This document shows, piece by piece, positions 1 to 64,000 of a stretch of 64,000 nucleotides of DNA. Position numbers and translations under genes: made by a program. Each line of letters opens with the position of its first letter. Within the stretch, counting starts at the first letter, position 1. A model generated the notes under the pieces. That model worked only from the letters and a program-made list of their open reading frames with translations, did no database searches and had not been told where the DNA came from. The DNA is from Lachnospiraceae bacterium (GTDB lineage: Bacteria; Bacillota; Clostridia; Lachnospirales; Lachnospiraceae): contig JAILID010000154.1 of assembly GCA_024695465.1 (NCBI GenBank), positions 1,681 to 65,680 of the forward strand. The letters run 5' to 3'.

Positions 1-1467
1 GCCGGAGAAGACCCGGAAGAGCCAAAAGACCCGAAGGAAAGGGAAAAAGAGGACAGCGGGGAAGACCTGGAAGTCCTGACGGAAGGCGGGAGCGAAGAAT
101 CGGAGGAAGGCGAAAAGAAAAACGAGAAGGAAAACGAAGCGGCTGAAAACGAAGACAAGAAGGCAGAAAGCGGGAAAGAAGACGATACGGAGGAAGAAGC
201 GCCGGAAATGCTCTTTGAGGAAAGGGCCGGCAGCATCACGATCCGGGCGGACGCGCCCCGGGGCGCTTTGCCCCCTGACGCGGAGATGTTCGTAAAAAGG
301 ATTGAAGCCGCGGAAGTGGAAGACGCGGTCCGGGAAGCGCTTGGCGAGGCCGCGTTTGCTTCTCTCAGCGCGTTTTCTATCAGCTTCCGGGACGCCGCCG
401 GAAATGAGATCCTGCCGGAAAAGGCTGTCGGGCTTCATTTCCTTCCTGTGGAAGATTCGAAGGAGGAGGCTTTCCGCATCATCCGGATCGATGAGGAAGG
501 CCGGGGCCATGTGCTTGAGGAGGAAGAGGGGACAGCGCTGTTGGAAGAGGGCAGCGCATCCGCCTATGTCCTGGCCTATCCCAGGATCCTGACCGCCAGC
601 TATATCGCCATTTCCGGAGAGAACTACGAGTTCAGCGTGACCTGCGGGCCCGAGGCCGGGATCCCGGAGGGCGCCGTGCTTCGAATCAGCGAGGCCGGGG
701 ACCCGGATCTCATCCGCGGCTTCCGCGCCCTCGCGGGCGGGAGCCTCCGGGAGGGCCGGAAGCCCGGGGACTACTTCCGCCTCTTCGACATCAAGATCGT
801 GAAGGACGGGCAGGAGATCCAGCCAGCCGACGGCAGCGCCGTGACCGTGAGCGTCACCCTGAAGGATGCCGGGGAGAGGAAGCTCGCCGCGGTCCACTTC
901 GCGGAGGAGGCGGAAGCGGAGGGCGGCCTCCTGGCGGAGCTTCTGGAGACGGAAAGCCCGGACGACGCGGGCCGGGGGAACTTCTTCTTTGAGACCGGGA
1001 GCTTCTCCTACTTCGGATTTTTTACGGTGGATTTCGCCTATCAGGAGAAGGAGTACCGGCTGAGGGGGATGGAGAGCCTGCTGCTCAGCGAGCTGCTCGA
1101 AAAGCTGGGGATTGACGCGGACACGGCAGGCTGCAGGGCACATTTCAGTGACCCTGCACTCCTTAAGCTCAGCGCCCTGGACGCCGACGGCAACGTGATC
1201 GTGCCGGACACGGCGGGCTGGGACGCGGTAGCGGACTGGCACCTGGAGAGCCTGCGGATGATCGGCACGGAGGAAACACTTACGCTGACCCTGGCGGACG
1301 GGGCGCTGCTGGAGATCCGGGTGACGGATGAGATCCCGCTTGTCGCGCCCACCGGCCTAAGCCTTCCGTCGGAGCCCTACGCCCTGCTGCTTATCCTGGG
1401 CGCGTTGTTCATCCTGGCGCAGGCAGTTTCTGCCGGGAGCCTTTGGAAGGGAGGTGAAGAGGAATGA
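1..1467 (+). CDS. Cell-wall-anchored surface protein, C-terminal part (5' end lies outside the window); putative ancillary fibre/adhesin subunit
   Basis: Frame 1 is open from base 1 with no stop before the listed ATG at 208, so the ORF is cut by the window edge. The N-part is acidic and low-complexity. The C-terminus reads LVAPTGL, then the hydrophobic PYALLLILGALFILAQAV, then a charged tail, which is a sortase sorting signal. A sortase gene lies nearby. Confidence 0.7.
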   Translation, partial: AGEDPEEPKDPKEREKEDSGEDLEVLTEGGSEESEEGEKKNEKENEAAENEDKKAESGKEDDTEEEAPEMLFEERAGSITIRADAPRGALPPDAEMFVKRIEAAEVEDAVREALGEAAFASLSAFSISFRDAAGNEILPEKAVGLHFLPVEDSKEEAFRIIRIDEEGRGHVLEEEEGTALLEEGSASAYVLAYPRILTASYIAISGENYEFSVTCGPEAGIPEGAVLRISEAGDPDLIRGFRALAGGSLREGRKPGDYFRLFDIKIVKDGQEIQPADGSAVTVSVTLKDAGERKLAAVHFAEEAEAEGGLLAELLETESPDDAGRGNFFFETGSFSYFGFFTVDFAYQEKEYRLRGMESLLLSELLEKLGIDADTAGCRAHFSDPALLKLSALDADGNVIVPDTAGWDAVADWHLESLRMIGTEETLTLTLADGALLEIRVTDEIPLVAPTGLSLPSEPYALLLILGALFILAQAVSAGSLWKGGEEE

Positions 1468-1933
1468 TGGGATGATGAGCTGTAAAAAACGGAAAGAAGC
1501 ATGCCCTGACAAGGAGGGAACCTTATGGAAATAAGGAGGGGCGCTGCAAGGACGCCCGTAATGGGAACCCCCGTGTTTCCCTTGCGACAGGATTCGGGTC
1601 CGAAGGCAGCCCTGCCTGCCCGGCAGCAATGATGGCGGTGCGGCGCGCGTGAACGGCGGCAGCGGCGATGCTGACGGCATGGAAACCATGTCAATGACAC
1701 TCTCGGTGTACGCCCCGCATTGCCCGGCTGCCCGAAGTGTATGGAAGGCTCCATGCGCCTGTGCGCCGGGGAAAGGGGGCCCGGTTCCTTTTTGCAGGGC
1801 TATCTGTGGAAAAACACATGTTGTCGGAGGATCCGGGTGCGAAAGCTTTAGGGTATTGGGGATGGAATTGCTCCATCCCTCTGGAAGTCACAATAAAGAA
1901 GATATAAGAAGATACAAATAGGAGGATTTTTAT

Positions 1934-3898
1934 ATGAGACAGAGATTGAAATGGTTTATGGGCATCCTGTTAAGCTTGGCGATGCTGCTGGGATTGATGA
2001 TGAGTCAGACGGCGTATGCTGGAACAGATATATATAGTGGTCTGATTCCGGCTGCTGCAGATAGCGATGCTGAACTGACCTCAAAGCAGGTGACCTTCAA
2101 TGGTGTGAAGTGGTACATCATAAAGGATAACTCCAACGCAGCAGATGCCGGAACGGTAACCCTGCTGGCAGCGGATGGTAGTTTTGGAGATTCTTATTTT
2201 AAAGAAGATCAATCCTCACGTGCTTACGAAGATTCGGATGTGAAGAGGTATCTTGATAGTGTCATAACTGGAACTGCAGGAAATGGCAGGCCTGATTTCT
2301 CAGGTGTTGCAGGTGCAATGGCAGAGACTAATTTAACAGATGTGGGCGTTACCGGTGCTAAGCTTTATCTCCTATCCTTGAATGAAGCAGAGGACAACAT
2401 TCCTGAGAAGGTCCTTAAACCGGGGTACGGCCGGTTTGTTGATTGGTGGCTGCGTTCGCCCGGTATGGAAGAGGATAGGGCGGCGTACGTCAGCTGGGAC
2501 GGCGACATCTACAATTACGGCATCGAAGTCAATAATAAGAACGGCGTCCGCCCCGCTTTAAAGCTCAATCTTTCATCTGTCATCTTCGATTCTGAATCTA
2601 GAACATTTTCATTACCCCCTGAGTTTGCGACGTTGGCAAACGGCGAGGTTGGTGGCTTTACGACACCTGATATGGCGGTTTCCCAGCCGAAAAAAGTCTG
2701 CCTTAAAAAAGAGATAACAGTCTATAACCCGGATGGGGGGAAAGTCAATGCCCCCAGCATTACTTACAACTACGCCATTGCGTCAGAGACTGGGAGCGTA
2801 TCGGTGACTGACGATGCGACCGACCATGCGGGCAACAGTGCTCTTACGTCAACGGTCAAGGCCGGCGTAGGGATGTCTGAAATCGAAATCACATCAAGCC
2901 TTTCCTGGACGACAGAAGATGAATTGGATGCGGGTACTGACGGCGTTGCCAACACAAAGGACATCCAGGTGGATTTCAGCGATGTCGCATTTAGGGGCGC
3001 GGGTGTCTATCGTTATAAAATAACGGAGACGCTTGATGGAGATGGAATGACTTACGCTAAGACCGGCGTTACCGAGGGGAGTGGCGGCCATGAACGTTTC
3101 CTTGATGTCTATGTAAAAACGGCTGAGGGATACACGAATGGGATGGCGGCATCTGACTGGGATATCTATGGGTATGTCTGCGTGGCTAATGGCAGTGATG
3201 ATGTCAATACTGCAACAGTCAAGACGAACGGGTTCGTGAACTCTAGTACAGAGACTAACCCCAGCAACGCTGATAAGTATTACACCTATAACCTTACCCT
3301 GAGCAATAGAGTTGAGGGGGATAGCTTCAACAAGACCAATACCGCGTTCCCGTTTACGGTGATTTTTAAAACTGTAGAAGGTCAGCACACTCAAACCTTC
3401 AAAATCGGGCAGACTGTGGGGAATGGATCAACCGGCTTGGGCAATGGTGGAATAATTCCGGCAGGTAGTCCAGCCAATTGGAATGGCGTTGTCAAGGTCA
3501 AAGATAGCGCTCCGGTCAAACTTACAGGAATCCCCGCTGGCGTTGACGTTGATGTTTATGAGACCAATATTGCTGAAGGTACGACCTATAAGGTCTCGAC
3601 TTCTGTCAACAGCGATGACGCTGTGGTGGATGGCGCTGTAACTGCGGGTACACCACCTACTAATGTTGAGGCACAGGGCGAAACAAAGGCGAATTATCAG
3701 TCAACGAAAGCCACTGTGAATACCACATATGGCAATGAAGTGACTACGGCCCAGACGCTTGCCATCACCAACACCCTTGTTCTCATCTCCCCGACCGGCC
3801 TTGTCCTGCGCTTCGCGCCCTACGCGCTGCTGGTAGCCGGCGGCCTGCTTCTCTTCTTCACAGCCTTTAAGCGCCGCAGGGAGGAGGAAGCTGTATAA
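1934..3898 (+). CDS. Sortase-anchored pilin/adhesin: signal peptide, N-terminal DUF6273-like module, pilin/Cna-B-type repeats, ISPTG sorting signal
   Basis: AGGAGG lies 8 nt upstream of the ATG. There is an N-terminal signal peptide (LLSLAMLLGLMMSQTAYA). WWLRSPG and GVRPALKLNL motifs are typical of the DUF6273 module. VKLTGIPAGVDVDVYETN is a pilin-type strand motif. The C-terminal LISPTGL, hydrophobic segment and KRRREEE tail form the sorting signal. Confidence 0.8.
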   Translation: MRQRLKWFMGILLSLAMLLGLMMSQTAYAGTDIYSGLIPAAADSDAELTSKQVTFNGVKWYIIKDNSNAADAGTVTLLAADGSFGDSYFKEDQSSRAYEDSDVKRYLDSVITGTAGNGRPDFSGVAGAMAETNLTDVGVTGAKLYLLSLNEAEDNIPEKVLKPGYGRFVDWWLRSPGMEEDRAAYVSWDGDIYNYGIEVNNKNGVRPALKLNLSSVIFDSESRTFSLPPEFATLANGEVGGFTTPDMAVSQPKKVCLKKEITVYNPDGGKVNAPSITYNYAIASETGSVSVTDDATDHAGNSALTSTVKAGVGMSEIEITSSLSWTTEDELDAGTDGVANTKDIQVDFSDVAFRGAGVYRYKITETLDGDGMTYAKTGVTEGSGGHERFLDVYVKTAEGYTNGMAASDWDIYGYVCVANGSDDVNTATVKTNGFVNSSTETNPSNADKYYTYNLTLSNRVEGDSFNKTNTAFPFTVIFKTVEGQHTQTFKIGQTVGNGSTGLGNGGIIPAGSPANWNGVVKVKDSAPVKLTGIPAGVDVDVYETNIAEGTTYKVSTSVNSDDAVVDGAVTAGTPPTNVEAQGETKANYQSTKATVNTTYGNEVTTAQTLAITNTLVLISPTGLVLRFAPYALLVAGGLLLFFTAFKRRREEEAV

Positions 3899-3962
3899 TT
3901 CCTGACAGGATCGTTCCGGGAGGCGTTCCGCCCACCCGGAGCGGACGGTTTTCCCTGCCCTG

Positions 3963-3994
3963 GCGCGAACGGCAGCCCTGTCTGCCGTTCGCGC
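3963..3994 (+). terminator. Perfect 13-bp GC-rich hairpin downstream of the pilin gene (possible terminator or mRNA stabiliser, no T-run)
   Basis: gcgcgaacggcag / ctgccgttcgcgc flank a 6-nt loop, 65 nt after the stop codon. Confidence 0.4.
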
Positions 3995-4117
3995 TGGGCG
4001 CGCCGCGGGGAGGCGCATGGCCCCTCGGCGCTGTCCTGCCGCGTAAACAGTGGGGCTTCGGATAGGCGGGCAGAAAGGCGATAGCCTTTATCTGCTCGCG
4101 GTATTTGCCGCGTTTTT

Positions 4118-4148
4118 GCGGGCCGGCGCAGCCGCCGGCCCGCTTTTT
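4118..4148 (+). terminator. Rho-independent terminator
   Basis: gcgggccggcg-cagc-cgccggcccgc followed by TTTTT. Confidence 0.7.
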
Positions 4149-4243
4149 GGCGTTTGGCAGTGCCGCCATGGCCCATGGCGGCGGCCTTAGGCGGCAGGGC
4201 ATTTTCTGCTTTATTTCATTTTTGCCTTGTAAAAAAATAGACT

Positions 4244-4272
4244 CTGTAAGTATGCGGTATTAGTGGTATAAT
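4244..4272 (+). promoter_or_regulatory. Candidate sigma-A promoter (extended -10) for the sipA-like/sortase genes
   Basis: TGgTATAAT at 4264-4272. The -35 (ctgtaa) is weak, 17 nt upstream. Confidence 0.4.
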
Positions 4273-4342
4273 AGTTTGCGAAAGAAGCAAGAATTCTTGC
4301 GTTTTCAAGGAAAAAGCGTTTGACATGACAGGGAGGTTTCCG

Positions 4343-4933
4343 ATGATACAGCGAAAAGACGAGCAGGTCTCCGAGGAAAAGACCGATGAAGGGGAAAAGA
4401 TGAAGAAGGCCCTCCGCGCCTCGGAGAGGCGGGTCCGGGAGTACCAGACGCTCCTCATCCGTCTCCTGGCCCTGCTTTTGGTGGTCTGGGGTCTCTTTTT
4501 CGTCTTGCTGGGCCTGCTGAGGGCACCCAACAACGACATGCATCCCCGGATCGACAACGGGGACCTGATTCTCTATTACCGCCTGGACAAGGACGTCAGG
4601 GCCCGGGACGTGGTCGTGGTCGAGAAGGAGATCGACGGCAAGACGGAAGTGGCCGTCAGCCGCGTCGTCGCCGCGGCGGGCGACACGGTGGAGGTGACGG
4701 AAGGGGGGCAGCTCATCGTGAACGGGAACGCCCAGTCCGAGCCGGATATTGGCGGCCTTACCAGACCCTACGAGGGGAGCGAGGTTGTCTTCCCCCTGAC
4801 CCTGGGGGCGGATGAGTGCTTTGTCCTGGCGGACACCCGGGAGGGCGGCATGGACAGCCGCTATTTCGGCCCGGTGAAGAGGGACGAGATTGCGGGGACT
4901 GCTGTCTGCATCTGGCGCCGCGGCAACCTGTAA
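4343..4933 (+). CDS. Signal-peptidase-I-fold protein lacking the catalytic Ser/Lys dyad (SipA/LepA-type pilus assembly factor)
   Basis: GGGAGG lies 6 nt before the ATG at 4343. There is one N-terminal TM. Box B reads NNDMHPR where SPases have SM.P. Box D reads VSRVVAAAGDTV where SPases have KRV.G.PGD. Box E, GMDSRYFG, is retained. Compare the bona fide LepB at 19786. Confidence 0.8.
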   Translation: MIQRKDEQVSEEKTDEGEKMKKALRASERRVREYQTLLIRLLALLLVVWGLFFVLLGLLRAPNNDMHPRIDNGDLILYYRLDKDVRARDVVVVEKEIDGKTEVAVSRVVAAAGDTVEVTEGGQLIVNGNAQSEPDIGGLTRPYEGSEVVFPLTLGADECFVLADTREGGMDSRYFGPVKRDEIAGTAVCIWRRGNL

Positions 4934-4945
4934 GGAGGCGCCGGG

Positions 4946-6796
4946 ATGAAGAAGGAAACCATACTGGCAATCCTGGACAGGCTCCTGCCGCTCTTAAACG
5001 GGGCGTCCTCCCTGGCCTCCATGCTCCTGGCCGCCTTCCTGGTGGCCGCGGGGGGCGTTGCCATATACGACAACCTCTACACCGCGGAGTCGGCCCGCTC
5101 CGCCTGGGACGTCCTTGCCTACAAGCCGGAGGTCACGGAGGGGGATGACGGCGTAAGCCCCGGCGAGCTGGCCGCCCTCAACCCGGATTACCGGGCCTGG
5201 CTGACCATTTACGACAGTCCCATCGATTACCCCGTGGTCCAGGGGGAGGACGACCTTTACTACGCCTCCCACGATGTCTTCCGGAAGGGCAGCCTTTCGG
5301 GGGCCATCTATCTCGCAGCGGGCTGCAGCCCGGACTTTGGTGACAACTACAACCTGCTCTACGGCCACCACATGGACAACGACGCCATGTTCGGGGGGCT
5401 TGATCGCTATAAGGGGCAGGCTTATTTTGACAGGCACCGGGAGGGCCTTCTCGTCACCGGGGACGCGGTTTACGACCTGACGGTGTTCGGGTCTGTCAGC
5501 ACCCACGCCTACGACAGCCTGGTCTATGACACCGGCAGCCGGGATCTTGCGGGGATCATCGACCTTGCCCGGGAGGGCGGCCTTCCCTTCGACGCCTCCC
5601 TTGAAGGTGGGGACAAGGTCCTCGCCCTGTCCACCTGCGCCTCGGCCTCCACCGACGGCCGCATCATCGTCCTTGCCTATATGCGGGAACGGAAGGGCGG
5701 CGCGGGGCCGGGGGAAAGCGGCGGGCCGGATGAAAGCCGGACGGAGCCGGAAGAAAGCGTCCGGCCGGAAGAGGGCGGACAGCCTGTCGGGGACGGAAGC
5801 GGGTCCGGGGAGGACGCTTCGGAAGCTTCGGAGCGCGATGGTTCGGAAAGTGGAGGAGCCCCATCCGGTGACAGCCGCACGACATCTGTGGACGGCGGCG
5901 CTGCCGGGAGCGGTGGATCGTCAACTCCGGACGGCGGCGGGGCCGGGGACGGCGGAACGTCAACTCCGGACGGCGGCGGGGCCGGGGATGGCGGAGCGTC
6001 ATCTGCGGACAGAGGCATGGCGGAGGACAGCGGGGTTCTGGAGGACAGTGGAACATCTTCCGAGGACAGCGGGGTTCTGGAGGACAGTGGAACATCTTCC
6101 GAGGACAGCGGTGTTTCGGAAGACAGCAAAGCTCCGTCCGCGGACAGCGGCGGCGATGGCAAGACAGACGGCAGCAAGATCAGCATAGGGGAAGACGTAA
6201 GGGCAGGCACCGGATTGGGCGGCTGGCTTGCGGGGATTTTTGCGGGATTTAAGCCGGGCGCCGAGGAGAACGGCGGCCATGTCTGGGCCCTCGTCAACCT
6301 GATTGCCATGCTCCTTACCATATACCTCTTCCTGCCCCTGGGCTTCATAAGGCCCAAGTTCAGGAGGCGGAAGCTGCTGGAGGACTACCTTGAACAGCTG
6401 GAGGACGCCAACCCGGATGCGGGTTCCGGGGCTGAAGGCGCGGCCGGAGCTTCCCCGAAAGGCGCGGACGCGGCCGGCGAAGCTTCTCCGGAAGGCGCTG
6501 CTGCAGCAGCCGGCGGCTTGCCAGAAGATGCGGCGGCGGAGAGGGAAGATCCGGAAGATTCCCTGAAGCGCTTCAAGAGGAAGTATTTCACCGGCGTCGC
6601 GCTGGAGCCCTTCATTTCCCTTTTGGCCATTCTGGCCTTCCTTTACACGGAAGACCTGCGGCTGCCGATGGTCCTGATCGACCGCTACACGCCGCTCATG
6701 CTCCTAATCCTTTTAATATGCTGGATTGCCGACTTCTTTCTGGTCCGCAACCGGGATGTCGACATCAGCGAGGCGGATGCGGGGAAAACGGAGTGA
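4946..6796 (+). CDS. srtB: Class B sortase with acidic Ser/Gly/Asp/Glu repeat linker and C-terminal multi-TM extension
   Basis: AGGAGG RBS and an N-terminal TM. Motifs are NPDYRAWL, YPVVQ, the His motif LLYGHHMDN, the Cys motif LALSTC, and Arg in DGRIIVLA. After the catalytic domain come ~360 extra residues with 13-aa tandem repeats and 2-3 hydrophobic helices. Confidence 0.85.
   Translation: MKKETILAILDRLLPLLNGASSLASMLLAAFLVAAGGVAIYDNLYTAESARSAWDVLAYKPEVTEGDDGVSPGELAALNPDYRAWLTIYDSPIDYPVVQGEDDLYYASHDVFRKGSLSGAIYLAAGCSPDFGDNYNLLYGHHMDNDAMFGGLDRYKGQAYFDRHREGLLVTGDAVYDLTVFGSVSTHAYDSLVYDTGSRDLAGIIDLAREGGLPFDASLEGGDKVLALSTCASASTDGRIIVLAYMRERKGGAGPGESGGPDESRTEPEESVRPEEGGQPVGDGSGSGEDASEASERDGSESGGAPSGDSRTTSVDGGAAGSGGSSTPDGGGAGDGGTSTPDGGGAGDGGASSADRGMAEDSGVLEDSGTSSEDSGVLEDSGTSSEDSGVSEDSKAPSADSGGDGKTDGSKISIGEDVRAGTGLGGWLAGIFAGFKPGAEENGGHVWALVNLIAMLLTIYLFLPLGFIRPKFRRRKLLEDYLEQLEDANPDAGSGAEGAAGASPKGADAAGEASPEGAAAAAGGLPEDAAAEREDPEDSLKRFKRKYFTGVALEPFISLLAILAFLYTEDLRLPMVLIDRYTPLMLLILLICWIADFFLVRNRDVDISEADAGKTE
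5921..5998 (+). repeat. 39-bp tandem repeat x2 inside the sortase linker (STPDGGGAGDGGT/A)
   Basis: The unit tcaactccggacggcggcggggccggggacggcggaacg is repeated head-to-tail with 2-3 substitutions. Confidence 0.9.
6023..6127 (+). repeat. 39-bp tandem repeat x~2.6 inside the sortase linker (EDSGVLEDSGTSS)
   Basis: The unit gaggacagcggggttctggaggacagtggaacatcttcc is exact at 6023-6061 and 6062-6100, followed by a partial diverged third copy. Confidence 0.9.
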
Positions 6797-6824
6797 TCCG
6801 TGAAAACGTTCATTTGGTCTTCAT

Positions 6825-6865
6825 AAAGGGCCATGCCGCGGCATTTAGCTGCGGCATGGCCCTTT
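6825..6865 (+). terminator. Strong hairpin after the sortase gene (terminator candidate, poor T-run)
   Basis: aaagggccatgccgc / gcggcatggcccttt form a 15-bp perfect stem. Confidence 0.55.
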
Positions 6866-7219
6866 GGCTGCTGCCCGGAAATATGTTCTGCTTTTGAAGG
6901 CAGCGGCAATATTTATCCGTTTCAGGAGAACTTCCGGTCCGACTCCGCGATGGAGGATTAGCGGCCGTCCCGGGCAGTCTGAAAACAAAAGCAAGATTGA
7001 CGCCAATACAGTGATTTCCTGCCCGCGGGAAGCTATGAAAGTGACAATTTAACTGTATTTTGAATTTCAATCCAGCTCGCCCGGACAGCATCGAAGCGCG
7101 GCCGGGGCTTATGTATTATGGTTTTTTCAGCTCTTTATCGATGAATAAGAAGAATGTTCTTTTCTTTTTTGTCCGGAAGTTATATAATAGCCATATCTAT
7201 GAGAATTGGAGGGCGTAGT

Positions 7220-7576
7220 ATGAACGGACGTGTTAATTCCGAATACGGCGGAATCGAGATCAGCTCGGATGTTATCGCCATCATAGCCGGTTCGGCCGCA
7301 GTGGGCTGTTTCGGCGTGATCGGCATGGCTGCATACAGCATGAAAGACGGTCTTGTCCATCTGCTGAAGAAGGACAGCCTGCAGCGCGGGATCAACGTCA
7401 AGATAACAAATAATAAAATAGAACTGGTATTGCACTGCATTGTCTCATACGGGGTAAGTATTCCGGCCATAACGGATAACCTGATCGAGATTGTCCAATA
7501 TAAAGTGGAACAGTTTACTGGAATGGAGATCGAGCACATTGATATCCTGATCGAGGGTATCCGCGTGATTGATTAA
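7220..7576 (+). CDS. Asp23/Gls24 family envelope stress (alkaline shock) protein
   Basis: GGAGGG lies 7 nt upstream of the ATG at 7220. The N-terminus GIEISSDVIAIIAGSAAVGCFGV is typical of Asp23. It sits in the conserved position upstream of yloV-recG. Confidence 0.85.
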   Translation: MNGRVNSEYGGIEISSDVIAIIAGSAAVGCFGVIGMAAYSMKDGLVHLLKKDSLQRGINVKITNNKIELVLHCIVSYGVSIPAITDNLIEIVQYKVEQFTGMEIEHIDILIEGIRVID

Positions 7577-7598
7577 TTGTCAGGGAGGAAAAACAAAC

Positions 7599-9272
7599 GT
7601 GGATACATCAACGATAAACGCGGCTTTGCTCCGTAAAATGTTTCTCAACGGAGCCAGAAATCTTGAGATAAAAAAAGAATGGATCAATGAGCTGAATGTT
7701 TTTCCCGTTCCGGACGGGGATACGGGAACCAATATGACGCTGACGATCATGTCGGCGGCGGAGGATGTCTCCCGCCTGTCCGACCCGACCATCGATGAGA
7801 TTGCCAGGGCGATCTCGTCGGGTTCCTTAAGAGGCGCCAGGGGAAATTCCGGCGTCATCCTCTCCCAGCTGCTCCGCGGCTTCACCAAAGTGATCCGGGA
7901 CCAGGGGGAGCTGGACGTCAAAGTAACCGCGGAAGCTTTCACCCGGGCAGTCGAGACGGCCTACAAGGCGGTCATGAAGCCCAAGGAGGGCACGATCCTT
8001 ACCGTGGCCAGGGCCATGTCGGAGAAGGCAAATGAACTTCTTGCGGATGATCTGGAATTCGCTCCTTTCTTTGAGGCGGTTCTGAAGGCGGGCGACGAGG
8101 CGCTCGCGAAGACCCCGGAGCTCCTGCCGGTCCTTAAAGAGGCAGGGGTTGTGGATTCGGGCGGCCAGGGCCTTATGTGCGTGATGCACGGGGCTGTCGA
8201 CGCCTATAACGGCCTTGAGCTGGACCTCAATTTCTCGGCTCCGAAGACGGCTCCGAAGGCGGTGCGCCAGCCGATCAGCACAGACGACATCAAGTTCGGC
8301 TACTGCACCGAGTTTATCGTAAAGCTAGAGAAGGAATTCGGCGAGGAAGATGAAGTTTCCATGAAGGAATACCTCATGTCCCTGGGCGACAGCCTTGTCT
8401 TCGTCGCGGGAGACGGGATGGTGAAGGTTCACGTCCACACCAATCACCCCGGCAGGGCTTTTGAGAAGGGCCTTGAGTACGGCCAGCTCACCCGCATGAA
8501 GGTGGACAATATGCGGGAAGAGCACGAGGAGAGGCTGTTTGGGTCGGATAAGGTCGCCGAAGCCAGGGCGCAGGAGATCGCCGCGGAGGAGGAGAAGAAG
8601 ACCCGGGAGAAAAAGCCGGCGGCCTTCATTGCCGTCTCCTCGGGTGAAGGCCTGTCCGATATCTTCCGCCAGCTCGGGGTCGATGTCATCATCGAAGGCG
8701 GACAGACCATGAATCCGAGCACAGACGACATGCTGAACGCGGTCAGGGAGGCGAACGCGGAGGATGTCTACATCCTGCCCAACAACAAGAATATCATCCT
8801 GGCAGCGAATCAGGCAGGGGAGCTTGCCGAGGAGTGCAGGGTCCACGTCATCCCGACCAGAACGATTCCCCAGGGGATCGCGGCGGTTATCGGATTTGTT
8901 CCGGAGAAGACTCCGGAAGAAAACGTCAGGGATATGGGCGAATGCGCCGCGGGAGTCAAGTCCGGGGAGATTACCTACGCCGTTCGGGATACGAAGATCG
9001 ACGGGGTTGAGATCCGTTCCGGCAATATCATGGGCATCGGCGACGACGGCATACTGGGCGTGGGGGATTCCATCAGCCAGGTGGCGCTTTCCGTGCTGGA
9101 AAAGCTGATCGACGAGGATTCGGAGCTTGTCAGCATCTATAACGGGAAGGATTTTCCGGAGGAAGCGGCAGAAGAGCTCTCGGCGCTGATCAGCGAGAAA
9201 TGGCCGGATATCGAAGTTGAGGTCAACTACGGAGGCCAGCCGGTCTATTACGTGGTCCTTTCCGTAGAATAA
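7599..9272 (+). CDS. yloV: DAK2 domain fusion protein YloV
   Basis: The Dak2 motif is NVFPVPDGDTGTNM. Synteny is conserved with asp23 and recG. A GTG at 7599 lies behind GGGAGG; the listed ATG at 7569 has no RBS. Confidence 0.85.
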   Translation: MDTSTINAALLRKMFLNGARNLEIKKEWINELNVFPVPDGDTGTNMTLTIMSAAEDVSRLSDPTIDEIARAISSGSLRGARGNSGVILSQLLRGFTKVIRDQGELDVKVTAEAFTRAVETAYKAVMKPKEGTILTVARAMSEKANELLADDLEFAPFFEAVLKAGDEALAKTPELLPVLKEAGVVDSGGQGLMCVMHGAVDAYNGLELDLNFSAPKTAPKAVRQPISTDDIKFGYCTEFIVKLEKEFGEEDEVSMKEYLMSLGDSLVFVAGDGMVKVHVHTNHPGRAFEKGLEYGQLTRMKVDNMREEHEERLFGSDKVAEARAQEIAAEEEKKTREKKPAAFIAVSSGEGLSDIFRQLGVDVIIEGGQTMNPSTDDMLNAVREANAEDVYILPNNKNIILAANQAGELAEECRVHVIPTRTIPQGIAAVIGFVPEKTPEENVRDMGECAAGVKSGEITYAVRDTKIDGVEIRSGNIMGIGDDGILGVGDSISQVALSVLEKLIDEDSELVSIYNGKDFPEEAAEELSALISEKWPDIEVEVNYGGQPVYYVVLSVE

Positions 9273-11317
9273 TGGAGATAAGAGAGATAAAGGGCGTTGG
9301 TCCTAAGACCGAGGCCCTTTTCCATAAACTGCATATCTTTACGGCGGAGGACCTTCTTAGCTGGTATCCGCTCCATTATGACGAGTATCTCCCCCCGGTT
9401 CCCATCGGGGAGGCTTGCGCCGGCGGGAAAGCTGCCGTGGAGGGGAGAATCAGCCGGGCGGTCAGCGTCCGCCGGTCGGGCGCGAGGACGATCTTGACGA
9501 CCGATATCGACGATCCTTCAGGGAGGCTGCGTCTTACCTGGTACAACGCTCCCTATATCAGGAGTCTTCTGGCCCGGGGATCGGTTTTCATTTTCCGGGG
9601 AAATATTTCGCTTCGGAACGGCGCGAAAGTGATGGAGCATCCGGAGATTTTCACGCTCCATCAGTATGATGAGAAAATAAAAACCCTGCTCCCCGTTTAC
9701 GGGCTCACCAGGGGCCTTGGCAACAACGCGGTGGGCAAGGCGGTAAAGGAAGCGCTTTCGATGAATCTGCTCCCCGCTGAATACCTGCCGGAAACCTTTC
9801 TGGATGAGACTGGGATGCTTGCGGAGGAGGAGGCTTTCAGGGCCGTTCATTTTCCAAAGAACAAGGAGGAGGCCCTCGCCGCCGTCCGGAGGCTCTCTTT
9901 CGACGAATTTTTCCTCTTTATCCTCGCCCTGCGAACCCTCCGCTCGCAGCTTTTGAGCGCGGAGAACGCTTTCCCGATGAAGCTGAGCTGGGATACCGAG
10001 CGGATGATGGAGGGGCTTCCTTTTTCGCTGACCCGGGCCCAGGAGGCTGCCTGGCGGGAAATTGAGGCGGATCTTGCGGGAGAGCGGCTGATGTCCCGGC
10101 TTATTCAGGGCGACGTGGGGTCGGGCAAGACGATTATTGCCTTCCTTGCCATGGCGATGACGGCTTCCAACGGCTTTCAGAGCGCGCTTATGGCTCCGAC
10201 GGAGGTGCTGGCCAGGCAGCATTACGAGAAGCTGGTCAAGCTGATCGCTGACCTGAAGCTTGAGAAGCTGCATCCGGTCCTCCTTACGGGAGGGCTTACG
10301 GCTTCCAGAAAAAGGGAGGCGCTCCGGGCCATCGCCGAGGGGACGGCGAACGCGGTCATAGGGACCCATGCCCTGATCGAGGACAAGGTGTCCTATAAGG
10401 CGCTTGCCCTGGTCGTCACGGACGAGCAGCACCGCTTTGGGGTCTCCCAGCGGGAGCTTCTCTTAAAGAAGGGGTCTCCGCCCCACCTGATGGTCATGTC
10501 GGCGACGCCGATTCCCCGGACGCTGGGCATTATCTGCTACGGGGATCTGGACGTATCCGTCATCGGGGAGCTCCCTAAAAACCGCCTTCCGATTAAAAAC
10601 TGCGTCGTCGGGCCTTCTTTCTGGGGGGCGGCCCTGCGCTTTATCGCGAAGGAGGCGGAGGCGGGCCGCCAGGCTTACGTCATCTGTCCGATGATCGAAC
10701 CCGCGGAGGGGATGGAGGCGGATAATGTGCTGGATACCGCCCGCAGGCTCAAAAAAGAGCTGCCGTCTTATTCCATCGGGATCCTTCACGGCCGCATGAA
10801 GCCGGCTGAGAAGAATAAGGTGATGGAGGATTTCGCGGAGGGGACCATTCAGATCCTGGTATCGACGACGGTCGTGGAGGTAGGCGTCGACGTGCCGAAC
10901 GCGTCGGTCATGATGATCCTGGGGGCTGAACGCTTCGGCCTTGCCCAGCTGCACCAGCTGAGGGGCCGGGTCGGCAGGGGGACAGAGCAGTCCTACTGCA
11001 TCTTTATGTCCGGCCAGGAGAGCGAGACCGTGAAGAAGAGGATGGAGATCCTGAAGAACTCGAATAACGGCCTTGAAATTGCGGAAAAGGATTTTGAACT
11101 CCGGGGGCCGGGAGACCTGCTGGGGATCCGGCAGAGCGGGGACGCCCTCTTTAAGATCGGGGATCCGGCCAGGGACCGGGATGTCATCGTCTCGGCCGGA
11201 AAGCTTGCCGCCTCCCTGATGGAAAGAGATCCGGAGCTTGCCGGGGCGGAGCACGCGCCCATAAAAAAACGGCTGGACGCCTATATGGAGGAGAGTTCCA
11301 AAACGATCACCCTTTAA
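9272..11317 (+). CDS. recG: ATP-dependent DNA helicase RecG
   Basis: Walker A is GDVGSGKT and the DEAH-type box is TDEQHRFG. The RecG wedge and helicase C domains have the expected length. There is a TAATG overlap with yloV. Confidence 0.95.
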   Translation: MEIREIKGVGPKTEALFHKLHIFTAEDLLSWYPLHYDEYLPPVPIGEACAGGKAAVEGRISRAVSVRRSGARTILTTDIDDPSGRLRLTWYNAPYIRSLLARGSVFIFRGNISLRNGAKVMEHPEIFTLHQYDEKIKTLLPVYGLTRGLGNNAVGKAVKEALSMNLLPAEYLPETFLDETGMLAEEEAFRAVHFPKNKEEALAAVRRLSFDEFFLFILALRTLRSQLLSAENAFPMKLSWDTERMMEGLPFSLTRAQEAAWREIEADLAGERLMSRLIQGDVGSGKTIIAFLAMAMTASNGFQSALMAPTEVLARQHYEKLVKLIADLKLEKLHPVLLTGGLTASRKREALRAIAEGTANAVIGTHALIEDKVSYKALALVVTDEQHRFGVSQRELLLKKGSPPHLMVMSATPIPRTLGIICYGDLDVSVIGELPKNRLPIKNCVVGPSFWGAALRFIAKEAEAGRQAYVICPMIEPAEGMEADNVLDTARRLKKELPSYSIGILHGRMKPAEKNKVMEDFAEGTIQILVSTTVVEVGVDVPNASVMMILGAERFGLAQLHQLRGRVGRGTEQSYCIFMSGQESETVKKRMEILKNSNNGLEIAEKDFELRGPGDLLGIRQSGDALFKIGDPARDRDVIVSAGKLAASLMERDPELAGAEHAPIKKRLDAYMEESSKTITL

Positions 11318-11410
11318 TCTGCCGGGAGCAGGCATAGGGGGAAAAGAGCACAAGGGGCCGCGTTATTGTCATATAGCTTGCCGAAAAATCACAAATACAT
11401 GAAAAAATCC

Positions 11411-11439
11411 TTGTTATTTTTGGTGAATTTTGCTAAAAT
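11411..11439 (+). promoter_or_regulatory. Sigma-A promoter (TTGTTA-17-TGcTAAAAT)
   Basis: The hexamers and 17-nt spacing were read directly. It lies ~145 nt upstream of mgsA. Confidence 0.55.
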
Positions 11440-11584
11440 GTAAGAAGTGAAAAAACAGTTTTCGTTTTTCTCCTGTCCTGCGCCGGGATCCGGTATGCCC
11501 GTCAGCGGTCCGGGGCCTGCAGGGGAAGTTTGATGGCATCTGTGAAGAATGGGCAGAAGGCAAGCCATTCTGAAAGAGGGAGAC

Positions 11585-11995
11585 ATGAACGTAGGAATTA
11601 TAGCGCACAACAGTAAAAAAACTCTTATAGAGGACTTTTGTATTGCCTACAAGGGAATTCTGGCCCGGCATGATATTTACGCGACCGGGACGACCGGACG
11701 GAGAATCGAGGAAGTAACCAATCTGAGAGTTCACAAGTTCCATCCCGGCTCCATCGGCGGGGACAAGCAGTTCACCGAGATGATTGAGCGGAACGCCATG
11801 GATATGGTTATCCTCTTTTATAATCCGAATATGATCGATCCCGGCGATCCGGATGTGGTGACGATCGTAATGGCCTGCGACCGCAACAGCATTCCCGTGG
11901 CGACGAATATCGCGACGGCGGAGATGCTGGTTCTGGGTCTCGGGCGGGGCGATCTTGACTGGCGGCTCAGCATGAAGAGCAGCGATATCCTATGA
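11585..11995 (+). CDS. mgsA: Methylglyoxal synthase
   Basis: MNVGIIAHNSKK...YATGTTG is the MGS signature. The RBS is GAGGGAG. Confidence 0.85.
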   Translation: MNVGIIAHNSKKTLIEDFCIAYKGILARHDIYATGTTGRRIEEVTNLRVHKFHPGSIGGDKQFTEMIERNAMDMVILFYNPNMIDPGDPDVVTIVMACDRNSIPVATNIATAEMLVLGLGRGDLDWRLSMKSSDIL

Positions 11996-12540
11996 GGGTG
12001 ATAGCGGGAACGGCCAGGTCCATGCCCATAAGGACTGTCAAGGGAATGGACGTGCGTCCGACGACGGACCGGACCAAGGAAACGCTCTTCAATATCCTGC
12101 AGCCCTATATTCCGGGAGGCCGTTTTCTTGACCTCTACGCGGGGACGGGCGCCATCGGGATCGAGGCGCTCTCAAGAGGCGCGGAGCTGGCTGTATTTGT
12201 GGAAAAGGTCAGGACGACGCAGCTTCTGATTGAGGAGAATCTCCGCTTTACGAAGCTTGCGGATCGGGCCAGGGTCATCAGGGGTGATGTCAATTCCGTC
12301 CTCACAAGGCTGTCGGACGGTTCTTTTGACGTTATTTTTATGGATCCGCCTTTTTCAAAAGGACTTGAGAAGGACACCCTGTTTCTCCTGAAGGACACGA
12401 AACTGATCGCCCCGGAGGGAATCGTCGTGGTGGAGGCCCGCCCCGGGACGGATTTCTCCTATCTTGAGGATTTCGGTTACGAGCTCGTAAAGGAACGGGT
12501 CTATTCCATGAGCGAGCATTTATTTTTAAAAAGAAGGTGA
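11992..12540 (+). CDS. rsmD: 16S rRNA (guanine966-N2)-methyltransferase RsmD
   Basis: RVIAGTARS...RPTTDRTKE..FN, then LDLYAGTGAIGIEALSRGA and the DPPF motif. The ATGA overlap and the position before coaD are conserved. Confidence 0.9.
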   Translation: MRVIAGTARSMPIRTVKGMDVRPTTDRTKETLFNILQPYIPGGRFLDLYAGTGAIGIEALSRGAELAVFVEKVRTTQLLIEENLRFTKLADRARVIRGDVNSVLTRLSDGSFDVIFMDPPFSKGLEKDTLFLLKDTKLIAPEGIVVVEARPGTDFSYLEDFGYELVKERVYSMSEHLFLKRR

Positions 12541-12549
12541 GGCTGGCAT

Positions 12550-13041
12550 ATGCGCCGTGCAGTATATCCCGGATCTTTCGATCCGGTAACCAATGGCCAT
12601 CTGGACATTATCAAGAGGGCGTCAGAACAGTTTGACGAGGTGATTGTCGGGGTTTTGAATAATTCTAAAAAAACTCCGTTGTTTTCGGCGGAAGAACGTG
12701 TTAATATGATTAAGTGTATCACATCTGATCTGCCGAATATCCGGGTTCGTTCCTTTGAGGGGCTTTCCGTCAATTTTGTACGCGAATGCGGCGCCCAGGT
12801 CATTATCAGGGGACTTCGGGCCATCACGGATTTTGAATATGAGCTGCAGATGGCGCAGACGAACCGGGTCATGGCTCCGGATGTCGATACCATGTTTCTG
12901 ATCACCAGTCTGGAGTACGCGTACCTCAGCTCCACGACGGTTAAGGAGGTAGCGTCATTCGGTGAGGATTTAGACAAGTTTGTTCAGCCTGTTGTGGCGG
13001 ATGCGCTGCGCAATAAGTTCAGGACAAGAATTATGCAATAA
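12550..13041 (+). CDS. coaD: Phosphopantetheine adenylyltransferase
   Basis: [18 protein letters not shown] and the ISSTTVKE motif. Confidence 0.95.
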
Positions 13042-13057
13042 GGAGAGTATAAATAAT

Positions 13058-13657
13058 ATGGCCAGCAGAATCGAACAAATCATTGAAGAGATTGAAGAGT
13101 ACGTTGACAGCTGTAAGTTCCAGCCCCTTTCCACTACGAAGATCGTCGTAAACAAGGAAGAGCTTGAAGAACTCTTAAGGGAGCTCAGGCTGAAAACACC
13201 GGAAGAGATCAAGCGCTACCAGAAAATCATTTCCAACAAGGACGCGATACTGGCGGACGCCCAGTCCAAAGCCGACGGAATTATAGCCGCCGCGGAAGCG
13301 AGAGCCAAGGAGCTTGTCAACCAGCATGAGGTGACCCGTCAGGCCTACGACCAGGCCAACGAGACCATCGCCCGCTGCAACCAGCAGGCCCAGTCGATTA
13401 TCGACGAGGCAAACCGCCAGGCCAACGCGATCAGTTCTTCCGCCATCTCGTATACAGACGACATGCTCGCAAACCTCGAAAACATATTGGGCAGCACCCT
13501 TCAGGAATCCGGCGCGCGCTACAAGGCTTTTGTCGATTCCATACAGAGTACCTATTCAACGGTTCTGAGCAACCGGAAGGAACTTTCACCTTCGGGCGGG
13601 AGTACGGCGCCTGAACCGGTCTATACGGATCTGGATATCGAGGAAGACGAAGAATAA
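13058..13657 (+). CDS. Hypothetical coiled-coil protein (ATPase subunit b/H-like low-complexity helices)
   Basis: AGGAGAG RBS before the ATG at 13058. The sequence has Ala/Glu/Gln-rich heptad character. No catalytic motif was recognised. Confidence 0.6.
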   Translation: MASRIEQIIEEIEEYVDSCKFQPLSTTKIVVNKEELEELLRELRLKTPEEIKRYQKIISNKDAILADAQSKADGIIAAAEARAKELVNQHEVTRQAYDQANETIARCNQQAQSIIDEANRQANAISSSAISYTDDMLANLENILGSTLQESGARYKAFVDSIQSTYSTVLSNRKELSPSGGSTAPEPVYTDLDIEEDEE

Positions 13658-13736
13658 GGAGTTTCAGGGGGGATGTTCGAGAGGATATCCCTTTTCTATT
13701 TTGCGGTTCATAACTATTCAATAGGAGGAAAAGAGC

Positions 13737-15188
13737 GTGGGAGAAGAATTAAAGAATTTATCACCGGAAAACGTGTTCGAGTACTTTGCGGCAATCTCGA
13801 AAATTCCCCGCGGTTCCGGCAATACAAAGGGAATGACTGAATATCTGCTTGATTTTGCCGCAAAGCGGGGCCTTCCGGCTGAAGCGGATGAAATCGGGAA
13901 CGTCATCATCAAAAAAGGAGCTTCCGAGGGTTATGAGGAAGCGGAAACGGTCATCCTGCAGGGACATGTGGATATGGTGTGCGTCAGCGCTCCGGGCGTC
14001 GTCCACGATTTCGAGAAGGATCCCATCCATCTGATTGCCGACGGGGATTACCTCATGGCGGACGGGACCACTTTGGGGGGAGACGACGGCATCGCGGCGG
14101 CTTATATGCTGGCGATCCTTTCGGACGATACCGTGGCCCATCCGAATCTTGAATGTCTCTTTACGGTGGATGAAGAGACCGGTCTGGCCGGCGCGTCCGC
14201 TTTTGATTTTTCAAAACTAAAAGGCAGGAAGCTCATTAATATCGATTCGGAGAAGGAGGGGATCCTGACGGTCGGCTGCGCCGGAGGCATAAGGGCCGAC
14301 GTCGTCCTTCCGATTCGAAGAGCCGTCGTCAAGGGGATGCCGGTCCTGGTGGAGATCAAAGGACTTCTTGGCGGGCATTCGGGCGCGGATATCGGCTGCG
14401 GCCGCATCAACGCCAACAAGCTTATGGGTCGCTACCTGTCGGAGCTTGACGGGCTCGCCCCGCTCTCCCTGGTCGACGTCTTCGGGGGAGACAAGGACAA
14501 CGCGATCCCCGCATTTGCCAGGACGCATTTTGTGATCGATGAGGATGATCTGGAGAAAGCCCGGACTTTTACGGCGGAGTTCTCCGCCAGGGTTCGGAAG
14601 GAATACGCCGGAACGGATGAAGGGCTTGCGATAACGCTTGAAAGCGGGCACACGCACAAGGTCAAGGCCATGGACGCGGACAGCCAGCAGAAGGTTATCC
14701 TCTTCCTCAGCCAGGCCGCAGACGGGGTCTATCACATGAGCGGCACAACGCCGGGTCTGGTCCAGACTTCATCGAATCTCGGAATCATGCGGACCGGCGA
14801 CGTTCAGTTCGTAGCCAGCTCCCTCATTCGGAGCAGCGTGCTTTCTGAGCGGGATCTCATTGCTGAAAAGTTCCGGGAGCTGGCCTCCTTCCTGGGCGGG
14901 CGCGTCCTTCTTCGGGATGGCTATCCGGCCTGGGAGTACAGGCAGGATTCGGACTTAAGGGAGCTGATGGTTGAGGTCTACAAGGCCATGTACGAGGAAG
15001 AGCCGAAGATCGAGGTGATTCACGCCGGGCTTGAATGCGGGATCTTCTATGGGAAGGAACCGTCGCTCGACGCGGTTTCAATCGGTCCGGACATGATCGG
15101 CATCCATACGCCGAAGGAGAAGCTGTCTGTCTCCTCTGTGGGCCGGGTCTATGATTTCCTGCTGTCCGTCCTGGCCTCTATGGCTTAA
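13737..15188 (+). CDS. pepD: Aminoacyl-histidine (Xaa-His) dipeptidase PepD, M20 family
   Basis: LSPENVFEYFAAISKIPRGSG, QGHVDMV and TTLGGDDGIAAA closely parallel E. coli PepD. The start is GTG. Confidence 0.9.
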   Translation: MGEELKNLSPENVFEYFAAISKIPRGSGNTKGMTEYLLDFAAKRGLPAEADEIGNVIIKKGASEGYEEAETVILQGHVDMVCVSAPGVVHDFEKDPIHLIADGDYLMADGTTLGGDDGIAAAYMLAILSDDTVAHPNLECLFTVDEETGLAGASAFDFSKLKGRKLINIDSEKEGILTVGCAGGIRADVVLPIRRAVVKGMPVLVEIKGLLGGHSGADIGCGRINANKLMGRYLSELDGLAPLSLVDVFGGDKDNAIPAFARTHFVIDEDDLEKARTFTAEFSARVRKEYAGTDEGLAITLESGHTHKVKAMDADSQQKVILFLSQAADGVYHMSGTTPGLVQTSSNLGIMRTGDVQFVASSLIRSSVLSERDLIAEKFRELASFLGGRVLLRDGYPAWEYRQDSDLRELMVEVYKAMYEEEPKIEVIHAGLECGIFYGKEPSLDAVSIGPDMIGIHTPKEKLSVSSVGRVYDFLLSVLASMA

Positions 15189-15203
15189 AAGACTGGAGTG
15201 TTT

Positions 15204-16019
15204 ATGGAAATACAGCTTTGGAGAGAGCTCCTTCACCCCTATGAGATGGCGGTAGAGGAGATCGTCTCTAAATTCAACGCCCTCCGGGAAGAGTACAAGA
15301 AGAACAGTCTCTACTCCCCGATCGAGAGGGTTACGGGCCGGGTCAAGAGCGTTTCCAGCATTCTTGAGAAGATGCAGCGGAAAAACGTCTCATTTGAGAA
15401 CCTGGAACAGGAAATCGAGGATATAGCCGGGGTCCGGGTCATCTGCCAGTTCGTCGAGGACATCGAAAAGGTGGCCTCCCTGATCGTTATGCGCCAGGAT
15501 ATGAAAGTCATCGAGCGGAAGGATTATCTGGCCAACCAGAAGAAAAGCGGCTACCGGAGCCTGCATCTTATCGTGGAATATATGGTGGAGACGATCCACG
15601 GCCCCCGGAGAGTCCTCGCGGAGATCCAGATTCGGACCATGGCGATGAATTTCTGGGCGACGACCGAGCATTCGCTCCAGTATAAATACAAAGGCGAGAT
15701 TCCGCCCCATGTCAGCCTCCAGCTCTCCAAGGCGGCAGACGCGATCTTCGTCCTTGACAACGAGATGTCCCAGGTGCGCTCGGAGATCATCGACGCCCAG
15801 ATCGATTCCCAGATCCAGACCCGCCTGGTCAAGGATATCTTAACGGCCATCGAGAATCTCTATCACGTGGCCAGCACCCGCGAGGTGCGGAAGATACAGG
15901 ACGAATTCTACCGGATCTACAGTCTGCACGACCTGGAGGAACTGAAACGCTTTCAGAAGCAGCTCGATATCTTTGCCGAAGGCTACCGGGCCCAATCGGT
16001 TGATTCGGCTCCGCTCTGA
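15204..16019 (+). CDS. Small alarmone synthetase (GTP pyrophosphokinase, RelQ/RelP-type)
   Basis: RelA/SpoT synthetase core: PIERVTGRVKS..SILEKM, GYRSLHLIV, EIQIRT..M..WA..EH. There is no hydrolase domain. Confidence 0.85.
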   Translation: MEIQLWRELLHPYEMAVEEIVSKFNALREEYKKNSLYSPIERVTGRVKSVSSILEKMQRKNVSFENLEQEIEDIAGVRVICQFVEDIEKVASLIVMRQDMKVIERKDYLANQKKSGYRSLHLIVEYMVETIHGPRRVLAEIQIRTMAMNFWATTEHSLQYKYKGEIPPHVSLQLSKAADAIFVLDNEMSQVRSEIIDAQIDSQIQTRLVKDILTAIENLYHVASTREVRKIQDEFYRIYSLHDLEELKRFQKQLDIFAEGYRAQSVDSAPL

Positions 16020-16031
16020 GGAAGGAGGCCT

Positions 16032-17363
16032 ATGCTTCTGCCTGAAGAATACGAAAAAAACATGCGCGAACTCTTGAAAGAGGACTATCCCGCTTATCGG
16101 GATAGTCTTCTTATGCTGCCGGTAAACGGCCTTCGGGTAAATGAAAACCGGATCCTTCTTCCGGAATTCGAGGAGCTTCTTCTGCGGCTCGGAAAGGAAG
16201 TTCCCTCAAAGCTTTCCTTTGTCCCCAACGGTTTTCGAATCGCGGATACGGGAGAGTTCTCCAAAAGCCCGCTTTTTTCGGCAGGGCTTTACTATCTGCA
16301 GGAGCCCTCGGCCATGCTTCCGGCCCGGATGCTGCCCATAAGGTCCGGGGAGCGGGTCCTCGATCTCTGCGCGGCGCCGGGAGGCAAGGCGACGGAGCTG
16401 GCCGCCCGGCTTAAGGGCAGCGGGATGCTGCTGGCCAACGACATCTCCGCAAGCCGCGCCGCGGCGCTCCGGCGGAACACGGAGCTTATGGGGCTTGCGA
16501 ATGTCTTCATTTCCTGCGAAAAGCCGGAAAGGCTGGCCCGGAGCTTCCCAGGTTATTTTGACAGGATCCTCGTCGACGCCCCCTGTTCGGGGGAGGGGAT
16601 GTTTCGGAGGGAGCCGGCCATGACCGGCCACTGGAAAGAAAAGGGGCCTTCCTCTTACGCCCCGCTTTCGCGTGAGATCCTGAAATCCGCCGTCCGGATG
16701 CTTGCCCCCGGCGGAATGCTCCTTTATTCAACTTGCACCTTTTCGCCGGAGGAAAATGAAAAGAATGTGCTGTCCCTGCTTGAGGCGGAGCCGGAGCTTT
16801 CCCTCCTGGAGATCCCGGCAGGCGAGGGCTTCTGCCCGGGAGTCCTGCCCGGGACGGAGGGCTGCGCGCGCCTCTATCCCCACAAGGGACCTTTCGAGGG
16901 CCAGTTTCTTGCGCTCTTTCAAAAGGCCGGGAGCCCGCCCGAACGGAAGGCGGAGAGGAAAGCGCTCTACGAGAAAAACAGGGAGTTATACCGGCTTCCG
17001 GGGGCCGCGCTGCCGGATCCGTCCCTCCGCTATCTTCTGACCGGCCTGCATCTGGGAACGATTAAAAAGAACAGGCTTGCCCTCTCGCAGGCCCTCGCCC
17101 AGACCCTGAAGGCCGGAGAGTGGCCGAAAACCCTGAACCTTGGCGCGCAGGATCCCCGGACAGCGCGCTTTCTTAAGGGCGAGACGATTGAATTTGATAC
17201 CGCGGAGCTTTCGGACGGGGCTTATGCGGATCCGGCGTTTTCAGAAATTTTTGGGGAGAGAAAAGAGATCCTGCTGGCGCTGGAGGGCTTCGGCATCGGC
17301 TTCGGGCTGAAGAACGGCAGCCTGCTCAAGAACAAGCGGGATCCGGGATGGAGGCGGCAGTGA
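16032..17363 (+). CDS. NOL1/NOP2/Sun-family RNA m5C methyltransferase (RsmF-like)
   Basis: SAM-binding site DLCAAPGGKAT. Catalytic motifs DAPCSGEGMFR and YSTCT. Confidence 0.85.
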   Translation: MLLPEEYEKNMRELLKEDYPAYRDSLLMLPVNGLRVNENRILLPEFEELLLRLGKEVPSKLSFVPNGFRIADTGEFSKSPLFSAGLYYLQEPSAMLPARMLPIRSGERVLDLCAAPGGKATELAARLKGSGMLLANDISASRAAALRRNTELMGLANVFISCEKPERLARSFPGYFDRILVDAPCSGEGMFRREPAMTGHWKEKGPSSYAPLSREILKSAVRMLAPGGMLLYSTCTFSPEENEKNVLSLLEAEPELSLLEIPAGEGFCPGVLPGTEGCARLYPHKGPFEGQFLALFQKAGSPPERKAERKALYEKNRELYRLPGAALPDPSLRYLLTGLHLGTIKKNRLALSQALAQTLKAGEWPKTLNLGAQDPRTARFLKGETIEFDTAELSDGAYADPAFSEIFGERKEILLALEGFGIGFGLKNGSLLKNKRDPGWRRQ

Positions 17364-18026
17364 ATGAAAAAGCTTGATGTACGCGCCTATAAGGGCGTCG
17401 TCTTCGATCTGGACGGGACCCTCATCGATTCGATGGGGATGTGGCAGGAGATCGACCGGGAATATCTGGCCCGCTTTGGGCTCAAGGCGCCGGAGAACCT
17501 GCAGAAGGAGGTAAACGGGCTTCCCTTTACGGAGGTGGCGGTCTATTTTAAGGAGCGTTTCGGAATCAGGGACAGTCTGGAGCAGATCGGGGAAGACTGG
17601 CGGGAGATGGCCCGCCAAAAATATGTCAACAGCGTCCCCTTAAAAAGAGGGGTCCGGGAGCTTCTCTTCTTTTTAAAAGAGGAAGGGATCCCCACGGCCA
17701 TCGCTTCGAGCAACCATGCGGAGCTGATCGAATCCATCCTCAGGCGCCATGGGGTGAGGGAGCTTATCGGGCCGATCGTCACCTGCGACGACGCCGGGGC
17801 CGGAAAGCCGGAACCGGCGGTTTATCTTGCGGCCGCGCGAAAGCTCGGCCTCCCGCCCTCCTGCTGCCTCGTCTTTGAGGACGTGCCGGCCGGCGTTCTG
17901 GCCGGCAGACGGGCCGGGATGGATGTCTGCGCCGTCCGGGATCCGGACTTCCTCAGGGAGTCGGAAGAGGCGGAGAGGCTGGCGGATTTCGCGATTGACG
18001 ATTTTTTTCCGTGCATACCGCTGTGA
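17364..18026 (+). CDS. HAD-superfamily hydrolase (beta-phosphoglucomutase/phosphatase-like)
   Basis: Motif I is VVFDLDGTLIDS. Motif III is GKP.P. Motif IV is VFEDVPAG. Confidence 0.85.
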   Translation: MKKLDVRAYKGVVFDLDGTLIDSMGMWQEIDREYLARFGLKAPENLQKEVNGLPFTEVAVYFKERFGIRDSLEQIGEDWREMARQKYVNSVPLKRGVRELLFFLKEEGIPTAIASSNHAELIESILRRHGVRELIGPIVTCDDAGAGKPEPAVYLAAARKLGLPPSCCLVFEDVPAGVLAGRRAGMDVCAVRDPDFLRESEEAERLADFAIDDFFPCIPL

Positions 18027-18179
18027 TCTGTGGTATTATAGCAAGCGATAAAACTATTGGATGCTTTTATGGAAACATTTCGCGGGGATCCGCCCTGTTT
18101 TGGCCGCAGGAAGCGGCGAAAATCCCGCGTTTCATCCCGCAGGGCGGGATGGGATGTTCTCGCAAAGGAGTGAAAAATT

Positions 18180-18788
18180 ATGGGGAAGGCTTCAAAAGGC
18201 GAATACGGCTACTTCCGTTTTGAGCGGAAAAGGCGGATGATCCTGACGTTTATCTTTCTGGGGATCCCGCTCATCATCTTTATCGCGGGCCTCCTTCTTA
18301 CGGGGACGGAGAAGAGTGTGTTCACCGTGGCGGCAGTGGTCCTGGTGATCCCGTTCGCGATGTCCTTTACCGGACTGGTCACGGTCTTTACCCAAAAGTC
18401 GATTTCCGATGAGGCCCACGAAGCCATCAGCGCCCATGCCGGCGGACTCCTCATGGCCTACGAGCTCTATGTGACCCACGAGAAGGCTTCGACCTTTGTG
18501 GACGCCTTCGCCATCTGCGGCAACAGCGTGGCGGGACTGGTGACGGGGAAGAAGGGCGATCCGGCCTTTACGCAGGAGTACGTCCAGAAGACTTTGCGCG
18601 CCGCCGGTTTTTCGGGGATCTCGGTCAAGCTCTTTAGGGAGCAGGAGAAGTTTCTGGAACGCCTTGATTCCATGAACGCCCATGCGGACTCGCTCCGCCA
18701 GGGGCTCAGCTATAAGGTCGATCCCCGCTATCCGGATTACAACCGGGAGGAGCTGATCTGGCAGACCCTCCTGGAGATCTCTTTCTGA
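18180..18788 (+). CDS. Hypothetical membrane protein (two N-terminal TM helices)
   Basis: AAGGAG RBS. TM helices are ILTFIFLGIPLIIFIAGLLL and VFTVAAVVLVIPFAMSFTGLV. No family was recognised. Confidence 0.6.
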   Translation: MGKASKGEYGYFRFERKRRMILTFIFLGIPLIIFIAGLLLTGTEKSVFTVAAVVLVIPFAMSFTGLVTVFTQKSISDEAHEAISAHAGGLLMAYELYVTHEKASTFVDAFAICGNSVAGLVTGKKGDPAFTQEYVQKTLRAAGFSGISVKLFREQEKFLERLDSMNAHADSLRQGLSYKVDPRYPDYNREELIWQTLLEISF

Positions 18789-18791
18789 GCC

Positions 18792-19793
18792 ATGAGGGAA
18801 TTCGTGATCGGGAGAAACGAAGCCGGCCAGCGTCTGGACAAATATCTGCGCAAGCTTCTCAAGGAAGCCCCCGACGGCTTTCTCTACAAGATGCTCCGCA
18901 AGAAGAATATCACGCTGGAGGGGCGCAGGGCTTCGGGAAATGAAATGCTGGCGGAAGGCATGAGCGTAAAGCTCTTCCTTTCCGAGGAGACCTTTGAGAA
19001 GATGGCCGGGCAGGAAGCGCTGCTTCCTGCCGGGAGGAAGAAAGGGGGAAAACGCGCCTTTTCCCTCTCCCCGGAGAACATCGTCTATGAGGACCGGGAC
19101 CTCGTCCTGGTCAACAAACCCCCCGGAGTCCTCGTGCACTCCCGGGGCGCGGGGGAGGAGACGCTTGCCGGCGCGCTCCTTTCCTATCTCGCTTCGCCGG
19201 GAAAGCTGGACCGGAGGGAGCTTGCGGCCTTCCGTCCGGCGCCCATGAACCGTCTTGACATGAATACCAGCGGGCTGGTCCTTTGCGGGGCCTCGCTGCC
19301 GGGCGAGCAGTTCCTGGCCCGGGCCATAAGGGAGCGGACGATCCGGAAGGAGTATCTCTGCGTCGTAAGGGGGAGCTTTCCCTTTGAGGGAAAGAAGAGC
19401 GCCTACCTTGCGAAGGACGGGCGGAGGAACCGGGTTTTCATTTCCGAAAAGGAGAAAGAGGGGATGGAGCCGATCGAGACCGCTTTCTATCCCCTGGCGG
19501 AGAGCGGGGGCTTTACGCTCCTGAAAGTCCTCCTTATCAGCGGGAAACCCCACCAGATCCGGGCGCATCTTGCCTGTCTGGGCTATCCGCTGCCGGGGGA
19601 TCCGAAATACGGGGATCCGGAGCTGAACGCCCGGATCGCCCGGGAGGCCGGGCTTTTCCGCCAGTGCCTCCACGCCCATCAGGTGACGTTTTTGGAGGCA
19701 GAAGGAGAATTCGGCAGGCTTCGCGGCAGGACCTTCACGGCTCCCTGCCCGAAAGATTTTATAAAGGTTTTGAAGGTGACTGGACTTGAGTGA
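18792..19793 (+). CDS. RluA-family pseudouridine synthase with N-terminal S4-like domain
   Basis: RLDKYL is S4-like. The catalytic loop is RLDMNTSGLVL. GKPHQIRAHL is also present. Confidence 0.85.
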   Translation: MREFVIGRNEAGQRLDKYLRKLLKEAPDGFLYKMLRKKNITLEGRRASGNEMLAEGMSVKLFLSEETFEKMAGQEALLPAGRKKGGKRAFSLSPENIVYEDRDLVLVNKPPGVLVHSRGAGEETLAGALLSYLASPGKLDRRELAAFRPAPMNRLDMNTSGLVLCGASLPGEQFLARAIRERTIRKEYLCVVRGSFPFEGKKSAYLAKDGRRNRVFISEKEKEGMEPIETAFYPLAESGGFTLLKVLLISGKPHQIRAHLACLGYPLPGDPKYGDPELNARIAREAGLFRQCLHAHQVTFLEAEGEFGRLRGRTFTAPCPKDFIKVLKVTGLE

Positions 19794-20340
19794 GAATAAG
19801 AATATTGAAGAAACATTTGACTGGAAGCAGGAGATCGTGTCCTTCATTTTCCCGATTATCTGCGTGGTGGTGGCCGTCCTGCTCATCAACGAATTGCTGG
19901 TCGTGAACGCCCGGATCCCTACCGAATCCATGGAGAACACGATCATGGTCAACGACCAGGTCTTCGGCAACCGCCTGGCCTATCGGAACGCGCTGCCGGA
20001 GCGCTTCGACATCGTGATCTTTCACTACCCGGACGACGAATCCAAGCTCTATATCAAGCGGGTGATCGGGCTTCCGGGGGAGACGGTGGAGATCGTGGAC
20101 GGGAAGGTCTACATCAACGGGAGCGAGGAGCCGCTTGACGACAGCTTCTGCCCGGAGGAGCCCCTGGGTTCCTACGGACCCTTTTACGTCCCTTCCGGCC
20201 ATTACTTTATGATGGGGGACAACCGGAACCACAGCAACGATTCCCGCTTCTGGATCAATAAGTACGTGAGTCTGGACAGGATCCTGGGAAAGGCTTTCTT
20301 CCGCTACCTCCCGGTTACGAGGATGGGAGTCCTTGAATAA
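19786..20340 (+). CDS. lepB: Signal peptidase I (catalytically intact)
   Basis: Catalytic Ser in PTESMENT, catalytic Lys in LYIKRVIGLPGE, and box E GDNRNHSNDSRFW. The TTG start overlaps the rlu stop. Confidence 0.85.
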   Translation: MSENKNIEETFDWKQEIVSFIFPIICVVVAVLLINELLVVNARIPTESMENTIMVNDQVFGNRLAYRNALPERFDIVIFHYPDDESKLYIKRVIGLPGETVEIVDGKVYINGSEEPLDDSFCPEEPLGSYGPFYVPSGHYFMMGDNRNHSNDSRFWINKYVSLDRILGKAFFRYLPVTRMGVLE

Positions 20341-20882
20341 TGGGAACCTGGAATTCCAGGGGGCTGCGGGGCTCGGTTCTGGAGGAGACGATCAACAGGA
20401 CGATCGCCCACCTGCGGGATAAAGGCCTCGCGCTCATCCAGAAGATTCCGACCCCCATCACGCCGATCGAGATCGACAAGACGTCGCGGCGCATTACCCT
20501 GGCCTATTTCGACAAGAAGAGCACGGTCGATTACCTGGGGGCGGTCCAGGGGCTGCCGGTCTGCTTCGACGCCAAGGAGTGCGCGGAGGATACCTTTCCG
20601 CTGAAGAATATCCACCCCCACCAGAAGGCCTTTATGGAGGAATTCGAGGGGCAGGGGGGGATCGCCTTCCTTATCATCTATTTTTCCGGAAGGCAGGAGT
20701 ACTATTACATGACCTGCCGGGAAATGAAGGGCTTCTTTGCGCGGATGGAGGAGGGCGGACGGAAAAGCATCAGGCTTTCGGAGCTGGATCCCGCCTGTTT
20801 TTTTGAGGAAAAGAACAATCTGCTCCCGATTATCGAGAGCATTCAACAAGACCTGGATAACCGGGAGGAGAAAGATGGCTAA
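20340..20882 (+). CDS. recU: Holliday junction resolvase RecU
   Basis: G..LE..IN, KIPTP, the nuclease core DYLG...G..VCFDAKE, and HQ..FM. Confidence 0.85.
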   Translation: MGTWNSRGLRGSVLEETINRTIAHLRDKGLALIQKIPTPITPIEIDKTSRRITLAYFDKKSTVDYLGAVQGLPVCFDAKECAEDTFPLKNIHPHQKAFMEEFEGQGGIAFLIIYFSGRQEYYYMTCREMKGFFARMEEGGRKSIRLSELDPACFFEEKNNLLPIIESIQQDLDNREEKDG

Positions 20883-21888
20883 CAGGGCAATTCATACGCC
20901 GGACGGATTCCGCGACCTGTACGGGGAATCCTGCATGGCGAAAAGGGAGCTGATGGATCGGGTGAGGGAGGTGTTCGGGCGCTATGCCTATGAGAACATC
21001 GAGACCCCGACCGTGGAATTCTTTGATGTCTTTTCCAGCGACATAGGGACCACGCCGTCGCGGGAGCTTTACAAGTTTTTTGACCGGGACGGCAACACGC
21101 TGGTCTTAAGGCCGGATTTTACCCCTTCCGTGGCCAGGGCCGCGGCCATGCATTTCCCGGACGAGCGCTTTCCGGCCCGCCTTTCTTACGAGGGCAGCAC
21201 CTTTGTCAATTCCGCTGAATTACAGGGCCGCCTCAAGGAGCAGACCCAGATGGGCATCGAGCTTTTGGGGGACGCTTCGCCGGAGGCGGACGCCGAGGTC
21301 ATCGCCATGACGGCCGAGATTCTTCTGGCGGCCGGGATCAGCCGTTTTCAGGTCAGCGTCGGGGAAGTGGACTTCTTTAAGGCCCTGGCGGACGCTTCCG
21401 GGCTTTCCGGGGAGGAGATCGGCTCGTTAAGGGCTCTCATCTCCAGCAAGAACTTTTTCGGGGTCGAGGAGCTCCTTGGCGGCTTCGCGGTCGAAAGCCG
21501 CCTGAAGGAAGCCTTTGTCCGCCTCCCCAACCTTTTCGGCGGGCCGGAGGTTCTGGACGAGGCCGCTGCCTTCGCGGCGGCGCCCCGGGAGAAAGCGGCG
21601 CTGGAGCGTCTCTTCGCGATCAGCCGGATCCTGGAGGCGCGGGGCCTGTCACGCTATGTATCCTATGATTTCGGGATGCTTTCCAAATTCAACTATTACA
21701 CGGGGATCATTTTTTCCGCCTACACCTATGGGACCGGCGAGCCGGTCGCCAAGGGCGGGCGCTACGATAATCTTCTCGGACATTTCGGCAAGGAGGAGCC
21801 GGCAGTCGGCTTCGGGGTCTACATCGATCAGCTGATGAGCGCCCTTAGCCGCCAGGGCCTCCGGAAGGGAAAGGAGGCGGAGCTATGA
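20875..21888 (+). CDS. hisZ: ATP phosphoribosyltransferase regulatory subunit HisZ
   Basis: HisS-like class II core without an anticodon domain (RPDFTPSVAR, GGRYDNLL). It precedes a short-form hisG. The ATG at 20875 overlaps the recU end by 8 nt. Confidence 0.85.
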   Translation: MANRAIHTPDGFRDLYGESCMAKRELMDRVREVFGRYAYENIETPTVEFFDVFSSDIGTTPSRELYKFFDRDGNTLVLRPDFTPSVARAAAMHFPDERFPARLSYEGSTFVNSAELQGRLKEQTQMGIELLGDASPEADAEVIAMTAEILLAAGISRFQVSVGEVDFFKALADASGLSGEEIGSLRALISSKNFFGVEELLGGFAVESRLKEAFVRLPNLFGGPEVLDEAAAFAAAPREKAALERLFAISRILEARGLSRYVSYDFGMLSKFNYYTGIIFSAYTYGTGEPVAKGGRYDNLLGHFGKEEPAVGFGVYIDQLMSALSRQGLRKGKEAEL

Positions 21889-22520
21889 GGCCGATCACGA
21901 TTGCCCTGACCAAGGGAAGGCTGGCCAGGAAGACCCTGGAGCTCTTCCGCTCCATCGGGATCGATCCGGCCGGAGCCGACGATCCGGACACCCGGAAGCT
22001 CATTTTCGAGAATGAAGAGCTCGGACTCCGTTTCTTCCTGGCGAAAGGCCCGGACGTCCCGACCTACGTCCATTACGGGGCGGCGGACATCGGAATCGTC
22101 GGCCGGGATACGATCATCGAGGAGGGGAAGAAGCTCTACGAGGTTCTGGATCTGGGCTACGGCCGCTGCCGGATGTGCGTCTGCGGACCGGAGTCCGCGA
22201 GGAAGTACCTGGAGAACGGGGAGATGATCCGGGTGGCGACCAAGTACCCCAATATCACCAGGGACTATTTCATGAATAAGAAGCACCAGACCGTGGAGAT
22301 CATCAAGCTGAACGGCTCCATCGAGCTGGCCCCCATCGTCGGCCTGGCCGAGCTGATCGTCGATATCGTGGAGACGGGTTCGACCCTGAAAGAGAACGGA
22401 CTGAAGGTCCTGGAGGAGGTTCTTCCCCTTTCGGCCCGGGTCGTGGTCAACCAGGTCAGCATGAAGATGGAAAATGAAAGAATATCGGATCTGATCCGCC
22501 GTATGAAGGAGGCGCTGTGA
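21885..22520 (+). CDS. hisG: ATP phosphoribosyltransferase, short form
   Basis: 211 aa. IALTKGRL.....L, DVPTYV..G..D.GIVG and ETGSTL. Confidence 0.9.
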   Translation: MRPITIALTKGRLARKTLELFRSIGIDPAGADDPDTRKLIFENEELGLRFFLAKGPDVPTYVHYGAADIGIVGRDTIIEEGKKLYEVLDLGYGRCRMCVCGPESARKYLENGEMIRVATKYPNITRDYFMNKKHQTVEIIKLNGSIELAPIVGLAELIVDIVETGSTLKENGLKVLEEVLPLSARVVVNQVSMKMENERISDLIRRMKEAL

Positions 22521-23806
22521 TGAAAATAGTGAAGCTTACCCGGGAGTCCTTCGGCTCGATTCTCATAAATATGCTGAAGCGGAGCCCGGACAATTATCCC
22601 GCGGAGGAGGCCGCGGTGGCCGCCATCCTCTCCGACGTGAAAAGCCGGGGGGACGCCGCGGTGTTTGAATACACGAAACGCTTCGACCGCGCGGATATCG
22701 GACCGGACAACTTTATCGTGACGAAGGAAGAGGAGGAGGAGGCCTATCGGGCCGTGGATCCGGAGCTCGTCGAGGTGATCCGCAAGGCGATCCGCCGCAT
22801 CCGGGCCTTCCACGAGCACGAAAGGCAGGAAAGCTGGTTCTGCACGGAAGAGGGGATGGTCCTGGGGCAGCGGGTGACGCCTCTGGCCCGGGTCGGGATC
22901 TACGTTCCGGGAGGCAAGGCCGCCTATCCCTCATCCGTTCTCATGAACGTCATCCCGGCCCAGGTCGCCGGGGTGCCGGATATCGTCATGTGCACCCCGC
23001 CCGGCAGGGACGGGAAAGCGGCCCCGACTACCCTGGTCGCGGCGAAGGAGGCCGGCGTTAAGACCGTCTACAAGGTCGGCGGGGCCCAGGCGGTCGCGGC
23101 CATGGCCTTCGGGACGGAGAGCCTGCCCCGGGTGGACAAGATCACGGGTCCCGGCAACATCTTCGTGGCCCTGGCCAAGAAGGCGGTCTACGGGCACGTC
23201 TCCATCGATTCGGTGGCCGGCCCCTCCGAGGTCATGGTCCTGGCGGACGAGACCGCGAATCCCCGCTACGTCGCGGCGGATCTCCTCTCCCAGGCGGAGC
23301 ATGACGAGCTGGCTTCGGCCATCCTGGTGACCACCTCCATGGAGCTGGCGGAAGAAGTGAGCCGGGAAGTTGACGGCTTCCTCGAGAAGCTTTCGCGCCG
23401 GGAGATCATCGAGAAGTCCCTGGACCGCTTCGGCCGCATCCTGGTCGCGGACAGCATGGACGAGGCCATCAGGGCGGTCAACGAGATCGCCTCGGAGCAT
23501 CTGGAGATCGTGACGAAGGAGCCCTTCCTGCTCATGACGAAGATCAAAAACGCGGGCGCGATCTTCATCGGGGAGCATTCCTCGGAGCCTTTGGGCGATT
23601 ATTTTGCCGGCCCCAACCATGTCCTGCCGACGAACGGCACCGCGAGATTTTTCTCCGCGCTCTCCGTGGACGATTTCGTGAAGAAGACGAGCATCATCTA
23701 CAGCTCCAGGGAGGCGCTTTCCGCCCTCCACGAGGACGTGGAGCGCTTCGCCGGGGCGGAAGGGCTGACGGCCCACGCCAACTCGGTCCGCGTGCGGTTT
23801 GAGTGA
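22517..23806 (+). CDS. hisD: Histidinol dehydrogenase
   Basis: YVPGGKAAYPSSVLM, AGPSEVMVLADE and SQAEHD motifs. Confidence 0.95.
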   Translation: MMKIVKLTRESFGSILINMLKRSPDNYPAEEAAVAAILSDVKSRGDAAVFEYTKRFDRADIGPDNFIVTKEEEEEAYRAVDPELVEVIRKAIRRIRAFHEHERQESWFCTEEGMVLGQRVTPLARVGIYVPGGKAAYPSSVLMNVIPAQVAGVPDIVMCTPPGRDGKAAPTTLVAAKEAGVKTVYKVGGAQAVAAMAFGTESLPRVDKITGPGNIFVALAKKAVYGHVSIDSVAGPSEVMVLADETANPRYVAADLLSQAEHDELASAILVTTSMELAEEVSREVDGFLEKLSRREIIEKSLDRFGRILVADSMDEAIRAVNEIASEHLEIVTKEPFLLMTKIKNAGAIFIGEHSSEPLGDYFAGPNHVLPTNGTARFFSALSVDDFVKKTSIIYSSREALSALHEDVERFAGAEGLTAHANSVRVRFE

Positions 23807-23895
23807 AGACGGGCTTGGGCCGCGGGTTTTCGCGGAGGAAGCCTGAAATCCCGCTAAGATAAAGCAGCGTATGCGAAGCTGAATGGAGGTTTATT

Positions 23896-25176
23896 ATGAA
23901 GAAAATGCTGGTTCCCTGTATTTATATGCAAAACGGCAAGGCTGTGACCGGCTTCGGAAAGACCAGCGCCTTAACGGATATGCCCCTTGACGAGCTGGCG
24001 GAGTCTTACAGCGTAAGCGGGGCGGACGCCTTGCTGGTTCTTGATTTTTCCAACACGGATGAGGAGCATGAGGAGGCGATCGCCTGCCTGGCGTCCATGT
24101 GCAGGCAGTCTCAGGTCCCGGTCATCGCCGCCGGCAATATCAAAAGGGCGGAGGATGTGAAGAAGCTCCTTTACGCCGGGGCCAGACAGGTCATCCTGAA
24201 CGGGAGCCGCAAGGACAACATGCAGCTCCTTCCGGAGGTTTCCAGGCGTTTCGGAAAGGAGAAGCTGGCGGTCAGCATCGCTTCCGTCGAGGAATACATG
24301 CTCTTTTCCGAAGATATCGAAGCTTTCGCCTCCCGGATCCTGGTCCTTTCGGACATCGAGGATTCCCTGCCCAAGCTCACGAGCCTCCCCATTCTCTTCC
24401 ACGCCAAGGAGAGCAGCGCGGCGGAGGTCCTGGCTTTCCTGGCCAAGCCCGGAATCGAGGGGGTCACGGGCAGCTACGTCTCCTCCCCGGACATAAGCCT
24501 TTTGAAGCTCAAGGAAGCGGCTCTGGGGAAGGATATCCCCATGGCGGTCTTTTCGAGCAGCCTTTCATTTGACGAATTGAAGACCGATGAGAAGGGCCTG
24601 ATCCCCTGCGTCGTCCAGGACTATTCCAACGACGAGGTCCTCATGATGGCGTATATGAACCGGGAAAGCTTTGAGAAGACCCTTCTGACCGGGAAGATGC
24701 ACTACTATTCCAGAAGCCGGAAATGTCTCTGGCTCAAGGGGGAGAGCAGCGGCCACTACCAGTACGTGAAGGCCATGTCGGCCGACTGCGACCGGGATAC
24801 CCTGCTGGCCAAAGTTTCCCAGGTGGGGGCCGCCTGCCATACCGGGAATCGTTCCTGCTTTTTTACGCCGCTTTTTGACAGCGGGGAGATCGAGAAGAAC
24901 CCCATGCGGGTGTTCGAGAGCGTTTACAACGTGATCCTGGACCGCAAGGCCAACCCCAGGGAGGGCTCCTATACCAACTATCTCTTCGACAAGGGAATCG
25001 ACAAGATCCTGAAGAAGGTGGGCGAGGAGAATACGGAAATCATCATCGCGGCCAAGAATCCCGACCCGCAGGAGCTCCGCTACGAGATCTCCGACTATCT
25101 CTATCACCTGATGGTGCTGATGGCGGAGAAAGGGGTCAACTGGACGGATATCACGGATGACCTTTCAAGAAGATAA
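23896..25176 (+). CDS. hisI: Tri-domain protein: degenerate HisA/HisF-like barrel + phosphoribosyl-AMP cyclohydrolase (HisI) + phosphoribosyl-ATP pyrophosphatase (HisE)
   Basis: HisI core is MMAYMNRES...SRSR..LW.KGE.SGH...V......DCD.D.LL..V...G.ACHTG..SCF. HisE is YT..L...[11 protein letters not shown]. The N-terminal ~225 aa resemble HisF ([12 protein letters not shown]...[10 protein letters not shown]). Confidence 0.85.
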
Positions 25177-25211
25177 GGACTGACTGTTAAGCAATCAAAA
25201 TCAAGGAGGCA

Positions 25212-25235
25212 GGGGGCGCAAAGACCGCCCCTTTT
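25212..25235 (+). terminator. Hairpin plus T-run between hisIE and the radical SAM gene (terminator and/or RBS-bridging structure)
   Basis: ggggcg-caaagac-cgcccc-tttt. It sits between a consensus AAGGAGG (25203-25209) and the ATG at 25241. Confidence 0.5.
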
Positions 25236-25240
25236 ACTAT

Positions 25241-27177
<1,937 letters not shown>

Positions 27178-27181
<4 letters not shown>

Positions 27182-27993
27182 AGGTTCGTATGAAGATGGC
27201 CAAGACCGGCCCGATCCGCTATGTGGGACATCTGGATTTCATGCGCTCATTCCAGAAGGCTCTGCGGAGAAGCGGGATCCGGGCGGCTTTCTCCAGGGGC
27301 TTCAGCCCCCATATGCTGATTTCTTTTGCCTCCCCGCTGGGGGTCGGGCTTGAGAGCGTCGGCGAGTATGTCGACGTGGAGCTGGCCTACCGGGATCCCT
27401 TCCCGCTGGATCCGGTGGAGGAGCAGCGCCTTGAGTCGATCGGTCTTAAAAATGAAGACCTCCCGCCTGCCCCGTCCTCCGGGGAGCTTTGCCGGATGAT
27501 CAACCGGGAGCTGCCGGAGGGCGTCCGGGTCTTTAGTATGAAGCGGGTCGGGCAGATGAAAGAGAAGGCGATGGCGCTGGTGAGGGGGGCGGATTACCTG
27601 GTCTTTTTGGAAGACGGTTTTCTCGCGGAGGCCGATCTCACGGAGGCTGTCTTATCGCTGCTTGCGGAAACGTCCATCGTCATCCACAAGGTTACGCCCA
27701 AGTCGGAAAGCGACGTGGATATAAGGCCGCTGATTTATGACCTGGGGGTCATGGAGGACGGATTCTGCGCCCGGGAGGAGCGCTTTCTCTCCTTTGATCC
27801 GGAGGGCTTCTCCCGCTCCCTTTTCATGAGCCTTTCCGCGGGGAGCGCGGCGAACCTGAAGCCGGAGACCCTGATGGCCGCGCTCTGCCGGAAGCTGGGG
27901 AAGGAGTTCGATCCCTGCGCGCTCCGGATCCTGCGGCTTGAGATGTACGCGGAAGCCTCAAAAGCGATGTCAGAGCTGGGGGAGGCGTTTTGA
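27178..27993 (+). CDS. Radical-SAM-associated DUF2344 protein (TIGR03936-like)
   Basis: KTGPIRYVGHLDFMRSFQKALRRSGI is the characteristic N-terminus. There is an ATGA overlap with the radical SAM gene. Confidence 0.8.
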
Positions 27994-28101
27994 GCGCCGC
28001 GCATGCAAAGCGCGCATGCGGGAGACGAATAAGAGAAAACGGCTTTCCGCGGGGCCGGAGCGAGGGGCCGGCAGAGGCGGATGGGCAGCGGAGGATGATG
28101 G

Positions 28102-29262
28102 ATGCGTGACTATCTTGTGACGGAGACGGTATTTCAGGGAAGGCGTTTTATGGCGGCGGCCTTCTACGAGGGTATGCGCCTCATGAATCTCCGGGTCCGG
28201 CCCCGGGAGGAGGAGTCTTGCGTCGGCCAGATCCGGACCGGTTTCGTCGCGGACCGGGTGGGCAACATCGGGGGCGTTTTCGTGCAGTCCGGAAGGGAGA
28301 AGTTTTTCATTTCCAGCTTTCCGAAGGACGCGGATCCGGGACATATCGTCTTCCTCGTTACCAGGGACGCCCTGGGCAATAAGAGCCCGACAGGCACGCT
28401 TGCCCTGGAGCTGGCCGGGAGATACGCGGTCGTCAGGCAGAAGCCCCGGGGCCTGTCTTTTTCCGGCCGCCTGAGCGGGGAGGAGAAAAGGATCCTCCGA
28501 AAGTGGCTGGAGGGCTTTGACGCCCGGGGGCTGGGGATCCTGGTCCGCACCAATGCGGGCAGGGCGGAGAAAAAGGTCTTCCTGGAGGAGCTGGCCGGGC
28601 TTGCGGCAAGGTTTTCCGGGATCCTTGAGGAGGCCGGGACGGCCGGAAACGGGAAGATCCTCTACCGGCCGGATCCCTTCTATGTCGAGGAGCTGGACAG
28701 GACCCGGGAGCTTCCCGACCGGATCCTGACCGATCTTCCGGACGCCTTCCCGCTTCTTGTACAAAAGAAGCAGCTTTCGGCGGAGCTTTGCTTTTACGGC
28801 AGGGAAAACAGGGCGCTGACCCTTCCGGAGCTCTACGGCCTGCCCCGGGAGCTGGAGAAGCTTACGGGCCGGGCGGCCTGGCTTAAGAGCGGGGCCTATC
28901 TCGTGATCGAGAAGACGGAGGCCTTCGTCAGCATCGACGTCAACTCCGGCAAGTGCGGGAAGGGGAGGATTCCGGAGGAGACTTACCGGAAGATCAATCT
29001 GGAAGCCGCGGAGGAGGCGGTCCGCCAGATCATGCTCCGCAATCTTTCCGGTATGATCCTGATCGACTTTATCAATCTTAAGAGCCGGGATCACCGGGAG
29101 GAGCTGGTCAACGTCATGAAGAAGCTGGTCCGCCGCGACCCCCTCCGCATGGACGTCATCGATCTTACGCCTCTTGGAATCATGGAGATTGTGCGGCAGA
29201 AGGGTGAGAAGTCCCTCGCGGAGCGCCTTGGGCTTTCGGATCAGGAAGCGCGGCGCGGATGA
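28102..29262 (+). CDS. rng: Ribonuclease G/E family (Rne/Rng catalytic domain only)
   Basis: The N-terminus is S1-like. The DNase-I-like site is FVSIDVNSGK, followed by GMILIDFI. The start codon is uncertain. Confidence 0.8.
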   Translation: MRDYLVTETVFQGRRFMAAAFYEGMRLMNLRVRPREEESCVGQIRTGFVADRVGNIGGVFVQSGREKFFISSFPKDADPGHIVFLVTRDALGNKSPTGTLALELAGRYAVVRQKPRGLSFSGRLSGEEKRILRKWLEGFDARGLGILVRTNAGRAEKKVFLEELAGLAARFSGILEEAGTAGNGKILYRPDPFYVEELDRTRELPDRILTDLPDAFPLLVQKKQLSAELCFYGRENRALTLPELYGLPRELEKLTGRAAWLKSGAYLVIEKTEAFVSIDVNSGKCGKGRIPEETYRKINLEAAEEAVRQIMLRNLSGMILIDFINLKSRDHREELVNVMKKLVRRDPLRMDVIDLTPLGIMEIVRQKGEKSLAERLGLSDQEARRG

Positions 29263-29281
29263 TGGAAACCTGCATTTTTCT

Positions 29282-29310
29282 CTTTACATCCGAATTTTTT
29301 TGTGTTAGAA
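29282..29310 (+). promoter_or_regulatory. Sigma-A promoter of the rplU operon (TTTACA-17-TGtTAGAAT)
   Basis: The hexamers, spacing and TGn extension were read directly. Confidence 0.65.
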
Positions 29311-29335
29311 TACGTGAGTATGCCGCAAAGAGGGG

Positions 29336-29386
29336 CTGCAAGCGCGTTCTTTTAAAGGGAACGCCGCCGCATCTTGCGAGTTTTTT
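29336..29386 (+). promoter_or_regulatory. Leader hairpin plus T6 run upstream of rplU (L21-leader-like attenuator)
   Basis: ctgcaag..gcgttc / gaacgc..cttgcgag followed by TTTTTT, ending 5 nt before the AGGAGG of rplU. Confidence 0.5.
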
Positions 29387-29403
29387 GAGAAGGAGGTGTC
29401 TCC

Positions 29404-29709
29404 ATGTACGCAGTAATCGCAACCGGCGGAAAGCAATACAGGGTTTCCGAGGGCGATGTCATCCGTGTCGAGAAGCTTGGGCTTGAGGTCGGCGAGGATG
29501 TCACGTTCGAGGATGTCCTTGCGGTTTCCAACGAAGGACTCAAGGTCGGCGAGGACGTCAAGGATGCCAGCGTCAGCGGAAAGGTTATTTCCAACGGGCG
29601 TTCCAAGAAGGTCATCGTTTACCGTTACAAGCCGAAGAAGGGCTACCACAAGAAGAACGGCCACAGGCAGGCCTACACGGCTGTCAGGATCGAGAAGATC
29701 AACGGCTGA
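29404..29709 (+). CDS. rplU: 50S ribosomal protein L21
   Basis: [17 protein letters not shown]. Confidence 0.97.
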
Positions 29710-29711
29710 AG

Positions 29712-30032
29712 ATGATCCGCGCCACATTTTTCAAGAAAGGCGGCCGCTATACGGGCTTTAAGGCCCGGGGTCATGCGGGCTATGGCGAGGAAGGGACCGA
29801 TATCATCTGCGCGGCCGTTTCGGTACTCACCATCAATACCGCGAATTCGCTGGAGCTTTTGGCGGATGAAAAGCTCGCGGAACAGGAAACGGACGGTTTC
29901 GTCTCGTTTCGGTTCGAAAACGGCATTTCCGAAAAGGGAATGCTTCTCATGGATTCCCTGCATCTGGGCCTTAGGGATATAGCCGAAGGTGAGGGGAAGG
30001 GTTATATTAAAGTCAACATCGAGGAGGAATGA
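29712..30032 (+). CDS. prp: Ribosomal-processing cysteine protease Prp
   Basis: GHAGYGEEGTDIICAAVS carries the catalytic His/Cys. It lies between rplU and rpmA. Confidence 0.9.
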   Translation: MIRATFFKKGGRYTGFKARGHAGYGEEGTDIICAAVSVLTINTANSLELLADEKLAEQETDGFVSFRFENGISEKGMLLMDSLHLGLRDIAEGEGKGYIKVNIEEE

Positions 30033-30035
30033 GTC

Positions 30036-30329
30036 ATGCTTAATATGAATCTCCAGCTCTTCGCGCACAAGAAGGGCGTCGGTTCCACCAAGAACGGACG
30101 TGATTCCGAGGCGAAGAGATTAGGCGCCAAGAGAGCAGACGGCCAGTTCGTCAAGGCTGGCAACATCCTTTACAGGCAGCGCGGCACGCACATCCATCCG
30201 GGTGCCAACGTCGGCCGCGGCGGCGATGATACGCTCTACGCAAAGGCAGACGGCATTGTCCGCTTCTCAAGACTCGGCAAATACCGCAAGCAGTGCTCCA
30301 TCGAGCCTGTCGCGGCGGTCGAGGAATAA
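30036..30329 (+). CDS. rpmA: 50S ribosomal protein L27 (with Prp-cleaved N-terminal extension)
   Basis: [10 protein letters not shown] propeptide precedes [15 protein letters not shown]. Confidence 0.97.
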
Positions 30330-30351
30330 TTCTGTAAGGAAAAGCTGATGA

Positions 30352-30389
30352 AAGGCTTCGAATCCGATGGATTTGAAGCCTTGTTTTGT
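30352..30389 (+). terminator. Rho-independent terminator after rpmA
   Basis: aaggcttcgaatcc / ggatttgaagcctt followed by gttttgt. Confidence 0.75.
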
Positions 30390-30489
30390 ATAGGCGGCCG
30401 GATTTTTTTAAATGCGGCGCCCAAAGACGCATCGGACAGGGACCCGGGGTTTCTGCCGGATCAACAAAGAAAGAAAAGAGAAACAACCT

Positions 30490-31815
30490 ATGTTTTTAGA
30501 CCATGCGAGAATACATATCCGCTCGGGCAAAGGGGGCGACGGCCACGTCAGCTTCCATCGGGAGAAGTTCGTCGCGGCCGGCGGCCCGGACGGGGGCGAC
30601 GGCGGCCGGGGCGGGGATATCATTTTTGAGGTGGACAAGGGGATGAATACGCTGTTCCCCTACAAGCACCGCTACATGTTCCGGGCCGGAGACGGCGGGG
30701 AGGGCAAGAAGAAGCGGGGCCACGGGGCCGACGGCAGCGATCTCATCCTCAAGGTGCCGGAAGGAACGATCCTCAGGGAAGAGCATTCCGGGGAGATCAT
30801 CGCCGATCTGTCCGGGGAGAACACGCGCCAGGTGATCCTCAGGGGCGGCCGGGGCGGCCGGGGAAATATGAATTTTGCCAGCCCGACCAACCAGGCGCCC
30901 CAGTACGCGGAGCCCGGCAAGGCGGCCATGGAGCTGGACGTCACTATGGAACTGAAGCTGGTGGCGGACGTGGGGCTTGTGGGCTTCCCGAACGCCGGCA
31001 AGTCCACCTTCCTCTCCCGGGTCACCAACGCGAAGCCGAAGATCGCGGATTATCCCTTCACGACGATCCAGCCCAATCTCGGAGTGGTGGATTTCGGCGG
31101 CGGGAGGGGCTTCATCATTGCGGACATGCCGGGCCTTATCGAAGGGGCTTCCGGGGGCGTGGGGCTGGGCCATGAATTCCTGCGCCATATCGAGCGGACC
31201 CGCGTCATCATCCATCTGGTGGATGCGGCGTCCTTTGACGGGCGGGATCCGGTGGAGGACATAAGGGCCATCCACAGGGAACTTGAAAGCTTCAACCCGG
31301 AGATCATGAAGAAGCCGATCGTCATCGCCGCCAACAAGATCGACGCCATAAGCGGCCTCTCGGAGGATCCGCTGGAGAAGATCAGGGCTTCCTTTTCTGA
31401 TGAAGAATTCCCGATCTTCCCCATCTCCGCGGTCACGGGCGAGGGCGTGAAAGAACTTCTCAATAAAGTGATGAATCTTCTTGAAACTACGGCGGTAAAA
31501 CAGGTATACTATGAGCAGGAGTTCTTCCCGGAGGACATGATTCTTTCCGACGACCTTCCCTACACGATCGAGAAGGAGACGGACAGCAAGGGCCGCCCGG
31601 TCTACGTGGTCGAGGGGCCGAAGATCGAAAAGATGCTGTCCTACACGAACCTGGATTCGGAGAGGGGCTTCAGCTACTTCCAGCGCTTCCTTCACAGGTC
31701 CGGCATCATCAAGGCCCTGAAGAAGGAAGGAATCGGGGAAGGGGATACCGTGCGGATGTACGGCCATGCTTTTGATTTTTATGATGAGTCCGCGGACGCT
31801 TCCGCGGGCAGGTAA
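30490..31815 (+). CDS. obg: GTPase Obg/CgtA
   Basis: MFLDHARIHIRSGKGGDGHVSFHREKF, G1 motif GFPNAGKST, and a C-terminal OCT/TGS-like domain. The ATG at 30490 was chosen over the listed upstream ATG. Confidence 0.95.
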   Translation: MFLDHARIHIRSGKGGDGHVSFHREKFVAAGGPDGGDGGRGGDIIFEVDKGMNTLFPYKHRYMFRAGDGGEGKKKRGHGADGSDLILKVPEGTILREEHSGEIIADLSGENTRQVILRGGRGGRGNMNFASPTNQAPQYAEPGKAAMELDVTMELKLVADVGLVGFPNAGKSTFLSRVTNAKPKIADYPFTTIQPNLGVVDFGGGRGFIIADMPGLIEGASGGVGLGHEFLRHIERTRVIIHLVDAASFDGRDPVEDIRAIHRELESFNPEIMKKPIVIAANKIDAISGLSEDPLEKIRASFSDEEFPIFPISAVTGEGVKELLNKVMNLLETTAVKQVYYEQEFFPEDMILSDDLPYTIEKETDSKGRPVYVVEGPKIEKMLSYTNLDSERGFSYFQRFLHRSGIIKALKKEGIGEGDTVRMYGHAFDFYDESADASAGR

Positions 31816-31824
31816 GGAGAGGGA

Positions 31825-32133
31825 ATGCTGACAAGTAAGCAGAGAGCTTATCTGAAGGGGCTTGCCATGGTGATGGATCCGGTGGTCTATATCGGAAAGT
31901 CGTCGCTCACCCCGGAGAATACGAAGAATGTGGAGGAGGCCCTGGCCGCCCGGGAGCTGGTCAAGATCGGGGTGCTCAACAACTGCCTGGACGAACCCCG
32001 GGCGATTGCCGGGACCCTGGCGGAGCATACCCGTTCGGAGGTCGTGCAGGTGATCGGCAAGAAGATCGTCCTCTACCGGCCCGGTAAGGACAAGAACCGC
32101 AAGATTGAGCTTCCGAAGGCGAAGAAATCATGA
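31825..32133 (+). CDS. yhbY: Ribosome assembly RNA-binding protein YhbY (CRM domain)
   Basis: LTSKQRAYLKGLA....P.V.IGK..... Confidence 0.9.
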   Translation: MLTSKQRAYLKGLAMVMDPVVYIGKSSLTPENTKNVEEALAARELVKIGVLNNCLDEPRAIAGTLAEHTRSEVVQVIGKKIVLYRPGKDKNRKIELPKAKKS

Positions 32134-32753
32134 AGATCGGGATTATGGGCGGGACCTTTGACCCGATCCACATCGGGCACCTCATTCTGGGGGAAAATGC
32201 TTACCAGCAGTTCGAGCTTGACAGGGTCATCTTTATGCCGGCCGGCAATCCGCCCCACAAGAAGAACCGCCGGGGACAGGCGACGGACGCGCAGAGACTC
32301 TCCATGGTCTACCGGGCCGTCGCCTCCAACCCGCATTTCGAGGTTTCCGAGATGGAGATGAACGAAGAGGGCTATTCCTATACCTACCGGACCCTTGAGA
32401 CTTTGAGGGACAGGTATCCGGATAACGACTACTTTTTTATCATAGGCGCGGATTCCCTTTTCGATTTCGCGAAATGGCGGGAGCCGGGAAGGATCGCGGC
32501 GGCCTGCACCCTGATCGTCGCGACCCGCAACCACACGAGCAATGAAAAGCTGGACGAGGCTATCCGGGAGGTGCGGCAAAATTTCGGGGCCAGGATCCGC
32601 AAGCTGGATACGGAAAATATCGACGTGTCCTCCCACGAGGTCCGGGCCTGGGTGTCGGAGGGAAAGACCGTCAAGTATTACGTCCCGGATCCGGTCATCG
32701 ACTATATCAATGAGTTTAAGATCTACAGACAGGATGAGAAGGAGCGCGGATGA
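32130..32753 (+). CDS. nadD: Nicotinate-nucleotide adenylyltransferase
   Basis: GIMGGTFDPIHIGHL and the ISS..VR motif. Confidence 0.95.
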   Translation: MKIGIMGGTFDPIHIGHLILGENAYQQFELDRVIFMPAGNPPHKKNRRGQATDAQRLSMVYRAVASNPHFEVSEMEMNEEGYSYTYRTLETLRDRYPDNDYFFIIGADSLFDFAKWREPGRIAAACTLIVATRNHTSNEKLDEAIREVRQNFGARIRKLDTENIDVSSHEVRAWVSEGKTVKYYVPDPVIDYINEFKIYRQDEKERG

Positions 32754-33355
32754 AGGCAGATAATGAAATCGAGAAGATGCGGAAGACCCTGAAGAAATAC
32801 ATGGACGCCGACCGCTACTACCACACCCAGGGGGTCCGCTACACGGCGGCCGCGCTGGCCATGGCGCACGGGGAGGATATCGGCAAGGCGGAGCTTGCCG
32901 GGCTTCTTCATGACAGCGCCAAAAACATCCCGGAGAAGGAGCAGCTCAGTCTCTGCGAGAAGAACGGGATCCCCATCAGCGAGATCGAAAGGAAGAGCCC
33001 CTATCTTCTCCACGCCAAGCTGGGGGCCTACATCGCCGAGAAAAAGTACGGGGTCGCAGACCCTGAGGTGCTGGAGGCGATCCGCTGGCATACGACCGGG
33101 ACGGAAGGCATGTCCAGGCTTTCCCAGATCATCTTCATCGCCGATTATATCGAACCCCGCCGCTTTAAGGCCGGCAATCTGGACGAAGTTCGCAGGATGG
33201 CGTTTCGGGATCTGGACGAGTGCTGCTACATCATCCTCCGGGATACTTTGGGATACCTGAAAATGAAAGGCGCTTTCATCGATACGGAGACGGAAAAGGC
33301 TTTTCATTTTTATGAAAAGACGCATAACGCGCGCATACACAAAATAAAGGAGTAG
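32750..33355 (+). CDS. yqeK: HD-domain protein YqeK (bis(5'-nucleosyl)-tetraphosphatase)
   Basis: RY.HT.GV, LLHD.AK and the HD motif. It lies in the conserved nadD-yqeK-rsfS order. Confidence 0.9.
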   Translation: MKADNEIEKMRKTLKKYMDADRYYHTQGVRYTAAALAMAHGEDIGKAELAGLLHDSAKNIPEKEQLSLCEKNGIPISEIERKSPYLLHAKLGAYIAEKKYGVADPEVLEAIRWHTTGTEGMSRLSQIIFIADYIEPRRFKAGNLDEVRRMAFRDLDECCYIILRDTLGYLKMKGAFIDTETEKAFHFYEKTHNARIHKIKE

Positions 33356-33358
33356 GCT

Positions 33359-33718
33359 ATGGAAAAAGAGGAAAGCAGGAAACTTGCCGGGATCGCGGTC
33401 AAAACGCTGGATGAGAAGCTTGCCGAGGATATCAAAGTGATCGAGATCGACGGGATATCCGCCCTGGCGGATTATTTTGTGCTCGCGACCGGGCGGAATA
33501 CGAACCACACGGAGGCGCTGGTGGACGCGGTGGAGGAAGCCGGAACCCGGGCCGGCTTTGAGCCGGACCACGTGGAGGGACACAGGAACGCGAACTGGAC
33601 CCTGCTCGATTACCAGGGCGTCGTCATCCATATCTTCGACGAGGAGGCGAGGGGCTTCTACGACCTTGACCGCCTCTGGAAGGACGGCAGGATGATCGAC
33701 CCGGCGGAGCTCGGATGA
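33359..33718 (+). CDS. rsfS: Ribosome silencing factor RsfS
   Basis: ADYFVLATGRNTNH..A, W.LLDY..VV.HIF and R.FY.L..LW. Confidence 0.95.
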   Translation: MEKEESRKLAGIAVKTLDEKLAEDIKVIEIDGISALADYFVLATGRNTNHTEALVDAVEEAGTRAGFEPDHVEGHRNANWTLLDYQGVVIHIFDEEARGFYDLDRLWKDGRMIDPAELG

Positions 33719-35016
33719 GACGGAAGCTGTTGGGTCTTGCCGCGGCAGGGCTGGCCGCGGCGCTTATGCTGGGCGGCTGCCTGCCGGAAAGCCTGATTCC
33801 GGGGGAGGGGGATCCCGTCCCGCCCGGAATCTTTCTCGATTCGTCTTCGGGGGCGGAAAAACTGCCGCCGGAGGAGTCCGCGCCGCCCGTTGTCACGGAA
33901 AGCGCCGGGACGACGGAGACCGGGAACGGGCCGGAAGCTGAAAGCGGGAGCAGCGGAGGCGGGGAAGCCTGGCAGGGGGGCGCGTTGGAAGCCTGGGAGG
34001 ACTCTTTCCGCTACGGATTCCTTACGGATCATCAAAAGAAGGTCTACCGGGATCTCTATGAGAAGGCTTCTTCGCGGCTGGATGTCTTCAAAGTGACGGC
34101 GCTGGACTCCGATTCGGTGGAGTCCGCCTATTACGCCCTTCTTGCGGATCACCCCGAACTCTTCTGGCTGAGCGGGGCCGCTTCCATCTACGGGAGCGAA
34201 GGCCCGGGAGAGAAGGAGGTCACGCTCGTCTTCAACATGGAAGCGGATCGGATCGGGGAGCTCTCCGGCGTCATCGAGGAGAGGGTCCGGGAGTACCTTT
34301 CCTCCCTTCCGGAGGGGGCTTCGGAATATCAGAGGGTGAAGGCGGCTTACGAGTACATCATAAAGAATACGGACTACGAGCCGGGAGCGGCTCAGGGACA
34401 GAACATTCAGAGCGCTCTTATCAGCCGCGCCAGTGTCTGCGCGGGCTACTCCCGGGCTTTCCAGTATCTGCTCCATCGGGCGGGCGTTTTCTGCGCTTAC
34501 CTTTCGGGAACGGTTGAAAGGGACGGAAGAAACGAGCCCCACGCCTGGAACCTGGTCCGAATCGACGGAACCTATACCTATGTCGACGTGACCTGGGGGG
34601 ATCCCAATTACGGGGGGATGCCGCCGGGCGAGGGGATGCCGGAGATCACCTACGATTATCTCTGCCTTACCTCTGATGAGATGGAGAGGACTTCGCACCG
34701 GGCTGACGAGGAACTGCAAATGCCGGATTGCAGCTCAAAGGCGTATGATTACTACTTCTTAAACGGCTGCTGCTTTGAAAGCTTTGACGAAGAAAGCGTT
34801 TCTTCCCGCCTCTGGGCGGCTGTGGACAACAATATCCGGGAAGTTCATTTTAAATACGCTTCCTATGAGGAGTACGCGAAGGCTGCGTCGGCCATCTTCG
34901 AAGGCGGCCTTTTGAAGGAGGTCCTCCAGCAGCGCATGCAGTGGGACGGAAGCCGGCAGATCTCTTATTATCCGATGCTGACCGACGGATTGTATTCGAT
35001 TGATATCTACTGGTGA
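33715..35016 (+). CDS. Transglutaminase-like cysteine protease-fold lipoprotein
   Basis: The lipobox is LMLGGC. The transglutaminase core is SVCAGYSRAFQYLL...PHAWNLVRIDG..TYVDVTWGD (Cys-His-Asp). Confidence 0.8.
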   Translation: MRRKLLGLAAAGLAAALMLGGCLPESLIPGEGDPVPPGIFLDSSSGAEKLPPEESAPPVVTESAGTTETGNGPEAESGSSGGGEAWQGGALEAWEDSFRYGFLTDHQKKVYRDLYEKASSRLDVFKVTALDSDSVESAYYALLADHPELFWLSGAASIYGSEGPGEKEVTLVFNMEADRIGELSGVIEERVREYLSSLPEGASEYQRVKAAYEYIIKNTDYEPGAAQGQNIQSALISRASVCAGYSRAFQYLLHRAGVFCAYLSGTVERDGRNEPHAWNLVRIDGTYTYVDVTWGDPNYGGMPPGEGMPEITYDYLCLTSDEMERTSHRADEELQMPDCSSKAYDYYFLNGCCFESFDEESVSSRLWAAVDNNIREVHFKYASYEEYAKAASAIFEGGLLKEVLQQRMQWDGSRQISYYPMLTDGLYSIDIYW

Positions 35017-35088
35017 GCATAGGGGATAAGCCTGCGAAAAGACTTGCGCGCGGCGGCGGGCTGAAGAAACGTTAAACAGGAATAGAAG

Positions 35089-35124
35089 AACGGGCAGGGG
35101 GCGCGTACGCTTCCTGCCCGTTTT
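35089..35124 (+). terminator. Hairpin terminator in the convergent gap (may act on both strands)
   Basis: aacgggcagg / cctgcccgtt followed by tt(gg). Confidence 0.5.
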
Positions 35125-35139
35125 GGTCTGCAAGCCCGC

Positions 35140-36318
35140 TCAGAGGGTGATGAGCCGGCGCGAAAGAGTCTTTTCAGGCTCTTTTTTTCTTTTCTGGGCC
35201 AGGACGTAGTTCCAGAGATCGGATATCCGGGTCTCTTCAGTAAAGGCCTCCGGCAGCTGCTCCCTGGAAGGACGGAGCAGGAAGGGAATGCGGGCGGCGG
35301 AGGCAATCGCGGAGATGAGGGGCTTCGCCTCTTCCCGGTATCCGAGGACCTGGGTGAAGAGGCCGCTGTCCGGGAAGGAGGATTTTCGAAGCCCCAGGGC
35401 GATGGAAAGGAGCGCGCGGTTTACGGCGGTCAGGGTCACGGACCGGGATTTTACCAGCTTCGCGAACTGCCTGAAGGAAATGAAGGAATCGCGCTTTTCC
35501 CAGATCGTCCGGCTCAGGGCGCCGCTGACGTTCTCGAACTGATAGAGCATGGCCGGACTTTTTGCCTCGAGGAGGGCGAGTCCCAGGAGGAAGGAGAAGT
35601 CTTCGGGGAATACAGGGGGATATTCGAGAAGGTATGCGGAAAAAAGGCGGAGCGCTTCGGGCGGGATCGCTTCCTGCCAGCCCTCCCGGCCTTCCGAAAG
35701 GGCGGAACGTATGGCGCCGGCGGAGGAAAAGCTGCCGTCAAGCCCGGACGAGGCGTGGCCGGCGCCGATGCGGGGGAGGGTGACGGGATTGATGGAGGAT
35801 CCGCTCCGCATCAGCGCTTTCAGGTATTCGATTCCCAGGATATTGTTGGGGCCTTTGAGGAGCTCGCTGTATTCCGGCAGGGCCATGGAGCGGGCCAGGG
35901 GAAAGGCAGCCCCTTTCTTGAGGCCGTCTTTTAAGAGCGCCCGGAAGGAATCATCTTCTTCCAGCAGCTTATTGGCGCAGTTTTTAAGAGGGGAGATCTC
36001 ACCGCATTCCGAGGCGAAAAGGAGTTCGTCGACGCAGCCGAGGCTGTCCAGGATCCGGACGGAGTCCCGGGCGTAAGCTTCCGCGGACTGCAGGACGCAG
36101 CGGGAGGGGGAGGCGAGGACGAGGTCGGCCCCCGAGGCAAGGGCGGCTTCGGCGCGGACATGGCGGCCCATGAGGGCGGGCTCGCCGCGCTGGACATAGT
36201 CGCCGCTCATGAGAACCAGGACGAAATCCGCGCCGCAAAGGCGGCGGGCGGATTCGAGAATGAAGCGGTGGCCCTTGTGGAGCGGGTTGAATTCAGCGAT
36301 GACAGCTGCGGTTTTCAT
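35140..36318 (-). CDS. tmcAL: tRNA(Met) cytidine acetate ligase TmcAL (YlbM/UPF0348 nucleotidyltransferase)
   Basis: MKTAAVIAEFNPLHKGH. AGGAGG lies 8 nt upstream of the ATG at 36318; the listed longer ORF start is not supported. Confidence 0.85.
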   Translation of the reverse strand: MKTAAVIAEFNPLHKGHRFILESARRLCGADFVLVLMSGDYVQRGEPALMGRHVRAEAALASGADLVLASPSRCVLQSAEAYARDSVRILDSLGCVDELLFASECGEISPLKNCANKLLEEDDSFRALLKDGLKKGAAFPLARSMALPEYSELLKGPNNILGIEYLKALMRSGSSINPVTLPRIGAGHASSGLDGSFSSAGAIRSALSEGREGWQEAIPPEALRLFSAYLLEYPPVFPEDFSFLLGLALLEAKSPAMLYQFENVSGALSRTIWEKRDSFISFRQFAKLVKSRSVTLTAVNRALLSIALGLRKSSFPDSGLFTQVLGYREEAKPLISAIASAARIPFLLRPSREQLPEAFTEETRISDLWNYVLAQKRKKEPEKTLSRRLITL

Positions 36319-36430
36319 TTTCCAAAGCCCTCCTTTGCGCATGGGCAGGCTGATCGTTCCCCTCTTCGCGGCGGATTCGCGGAGGACCGAAAAATTTGTC
36401 ATTTGCCCCCCAGATAAACGAGAAAATCAC

Positions 36431-36459
36431 TTGTTTGACGCTTCTATAAAGAGTATAAT
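36431..36459 (+). promoter_or_regulatory. Sigma-A promoter for pta-ackA (TTGTTT-17-TATAAT)
   Basis: The hexamers were read directly. Confidence 0.55.
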
Positions 36460-36509
36460 ACATCTGTATGTACTTTTACAATTCCATTTTGAAAGGAGCA
36501 ATGAACATC

Positions 36510-37511
36510 ATGGCATTTATTGATACTATCAAAGCCCGCGCGGCGGCCAGCAAAAAGACTATCGTCCTTCCGGAGTCAGAGGATATCCGTACCTACAAGG
36601 CGGCGGAGCAGGTCCTGAAGGAAGGCTTCGCGAATATCGTCATCATCGGTTCCGAGGCGGAGGTCGCGGCCAACAAGGCGGATTGCGACATCAGTGGCGC
36701 GGTCATCGTCGATCCGAAGACCTGCCCGAAGACTGAAGCTTACATCGACAAGCTCGTCGAGCTCCGCGCGAAGAAGGGCATGACCAAAGAGAAAGCGGCC
36801 GAGATCATGACCACGTCCTACACCTACTACGGTGTCATGATGGTCAAGATGGGCGACGCCGACGGCATGGTTTCCGGCGCCTGCCATTCCACCGCCGACA
36901 CCCTTCGCCCGAGCCTTCAGATCCTGAAGACCGCCCCGGGCACCAAGCTCGTCTCATCCTTCTTCCTGATGAACGTTCCGAACTGCGAGTACGGCAACAA
37001 CGGCACCTTCGTCTTCTCCGACTGCGGGCTGAACCAGAATCCGACCGCCGAGGAGCTGGCCGCCATCGCCAAGTCCTCCGCGGATTCCTACAGGGCCCTG
37101 ACCGGCGACGAGCCGAAGGTCGCCATGCTTTCCTACTCCACCATGGGCAGCGCGAAGCACGATGACGTCACCAAGGTCGAGGAAGCTACCCGCATCGCGA
37201 AGGAAGAGAATCCGGATCTCGCGCTGGACGGCACGCTGCAGCTCGACGCCGCGATCGTCCCCTCGGTCGGCGAGTTCAAGGCCCCGGGCTCCAAGGTCGC
37301 GGGCCATGCGAACACCCTGATCTTCCCGAACCTTGACGCCGGCAACATCGGCTACAAGCTGGTCCAGAGACTGGCCAGGGCGGAAGCTTACGGCCCGATG
37401 ACCCAGGGCATCGCCGCTCCGGTCAACGACCTCTCCCGCGGCTGCTCCGCAGAGGATATCGTAGGTGTTGTTGCGATCACGGCCGTTCAGTGCCAGATTG
37501 CCGATAAATAA
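36510..37511 (+). CDS. pta: Phosphate acetyltransferase
   Basis: The PTA_PTB domain spans the full length (IVLPE.ED.R...A, SG..HSTADT). The ATG at 36510 is 11 nt from AGGAG. Confidence 0.93.
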   Translation: MAFIDTIKARAAASKKTIVLPESEDIRTYKAAEQVLKEGFANIVIIGSEAEVAANKADCDISGAVIVDPKTCPKTEAYIDKLVELRAKKGMTKEKAAEIMTTSYTYYGVMMVKMGDADGMVSGACHSTADTLRPSLQILKTAPGTKLVSSFFLMNVPNCEYGNNGTFVFSDCGLNQNPTAEELAAIAKSSADSYRALTGDEPKVAMLSYSTMGSAKHDDVTKVEEATRIAKEENPDLALDGTLQLDAAIVPSVGEFKAPGSKVAGHANTLIFPNLDAGNIGYKLVQRLARAEAYGPMTQGIAAPVNDLSRGCSAEDIVGVVAITAVQCQIADK

Positions 37512-37532
37512 TATAAAAGAGGTATAGAGAAA

Positions 37533-38729
37533 ATGAAAATCCTTATCATCAACGCGGGAAGCTCTTCCCTTAAGTACCAGCTCATCGATACGGCTGATGA
37601 ATCCGTCAAGGCCAAGGGCCTCTGCGAGAGGATCGGCATCGAAGGTTCCGTCCTGACCCACAAGGTTCCGGGAAAGGAAGACTATGTCAATGAGTCCCCG
37701 ATGCCGACCCACAAGGAAGCCATCCAGATGGTCCTCGACGCCCTGGTCGATGCGGATCACGGCGTCGTCGCCAGCGTAGACGAGATCTCCGCGGTCGGAC
37801 ACCGCGTCCTCCACGGCGGCCTTAAGTTCACGGAATCCACACTGGTCGATGAGAAGGTCAAGGAAGTCATCAAAGAATGCTTCCCGCTGGGCCCGCTCCA
37901 CAATCCGGCCAACCTGATGGGCATCGAGGCCTGCGAAGCCGCCATGCCGGGCAAGCCGAACGTCGCGGTTTTCGACACCACCTTCGGCATGGCCATGGAG
38001 CCCTACGCATACCTTTACGGTATCGACAGGAAGTATTATGAGAAGTATTCCATCCGCCGCTACGGCTTCCACGGGACTTCCCATATGTTCGTTTCCGGCG
38101 AGACCATCAAGTTCGCGAATCTGCCGGAAGGCAATCAGCGCGTGATCGTCTGCCATCTGGGCAACGGAGCTTCCATCTCCGCTTCCATCGGCGGCAAGTG
38201 CCAGGATACCTCCATGGGCCTTACCCCTCTTGAGGGACTGATCATGGGCACCCGTTCCGGCGATATGGATCCGGCAGTCGTCCAGACCATCGCGAACGGC
38301 GAAGGCATCTCCGTCGACGAAGTCCTGACGATCCTCAACAAGAAGTCCGGCGTTATGGCGATGTCCGGCGTCTCCTCCGACTTCCGCGATCTCGAAGCGG
38401 CAGCGGCGGAAGGCAATGAAAACGCCCAGCTGGCCCTGAAGGCTTTCAAATACCGCGTCATCAAGTACATCGGATCCTATACGGCGGCGATGAACGGCGT
38501 GGACGCGATCACCTTCACCGGCGGCATCGGCGAGAACGACGGCACGGTCCGCGCGGACGTCTGCAAGAACCTTGAGTACCTCGGCATCAAGATCGATCCG
38601 GAGAAGAACGCGATCCGCGGCAAGAAGGTTGAGATCTCCACGCCGGATTCCAGGGTCCGCGTGTTTGTCATCCCGACGAACGAAGAGCTGGCGATTGCCC
38701 GCGAGACCGTCCGCGTGGCCGGGCTTTAA
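37533..38729 (+). CDS. ackA: Acetate kinase
   Basis: MKILIINAGSSSLKYQL, HRVLHGG and FHGTSH. Confidence 0.97.
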   Translation: MKILIINAGSSSLKYQLIDTADESVKAKGLCERIGIEGSVLTHKVPGKEDYVNESPMPTHKEAIQMVLDALVDADHGVVASVDEISAVGHRVLHGGLKFTESTLVDEKVKEVIKECFPLGPLHNPANLMGIEACEAAMPGKPNVAVFDTTFGMAMEPYAYLYGIDRKYYEKYSIRRYGFHGTSHMFVSGETIKFANLPEGNQRVIVCHLGNGASISASIGGKCQDTSMGLTPLEGLIMGTRSGDMDPAVVQTIANGEGISVDEVLTILNKKSGVMAMSGVSSDFRDLEAAAAEGNENAQLALKAFKYRVIKYIGSYTAAMNGVDAITFTGGIGENDGTVRADVCKNLEYLGIKIDPEKNAIRGKKVEISTPDSRVRVFVIPTNEELAIARETVRVAGL

Positions 38730-38751
38730 TTGTATTTTTTAAAAATAAGCA

Positions 38752-38781
38752 TTGACAAAATATGGGCACCTTCTGTATAAT
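38752..38781 (+). promoter_or_regulatory. Sigma-A promoter for rpmF (TTGACA-18-TATAAT)
   Basis: Both hexamers match the consensus. Confidence 0.7.
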
Positions 38782-38815
38782 ATTCGAAGTGTCTTAAGGA
38801 TAGGAGGTGTAACCG

Positions 38816-39001
38816 ATGTCCATTTGTCCAAAGAATAAACATTGTTCTGCGAGACGTGACAAGACCAGGGCTCATTGGAAAATGCAGGCCCCGACGCTTG
38901 TCAAGTGCAGCAAGTGCGGAGCGCTCATGGTCCCGCATCGCGTCTGCAAAGCCTGCGGATCTTATAATAAGAGGGAGATCGTTAAGCAGGACGCTGAGTA
39001 A
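38816..39001 (+). CDS. rpmF: 50S ribosomal protein L32 (Zn-ribbon form)
   Basis: P.K.....RRD.R.H......L..C..CG....PHR.C..CG.Y. Confidence 0.93.
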   Translation: MSICPKNKHCSARRDKTRAHWKMQAPTLVKCSKCGALMVPHRVCKACGSYNKREIVKQDAE

Positions 39002-39020
39002 AGATACGAAGAGCAGACCT

Positions 39021-39052
39021 AAAGGCTGCCGCCGGATGGCGGAAGCCTTTTT
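39021..39052 (+). terminator. Rho-independent terminator after rpmF
   Basis: aaaggctgccgcc / ggcggaagccttt followed by ttt. Confidence 0.7.
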
Positions 39053-39192
39053 AGAGTCAGGGCGGACGGCAGCTTTACCTGCCGTTATGTCCCAAACGCA
39101 CCGGGAGTCACGACTGTCTTCTGCCGCGCGGAACGGCGCGTTAAGCGAAAAATGTTTTTCATTTCCCACAGCATTGACAGGGGAGAGTATAT

Positions 39193-39432
39193 ATGGAATT
39201 GGAGAAAATCAGGGCTATAGCCGCTAACGCCTTGCACTGTTCGCCGGAGAAAATCGGAAAAGATACGTCTTTTACCGAGGAACTGCATGCGGATTCGCTG
39301 GAGCTGATGAAGATTCTGGTGGATATGGAGGAGCTTTTTGATATTCCGCTTGAGGAGGGGGATATGAAAAAGCTCGATTCTCTGGGGGATGCGGCGTCTG
39401 TGCTGGCCAGGGCCAGAAAGCGTATAAAATGA
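39193..39432 (+). CDS. acpP: Acyl carrier protein
   Basis: 79 aa. LHADSLELMKILVDMEELF carries the phosphopantetheine Ser in DSL. It lies upstream of rnc. Confidence 0.85.
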   Translation: MELEKIRAIAANALHCSPEKIGKDTSFTEELHADSLELMKILVDMEELFDIPLEEGDMKKLDSLGDAASVLARARKRIK

Positions 39433-40187
39433 CGAAGGAAAAAAGATCTGAAGATTATAAGAGAAGAGTTCCCGCACCTAAAGTTACGATGAAGATGCTG
39501 GAGGAGACGATTGGGTATTCATTTTCCGATAAGGAGCTTCTGCTCACGGCGATGACCCATACCTCCTTCGCGAACGAACACCGGGGACAGAATGTGAAAC
39601 ATAATGAGCGCCTGGAATTTCTGGGGGACGCGGTGCTGGAAGCCGTGAGCTCGGAGTTTCTGTATGAGCGCTATCCCACGGATTCGGAAGGCGTGCTTTC
39701 CACCATGCGGGCCAGTATGGTCTGCGAGCCCTCCCTGGCCATCTGCGCCAGAAAGCTCGGGCTGCCCAGGTTTTTAAGGCTGGGCCGGGGAGAAGATAGC
39801 AGCGGCGGGAGAGATAAGGATTCGGTGATCTCGGACGCGACGGAAGCGGTGATCGGAGCCATCTATCTCGACGGAGGTTTCGAGAAGGCCAAGGAGTTCG
39901 CGCTGACCCATATCCTGCTGGTCCTGAAGGAGGATGAGCTCTACCGGGACTTCAAGACGGAGCTCCAGGAGATCATCCAGAACCGGGGAGAGTTCGTCAC
40001 CTATGTCCTCGTGGGCGAAGAAGGACCGGATCACGACAAGCGCTACACGATGGAAGTGCAGGTAAACGGCCAGACGCTGGGAAGGGGAAAAGGAAAGACG
40101 AAGAAGATGGCCTCAAAGATGGCGGCCAGGGAGGCCATGAAGAACATAGACGAGATTGGAATAGCGAATGTACCTGAAAAAGATTGA
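39429..40187 (+). CDS. rnc: Ribonuclease III
   Basis: The signature is NERLEFLGDAVL, with a C-terminal dsRBD (K.AKK.AS..AA..A). Confidence 0.95.
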   Translation: MTKEKRSEDYKRRVPAPKVTMKMLEETIGYSFSDKELLLTAMTHTSFANEHRGQNVKHNERLEFLGDAVLEAVSSEFLYERYPTDSEGVLSTMRASMVCEPSLAICARKLGLPRFLRLGRGEDSSGGRDKDSVISDATEAVIGAIYLDGGFEKAKEFALTHILLVLKEDELYRDFKTELQEIIQNRGEFVTYVLVGEEGPDHDKRYTMEVQVNGQTLGRGKGKTKKMASKMAAREAMKNIDEIGIANVPEKD

Positions 40188-43100
40188 AATGCAGGGCTTC
40201 AAGTCCTTTGCCAACAAGATGGTTTTTGAATTCCACCAGGGGATCACGGGAATCGTAGGGCCGAACGGGAGCGGGAAGTCCAACGTGGCGGACGCGGTCC
40301 GCTGGGTCTTAGGCGAGCAGAGCGCCCGGCAGCTCCGGGGCGGCAATATGCAGGACGTCATCTTTGCCGGAACCGCGGCCCGGAAGCCCCAGAGCTTCGC
40401 CTCGGTGGCGATCACCTTTGACAACGAGGACCGCGCGCTGGATGTGGATTACGCGGAAGTGACCGTGACCCGGAGGCTGTTCCGTTCCGGTGAGAGCGAA
40501 TACCTGATCAACAACGTTCCCTCCCGCCTCCGGGATATCCAGGAGCTTTTCTACGACACCGGGATCGGCAAGGAGGGCTATTCCATCATCGGGCAGGGCC
40601 AGATCGAGCGGATCGTTTCCGGGAAGCCGGAAGAGCGGCGGGAGCTTTTCGATGAAGCCGCCGGGATCGTCAAATTCAAGAGGAGAAAGACGGCGTCCTT
40701 GAAGAAGCTGGCGGAGGAACAGCAGAATCTTCTGCGCGTTTCCGATATCCTAAGCGAACTGACCGGCCAGCTGGCTCCCTTGAAGAAGCAGTCGGAATCG
40801 GCGAAAATCTACCTCGAGCGGAGGGACCGCTTAAAGAACTGCGATATCAATCTTTATCTCATCGAGGAGCAAAGCTCCGGGGGACAGCTTAAGGAGCTGT
40901 CCGGGAAGGCGGAGATCGCGGACGCTTCCATCGCGGAGACGAAGGAGGAACTGGAGAAAGTCCGGGCGGAATATGACGCGCTGGAGAAGGAGATCGGCGG
41001 CATCGAGGAAGAGTCCGGCCGCCTTGCGGAGAGCATTTCCGGGAATTCACTGATCCGGGAGCAGCTGAAAGGGCAGATCGAACTCCTCCGCGAGCAGATC
41101 AATACGACCCGGCAGATGAGCGGCCAGTATCAGGCCCGTAAGGAAGCGATCCGAAAAGAACTGGCCCAAAGGGAAGAGGAGAGGCAGCGGATCCGGGAGG
41201 ATTCGGAGAAAATCTCCGGGGAGATCGCAAAGGCCCGGGCGGAACAGAAAAAGCTCGGTGATGAGATGGAGCTTCTCGATCAGGAGATCGCGAAAACGAG
41301 CGAATCTGTAGGCAGGGCCCGGAATGAAGTGATCGGGCTTTTAAACAGCCGCTCTTCCTATAAGGGCAGGACCCAGCGTTACGACGCCATGCTGGAGCAG
41401 ATCGATATCCGCAAGGCCGAGCTCTCCGGGCGCCTGCTCCGTTTTGAGGAGGAGGAACACGGAGCCCGGGAGCGGATGGAGGAATCCGACAGGAACCTTG
41501 CCGAGATCCGGGAGCGGACCGCCGCGCTTCGCCGGGAAAATGAAAACCTAAGCGCCCGGGCCGAAGCATGCCAGGATGAGATCCGGCGGATGAATGAGGA
41601 ATTGGAAAACGAGCAGACGGAATATCACCGGGAAGCCTCCCGGCTCGAATCCCTGAAGGCCATCACGGAATCCTATGAGGGCTATTCCAACGGGATCCGC
41701 AGGATCATGGAGCAAAAGAGCCGGAATCCGGGTATTCTGGGCGTCGTTGCGGACCTCATCAGCACGGAGGAGCGCTATGAGACGGCAATCGAGACGGCTC
41801 TGGGCGGAAGCCTCCGGAATATCGTCACGGACAATGAGACGACGGCCAAGTATCTCATCGAGTTCCTGAAGCGGAACCGTTTCGGCCGGGCTACCTTCCT
41901 GCCCCTCACCAATATCCGGGCGAGGAAACGTTTTGAACCCCAGGGAGCCCTCCGGGAGGAGGGGGTCATCGGGCTTGCTTCGGAGCTGGTTTCGGCGGAG
42001 GAGCGCTACGAGGCCCTGGTATCCCACCTGCTGGGCCGGACGCTGGTGGTGGATACGATCGACAACGCTATCCGGATCGGACGCCGCTACGCCCACTCGC
42101 TCTTCATGGTCACGCTCGGAGGGGAATCTTTCTCGCCGGGCGGCTCGATCACCGGCGGCGCGCTGAGGAACCAGGAAAACCTTCTGGGCAGGACCCGGGA
42201 GATTGATGAGCTCACCCGCGGAGTCCGGCAGCTCAAGAAGACGATCGCGGACAAGCAGGAAGCCATAAGTAAAAAGCGCAAGGAGCGGGATTCGCTCCGG
42301 GAAGAGATCGTATCGCTCAGCGGAAAGCTTCACGCCGAGTCGATCCGGGAGAATACGGAAGAGCTCTCGAAGAAGCAGGCGGAGGACGCCCTCCTTCTGG
42401 GCCGGGTGGACCGACAGGCGCTGGTCCGGGAGAGCACGGAGATTGAGAAGCAGATCGAGAAGGTCAAGGCCTCCCGCGGCGAGATCGAAAAAGAGCTGGA
42501 AGGCTCGGAGGAGTCGGAAAGATCCCTGAACGAGCGCATCCGGGAGCTGGAGGCGCATTTTCAGGCGGTCAGCGAGGAAAGGCACAAGAAGGCTGCCGAG
42601 ACGGAGGAAATCCGGATCCGGATCCAGGGAATGCAGCAAAACAGCGGGTTTTTATTTACCAACCAGGAACGCCTCTCCCGGGAGGTGGAAAACCTCAGGG
42701 AAGAAGACGCCGGGATCGATGCGAGTCTTTTGGCAGGCGAATCCGAGGCCGGCCGGAAGAAGAACGATATCGCCTCCATTGAGGAGACGATCCGGGAAGG
42801 GGAAAAGCAGTCGGCCCTGGAGAACGCAAGGCTCTCAGAGCTGAACGCGAGGAAGGCGTCTCTTGCCGGGAAGAATAAAGGGCTGCTAAGGAAGCGGGAG
42901 GACATCTCGGAGAACCTTTCCGCGCTTGACAAGGAGAGCTTCCGCCTCCACGCGCAGAAGGAGAAGATCGAGGAGTCGATGGCCTCCCAGGCCGCCTATC
43001 TCTGGGAGGAGTACGAGCTTACCCCTTCGGAGGCGAGAAAGCAAAGGGACGAGGAGCTGACGGACCGCCGGGAGCTGAAGCGGGAGATCGGCAGGCTGAA

Positions 43101-43728
43101 GGAGGAGATCCGCAAGCTGGGCAACGTCAATGTCAACGCGATCGAGGATTATAAGAACCTTCTGGAAAGGCACAGCTTCCTGGACGCCCAGCACAAGGAC
43201 CTGGTGGAATCCGAGAAGACGCTTATGGGGATCATCGACGAGCTGGACCGGGGCATGCGGAAACAGTTCAGCGAGAAATTCGCGGAGATCAGCCGGGAGT
43301 TCGACCGGACCTTCCGCCAGCTCTTCGGCGGGGGAGTGGGAACCCTCAAGATCGATGAGAGCGCGGATATCCTGGAGGCCGCGATCACGATCGATGCGGA
43401 GCCTCCTGGCAAGAAGCTGCAGAACATGATGCAGCTGTCGGGCGGCGAGAAGGCGCTGACGGCGATTGCCCTTCTTTTCGCGATCCAGAGCCTGAAGCCG
43501 TCTCCCTTCTGCCTGCTGGATGAGATCGAAGCGGCCCTGGACGACAACAACGTTGGGCGTTTTGCCGAATATCTGCACAAGCTGACGGCCAACACCCAGT
43601 TTATCGTGATCACGCACCGGCGCGGGACCATGGCTTCAGCCGACCGGCTCTATGGGATCACGATGCAGGAGAAGGGGATCTCGACGCTGGTCTCCGTCAA
43701 TCTGATTGAGGAGACGCTGGACGCATAA
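40168..43728 (+). CDS. smc: Chromosome partition protein Smc
   Basis: Walker A is MYLKKIEMQGFKSFA...GPNGSGKSN. Long coiled coils, the hinge, the LSGGEK signature and the Walker B DEIEAALD are present. Confidence 0.97.
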   Translation: MYLKKIEMQGFKSFANKMVFEFHQGITGIVGPNGSGKSNVADAVRWVLGEQSARQLRGGNMQDVIFAGTAARKPQSFASVAITFDNEDRALDVDYAEVTVTRRLFRSGESEYLINNVPSRLRDIQELFYDTGIGKEGYSIIGQGQIERIVSGKPEERRELFDEAAGIVKFKRRKTASLKKLAEEQQNLLRVSDILSELTGQLAPLKKQSESAKIYLERRDRLKNCDINLYLIEEQSSGGQLKELSGKAEIADASIAETKEELEKVRAEYDALEKEIGGIEEESGRLAESISGNSLIREQLKGQIELLREQINTTRQMSGQYQARKEAIRKELAQREEERQRIREDSEKISGEIAKARAEQKKLGDEMELLDQEIAKTSESVGRARNEVIGLLNSRSSYKGRTQRYDAMLEQIDIRKAELSGRLLRFEEEEHGARERMEESDRNLAEIRERTAALRRENENLSARAEACQDEIRRMNEELENEQTEYHREASRLESLKAITESYEGYSNGIRRIMEQKSRNPGILGVVADLISTEERYETAIETALGGSLRNIVTDNETTAKYLIEFLKRNRFGRATFLPLTNIRARKRFEPQGALREEGVIGLASELVSAEERYEALVSHLLGRTLVVDTIDNAIRIGRRYAHSLFMVTLGGESFSPGGSITGGALRNQENLLGRTREIDELTRGVRQLKKTIADKQEAISKKRKERDSLREEIVSLSGKLHAESIRENTEELSKKQAEDALLLGRVDRQALVRESTEIEKQIEKVKASRGEIEKELEGSEESERSLNERIRELEAHFQAVSEERHKKAAETEEIRIRIQGMQQNSGFLFTNQERLSREVENLREEDAGIDASLLAGESEAGRKKNDIASIEETIREGEKQSALENARLSELNARKASLAGKNKGLLRKREDISENLSALDKESFRLHAQKEKIEESMASQAAYLWEEYELTPSEARKQRDEELTDRRELKREIGRLKEEIRKLGNVNVNAIEDYKNLLERHSFLDAQHKDLVESEKTLMGIIDELDRGMRKQFSEKFAEISREFDRTFRQLFGGGVGTLKIDESADILEAAITIDAEPPGKKLQNMMQLSGGEKALTAIALLFAIQSLKPSPFCLLDEIEAALDDNNVGRFAEYLHKLTANTQFIVITHRRGTMASADRLYGITMQEKGISTLVSVNLIEETLDA

Positions 43729-43738
43729 GGAGGTTTAA

Positions 43739-44683
43739 ATGGGTTTTTTTGACAAATTAAAAGCAGGTCTCACCAAGACCCGCAACAATATGGTGACGGG
43801 CGTCAACCGCGTCTTTACCAGCTACGACCTTTTGGAGGATGATTTCTACGACGAGCTCGAGGAGATCATGATCACGGGCGATATGGGGGTCAGGACGACG
43901 GATGAGATCCTTACTGAGCTCAAGGAGAAGGTCCTGGAGCAGCACGTCACGACGACGGCGGGCTGCAAGCAGATCCTGACGGATACGATCAAGGAGCGGA
44001 TGCGGGTCAACGAGGCGGATTTCGCCTTCGAGAACGTCAAGTCGGTGGTGCTCCTGATCGGCGTGAACGGGGTCGGCAAGACGACGACGGTCGGCAAGCT
44101 CGCCAATCTCTACCGAAGCTCCGGCAAGAAGGTACTGGTGGCGGCGGCAGATACCTTCCGCGCCGCGGCGACAGAGCAGCTCCTTGAGTGGACGAAGAGG
44201 GCGAAGGTTCCCTGCATCACGGGCCGGGAGGGCGCGGATCCCGGAGCGGTTGTCTTCGACGCGATCCAGGCCGCCAAGGCCCGGGATGTCGATATCCTGA
44301 TGATCGACACGGCGGGACGCCTCAACAACAAGAAGAACCTGATGAAGGAGCTCTCGAAGATCTACAAGATCATCGCCCGGGAGTATGGCTACACGCACCT
44401 TGAGACCCTGCTGGTCCTCGACGGGACGACAGGGCAGAACGCGCTGATGCAGGCCCGGGACTTTGAGGAGATCGCGGCCATCACCGGCATCGTGCTGACC
44501 AAGCTGGACGGCACGGCGAAGGGCGGCATCGCGATCGCGATCCAGTCGGAGATGGGCTTCCCGGTGAAATATATCGGGGTCGGGGAGAAGATCGACGACA
44601 TGCAGCGCTTTAACCCGGATGAATTCGTGGACGCCCTGTTCGCGGACAACGGCGGGGATGAGGAGGACCCCGGGGAGGCATAA
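43739..44683 (+). CDS. ftsY: Signal recognition particle receptor FtsY
   Basis: GVNGVGKTTT, DTAGR and TKLDG motifs, with an AAGGAGG RBS. Confidence 0.95.
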   Translation: MGFFDKLKAGLTKTRNNMVTGVNRVFTSYDLLEDDFYDELEEIMITGDMGVRTTDEILTELKEKVLEQHVTTTAGCKQILTDTIKERMRVNEADFAFENVKSVVLLIGVNGVGKTTTVGKLANLYRSSGKKVLVAAADTFRAAATEQLLEWTKRAKVPCITGREGADPGAVVFDAIQAAKARDVDILMIDTAGRLNNKKNLMKELSKIYKIIAREYGYTHLETLLVLDGTTGQNALMQARDFEEIAAITGIVLTKLDGTAKGGIAIAIQSEMGFPVKYIGVGEKIDDMQRFNPDEFVDALFADNGGDEEDPGEA

Positions 44684-44696
44684 GGCGCTTCCTCAT

Positions 44697-46058
44697 ATGC
44701 TTATGGAAAAAAGACAGGAAAACAAAATGGGCGTCATGCCCGTAAAGAAGCTCATCATCAGCATGTCCCTGCCGATGATGATCTCGATGCTGGTGCAGGC
44801 GCTCTATAATGTCGTGGACAGCGTGTTTGTCGCCCGGGTGTCGGAAGACGCGCTTACCGCTGTCACCCTCGCCTTCCCGCTGCAGAATCTCATGATCGCG
44901 GTGGGATCCGGAACAGGGGTCGGCGTGAACGCCCTCCTGTCCAGGGCGCTGGGGGAAAGAAAGTTCAAGCGGGCGGATAAGGCGGCCAACATGGCCCTTT
45001 TTCTGTCCTTCTGCAATTCGATCCTCTTCCTTCTGGTCGGGCTTTTCATTTCCGGGGCCTTTATCCGCTCACAGACGGAGAATGCCGCCATCGCGGGGAT
45101 GGGGGAGGCCTATCTTAGGATCGTTAACTGTTTCTCCCTGGGGCTGATGTTCCAGATGATGTTCGAGCGGCTCCTGCAGTCGACCGGGCGGACGGTGCAG
45201 AGCATGGCCTCCCAGCTTACCGGGGCGATTGTCAACATCATTCTCGACCCGATCATGATCTTCGGCTGGTTCGGTCTTCCGGCCATGGGGGTCGCGGGCG
45301 CGGCCTACGCGACCGTGATCGGCCAGACGACGGCAGCCGTTATCGGGCTTGTGCTGAACGTAAAGACCAATACGGATGTTCATTTCTCTCTTGCGGACAT
45401 TGTCACGCCGGAGGCGGATATCATCCGGAAGATCTACCTGGTCGGCGTGCCTTCGATCCTCATGATGTCCATCGGCTCGCTTATGACCTATATGATGAAC
45501 CGGATCCTGATCGTCTTCTCGACGACGGCGACGGCGGTCTTCGGGGTCTACTTCAAGCTCCAGAGCTTCTTCTTCATGCCGGTATTCGGCCTCAACAACG
45601 GGCTGATTCCGGTGCTGGCCTACAATTACGGGGCCAGAAAGAAAGACCGCATCTACGAGGCGCTGCGTTTTTCATTTATACTGGCCATATCGATCATGCT
45701 GGCCGGTACGCTGATTTTCCACCTCTTTCCGGAGGAGCTCCTGGGCTTCTTCAACGCCTCTGGGGATATGCTTGAGCTGGGGGTCCCGGCGCTGCGGATC
45801 ATCTCGCTGAATTTCCCGCTGGCGGCCTGCGGCATCGTGATGGGCTCGATCTTCCAGGCCTTCTCCCGGAGCATGAATTCGCTGGTCGTGTCGGTCTGCC
45901 GGCAGATCCTGGTCCTGATCCCGGCTGCCTGGCTGCTTTCAAAGACGGGTTCGGTCATCAACGTCTGGTGGGCTTTCCCCATCTCGGAAATTGTGTCCCT
46001 TGTGATATCGGTGGTCCTGTTCCGCCGGCTCTACGACGAGATCGTAAGGCCCATGTAA
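44697..46058 (+). CDS. MATE family efflux transporter
   Basis: PVKKLIISMSLPMMISMLVQALYNVVDSVFV and 12 predicted hydrophobic helices. The start is ambiguous (ATG at 44697, 44703 or 44727); the listed 44619 start overlaps ftsY and is unlikely. Confidence 0.85.
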   Translation: MLMEKRQENKMGVMPVKKLIISMSLPMMISMLVQALYNVVDSVFVARVSEDALTAVTLAFPLQNLMIAVGSGTGVGVNALLSRALGERKFKRADKAANMALFLSFCNSILFLLVGLFISGAFIRSQTENAAIAGMGEAYLRIVNCFSLGLMFQMMFERLLQSTGRTVQSMASQLTGAIVNIILDPIMIFGWFGLPAMGVAGAAYATVIGQTTAAVIGLVLNVKTNTDVHFSLADIVTPEADIIRKIYLVGVPSILMMSIGSLMTYMMNRILIVFSTTATAVFGVYFKLQSFFFMPVFGLNNGLIPVLAYNYGARKKDRIYEALRFSFILAISIMLAGTLIFHLFPEELLGFFNASGDMLELGVPALRIISLNFPLAACGIVMGSIFQAFSRSMNSLVVSVCRQILVLIPAAWLLSKTGSVINVWWAFPISEIVSLVISVVLFRRLYDEIVRPM

Positions 46059-46245
46059 AATAGAAGACGGCTTTTGAGGGCTGGGCTTTATGGTTTGCGG
46101 AAAGAAGCAAATGTAAGCCGGCCCTCTTATTTCTTCCACCCCCAAAGCCGATATTGCGGCGTCATATCCGGATACATCGAGACAGTTTCCGTGGTTGATG
46201 ATGAGTTTTTGGGACGGTGAATAAGCATAAGGAAGTGTATTGAAA

Positions 46246-46896
46246 ATGAAAACCAGAGAAGAGGCCCTTGCATATGGATTGTCCTTCCCGGACACATATC
46301 AAGACGCCCCGTTTCACGATGCCAACTGGCAGCTTGTCAGATACAAAGGAAATAAGAAGGCGTTCCTGTGGACTTATGAACGGGAGGGATATATCAACCT
46401 GAATGTGAAGGCAGCGCCGGATAAAGTCTTTTTTTGGCGCGATATATATGAGTCGGTTATTCCGGGATATCACCAAAACAAAGAGCATTGGAATACCCTT
46501 ATTCTTGACGGGAGTGTTCCGGATGATGACGTTAAGATGATGATAGCGGAAAGCTATGAGCTGATCTCGGATAGTTCGTCCAAGAGGATCTATGAGGCGG
46601 TGAAGAGGATTCCGAGAGGATGCGTTGCTGGCTATGGTCAGGTTGCAGAGGCCGCAGGGGATCGAAAGATGGCCAGAGCTGTGGGCAATGCGCTTCATAG
46701 GAATCCGGATCCTTCTACGATACCATGCCATCGTGTAGTGAACGCAAAGGGTGAGCTTGCCGGAGAGTATGCATTTGGCGGTGCATGGAAGCAAGCGGAG
46801 CTCCTCATGGCCGAGGGAGTGGAAGTGGTAAATGGAAAAGTAGATCTGGATAGATTTCAGTGGGAAGAGTATAGAGGCGGCGAAAGCAAACGATAA
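46246..46896 (+). CDS. Fusion protein: MmcQ/YjbR-like domain + O6-alkylguanine-DNA alkyltransferase (MGMT) C-terminal active-site domain
   Basis: The N-half, with HWNTLILDG and AESYELI, resembles YjbR. The C-half, VKRIPRGCVAGYGQVA....ARAVGNAL..NP....IPCHRVV, has the PCHR active site. Confidence 0.75.
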   Translation: MKTREEALAYGLSFPDTYQDAPFHDANWQLVRYKGNKKAFLWTYEREGYINLNVKAAPDKVFFWRDIYESVIPGYHQNKEHWNTLILDGSVPDDDVKMMIAESYELISDSSSKRIYEAVKRIPRGCVAGYGQVAEAAGDRKMARAVGNALHRNPDPSTIPCHRVVNAKGELAGEYAFGGAWKQAELLMAEGVEVVNGKVDLDRFQWEEYRGGESKR

Positions 46897-47141
46897 GGAT
46901 GATCTGCATACGAAGGTGGAGCGGTATCTTTTAGATGATAGCGGAGTACTGGAAACGGATGAAGGGTTTATTTGGAAATAAAATGCTGGATATTCAGCTG
47001 GAGGAGCACGGGCTGCCGCGCATCATATCGTGATTATAAGGTCACTTCGAAAGCGACCTTTTTTGAAAAATAATAGCGTATAATGAGCCAGGAACAAAGG
47101 AAATCCCCGAAGGGGCGGTGAAGATAAGGAGGGCGATCATT

Positions 47142-47816
47142 ATGCGTAAAGGTTTAACAGAAGTTGTTTTTATCCTGGACAGAAGCGGTTCTATGAGCGG
47201 GCTGGAAGCAGATACCATCGGTGGTTACAATTCGATGCTGTCCAGGCAGAAGAAAGAAGAGGGAGAGGCGGTCATTTCAACTATCCTCTTTGATGATCAG
47301 ACGGAAATCCTGCATGATCGGAAGAGCCTTGATCAGGTGGAGCCGATCACTGATAAGGATTACTATGTGAGAGGCTGTACGGCTCTTCTTGATGCGGTAG
47401 GCGGAGCGATCCACCATATCGGTAAGGTACATAAGGAAATGCCGGAAGAGGAGAGGCCGGAGAAAACGTTGTTCATCATCACGACCGATGGTATGGAAAA
47501 TTCCAGCAGGCAGTATTCCTATGATAAGGTTAAGAAGATGGTGGAAAAGAAAAAGAAGAAGCATCATTGGGAGTTCATTTTCCTTGGAGCTAATATTGAT
47601 GCCGTCGAGGTTGCCGGAAGATTCGGAGTCGCGGCAAACAGGGCGGTTCGATATGAATGCGACAGCGCCGGGACAGCACTGAACTTTGACGTGATGTCCA
47701 AGATGGTCAGCCGTGCGAGAGCCTGTGAGAGCGCAGGTGAGATGGAAGATTGCTTCGATGATGGAGGGATGCTTGCTTCGATTCAGGCGGATTATGAAAA
47801 GCGTCATAGATCATGA
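47142..47816 (+). CDS. Stand-alone cytoplasmic von Willebrand factor A (vWA) domain protein
   Basis: AAGGAGGG RBS. MIDAS residues are in VFILDRSGSMSG, GCTALLDA and IITTDGMEN. There is no signal peptide. Confidence 0.8.
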   Translation: MRKGLTEVVFILDRSGSMSGLEADTIGGYNSMLSRQKKEEGEAVISTILFDDQTEILHDRKSLDQVEPITDKDYYVRGCTALLDAVGGAIHHIGKVHKEMPEEERPEKTLFIITTDGMENSSRQYSYDKVKKMVEKKKKKHHWEFIFLGANIDAVEVAGRFGVAANRAVRYECDSAGTALNFDVMSKMVSRARACESAGEMEDCFDDGGMLASIQADYEKRHRS

Positions 47817-48119
47817 AAGGTCATTAATATCACATGAAGCAATACAGGACAGGAATGTATGGCGGGAAGTTTCTTCCGTTTCATGCGGAGTATTTATCTG
47901 ATCATGGCCGTCATCGGTTTGGTGAACTGGGCTCGGCTGAATAAAGACAGGAATGCTGAAAATGAATAAAAGCGAAGAAATTTTGACTGGTCGCCTCACA
48001 GGTGACCGGTCAAAAAGAATGATGGGAAGAAGAGAAGGATTCCCGCAGGAATAATCTATCCTAACACACTGGGTTTCCGTATCATCTTCAGAGTGAGGCA
48101 CGATTTGGGCATAATTGTG

Positions 48120-48148
48120 TTGAGCGGGCTCTGTGCATATGGTATACT
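48120..48148 (+). promoter_or_regulatory. Sigma-A promoter of the 4-gene cassette (TTGAGC-17-TGgTATACT)
   Basis: The hexamers, 17-nt spacer and TGn extension were read directly. It lies 27 nt upstream of the ATG at 48175. Confidence 0.65.
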
Positions 48149-48174
48149 TTTCGTACGAAGGGAGGCCTTAATCG

Positions 48175-48363
48175 ATGCAGATTATTCCAATGAGAGATTT
48201 AAGAGATACCAATGCCCTGTCCGAGAAAGCGCATGCTAAACTTGAACCAATTTTTGTTACAAAAAACGGGTATGGCGATCTTGTAGTCATGAGTATCGAG
48301 ACGTACGAGCATATTACGGGTTCTTCTGCAGCTGAAAAAGCGGATGCTTCAGCTGAGTCCTGA
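48175..48363 (+). CDS. Phd/YefM-type antitoxin-like protein
   Basis: 62 aa. MQIIPMRDLRDTNALSEKAH..EPIFVTKNGYGDLVVMSIETYE matches the Phd/YefM N-terminal fold pattern. The RBS is GGGAGG. Confidence 0.7.
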   Translation: MQIIPMRDLRDTNALSEKAHAKLEPIFVTKNGYGDLVVMSIETYEHITGSSAAEKADASAES

Positions 48364-48379
48364 CCGGGAGGTGTTTTGA

Positions 48380-48595
48380 ATGAGCAGGGAATCCTTTTCA
48401 TTTGTCATTTATATGATTCATGCCTGTGCAAATCGATGGAGTAAAGTTCCATCCGATGTTTATAAACTGTTACAAAAAACAGGATGTATAGATAATTATC
48501 TGGTTCCGCATTATGATATTCTTCATACTCAGGGAACCGATTATATTGTTGACGACATTGAAGAGTATCTTGGAATCAGAGGGGTGAGTATATGA
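48380..48595 (+). CDS. DUF3791-like small protein (copy 1)
   Basis: 71 aa. The family was recognised from memory (FVIYMIHACANRW ... YLVPHYDILHTQG.DYIVDDIEEYL). It is immediately upstream of, and overlaps, the DUF3990-like gene. Confidence 0.6.
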   Translation: MSRESFSFVIYMIHACANRWSKVPSDVYKLLQKTGCIDNYLVPHYDILHTQGTDYIVDDIEEYLGIRGVSI

Positions 48596-49071
48596 TTGTT
48601 TACCACGGCTCAATCATTACAGTAGACAGCCCGGATGTTCAGCACTCCTATCGTCCGCTTGATTTTGGCAAAGGCTTTTATGTGACATCCGTTCGTGAAC
48701 AGGCTGAGCGCTGGGCCAGAAGAAAAGAAGCTCTTTTTGGGAGTGATAAGGCAATTATTAATGTTTACGAGATGAAGGAAAACACAGATGGATTAAAAAT
48801 CAAATCATTTGCCCCGGATTTGATGGATTGGATTGACTTTGTATGTGGGTGCCGTGATGGAAAGGCCGAATATCAGAAATATGATCTGATTTACGGTAAG
48901 GTCGCCAATGACCGCGTTTTTCGGGTTGTGGATATGTATCATACCGGCATCTGGGATAAAGAAAGGGCGTTGAAAGAAATCAAAGTCTATCCTACGTATG
49001 ACCAGATTGCGTTTATTACGCAGGAAGCTATCGATAGGCTGTTGGTATTCAAGTCTTTTCGGGAGGTGTAA
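48592..49071 (+). CDS. DUF3990-like protein with PARP-like H-Y-acid (ADP-ribosyltransferase-fold) signature
   Basis: 159 aa. There is an ATGA overlap with the preceding gene. Motifs are VYHGS (res 3-7), FGKGFYVTS (res 25-33), KYDLIYG (res 96-102) and YDQIAF (res 136-141). Confidence 0.65.
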   Translation: MIVYHGSIITVDSPDVQHSYRPLDFGKGFYVTSVREQAERWARRKEALFGSDKAIINVYEMKENTDGLKIKSFAPDLMDWIDFVCGCRDGKAEYQKYDLIYGKVANDRVFRVVDMYHTGIWDKERALKEIKVYPTYDQIAFITQEAIDRLLVFKSFREV

Positions 49072-49073
49072 CG

Positions 49074-49304
49074 GTGAGCGAGGATGTATTAGAACGAGTA
49101 TACCAGGAGAGTCTTGAAGAGCGAATCATCTCTTACCTTTCAGAAGAAGAAAAGATTTCTCTTGAAGAGGCAATGAATATCTATTATAACAGCAAGCTTG
49201 CAAATCGAATACACCGGGGAGAGTACGGAATCCAGTATCTGGATTATAAAGTCCTGGTTCAGATCTTACGTGAAACAGAGCCGGACCTTGTACGGAAAGC
49301 GTAA
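49074..49304 (+). CDS. DUF3791-like small protein (copy 2)
   Basis: 76 aa. The GTG start lies 2 nt after the previous stop, behind GGGAGG. YGIQYLDYKVLVQILRE parallels copy 1. Confidence 0.55.
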   Translation: MSEDVLERVYQESLEERIISYLSEEEKISLEEAMNIYYNSKLANRIHRGEYGIQYLDYKVLVQILRETEPDLVRKA

Positions 49305-49338
49305 TACGGTACCGTAGGGGAAAGATATATTTAAAACA

Positions 49339-49368
49339 GCTGCAGAAATGCCATCTGCAGCCTTTTTT
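49339..49368 (+). terminator. Rho-independent terminator of the cassette
   Basis: gctgcaga-aatgcca-tctgcagc followed by c + TTTTTT. Confidence 0.8.
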
Positions 49369-49499
49369 GACGATAACATTGATAACAGCGACAGTTACAG
49401 GCAGATTTCCCAGCAATCCGACTTTGATGCCTTCTGATGAGGAATATAACGGGTATTTCGGCACTAAACTCAAATTACTGCCGAAATACCGGAGCGGAA

Positions 49500-52004
49500 T
49501 CAGCCCAGCACCTCTTTGGCGATATCCGCGCTTTGCTTGGCGTCCTTCGCGTAGAAGTCGGCGCCTATTTTTTTTGCGTAATCGGGCGTCAGGACCGCGC
49601 CGCCGACCATGATCCGGCAGTCCGCGCCGGCAGCCCGGAGGCGGCGGATGGTCTCCTCCATGGAGCCGAGCGTCGTGGTCATGAGGGCGGAGAGGCCGAC
49701 GAGGCGGATCCCTTCCCGGAGAGTCGCCTCAACGATCGTATCAGGCGGGACGTCCCGGCCCAGATCGAGGACCTCGTAGCCGTAATTCTCCAAAATCACC
49801 TTCACGATATTTTTGCCGATATCGTGGATGTCGCCCTTGACGGTGGCGAGCAGGATTTTGCCTTTTGCGGCGCCCGTCCCCCCCGCGGAAAGAGAGGACT
49901 TGATCTCATCGAAGCACTCCTTCGCGACGTCTGCCGCGAGGATGAGCTGGGGCAGGAAGATCCTGCCTTTTTCAAACTTTTCTCCGACCGTATCAAGGGC
50001 GGGAATCAGGACCTTGTTAATGATGCTCATGGAATCGCATTCTTTCAGGTATCCGGCGGTCAGCCGGCGGCCTTCCGCCTTCATTCCGGTCTCCATGGCC
50101 TTCAGGATCTCCCGGACGCGCTTTTCGTCCGCAAGGCCGGCGCACTCGGGACAGCTGCAGCCGGCAGGGTGGAGCGGCGCTTTCCGGATATCGAGCGCGG
50201 GCACCCCGGCGGGAACGGCGGCGGGGGCTTTCGGGACGGAACCCGCAAGCTCCGCGCGGAGCTTTTTGACGATCACGTCGTCCGGCTCGTGGTCCCGGGA
50301 CCAGGAAATGAAACCCAGCGAGTTTTCATCGATCGCCGCGAGCGCCTTATAGGCCTTCATCGCCCACATCATCGAGGGGACGTTGGGGTTCATGATCGGG
50401 AGATCCAGGCCGGCGTAGAGGGCCATCGTGAAGAAGGAAGTGTTGATGCTCAGCCGGTTCGGCAGGCCGAAGGAGATGTTGGAGACCCCGAGGACAGTCT
50501 TAAGGCCCAGCTTTTCCTTCACCATGCGGACCGCCTTTAAGGTCTCCATCGCGGCCTTCTGCTCGGCGGAGACGGTGAGGACCAGACAGTCGATCAGGAT
50601 ATTTTCCTTTTTGATGCCAAAAGAGAGCGCCCGCTTCATGATTTTCTCCGCGATCGCGAAGCGTTCCTCCGCCTTGGGCGGGATCCCGTTTTCATCGAGC
50701 GTCAGGCAGACGACGGCGGCGCCGTATTTTTTGATGAGGGGGAGGATCGCGCGCAGGGAAGCCTCCTCGCCGTTGACCGAGTTGACAAGGGCCTTGCCGT
50801 TGTAGACCCGGAGGGCGGCTTCCAGGACTTCCGGTTTGGTGGAGTCGATCTGGAGCGGCAGGTCCGTGACGGATTGGAGGGCCTTGACGGTTTTCACCAT
50901 CATGCCCGCCTCATCGATTCCCGGGGCGCCGACGTTGACGTCGAGAAGATCCGCGCCGGCTTCGATCTGGGAGAAGGCCTGGGATAAGATGTAGTCCATG
51001 TCTTCCGCCGCGAGCGCCTCCCGGAAGCGTTTCTTGCCGGTCGGGTTGATCCGCTCGCCGATCACCCGGGGCTCCGAGATCCTGACCGTTTTCAGCGGGG
51101 TGCAGAGGGAGAGGACGGAATCCGGCGCCGCGTTCTGAAAGAGGCCTTCCTCTGAGGCTTCTTTGAGCATTTCCCTTAATTTTCCGATGTAGGAGGGATT
51201 GGTGCCGCAGCAGCCGCCGAGGATCCGCGCTCCGAAAGACAGCATCTTTTTGCAGACGGCGGCAAACTCCTCCGGGAGGACGTTGTAGGCGTTGGTCTCC
51301 GGGTCCGGAAGGCCGGCGTTCGGCTTTACGATGATCGGGAGGGAGGTCCAGCGGGCGATTTCCTCGACGATCGGGAGCAGTTCAGCCGGGCCGAGGGAGC
51401 AGTTGACGCCGAGCGCGTCGACCCCCAGGCCTTCCAGGGTCAGGCACATCGCGGAGACGGAGCAGCCGGTGAAGGTCCTCCTGTTTTCCTCGAAGGTCAT
51501 CGTCACGAAGACCGGGAGATCGGAATGCTCTTTCGCCGCCAGGACCGCGGCTTTGGCTTCATAGAGGTCGGTCATGGTCTCGATGACGATGAGATCCGCG
51601 CCGCGGCCGGCTTCAACGGTTTTCGAGAAGACCTCATAGGCCTCCTCGAAGGTCAGCGCGCCCGTGGGCTCTAATAGCTGTCCGATGGGTCCGATGTCCA
51701 GGGCGACGAAAGCGCCGCTGCCTTCGGCCGCCCTGCGGGCGTTTTGGATCGCGGCGCCGACCAGCTCCGGGACGGAATAGCCGCTGCCGGCCAGCTTCAG
51801 GGAGTTGGCCCCGAAAGTATTGGCGTAGATGACCCGGCTCCCTTCTCTGATGTATTGGCGGTGCACGTCGATCACCCAGTCCGGGTTTGTGACATTCAGC
51901 GTCTCCGGGATGGCTCCTAAGGGCATGCCCTTTTTCTGGAGCATGGTGCCCATGGCGCCGTCGAGGAGCAGGTATTCATTTTCAAAAAGATTTTTTATGT
52001 CCAT
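49500..52004 (-). CDS. metH: Methionine synthase (homocysteine S-methyltransferase + pterin-binding + B12-binding domains; no AdoMet reactivation domain)
   Basis: LLLDGAMGTMLQ for Hcy binding, a CCGTNP-type zinc site, a pterin barrel, and DxHxxG as GDIHDIGKNIV. AGGAGG lies upstream of the ATG at 52004. Confidence 0.93.
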   Translation of the reverse strand: MDIKNLFENEYLLLDGAMGTMLQKKGMPLGAIPETLNVTNPDWVIDVHRQYIREGSRVIYANTFGANSLKLAGSGYSVPELVGAAIQNARRAAEGSGAFVALDIGPIGQLLEPTGALTFEEAYEVFSKTVEAGRGADLIVIETMTDLYEAKAAVLAAKEHSDLPVFVTMTFEENRRTFTGCSVSAMCLTLEGLGVDALGVNCSLGPAELLPIVEEIARWTSLPIIVKPNAGLPDPETNAYNVLPEEFAAVCKKMLSFGARILGGCCGTNPSYIGKLREMLKEASEEGLFQNAAPDSVLSLCTPLKTVRISEPRVIGERINPTGKKRFREALAAEDMDYILSQAFSQIEAGADLLDVNVGAPGIDEAGMMVKTVKALQSVTDLPLQIDSTKPEVLEAALRVYNGKALVNSVNGEEASLRAILPLIKKYGAAVVCLTLDENGIPPKAEERFAIAEKIMKRALSFGIKKENILIDCLVLTVSAEQKAAMETLKAVRMVKEKLGLKTVLGVSNISFGLPNRLSINTSFFTMALYAGLDLPIMNPNVPSMMWAMKAYKALAAIDENSLGFISWSRDHEPDDVIVKKLRAELAGSVPKAPAAVPAGVPALDIRKAPLHPAGCSCPECAGLADEKRVREILKAMETGMKAEGRRLTAGYLKECDSMSIINKVLIPALDTVGEKFEKGRIFLPQLILAADVAKECFDEIKSSLSAGGTGAAKGKILLATVKGDIHDIGKNIVKVILENYGYEVLDLGRDVPPDTIVEATLREGIRLVGLSALMTTTLGSMEETIRRLRAAGADCRIMVGGAVLTPDYAKKIGADFYAKDAKQSADIAKEVLG

Positions 52005-52015
52005 TGGGGACCTCC

Positions 52016-52690
52016 TTAGCGGTAACAGGTGCCGCCATTTTGCCGGAAGCTGCACTTTCCGTCGAGGCTGCAGTCCCGGCAGGTTTTTTTCGCCTCCCCG
52101 CGCAGATTGCCGCCCGTCCCGATGAGGCAGGTGACGGATTTGGAAGGGGTCATGAGCATGCTTTCGTTGACGTAGAGACCGATGCGCTTTCTCGCGTCCA
52201 GGACCTCCAGCAGCTCCTTTTGGCCCTCGAGCGGGAGGTCACCGTAGCCGGGCGAGTAGCGGAAGGTGTGCGGATCCGGACCCAGGCGGGAGAAAATCCC
52301 GGCTTCGGCCGCGTCCAGGACCCGCTCGATTGCCTCGGAGGCCAGCGCGTCAACCATCATGGTTTCCGTCATGCCGAGGAAACGGGAGCGGCGGATCAGA
52401 AGATCCGTTCCGGAGCCTAAAGTGGCGGCCAGGAGGATGACGCGTTCGGCGCCGGCAAGGTGCCGGGCGATCGTCCCGCCCCGGGGCTGGTAGGCCGAGC
52501 CTTCCAGCAGGCCGCCGGCGAAGGGGAAGACGCGGTAGACATAGCGGGCGTCGATGACGGCAAGAAGGCGGGCTTTGCATTTTTCAAAAAGGGAAGCCAT
52601 GGCGGGATCCGCAAGCCCCTCCTTCAATCCGAGATAGCGGAGGGCGTCGCGTCCGTCCAGGCTGTTCAGCTTGACTTTGTATGCGTTCAT
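52016..52690 (-). CDS. Stand-alone methionine synthase activation-domain protein with Cys-rich tail
   Basis: SPGYGDLPLEGQKELLEVLDARKRIGLYVNESMLMTPSKSVTCLIG parallels the MetH AdoMet-domain motif. The C-terminus has CRDCSLDGKC...C. Confidence 0.8.
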   Translation of the reverse strand: MNAYKVKLNSLDGRDALRYLGLKEGLADPAMASLFEKCKARLLAVIDARYVYRVFPFAGGLLEGSAYQPRGGTIARHLAGAERVILLAATLGSGTDLLIRRSRFLGMTETMMVDALASEAIERVLDAAEAGIFSRLGPDPHTFRYSPGYGDLPLEGQKELLEVLDARKRIGLYVNESMLMTPSKSVTCLIGTGGNLRGEAKKTCRDCSLDGKCSFRQNGGTCYR

Positions 52691-52750
52691 AGGAAAACCT
52701 CACTGCCAATAGTATACACGATATCGGCTCCGGACGCCAGAGCTTGTGAG

Positions 52751-52792
52751 GAAAATGAAAACCTCCCGCAGCACTGTTTCTCCTGCGGGAGG
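52751..52792 (-). terminator. Rho-independent terminator of the activase gene (minus strand)
   Basis: cctcccgcag / ctgcgggagg. On the minus strand the stem is followed by ttttcatttt. Confidence 0.75.
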
Positions 52793-52798
52793 TTCTTC

Positions 52799-55700
52799 TT
52801 AGGCGTCTTTGTCAAGCTGCATCTTTTTTTCCGCTGTGGTCAGCATCAGCTTGATCCGGTTCAGCTGGTTGACTTCGGAGGCGCCCGGATCGTAATCGAC
52901 CGCGGCGATATTGGCCTCGGGGTAGCGCCGGCGGATCTCCTTGATGACCCCCTTGCCCACGATGTGGTTGGGCAGGCAGGCGAAAGGCTGGATGCAGACG
53001 ATGTTGGGGACGCCTGCGTTTATGAGCTCCAGCATCTCGCCGGTCAGGAACCAGCCTTCACCGGTCTGGTTGCCGGTCGAGACGATGGGGGAGGCCATCC
53101 TGGCCAGATCCGCGATGTCCGCCGAAGGGCTGAAATGCCTGCTCCGCTTGAATTCCCTGTTGGCCGTGGTCCGCAGGAGCTCGATGAGGCGGATCCCGGC
53201 GTTGGTCGCGATTTTGGAGGATTTGGAGAAGCCGAGGTTGTCCACCTTGAAGTTCAGGTTGTAGAACGAATAGTTGAAGAAGTCGATGAGGTCGGGAACG
53301 ACCGCTTCGGCGCCTTCCTTCTCCAGCAGCTCCACCAGGTGGTTGTTGGCCGCCGGGGAGAACTTGACCAGGATCTCGCCGACGATGCCGACCCGGGGCT
53401 TGACTTCGTTGGTTATCGGAAGGTTGTCGAAGTCATGGATGATGGAGCGGCAGAGGCGGTTGTACATAACCGGATTCTGCCTCTTCCCGGTGAGGAAGCT
53501 GATGCAGCGGGTCGTCCACTTCTCATAGAGGTCGTTGGCGGAGCCTTTAACCTTCTCATAAGGCCGCATCCGGTAGAGGCATTTCATGAGGATGTCCCCG
53601 AGCACGATGGAGTAGGCCAGCTTCACGATGGAATTCAGCGTGATCTTAAAGCCCGGCTGGGGCTCAAGCCCGCTTAAATTCAGGGAGATGACCGGAACCT
53701 GGCCGAGCCCGGCCTTCTTCAAGGCCCTCCTTATGAAGCCGATATAGTTGGAAGCCCGGCAGCCGCCGCCGGTCTGGGTCATGATGACCGCTACTTTATC
53801 CGTATCGTATTTGCCGGAAGTCAGCGCGTCCATGATCTGGCCCACGACGAGGAGCGAAGGATAGCAGGCGTCGTTGTTGACGTATTTGAGCCCGGTGTCG
53901 ACCGCGTGCCGGTTGTCGTTGGGCAGCACGACCATGTTGTAGCCGCAGGAATTGAAGGCCGGCTCCAGCAGGCGGAAATGGATCGGCGACATCTGGGGGC
54001 AGAGGATCGTGTAATCCTTCCGCATCTCGTCGGTGAAGACGACCCGGTCGAAACGGGAGGAACGGATCTTCCTCCTGGTCTTCTTATCCTTCCGGACCTT
54101 TATGGCCGCGATGAGGGAGCGGATCCGGATCCGGGCCGCGCCCAGGTTGTTCACCTCGTCGATCTTAAGGCAGGTGTAGATCTTCCCGCTGCCGGCCAGG
54201 AGCTCCTGGACCTCGTCGGTGGTGACCGCGTCGACCCCGCAGCCGAAGGAATTGAGCTGGATGATGTCCAGGTCGTCCCGTCCCTTTACGAAGTTGGCCG
54301 CCGCGTAGAGGCGGGTATGGTACATCCACTGGTCGTTGACCCGGATCGGCCTCTCGATGGTTCCGAGATGGGAGATCGAATCTTCCGAGAGGACCGCCAT
54401 CCCGTAGGAGTTGATGAGCTCCGGGATGCCGTGGTTGATCTCCGGGTCGATATGGTAGGGACGTCCGCACAGGACGATGCCGTGGCGCCCGGTCTCTTCC
54501 AGGTATTTGAGCGTCTCCTCGCCCTTCCGCCGGATATCCTCGCGGCTCCTGATGAGCTCAAGCCAGGCCTTTTGGGCGGCTTCCCGCACTTCATTTTCCG
54601 GAAGATCGGAGAAGATGTCCGCAAGGCGGTTCGTGATGACCTTCTCATTGGTCAGGGCCAGGAAGGGGTTCATGAAGCGGATGGAGGGGTCCTTCAGCGC
54701 TTCGACATTGTTCTTGATGTTCTCCGCGTAGGAGGTGACGATGGGGCAGTTGTAGTGGTTGACCGCTCCGTCGAACTCCTCCCGCTCGTAGGGGATGCAG
54801 GGGTAGAAAATGAACTTCACGCCCTTCTTCAGCAGCCACTCGACGTGGCCGTGGGCCAGCTTGGCCGGATAGCATTCGGATTCGCTCGGAATGGACTCGA
54901 TGCCCATCTCGTAGATCTTGCGGTTGGAGCTGGGGGAGAGGACCACTTCATAGCCCAGCTCGTTGAAGAAGGTGAACCAGAAGGGGTAGTTCTCGAACAT
55001 GTTCAGCACCCTGGGAAGGCCGACCTGTCCCCTCGGGGCCTCCTCTCCGTGCTTCGGGATGTAGCCGAAGATACGATCGTACTTGTAGTCGTAGAGGTTG
55101 GGGAGGTTGTCCTTGTTTTTCTTCTTTCCCAGGCCCCTTTCGCAGCGGTTGCCGGAGATGTAGCGGGTCCCGTTGCCGAATTTGTTGATCGTAAGGCGGC
55201 AGTTGTTGGTGCAGAGCCCGCAGCGGGTCATGGAGGTCGTGTAGGTGAAATTCTGCAGCTCCTCCCCGGAGAGCATGTGGGACCTGGCCCGGCTGCCCCG
55301 GCGTTCCCTGGCAATGAGCGCGGCCCCGAAGGCCCCCATGATGCCTGCGATGTCCGGGCGGATCACCTCGCAGTCCGCGATCCTTTCAAAGCTTCGGAGG
55401 ACGGCGTCGTTGTAGAAGGTCCCGCCCTGGACGACGATGTTCCTGCCGAGCTCGGATGCGCTGGAGACCTTGATGACCTTATAGAGGGCATTCTTGATGA
55501 CGGAATAGGCGAGCCCGGCGGAGATATCCGCTACGGTCGCCCCCTCCTTCTGGGCCTGCTTGACCTTGGAATTCATGAAAACGGTGCAGCGGGTCCCGAG
55601 GTCGATCGGATTTTGGGCAAAAAGGGCGGCTTTGGCGAAGTCCTGGACCGAATAATTCAGGGTCTTCGCGAAATTCTCGATAAAGGAGCCGCATCCGGAG

Positions 55701-57088
55701 GAGCAGGCCTCGTTCAGCATGACGTCGTCGACCGCCCGGTCCTTGATGCGGATGCACTTCATGTCCTGGCCCCCGATGTCGAGAATGCAGTCGACGTCCG
55801 GGTTGAAAAATCTGGCGGCATAGTAATGGGAGATGGTCTCCACTTCGCCTTCATCCAGGTTGAGGGCCGCCTTGATGAGGGCTTCCCCGTAGCCGGTGGA
55901 GCAGGAGCCCGCCAGATAGGCGGTCTTTGGGATGAGGGAGAAGATCTTCCTGACGGCGTCGAGGGAAGTCTGGAGGGGATTGCCGTTGTTGCTCCCGTAG
56001 GTCGAGTAGAGGAGGGTGCCGTCCTCCCCGATGAGGGCGGTCTTGGTTGTGGTGCTCCCCGCGTCGATGCCGAGGTAGACCCGTCCCCGGTAGGAGGAAA
56101 GGTCGCCCTTCTTTACCTGGTAGCGGTCCTGGCGGGCCTTGAAGAGCCGGTAGGCCTCCTCGTCCTTGAAGAGCGGCTCGAGGCGGGAGACTTCAAACTC
56201 CAGCTTGATCCCGCGGTCAAGCTTGTCCTTCAGCTGCTTCAGGGACGTCTTCTCCATGCCCTCGACATAGGGGATTTCTTTCGCCCGCGCCGTGCTTTTG
56301 GCCGCGTTCACCGCTTCGAAAGCGGCGCCCTGGGCCGCGAAGAGGTGGGAGTGGTCGGGGACCAGCGTATGCTCATCGTCGAGATCCAGGGTCTTTATAA
56401 AACGGACGCGCAGCTGGTCCAGGAAATGGAGAGGGCCGCCCAGAAAGGCGACATGGCCGCGGATGGGTTTGCCGCAGGCCAGGCCGGAGATGGTCTGGTT
56501 CACGACAGCCTGAAAGATGGAAGCGGCCAGGTCTTCCTTGGTCGCTCCCTCGTTGATGAGAGGCTGGATATCGGTTTTCGCGAAGACTCCGCAGCGGGCC
56601 GCGATCGGATAGATGGATTTATGGGAAGCGGCGTAGACGTTGAGGCCGGCCGCGTCGGTCTGCAGCAGATCCGCCATCTGGTCGATGAAGGAACCGGTGC
56701 CGCCCGCGCAGATCCCGTTCATGCGCTGCTCGATGTTGTCGCCTTCAAAATAGATGATTTTCGCGTCCTCGCCTCCGAGCTCGATGGCCACGTCCGCCGC
56801 CGGGCAGCGATGCTTAAGGCAGGTGGATACAGCGATAACCTCCTGGACGAACGGCACGCCCAGGTGCGTGGCCAGGGTCAGGCCGCCCGATCCGGTGATG
56901 GCGGGAGAGACGGAAAGGTCGCCGAGGCTTTCCAGCGCTTCTCCGATCAGGCTGGCACAGGTCTCCTGGATCTCGGCGTAGTGGCGCCGGTAATCCGAGA
57001 AGAGCAGGTTTTCATTTTCATCAAGCACGGCGATCTTGACGGTTGTGGAACCGATGTCGATGCCGAGCGTGCAAAACTTTTCACTCAT
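52799..57088 (-). CDS. Giant fusion: two BcrAD/BadFG-type (2-hydroxyacyl-CoA dehydratase activator) ATPase modules + HgdB/DUF2229-like dehydratase-related domains
   Basis: The acetate/sugar-kinase fold appears twice ([14 protein letters not shown] and [15 protein letters not shown]), followed by a ~750-aa C-terminal region typical of acyl-CoA dehydratase activase-related proteins. The ATG at 57088 lies behind GAGG. Confidence 0.85.
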
Positions 57089-57330
57089 AAAAGAACCTCT
57101 GAAAACACAATTTAAGGCGGGGTTGGAAGCCGCCATTTCGGATATTATAGTTCGGAATCGGGAAAATGACAAGCAACTTTTACGGAAGCTTGTATATTTG
57201 GCAAGCATTCCTTGTTTGCGCAAGGCGTATTTTATTGACTTTTCGGGGCGGCTGCGCTATTATAGGCCGGACAGTAAAAGGGACCGGGCCGCGGGCCGGA
57301 CCGCTGAGAGGGGGATGGATATTGAGGATC

Positions 57331-58062
57331 ATGGTACCTGTTTTCCTGGGAATCATCTGCGTCCTTTACGGCTTCTTCGTGCTGGGGGCCGCTTCGGGGA
57401 GCAGCTTCTGGCTGATCTGGCCGCTTTTGGGAGCCGGCTTTTTTGTGATGGCCGGGCTTTTTTATACCCGTTTTTTTGAGACGCATCGGGGGCCGGCCCT
57501 GGTCTTAGGCCTTCTCGCCGCGGCGGCGGTCCTGGCGCTCTTCCTTTTAAACGGCGTCATTCTGCGGCAGTTTCGCGCGCAGGGGGAGAAGGGGCTTGAT
57601 TACATCATCGTGCTCGGGGCCCAGGTCCGGGAGGGCGGCCCGAGCGCGATCCTGAAATACCGTCTGGATGAGGCTGCGGCCTATCTTTCGGAAAATGAAA
57701 ACACGCTCTGCATCCTTTCGGGCGGCCGGGGCGGCAACGAACCTTTCCCGGAGGCGGAAGGCATGTACGCCTACCTGGTCTCCTGCGGCATCGATGAGGG
57801 CCGTCTCATAAAAGAGGATCGTTCCCGGAACACGACGGAGAACATCGCGAACAGCCGGGAGCTGATGCGGGAGGGCTATCAAAACGTCGGCATTGTGACC
57901 AACAATTTTCACGCCGCAAGGGCCCTCCTCCTTGCGAAGGCGGCCGGACTTACGAATCCCTGCGCGCTGGCGGCGGATTCCAATGTCCTGTATCTTCCGA
58001 ATAATATGCTGCGGGAATGCCTGGCCCTCGTGAAGGATAAGCTGGCGGGGAATCTGGGCTGA
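57331..58062 (+). CDS. YdcF/DUF218 (ElyC/SanA-like) membrane protein
   Basis: There are N-terminal TM helices. The DUF218 core is YIIVLGAQV..GGPS..L..RL..A..Y........ILSGG.G and EAEGM. An alternative TTG start at 57322 lies behind GAGAGGGGGA. Confidence 0.8.
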   Translation: MVPVFLGIICVLYGFFVLGAASGSSFWLIWPLLGAGFFVMAGLFYTRFFETHRGPALVLGLLAAAAVLALFLLNGVILRQFRAQGEKGLDYIIVLGAQVREGGPSAILKYRLDEAAAYLSENENTLCILSGGRGGNEPFPEAEGMYAYLVSCGIDEGRLIKEDRSRNTTENIANSRELMREGYQNVGIVTNNFHAARALLLAKAAGLTNPCALAADSNVLYLPNNMLRECLALVKDKLAGNLG

Positions 58063-58084
58063 CCGGCGTAAGGGCGGTCCTTAA

Positions 58085-59236
<1,152 letters not shown>

Positions 59237-59313
59237 ATTTGCTCTTGTAAATCAGAAGAAAAGTATGTATGATAAGGACTACCTTTAAAATTTTTTTATT
59301 ACGGAGGTTTTTT

Positions 59314-59652
59314 ATGAAAGCTTTGTTACTCACAAGTGCTTCCAGCGGCGTTGGTTTTTCGATTGTCTATATGCTCGTGATCGTCGCCATCATGTATTTT
59401 CTCCTGATCCGTCCCCAGCGGAAGGAGCAGAAGAGGCTTACGGCCATGCTGGCCGATATGGCGGTCGGCGACAGCGTCGTCACGACAGGGGGCTTCTACG
59501 GAGTGGTGCTCGATATCACGGATGATGACGTCATCGTGGAGTTCGGCAACAACAAGAACTGCAGGATCCCGATGAGGAAGTCCGCGATCGCCGAGGTGGA
59601 GAAGGCAGATGCCGGCTATACCGCGGCAGCGGATACGGACGTTAAGAAGTAA
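59314..59652 (+). CDS. yajC: Preprotein translocase subunit YajC
   Basis: MYFLLIRPQRKEQKR...L..GD.VVT.GG..G. It sits in the tgt-yajC order, with a GGAGG RBS. Confidence 0.9.
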   Translation: MKALLLTSASSGVGFSIVYMLVIVAIMYFLLIRPQRKEQKRLTAMLADMAVGDSVVTTGGFYGVVLDITDDDVIVEFGNNKNCRIPMRKSAIAEVEKADAGYTAAADTDVKK

Positions 59653-59678
59653 GGCCTGCTCTTACACGGTATGTAATA

Positions 59679-59703
59679 AGACGGTCCTGGACCGTCTCTT
59701 TTT
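59679..59703 (+). terminator. Rho-independent terminator after yajC
   Basis: agacggt-cctgg-accgtct followed by cttttt. Confidence 0.75.
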
Positions 59704-59892
59704 ATGATATTGCCCGGTCTTCGAGTCTGGGCAGCGGTTCGTGCTTGTACGAAAACCGCTGTACAGACTCGCAAGACGCTAACAAAAACGAATCAAAAAA
59801 CCACGCGAAGTGAAACGAGCGGGGCGATTGATGAGTTTTTGTTAGGATTGCGGGAGAGCAAAGCGCGGAGCAATCCGTCGGGCAATATCATA
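59703..59892. other. 190-nt non-coding element of nested perfect inverted repeats (candidate structured RNA or miniature inverted-repeat element)
   Basis: The closing stem is tatgatattgcccg / cgggcaatatcata (14 bp). The internal helices are gtcttcgagtctgggcagcggtt / aaccgctgtacagactcgcaagac, ctaacaaaaac / gtttttgttag, and ggattgc / gcaatcc. No RBS-preceded ORF is present. Confidence 0.5.
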
Positions 59893-60054
59893 ACGGCATG
59901 GCGCCGGGCATGCTGGCATGCCAAGGCGCAGGCATACTTGACAACCTGATAAAAATGAGCAAGCAGGGCGACAGCCCGGATCGCGAATTTTTGCAGCGGC
60001 GCGGGAGCGCGAATTAAATTAGAAAAAGAAAGACAGCAAGGGGGAGAATAGAGA

Positions 60055-61215
60055 ATGTATACCTATCATTGCCTCAACAACATTTCAGAGGCAGGCCTGA
60101 AGAATTTCACCATGAATTTCGAGGAGAAGGATTCGACGGATGTCGACGCGATTCTGGTCAGAAGCGCCGGGATGAGGGAGATGGCCTTTCCGGACCGGCT
60201 GAAGGCCATTGCCCGGGCCGGGGCGGGCGTCAACAACATCCCGCTTGATGTATGCGCCGAGAAAGGGATCGTTGTATTCAACACGCCCGGAGCCAACGCC
60301 AACGGGGTCAAGGAACTCGTGATCGCGGGGATGCTGCTGGCTTCCCGGGATATCGTCGGGGGAATCGAATGGCTGGAGAAGCAGGAGGAGACCGAGGACC
60401 TGGCCAAAAAGGTGGAGAAGCAGAAGAAGCAGTTTGCCGGGAATGAGATCAGCGGCAAGAAGCTGGGAATCATCGGCCTCGGTGCGATCGGGGTCATGGT
60501 CGCCAACGCGGCGGTCAATCTGGGGATGGAAGTTTACGGCTACGATCCCTATATATCCGTCAACGCGGCCTGGAACCTGTCAAGGGCGATCCGTCATGTC
60601 ACCTCGCTCGACGAGATCTATGAGATCTGCGATTACATAACGGTTCACGTACCGCTTACGAATGAGACGAAGGGAATGATCGGAGAGGACGCGATTCGGA
60701 AAATGAAGGACGGCGTCGTCATCCTGAATTTTGCCCGGGACGCGCTGGTGGAGGAAAAAGCGATCATTGCCTGCCTCAATAACGGGAAGGTGAAGAAATA
60801 CGTGACGGATTTCGTGACGCCGGCCATCGCCCACGCGAAAAATACGCTCGTCACGCCCCATCTCGGCGCTTCCACGGAAGAGTCGGAGGACAACTGCGCG
60901 GATATGGCGGTCCGCCAGATCATGGATTACCTGGAAAACGGCAATATCAAGAACTCAGTCAATTACCCCGCCATCGACGCCGGCATCTGCAAGTCCGAGA
61001 GCCGGATCGCGATCAACCACCGGAATATTCCCAACATGATCGCCCAGTTCACCCAGATTCTCGGCAGGACCAATATCAATATCGCCAATCTCTCCAACAA
61101 GAGCCGGGGAGAGTACGCTTACACGATCATTGATCTGGGTGAGAAGGCATCGGATGAGATTATCGAGAGCCTCAGAACCTGCGAGGGCGTCCTGAAGGTT
61201 CGGCTGGTAAAATAA
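60055..61215 (+). CDS. serA: D-3-phosphoglycerate dehydrogenase (2-hydroxyacid dehydrogenase with C-terminal ACT domain)
   Basis: NAD site is GIIGLGAIG. The catalytic region is TPHLGAST.E. The C-terminus is ACT-like (YAYTIIDL....). The RBS is GGGGGAG. Confidence 0.85.
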   Translation: MYTYHCLNNISEAGLKNFTMNFEEKDSTDVDAILVRSAGMREMAFPDRLKAIARAGAGVNNIPLDVCAEKGIVVFNTPGANANGVKELVIAGMLLASRDIVGGIEWLEKQEETEDLAKKVEKQKKQFAGNEISGKKLGIIGLGAIGVMVANAAVNLGMEVYGYDPYISVNAAWNLSRAIRHVTSLDEIYEICDYITVHVPLTNETKGMIGEDAIRKMKDGVVILNFARDALVEEKAIIACLNNGKVKKYVTDFVTPAIAHAKNTLVTPHLGASTEESEDNCADMAVRQIMDYLENGNIKNSVNYPAIDAGICKSESRIAINHRNIPNMIAQFTQILGRTNINIANLSNKSRGEYAYTIIDLGEKASDEIIESLRTCEGVLKVRLVK

Positions 61216-61482
61216 AGATCATCAGGGTGCGCGCGGACTTATACGGTTCTTTTGCCGCGCACTAAGACTTAAATCCGGCGCGTGGACGGGAAAAATGAAA
61301 ATCGTTTTTCATTTTCGATACATAATAATCGGGGGCCGTACGAGGAGAAGGACATTCTGGCGGACAGCATCATAAGGCCCGGTTTTTTCAGATAACGGGC
61401 AATTCGGCTGGCCTGTCGCGGCAGCGCGGCGCGAAGCGGGACGGCAGGCACTGCCAAAAGCCAGGATATGGAGGTTTTATTT

Positions 61483-62376
61483 ATGTCAGAAGCAGTAGAT
61501 GCAGTGGAGAACGCTGTATCCACCGGTATTGAGCTCTCTGAGTTTTGGATTGAAAAGCTGCAGTCGCTCATGGATTTTTTCATGAGGCTCGGCCTGGCCG
61601 TCGTTGTCTTTGTCATAGGCTCCAAGCTGATTGATTGGTTAGCCCATCTCCTGGGCAGGAGGCTGGAAAAGACGCCGGCCGATTCGACGATTTCGAATTA
61701 TGTGTCCTCTTTTGTCGCTATCGCCGGCAAAGTCCTTCTCGTGATCGTGCTGCTGGGGCAGATGGGGGTTAAGGACGCGACGATTGTGGCCGCCCTGGGC
61801 TCCGTGGGCGTCGGGATCGGCCTGGCCCTTCAGGGCGGCGCGGCCAACTTTGCCGGAGGAATCCTTCTTCTTGTCCTCAAACCTTTTAAGGTCGGAGATT
61901 TTATCCGCGAGGTGGAGGAGGGGAACGAAGGCTTCGTCTACAGCATAGGAATGTTTTATACGACGCTTAGGGCGCTTGGAGACCGGACCATTACGATCCC
62001 GAACAGCAAGCTTACGGATTCTTCCGTGATCAACTACACGGCTTCCGGGCTCTGGCTGGTGAATGTCAATATCGGCATCAGTTATACGGACGATATTGAT
62101 CTCGCCAAGGGGATTATGGAGAAGGCTTTCAGGGAGGATCCCCGGGTCCTTCAGGACAAACCGGTGAATATCCTGCTGGAGAGCCTGGCGGACAGCAGCG
62201 TCAAGATTGAAGTCAGGGGATGGACGACCATCGCCGACCATTTTACCGCTATGTGGGATCTGACCGAGAGGATAAAGAAGGATTTCGACCGGGCGGGCAT
62301 TACGATTGCCTTCAACCAGATTGACGTCCATATGATTGAAGAGAATAAGAAAGAAGAGAAGAAAGATGGCAGATAG
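61483..62376 (+). CDS. Small-conductance mechanosensitive channel (MscS family)
   Basis: Three TM helices, the pore helix GVGIGLALQGGAANFAGGILLLV..PF.VGD, and a beta domain. GGAGG lies 8 nt before the ATG at 61483. Confidence 0.85.
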   Translation: MSEAVDAVENAVSTGIELSEFWIEKLQSLMDFFMRLGLAVVVFVIGSKLIDWLAHLLGRRLEKTPADSTISNYVSSFVAIAGKVLLVIVLLGQMGVKDATIVAALGSVGVGIGLALQGGAANFAGGILLLVLKPFKVGDFIREVEEGNEGFVYSIGMFYTTLRALGDRTITIPNSKLTDSSVINYTASGLWLVNVNIGISYTDDIDLAKGIMEKAFREDPRVLQDKPVNILLESLADSSVKIEVRGWTTIADHFTAMWDLTERIKKDFDRAGITIAFNQIDVHMIEENKKEEKKDGR

Positions 62377-63196
62377 TTATACGAAAAAGGCGGGGGATAT
62401 CAAGCCCCCGAAGCAGAAACAGCCGAAGCCGGTCAGCAAGCCGGAGGACTTCAGCGAACCGATGAACGCGGAATCCAATATCAAAAAGGTGATTGGGATC
62501 GTGAGCGGCAAGGGCGGCGTGGGCAAATCCCTCATGACTGGCCTTCTTGCCGTGGCTGCGGGCAGGGCCGGAAAGAAGGTCGCCATTCTCGATGCGGATG
62601 TCACCGGTCCTTCCATCCCGAAAATGTTCGGCGTCCATGAAAAAGCGATGAGTGACGGGACGAATATCATCCCTGCCGTCTCAGAGGGCGGGATCAAGAT
62701 GATGTCGACGAACCTGATCCTGGATGATGAGAAGGAGCCGGTTATCTGGAGGGGGCCTGTGATCGCGGGCGTCGTCAAGCAGTTTTGGCGCGAGGTTCTC
62801 TGGGGAGATGTGGACGTCCTGTTCGTCGATATGCCTCCCGGAACCGGAGACGTTCCGCTGACGGTATTCCAGTCGCTTCCGGTTGACGGGATCGTGGTCG
62901 TGACTTCCCCGCAGGAGCTTGTGTCCATGATCGTCGAGAAAGCGGCCAGAATGGCGGAAATGATGAATATCCCGCTCCTTGGCCTCATAGAGAACATGAG
63001 CTTCATCACCTGCCCGGATTGCGGGCGCAGGATCTACCCCTTCGGCGAGGGGAAGGTGGAAGGCGCGGCGGCCGGCCATGGGATCGAATTAACCGCAAAG
63101 ATGCCGATTGAGCCTTTCCTCGCGGCGCTTTGCGACGCGGGGCGGATCGAAGCCGTGCCGGATGAGACGCTGGCGGATTTGAAGAAGTTTGTCTGA
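62366..63196 (+). CDS. Mrp/ApbC/NBP35-family Fe-S cluster carrier ATPase
   Basis: The deviant Walker A is SGKGGVGKS. DMPPGTGD and a CPDCG cysteine pair are present. The ATG at 62366 overlaps the mscS end. Confidence 0.9.
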   Translation: MADSYTKKAGDIKPPKQKQPKPVSKPEDFSEPMNAESNIKKVIGIVSGKGGVGKSLMTGLLAVAAGRAGKKVAILDADVTGPSIPKMFGVHEKAMSDGTNIIPAVSEGGIKMMSTNLILDDEKEPVIWRGPVIAGVVKQFWREVLWGDVDVLFVDMPPGTGDVPLTVFQSLPVDGIVVVTSPQELVSMIVEKAARMAEMMNIPLLGLIENMSFITCPDCGRRIYPFGEGKVEGAAAGHGIELTAKMPIEPFLAALCDAGRIEAVPDETLADLKKFV

Positions 63197-63366
63197 AAAG
63201 ATGGCGGCTTATGTCCGTCCATCGGCTTTGTAAGATGTCAGGTTGTCAAATATATCAATCCAGACTGCCCGGTCGGGCACTTTTAAGCTGTTATTCGTCC
63301 GTCTCGGGCAGTCTGAAAGCAAGATGGAGTCTTCATGAAACAACCTTGTAAAAATAAAAAAAAGGC

Positions 63367-63394
63367 TTGATTTTTTCATTTTTATGAGTATAAT
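63367..63394 (+). promoter_or_regulatory. Sigma-A promoter of tRNA-Thr (TTGATT-16-TATAAT)
   Basis: The hexamers were read directly. The -10 ends 14 nt before the tRNA 5' end. Confidence 0.7.
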
Positions 63395-63408
63395 AGATGA
63401 AGTGAGTT

Positions 63409-63481
<73 letters not shown>

Positions 63482-63485
63482 CTTT

Positions 63486-63519
63486 AACGGAACTGTGATT
63501 CATTCGCAGTTCCGTTTTT
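63486..63519 (+). terminator. Rho-independent terminator after tRNA-Thr
   Basis: aacggaactg / cagttccgtt followed by ttt. Confidence 0.8.
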
Positions 63520-63544
63520 GATTGCGGATGAAGGATTTCGCGTC

Positions 63545-63573
63545 TTGACTTTTTTTTATGGGTATGATAACAT
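63545..63573 (+). promoter_or_regulatory. Sigma-A promoter of tRNA-Leu (TTGACT-17-TGaTAACAT)
   Basis: The hexamers, spacer and TGn extension were read directly. Confidence 0.6.
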
Positions 63574-63587
63574 ATCTAAAGCATTTC

Positions 63588-63670
63588 GCTGGTGTGTCGG
63601 AATGGCAGACGAGGAAGACTCAAAATCTTTTGTGGGCGACCACGTGTGGGTTCGAGTCCCACCACCAGCA
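63588..63670 (+). tRNA. tRNA-Leu (anticodon CAA), class II with long variable arm
   Basis: Acceptor gctggtg/caccagc, anticodon stem gaaga/tcttt with loop ctCAAaa, variable arm gtgg-gcga-ccac, T arm gtggg-ttcgagt-cccac. It is 83 nt. Confidence 0.9.
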
Positions 63671-63678
63671 TCATTTTC

Positions 63679-63723
63679 GGACCCGCAGACCCTTCCTTTT
63701 AAGGGCGTGCGGGTCTTTCTGTT
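63679..63723 (+). terminator. Rho-independent terminator after tRNA-Leu
   Basis: ggacccgca...ccctt / aaggg...tgcgggtc followed by tttctgtt. Confidence 0.75.
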
Positions 63724-63761
63724 ATAACGCCGCCCGCGGCGTTCGAGAGGAGGTGGAAAAA

Positions 63762-64000
63762 ATGACTTTTGAAGAAAAAATAGAGCGGCTTGCCGGGGAG
63801 GCGGAGGAGGAATTCTTCCTCGATCTTGCCAACAGCGGCTTTGCTTTCGACCGCCTGATCGACGGGGAGACCATTGCTTTCCGCAGGTCCAAAGACACCG
63901 CGGTCGGGGAAAGGGTCGAGACGGAATTCTTCTGTTTCCCCCAGAACGGCCGGAAGGACAAGATGAAGATGGGGATGCTGCTCCGCTTCACGGTGAGGCC
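63762..64000 (+). CDS. Hypothetical protein, N-terminal part (3' end outside the window)
   Basis: GAGAGGAGGTGG lies 5 nt upstream of the ATG. The frame is open to the window end (79 codons) and codon usage matches the neighbours. It is absent from the ORF track, presumably because it has no stop codon. Confidence 0.6.
   Translation, partial: MTFEEKIERLAGEAEEEFFLDLANSGFAFDRLIDGETIAFRRSKDTAVGERVETEFFCFPQNGRKDKMKMGMLLRFTVR

Follow-up and report, generated by a model that had tools for sequence, protein, structure and literature searches.

An intact copy of the candidate defense module PDC-M13, with a predicted H-Y-D ADP-ribosyltransferase-fold protein, in a Lachnospiraceae genome

The window (the whole 64,000-nucleotide stretch of Lachnospiraceae DNA that was analyzed) contains a compact, intact cassette of ≈1.2 kb with its own putative promoter. 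The features of the cassette, in window positions, are as follows:

48120–48148, forward strand: putative sigma-70-type promoter (TTGAGC, 17 nt, TATACT, with an extended -10 TG), from a consensus scan
48150–48159, no strand: 10-bp palindrome TTCGTACGAA, a candidate operator for the Phd-like protein, read from the sequence
48175–48363, forward strand: gene for a Phd/YefM-like protein of 62 aa, from the open reading frame
48380–48595, forward strand: gene A, DUF3791 protein of 71 aa (PDC-M13A), from Pfam and PADLOC
48592–49071, forward strand: gene B, DUF3990 protein of 159 aa (PDC-M13B), from Pfam, PADLOC, AlphaFold2 and Foldseek
49074–49304, forward strand: gene C, all-helical protein of 76 aa with a GTG start (PDC-M13C), from PADLOC
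49339–49368, no strand: hairpin resembling an intrinsic terminator (49339–49361) followed by a T-run, from a terminator scan

A preliminary description of this DNA had listed the same four open reading frames, and their lengths and junctions were confirmed: the A and B genes share a 4-nt ATGA overlap, and gene C starts 2 nt 3′ of the gene B stop codon. The Phd-like gene lies 16 nt upstream of gene A, and the promoter is common to both. This promoter had been called near-consensus, which is too strong: the scan gave 9/12 consensus matches, and the five promoter-type sites found, against 3.9 expected, are not statistically unusual. The promoter sequence is kept in a 94%-related locus (L083), in which homology to the window begins at ≈48085, and a promoter at 48120–48148 is plausible on these sequence grounds. 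The palindrome TTCGTACGAA is perfect and sits between the -10 box and the ribosome-binding site. Its GTAC core is one that we take to resemble YefM/Axe-type operators, and L083 has a 1-nt deletion inside it. The terminator described earlier was recovered by the scan; its hairpin was detected on both strands and sits between the convergent cassette and metH. It is not common to related loci, in which homology stops at the gene C stop codon.

The cassette had also been placed in a low-G+C patch. Its G+C content is indeed low (0.41–0.43, versus 0.59–0.63 in the flanks), but the patch is composite: the stretch 46000–48085, at 0.47–0.49, holds unrelated genes. No flanking direct repeats, integrase or structured RNAs were found around the patch. 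The setting is one of core genes (rnc-smc-ftsY, MatE and metH) and not a defense island or prophage. Purifying selection acts on each of the four genes (dN/dS 0.05–0.14), and protein B of the window had no exact match in the contig index.

Genes A, B and C, contiguous and on the same strand, matched the PADLOC models for PDC-M13 (A, PDLC04434, E = 7e-21; B, PDLC04438, E = 1e-50; C, PDLC04444, E = 1.7e-6). The only PADLOC models matched by protein B were PDC-M13, PDC-M10 and PDC-M42, and none of the four proteins matched the CmdTAC or DarTG models in the PADLOC scan. PDC-M13 is one of 145 candidate PDC phage defense systems, which were defined by their embedding within RM, BREX or DISARM loci (Payne et al., bioRxiv 10.1101/2024.01.29.577857), and one survey recorded 3,324 occurrences of it (PMC13356809). 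The window copy differs from PDC-M13 in having the extra 5′ Phd-like gene and in not lying inside an RM, BREX or DISARM locus. It is a real, intact copy of a widespread three-gene candidate anti-phage module, and not a new discovery. The novelty implied by the preliminary description is not upheld, since the cassette corresponds to PDC-M13 and Pfam's ART (ADP-ribosyltransferase) clan already includes DUF3990 (PMC7955679); the ART reading was likewise available from the Tox-ART-HYD2 signature, and the Aravind group had already set out the H-Y-D clade together with its toxin-antitoxin context (PMC3482391, PMC5512222). A literature search found no published experimental function for the DUF3791/DUF3990 pairing, as had been supposed. 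DUF3990/DUF3791 cassettes are among the commonest candidate defense loci in rumen genomes and are also carried on common Bacteroides plasmids. The window copy raises no new question, but would be convenient material for addressing one that already exists.

The order A–B–C was found in ≈76 of 80 species loci from many phyla. Gene A is upstream of B in 76 of these loci (three of the four exceptions being contig ends), while gene C is downstream of B in 79–80/80. A and B overlap by 4 nt in 60/76 loci and by 7 nt in 6/76. No fourth conserved gene was present among 143 immediate neighbors. Judged by this synteny, the conserved unit is three genes, and not the four that had been proposed with the Phd-like gene included.

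The Phd-like protein passes the Pfam PhdYeFM_antitox profile (PF02604) marginally, at 30.2 bits against a cut-off of 29.8, which bears out its earlier assignment, and falls just under the cut-off for the NCBIfam phd_fam family (TIGR01552; 20.1 versus 20.8). It covers PF02604 profile positions 1–61 of 74, so that the toxin-binding tail would be short or absent. No cognate toxin of the Doc, YoeB, RelE or ParE type lies beside the gene; the next genes are those for DUF3791 and DUF3990. We considered the possibility that the Phd-like protein is both the antitoxin and the DNA binder of an ART toxin, with the two small proteins as paralogous accessories. Such an arrangement would agree with the shared promoter and close spacing, with purifying selection on the Phd-like gene (dN/dS 0.105) and with the same gene arrangement in L083. 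However, the Phd-like gene accompanies the cassette in 1/80 species loci and in one 94%-identical metagenomic contig, and is missing from the other 79 species loci. A longer, distantly related Phd at another locus (L005) belongs to a neighboring remnant of a ParE/RelE-like gene. The shortened tail and the failure to detect protein C as DUF3791 (see below) also count against this four-gene model, which we regard as very improbable. By its distribution, the Phd-like gene is a lineage-specific add-on and not a conserved part of the system, and its product is possibly an operon repressor.

Protein B belongs to DUF3990 (PF13151), with 160.6 bits against a cut-off of 32.2 (E = 3e-47) and residues 1–150 aligned to profile positions 1–150 of 152. 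The family had been named correctly beforehand, and the motifs MIVYHGS, FGKGFYVTS (25–33), KYDLIYG (96–102) and YDQIAF (136–141) were all found where they had been placed. A match to Pfam ART-PolyVal was weak (E = 0.003) and, at 18.7 bits, below the cut-off of 31.2. Sequence searches of the PDB with the protein B profile returned nothing meaningful, as did those with proteins A and C and the Phd-like protein. The AlphaFold2 model of protein B (pLDDT 88.9) found as its best Foldseek matches phage ART-PolyVal-like proteins (TM 0.57–0.58, probability 1.0); MuF fusions, polyvalent phage proteins and a cyanophage pre-ejectosome protein were also among its nearest structural relatives. These were accompanied by an Xre-RES toxin (9r35, probability 0.92–0.98) and VPA0770, and at lower ranks by cholera/LT toxin and PARP14 (rank 41, E = 1.7). 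Matches to solved ARTs were weak (TM ≈0.4, E 1e-3 to 1e-2).

The expected ART fold was borne out by profile, model and Foldseek, and the expected conservation of His and Tyr by an alignment of homologues. Among 90 diverse homologues, H5 was present in 87, Y30 in all 90 and D98 in 89, and the near-invariant positions were H5, D24, G28-F29-Y30, W80, R88, D98, D107 and Q138. Five of these elements, H5, D24, G28-F29-Y30, W80 and R88, each at least 91% conserved, make up the published Tox-ART-HYD2 signature of H, D, GFY, W and R (Zhang et al. 2012, PMC3482391). Strands in the model at residues 2–7, 29–32 and 99–105 put H5 on strand 1 and Y30 on strand 2, with D98 where strand 5 begins, a placement that refers to predicted secondary structure and not to superposition. 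His on strand 1, Tyr on strand 2 and Asp on strand 5 is the configuration of the HYD2/polyvalent clade (Iyer et al. 2017, PMC5512222). The third catalytic position had been left between D98 and D137/Q138. D98 is favored by its conservation and strand; D137 is variable (D in 36/90 and N in 30/90 homologues), and Q138 is invariant but on strand 6.

Because D98 lies at the start of strand 5, we read protein B as an H-Y-D ART. On the model and the conserved residues, it falls among the ART-fold proteins of the H-Y-[E/D/Q] clade (Tox-ART-HYD2), and NAD+ binding and ADP-ribosyl transfer are predicted for it. The PARP-like signature seen previously holds at the level of this clade, but membership in the PARP family was rejected: there was no PARP Pfam match at E ≤ 1, Asp occupies the third position, and protein B is most closely related to the ART-PolyVal and Tox-ART-HYD2 domains. 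These share with protein B both the strand positions of H, Y and D and the H, D, GFY, W, R signature, and include its best structural matches, but there the domain is part of a giant virion-packaged or Rhs protein, whereas protein B is free-standing at 159 aa, with two small partners. We know of no member of the H-Y-D HYD2/ART-PolyVal clade with a known substrate.

The RES matches raise the alternative that protein B acts by consuming NAD+ and not by transfer, as a glycohydrolase or phosphorylase of the RES or MbcT kind; such an effector would stop growth by NAD+ depletion and be inhibited by A and C. The Xre-RES toxins and VPA0770 are its best small matches of solved structure, and a minimal protein without an obvious target-recognition domain would suit such a role. 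However, the RES active site is R-E-S and not H-Y-D, and in overall structure protein B comes closest to ART-PolyVal domains, for which transferase activity is predicted. Furthermore, those HYD1-type Rhs toxins that have been characterized are reported to be genuine transferases, with 23S rRNA and EF-Tu as their targets. We consider protein B unlikely to be such an effector. Arr enzymes are also minimal H-Y-D ARTs, and a viral protein annotated as a rifampin ART was a weak Foldseek match (rank 34, E = 0.036); protein B might on this basis modify a small molecule, such as an antibiotic or metabolite, and have no toxin role. We give this little credence: neither Pfam nor NCBIfam gave a match to an Arr family, and an obligatory pair of small partners, use as an Rhs toxin and a patchy, mobile distribution would not be expected of a resistance enzyme.

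Protein A is a DUF3791 protein, as described (PF12668; 74.4 bits, cut-off 25, E = 7e-21), and has a dN/dS of 0.05–0.10. Protein C had been taken for a second DUF3791-like protein, which the searches did not support: it matched no Pfam family and gave no DUF3791 match at E ≤ 10, and its 120 listed close homologues were without any Pfam domain. When profiles built from the 80 species were compared with hhalign, the alignment of C with the DUF3791 family was collinear but not significant (probability 1–4%). A fused C domain touched DUF3791 faintly (E = 0.14), and both halves of a Bacteroides C–A fusion gave weak matches to the C-family HMM. At the sequence level, paralogy of A and C is remote and unproven. 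The AlphaFold2 model of protein C has six helices (pLDDT 90.1) and no match among PDB folds (best E = 5.5). A role for C as an HTH DNA binder was rejected, the HTH_39 match being weak (E = 0.03) and the confident model being without a PDB fold match. Neither A nor C has a recognizable antitoxin, DNA-binding, macrodomain or ARH fold. The gene A product is most likely the antitoxin or neutralizing partner, and gene order suggests that protein C is an obligatory third component.

Natural fusions join the components in two ways: B is fused to C in four proteins (P0034, P0171, P0189 and P0217), and on Bacteroides plasmids C is fused to the N-terminus of A, as in BF9343_RS21485 of pBF9343. Together, these fusions imply a physical association of all three proteins. 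CapRelSJ46-type fused toxin-antitoxins, in which the toxin fold is unrelated to that of B, offer an analogy for the B–C fusions, from which protein C could be a cis-acting inhibitory or sensor domain. Some B homologues were called as fused to HsdS fragments. A candidate A–B fusion (P0266; 4 bits, probability 10%) was not accepted.

The cassette is present on 86 plasmids, conjugative Bacteroides plasmids among them. Defense genes made up only a few of the 143 immediate neighbors, and the cassette was rare in phage genomes (7/50,697 records, five of which were fecal “Bacteriophage sp.” contigs without annotation). On one Clostridiaceae plasmid it directly follows the ParA partition genes. Insertion sites vary and tandem duplicates are present, while most copies are chromosomal and stand-alone, adjoining housekeeping genes. 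Phages carried no orphan A or C genes such as counter-defense might use; the single A match adjoins a B gene. The conjugative plasmids, the nearest structural relatives in MuF, polyvalent and pre-ejectosome proteins, and the B–C fusions, which would fit a holoenzyme, could also mean that the module is a tool of mobile elements, in which B modifies host proteins for element establishment and is non-toxic to the carrier, with A and C as specificity or regulatory subunits. This seems improbable, given the mostly chromosomal, stand-alone copies and the scarcity in phages, and given that a strict three-gene operon with a coupled small gene upstream is typical of toxin-antitoxin systems.

The compact operon, the coupled genes and the patchy, mobile distribution with plasmid copies are those of type II toxin-antitoxin systems. 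The B–C and C–A fusions, the 4-nt A/B overlaps, the plasmid copies and the varied insertion sites favor a self-contained module of the toxin-antitoxin type, and this reading is strengthened by a Serratia Rhs effector whose toxin domain, at the C-terminus, is DUF3990 (PMC4524185). The toxin-antitoxin or abortive-infection reading proposed earlier is accordingly the best available, as a predicted module. In the form that we prefer, with somewhat better than even confidence, the three core genes form a self-contained conflict module that spreads horizontally, with B as an H-Y-D ART toxin kept inactive by A and C. Against this weigh the lack of a recognizable antitoxin-type fold in A and C, the weak Foldseek matches to solved ARTs, the core-gene setting in the window together with the few defense-gene neighbors elsewhere, and the B–C fusions themselves, since toxin-antitoxin fusions are unusual for classical type II systems. 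So does L060, from an isolate genome, which has a split A gene and an intact B. Across loci, disrupted genes numbered six for B versus two for A, which is no departure from the gene-length ratio.

Among named systems, the cassette resembles CmdTAC, an mRNA ADP-ribosylating anti-phage system of ART toxin, antitoxin and chaperone, in being a three-component operon around an ART toxin, which in the cassette is a predicted one; CmdTAC works by abortive infection of the toxin-antitoxin type (PMC11618068). The CmdTAC partners, however, are a SecB-like chaperone and an antitoxin with a chaperone-addiction tail, whereas A and C are helical proteins of ≈70 aa. Xre-RES, ParST, MbcTA and DarTG likewise set a small ART-fold toxin beside its neutralizer in a mobile, patchy distribution, and RES toxins rank high among the PDB fold matches of protein B. 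These systems have other catalytic signatures (R-E-S, R-S-E), and their antitoxins are Xre HTH proteins or macrodomains, neither of which is found in A or C.

In the conflict module that we favor, NAD+ would be bound by H5 and Y30, with D98, which opens strand 5, serving as the catalytic acid. Free B would ADP-ribosylate an essential macromolecule, or possibly only consume NAD+, leading to cell arrest. Protein A would be translated first, with translational coupling to B through the conserved ATGA overlap, and A, C and B would form a ternary complex in which B is held inactive. Of the two partners, A is the likelier direct neutralizer, while C may serve as a further inhibitory or sensing part, or as a subunit that confers specificity. 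B could be set free when the element is lost (addiction) or when a phage infects the cell (abortive infection). The present lineage has acquired at the 5′ end a truncated Phd-like DNA binder that lacks a toxin and is probably a repressor of the shared promoter, acting at the palindrome TTCGTACGAA.

A more speculative variant, which we consider doubtful, is that A and C are two very divergent copies of one small helical domain and together clamp an H-Y-D ART as a new kind of split antitoxin or sensor; this ART would act on a nucleic acid or translation component for which ADP-ribosylation has yet to be described. If so, PDC-M13 would be a mechanistically new and very abundant anti-phage system of the gut and rumen. 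The natural fusion variants indicate the likely protein contacts, and the conservation among homologues lists H5, Y30 and D98, and also D24, R88 and Q138, as targets for mutation.

The window cassette is genuine and intact, and represents a minor, Phd-headed variant of a system that has been catalogued but is uncharacterised. The cassette is made up of four genes:

48175-48363, + strand, Phd-like gene, 62 aa; Pfam PhdYeFM_antitox, 30.2 bits against a cut-off of 29.8
48380-48595, + strand, gene A, 71 aa; Pfam DUF3791, E=7e-21
48592-49071, + strand, gene B, 159 aa; Pfam DUF3990, E=3e-47; sub-threshold ART-PolyVal, E=0.003
49074-49304, + strand, gene C, 76 aa, GTG start; no Pfam match

The preliminary description had placed all four ORFs exactly, and the ATGA overlap of A and B and the 2-nt gap from B to the GTG of C were both present. 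A Shine-Dalgarno sequence could be read before each gene, and a terminator-like hairpin lies at 49339-49361. Pairwise dN/dS relative to related cassettes was 0.05-0.14 for all four, indicating that these are real genes. The proposed promoter (TTGAGC-17-TATACT, with TG) scored 9/12, and comparable sites in the region were no rarer than chance. The minus-strand metH gene is followed, directly after its stop codon, by an inverted repeat at 49452-49490 (16-nt arms, 94% complementary, 7-nt loop), which probably serves as the metH terminator and is distinct from the cassette hairpin. The Phd gene and gene A share a 16-nt direct repeat, TGTTACAAAAAAC(G/A)GG (48255-48270 and 48468-48483), probably by chance.

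The PADLOC PDC-M13 models matched A (E=7e-21), B (E=1e-50) and C (E=1.7e-6). PDC systems are 145 untested candidates, defined by their embedding in RM, BREX or DISARM loci (bioRxiv 10.1101/2024.01.29.577857), and PDC-M13 is among the commonest loci in rumen genomes (PMC13356809). We sampled 80 loci, one per species, from Lachnospiraceae, Selenomonadales, Treponema, Fibrobacter, Succinivibrionaceae, Verrucomicrobia, Bacteroidales and others, and searched them using a profile for each of the four proteins in the window. Gene A was present in 76 of them and gene C in 79-80, with the plain A-B-C order in 69. The A/B junction was a 4-nt overlap in 60/76 loci and a 7-nt overlap in 6/76, and the C start and the B stop were only a few nucleotides apart. 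No family recurred among 143 immediate neighbours of the cassettes; a few were HTH, ParE, type I RM or Gabija genes. The preliminary description was largely correct in its observations and partly so in its interpretation, but overstated the novelty, and we consider the cassette of moderate interest.

Tandem duplicates of the cassette also occur. A Lachnospiraceae-type contig (L081/L082, 5627-8714) carries two divergent A-B-C cassettes in tandem with a polysaccharide deacetylase gene between them, and an Acetatifactor MAG (L014, 7643-8089) has a second C-like ORF of 148 aa, ~1 kb downstream of the C gene in its cassette.

Just one of the 80 species loci yielded a Phd-like gene. The same promoter, Phd gene and A-B-C cassette recur, in other genomic surroundings, on a metagenomic contig (L083, 94% identical), whose DNA is homologous to the window from ~48085 to the C stop codon. 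In L005 a longer Phd homologue precedes the remnant of a ParE/RelE-like gene, and thus belongs to a neighbouring toxin-antitoxin pair. In a rival reading, the Phd-like protein would be the antitoxin of the module. The profile match of the window protein spans positions 1-61 of 74 only, and no cognate toxin accompanies it; we read the gene as a Phd remnant without a toxin, specific to this lineage and now placed first in the operon. Its product is possibly the operon's repressor, and a perfect 10-bp palindrome, TTCGTACGAA, at 48150-48159, between the -10 box and the Phd ribosome-binding site, is a possible operator; the L083 copy has a 1-nt deletion.

The cassette has a G+C content of 0.41-0.43, and the flanks ~0.60. 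It lies in a composite low-G+C patch beginning at ~46000, where a section at 0.47-0.49 (46000-48085), between cassette and host in value, contains two genes:

46240-46896, YjbR + MGMT-DNA-binding-domain fusion protein
47118-47816, vWA-like protein, 232 aa

Neither was matched by PADLOC models. The cassette sits among core genes, in the order pta-ackA, rnc-smc-ftsY, MatE pump, YjbR/MGMT-like, vWA, cassette, metH, tgt, with no recognisable defence genes among these neighbours. Further along, a 1474-aa ORF (52799-57223, -) overlaps a 1069-aa ORF on the opposite strand (53906-57115, +), which has no Pfam or PADLOC match.

An AlphaFold2 model of B, made with 49 homologues as input, was confident (pLDDT 88.9, pTM 0.83). 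Its best match among predicted viral structures was a 202-aa protein (TM 0.77, E=2e-12), followed by ART-PolyVal-like, polyvalent and MuF-fusion phage proteins (TM 0.5-0.58, probability ~1.0). Matches in the PDB were weak (TM ~0.4 or less), headed by a cyanophage pre-ejectosome protein, Xre-RES toxins and VPA0770, with cholera/LT toxins and PARP14 ranking lower. RES relatives consume NAD+, and B might likewise be an NADase effector, a rival to the transferase reading. Searching 1.8 billion cluster representatives gave 2,854 relatives of B. Across 90 aligned full-length relatives, with identity down to 33%, H5, G6, P14, D24, F25, G26, G28, F29, Y30, T32, Q37, A38, F73, W80, R88, D98, G102, A105, D107 and Q138 were near-invariant. 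The model has strands at 2-7, 29-32, 55-61, 70-72, 99-105, 135-141 and 151-158, which puts H5, Y30 and D98 on or at strands 1, 2 and 5, the H-Y-D configuration of polyvalent-protein ARTs and the Tox-ART-HYD2 clade (Iyer et al., PMC5512222). The HYD2 signature "H, D, GFY, W, R" (Zhang et al., PMC3482391) maps one-to-one to H5, D24, G28-F29-Y30, W80 and R88, and DUF3990 is already in the Pfam ART clan (PMC7955679). Together, these results bear out the ART fold with D98 as the acid; D137, another residue considered, is variable across the 90 relatives, and "PARP-like" holds at the clade level but not beyond. The ART reading itself repeats what databases and literature already say. A Serratia Rhs effector ends in a DUF3990 domain (PMC4524185). 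For Rhs ART-HYD1 toxins, 23S rRNA and EF-Tu are reported as targets. An Arr-like small-molecule ART is a rival that would share the fold.

C had been labelled a second DUF3791 protein, which we do not accept as shown: it belongs to no Pfam family, no Pfam domain was found in 120 close homologues among the matches listed, and profile-profile alignment of the A and C families was collinear and non-significant (probability 1-4%). Its model is confident and all-helical (pLDDT 90), with no match in the PDB. One fused C domain scored E=0.14 against DUF3791, and the C-family HMM weakly touched both halves of a Bacteroides C-A fusion, faint hints at the sequence level of a very remote A/C paralogy. 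Natural fusions are more telling. B and C form a single polypeptide in P0034 (a homologue 78% identical to window B) and three distant homologues, and Bacteroides plasmids and one fecal contig carry, upstream of B, a DUF3791 protein with a C-like domain joined to its N-terminus. These fusions argue that A, B and C would act as one complex. Three other DUF3990 homologues (P0258, P0261, P0263) were called as fusions to C-terminal fragments of HsdS-like type I restriction specificity proteins, which is consistent with cassettes lying inside type I RM loci, or with gene calls that read through.

A toxin-antitoxin-type module is the best reading of the cassette. B would be the H-Y-D ART toxin, and A the likelier neutraliser, since it is upstream of B and translationally coupled to it, while C may provide either a further inhibitory or sensor element or a subunit for specificity. 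The module might serve in addiction and/or abortive infection. We found no experimental work on DUF3990, DUF3791, HYD2, ART-PolyVal or PDC-M13 in the literature searched. Only seven phage records had the cassette or a B homologue: five unannotated fecal "Bacteriophage sp." contigs and two records of the same Geobacillus phage with a solo homologue. The cassette was found on 86 plasmid records, mostly of one Bacteroides/Phocaeicola family that includes pBF9343, and directly follows the ParA partition genes on a Clostridiaceae plasmid. In another rival reading, the module would not be toxic and would help a mobile element to establish itself. On Bacteroides fragilis pBF9343 (L084, NC_006873.1, 2555-4615), the genes for the C-A fusion and DUF3990 precede one for an 86-aa protein, which overlaps a zeta-toxin family gene, placing two toxin modules side by side.
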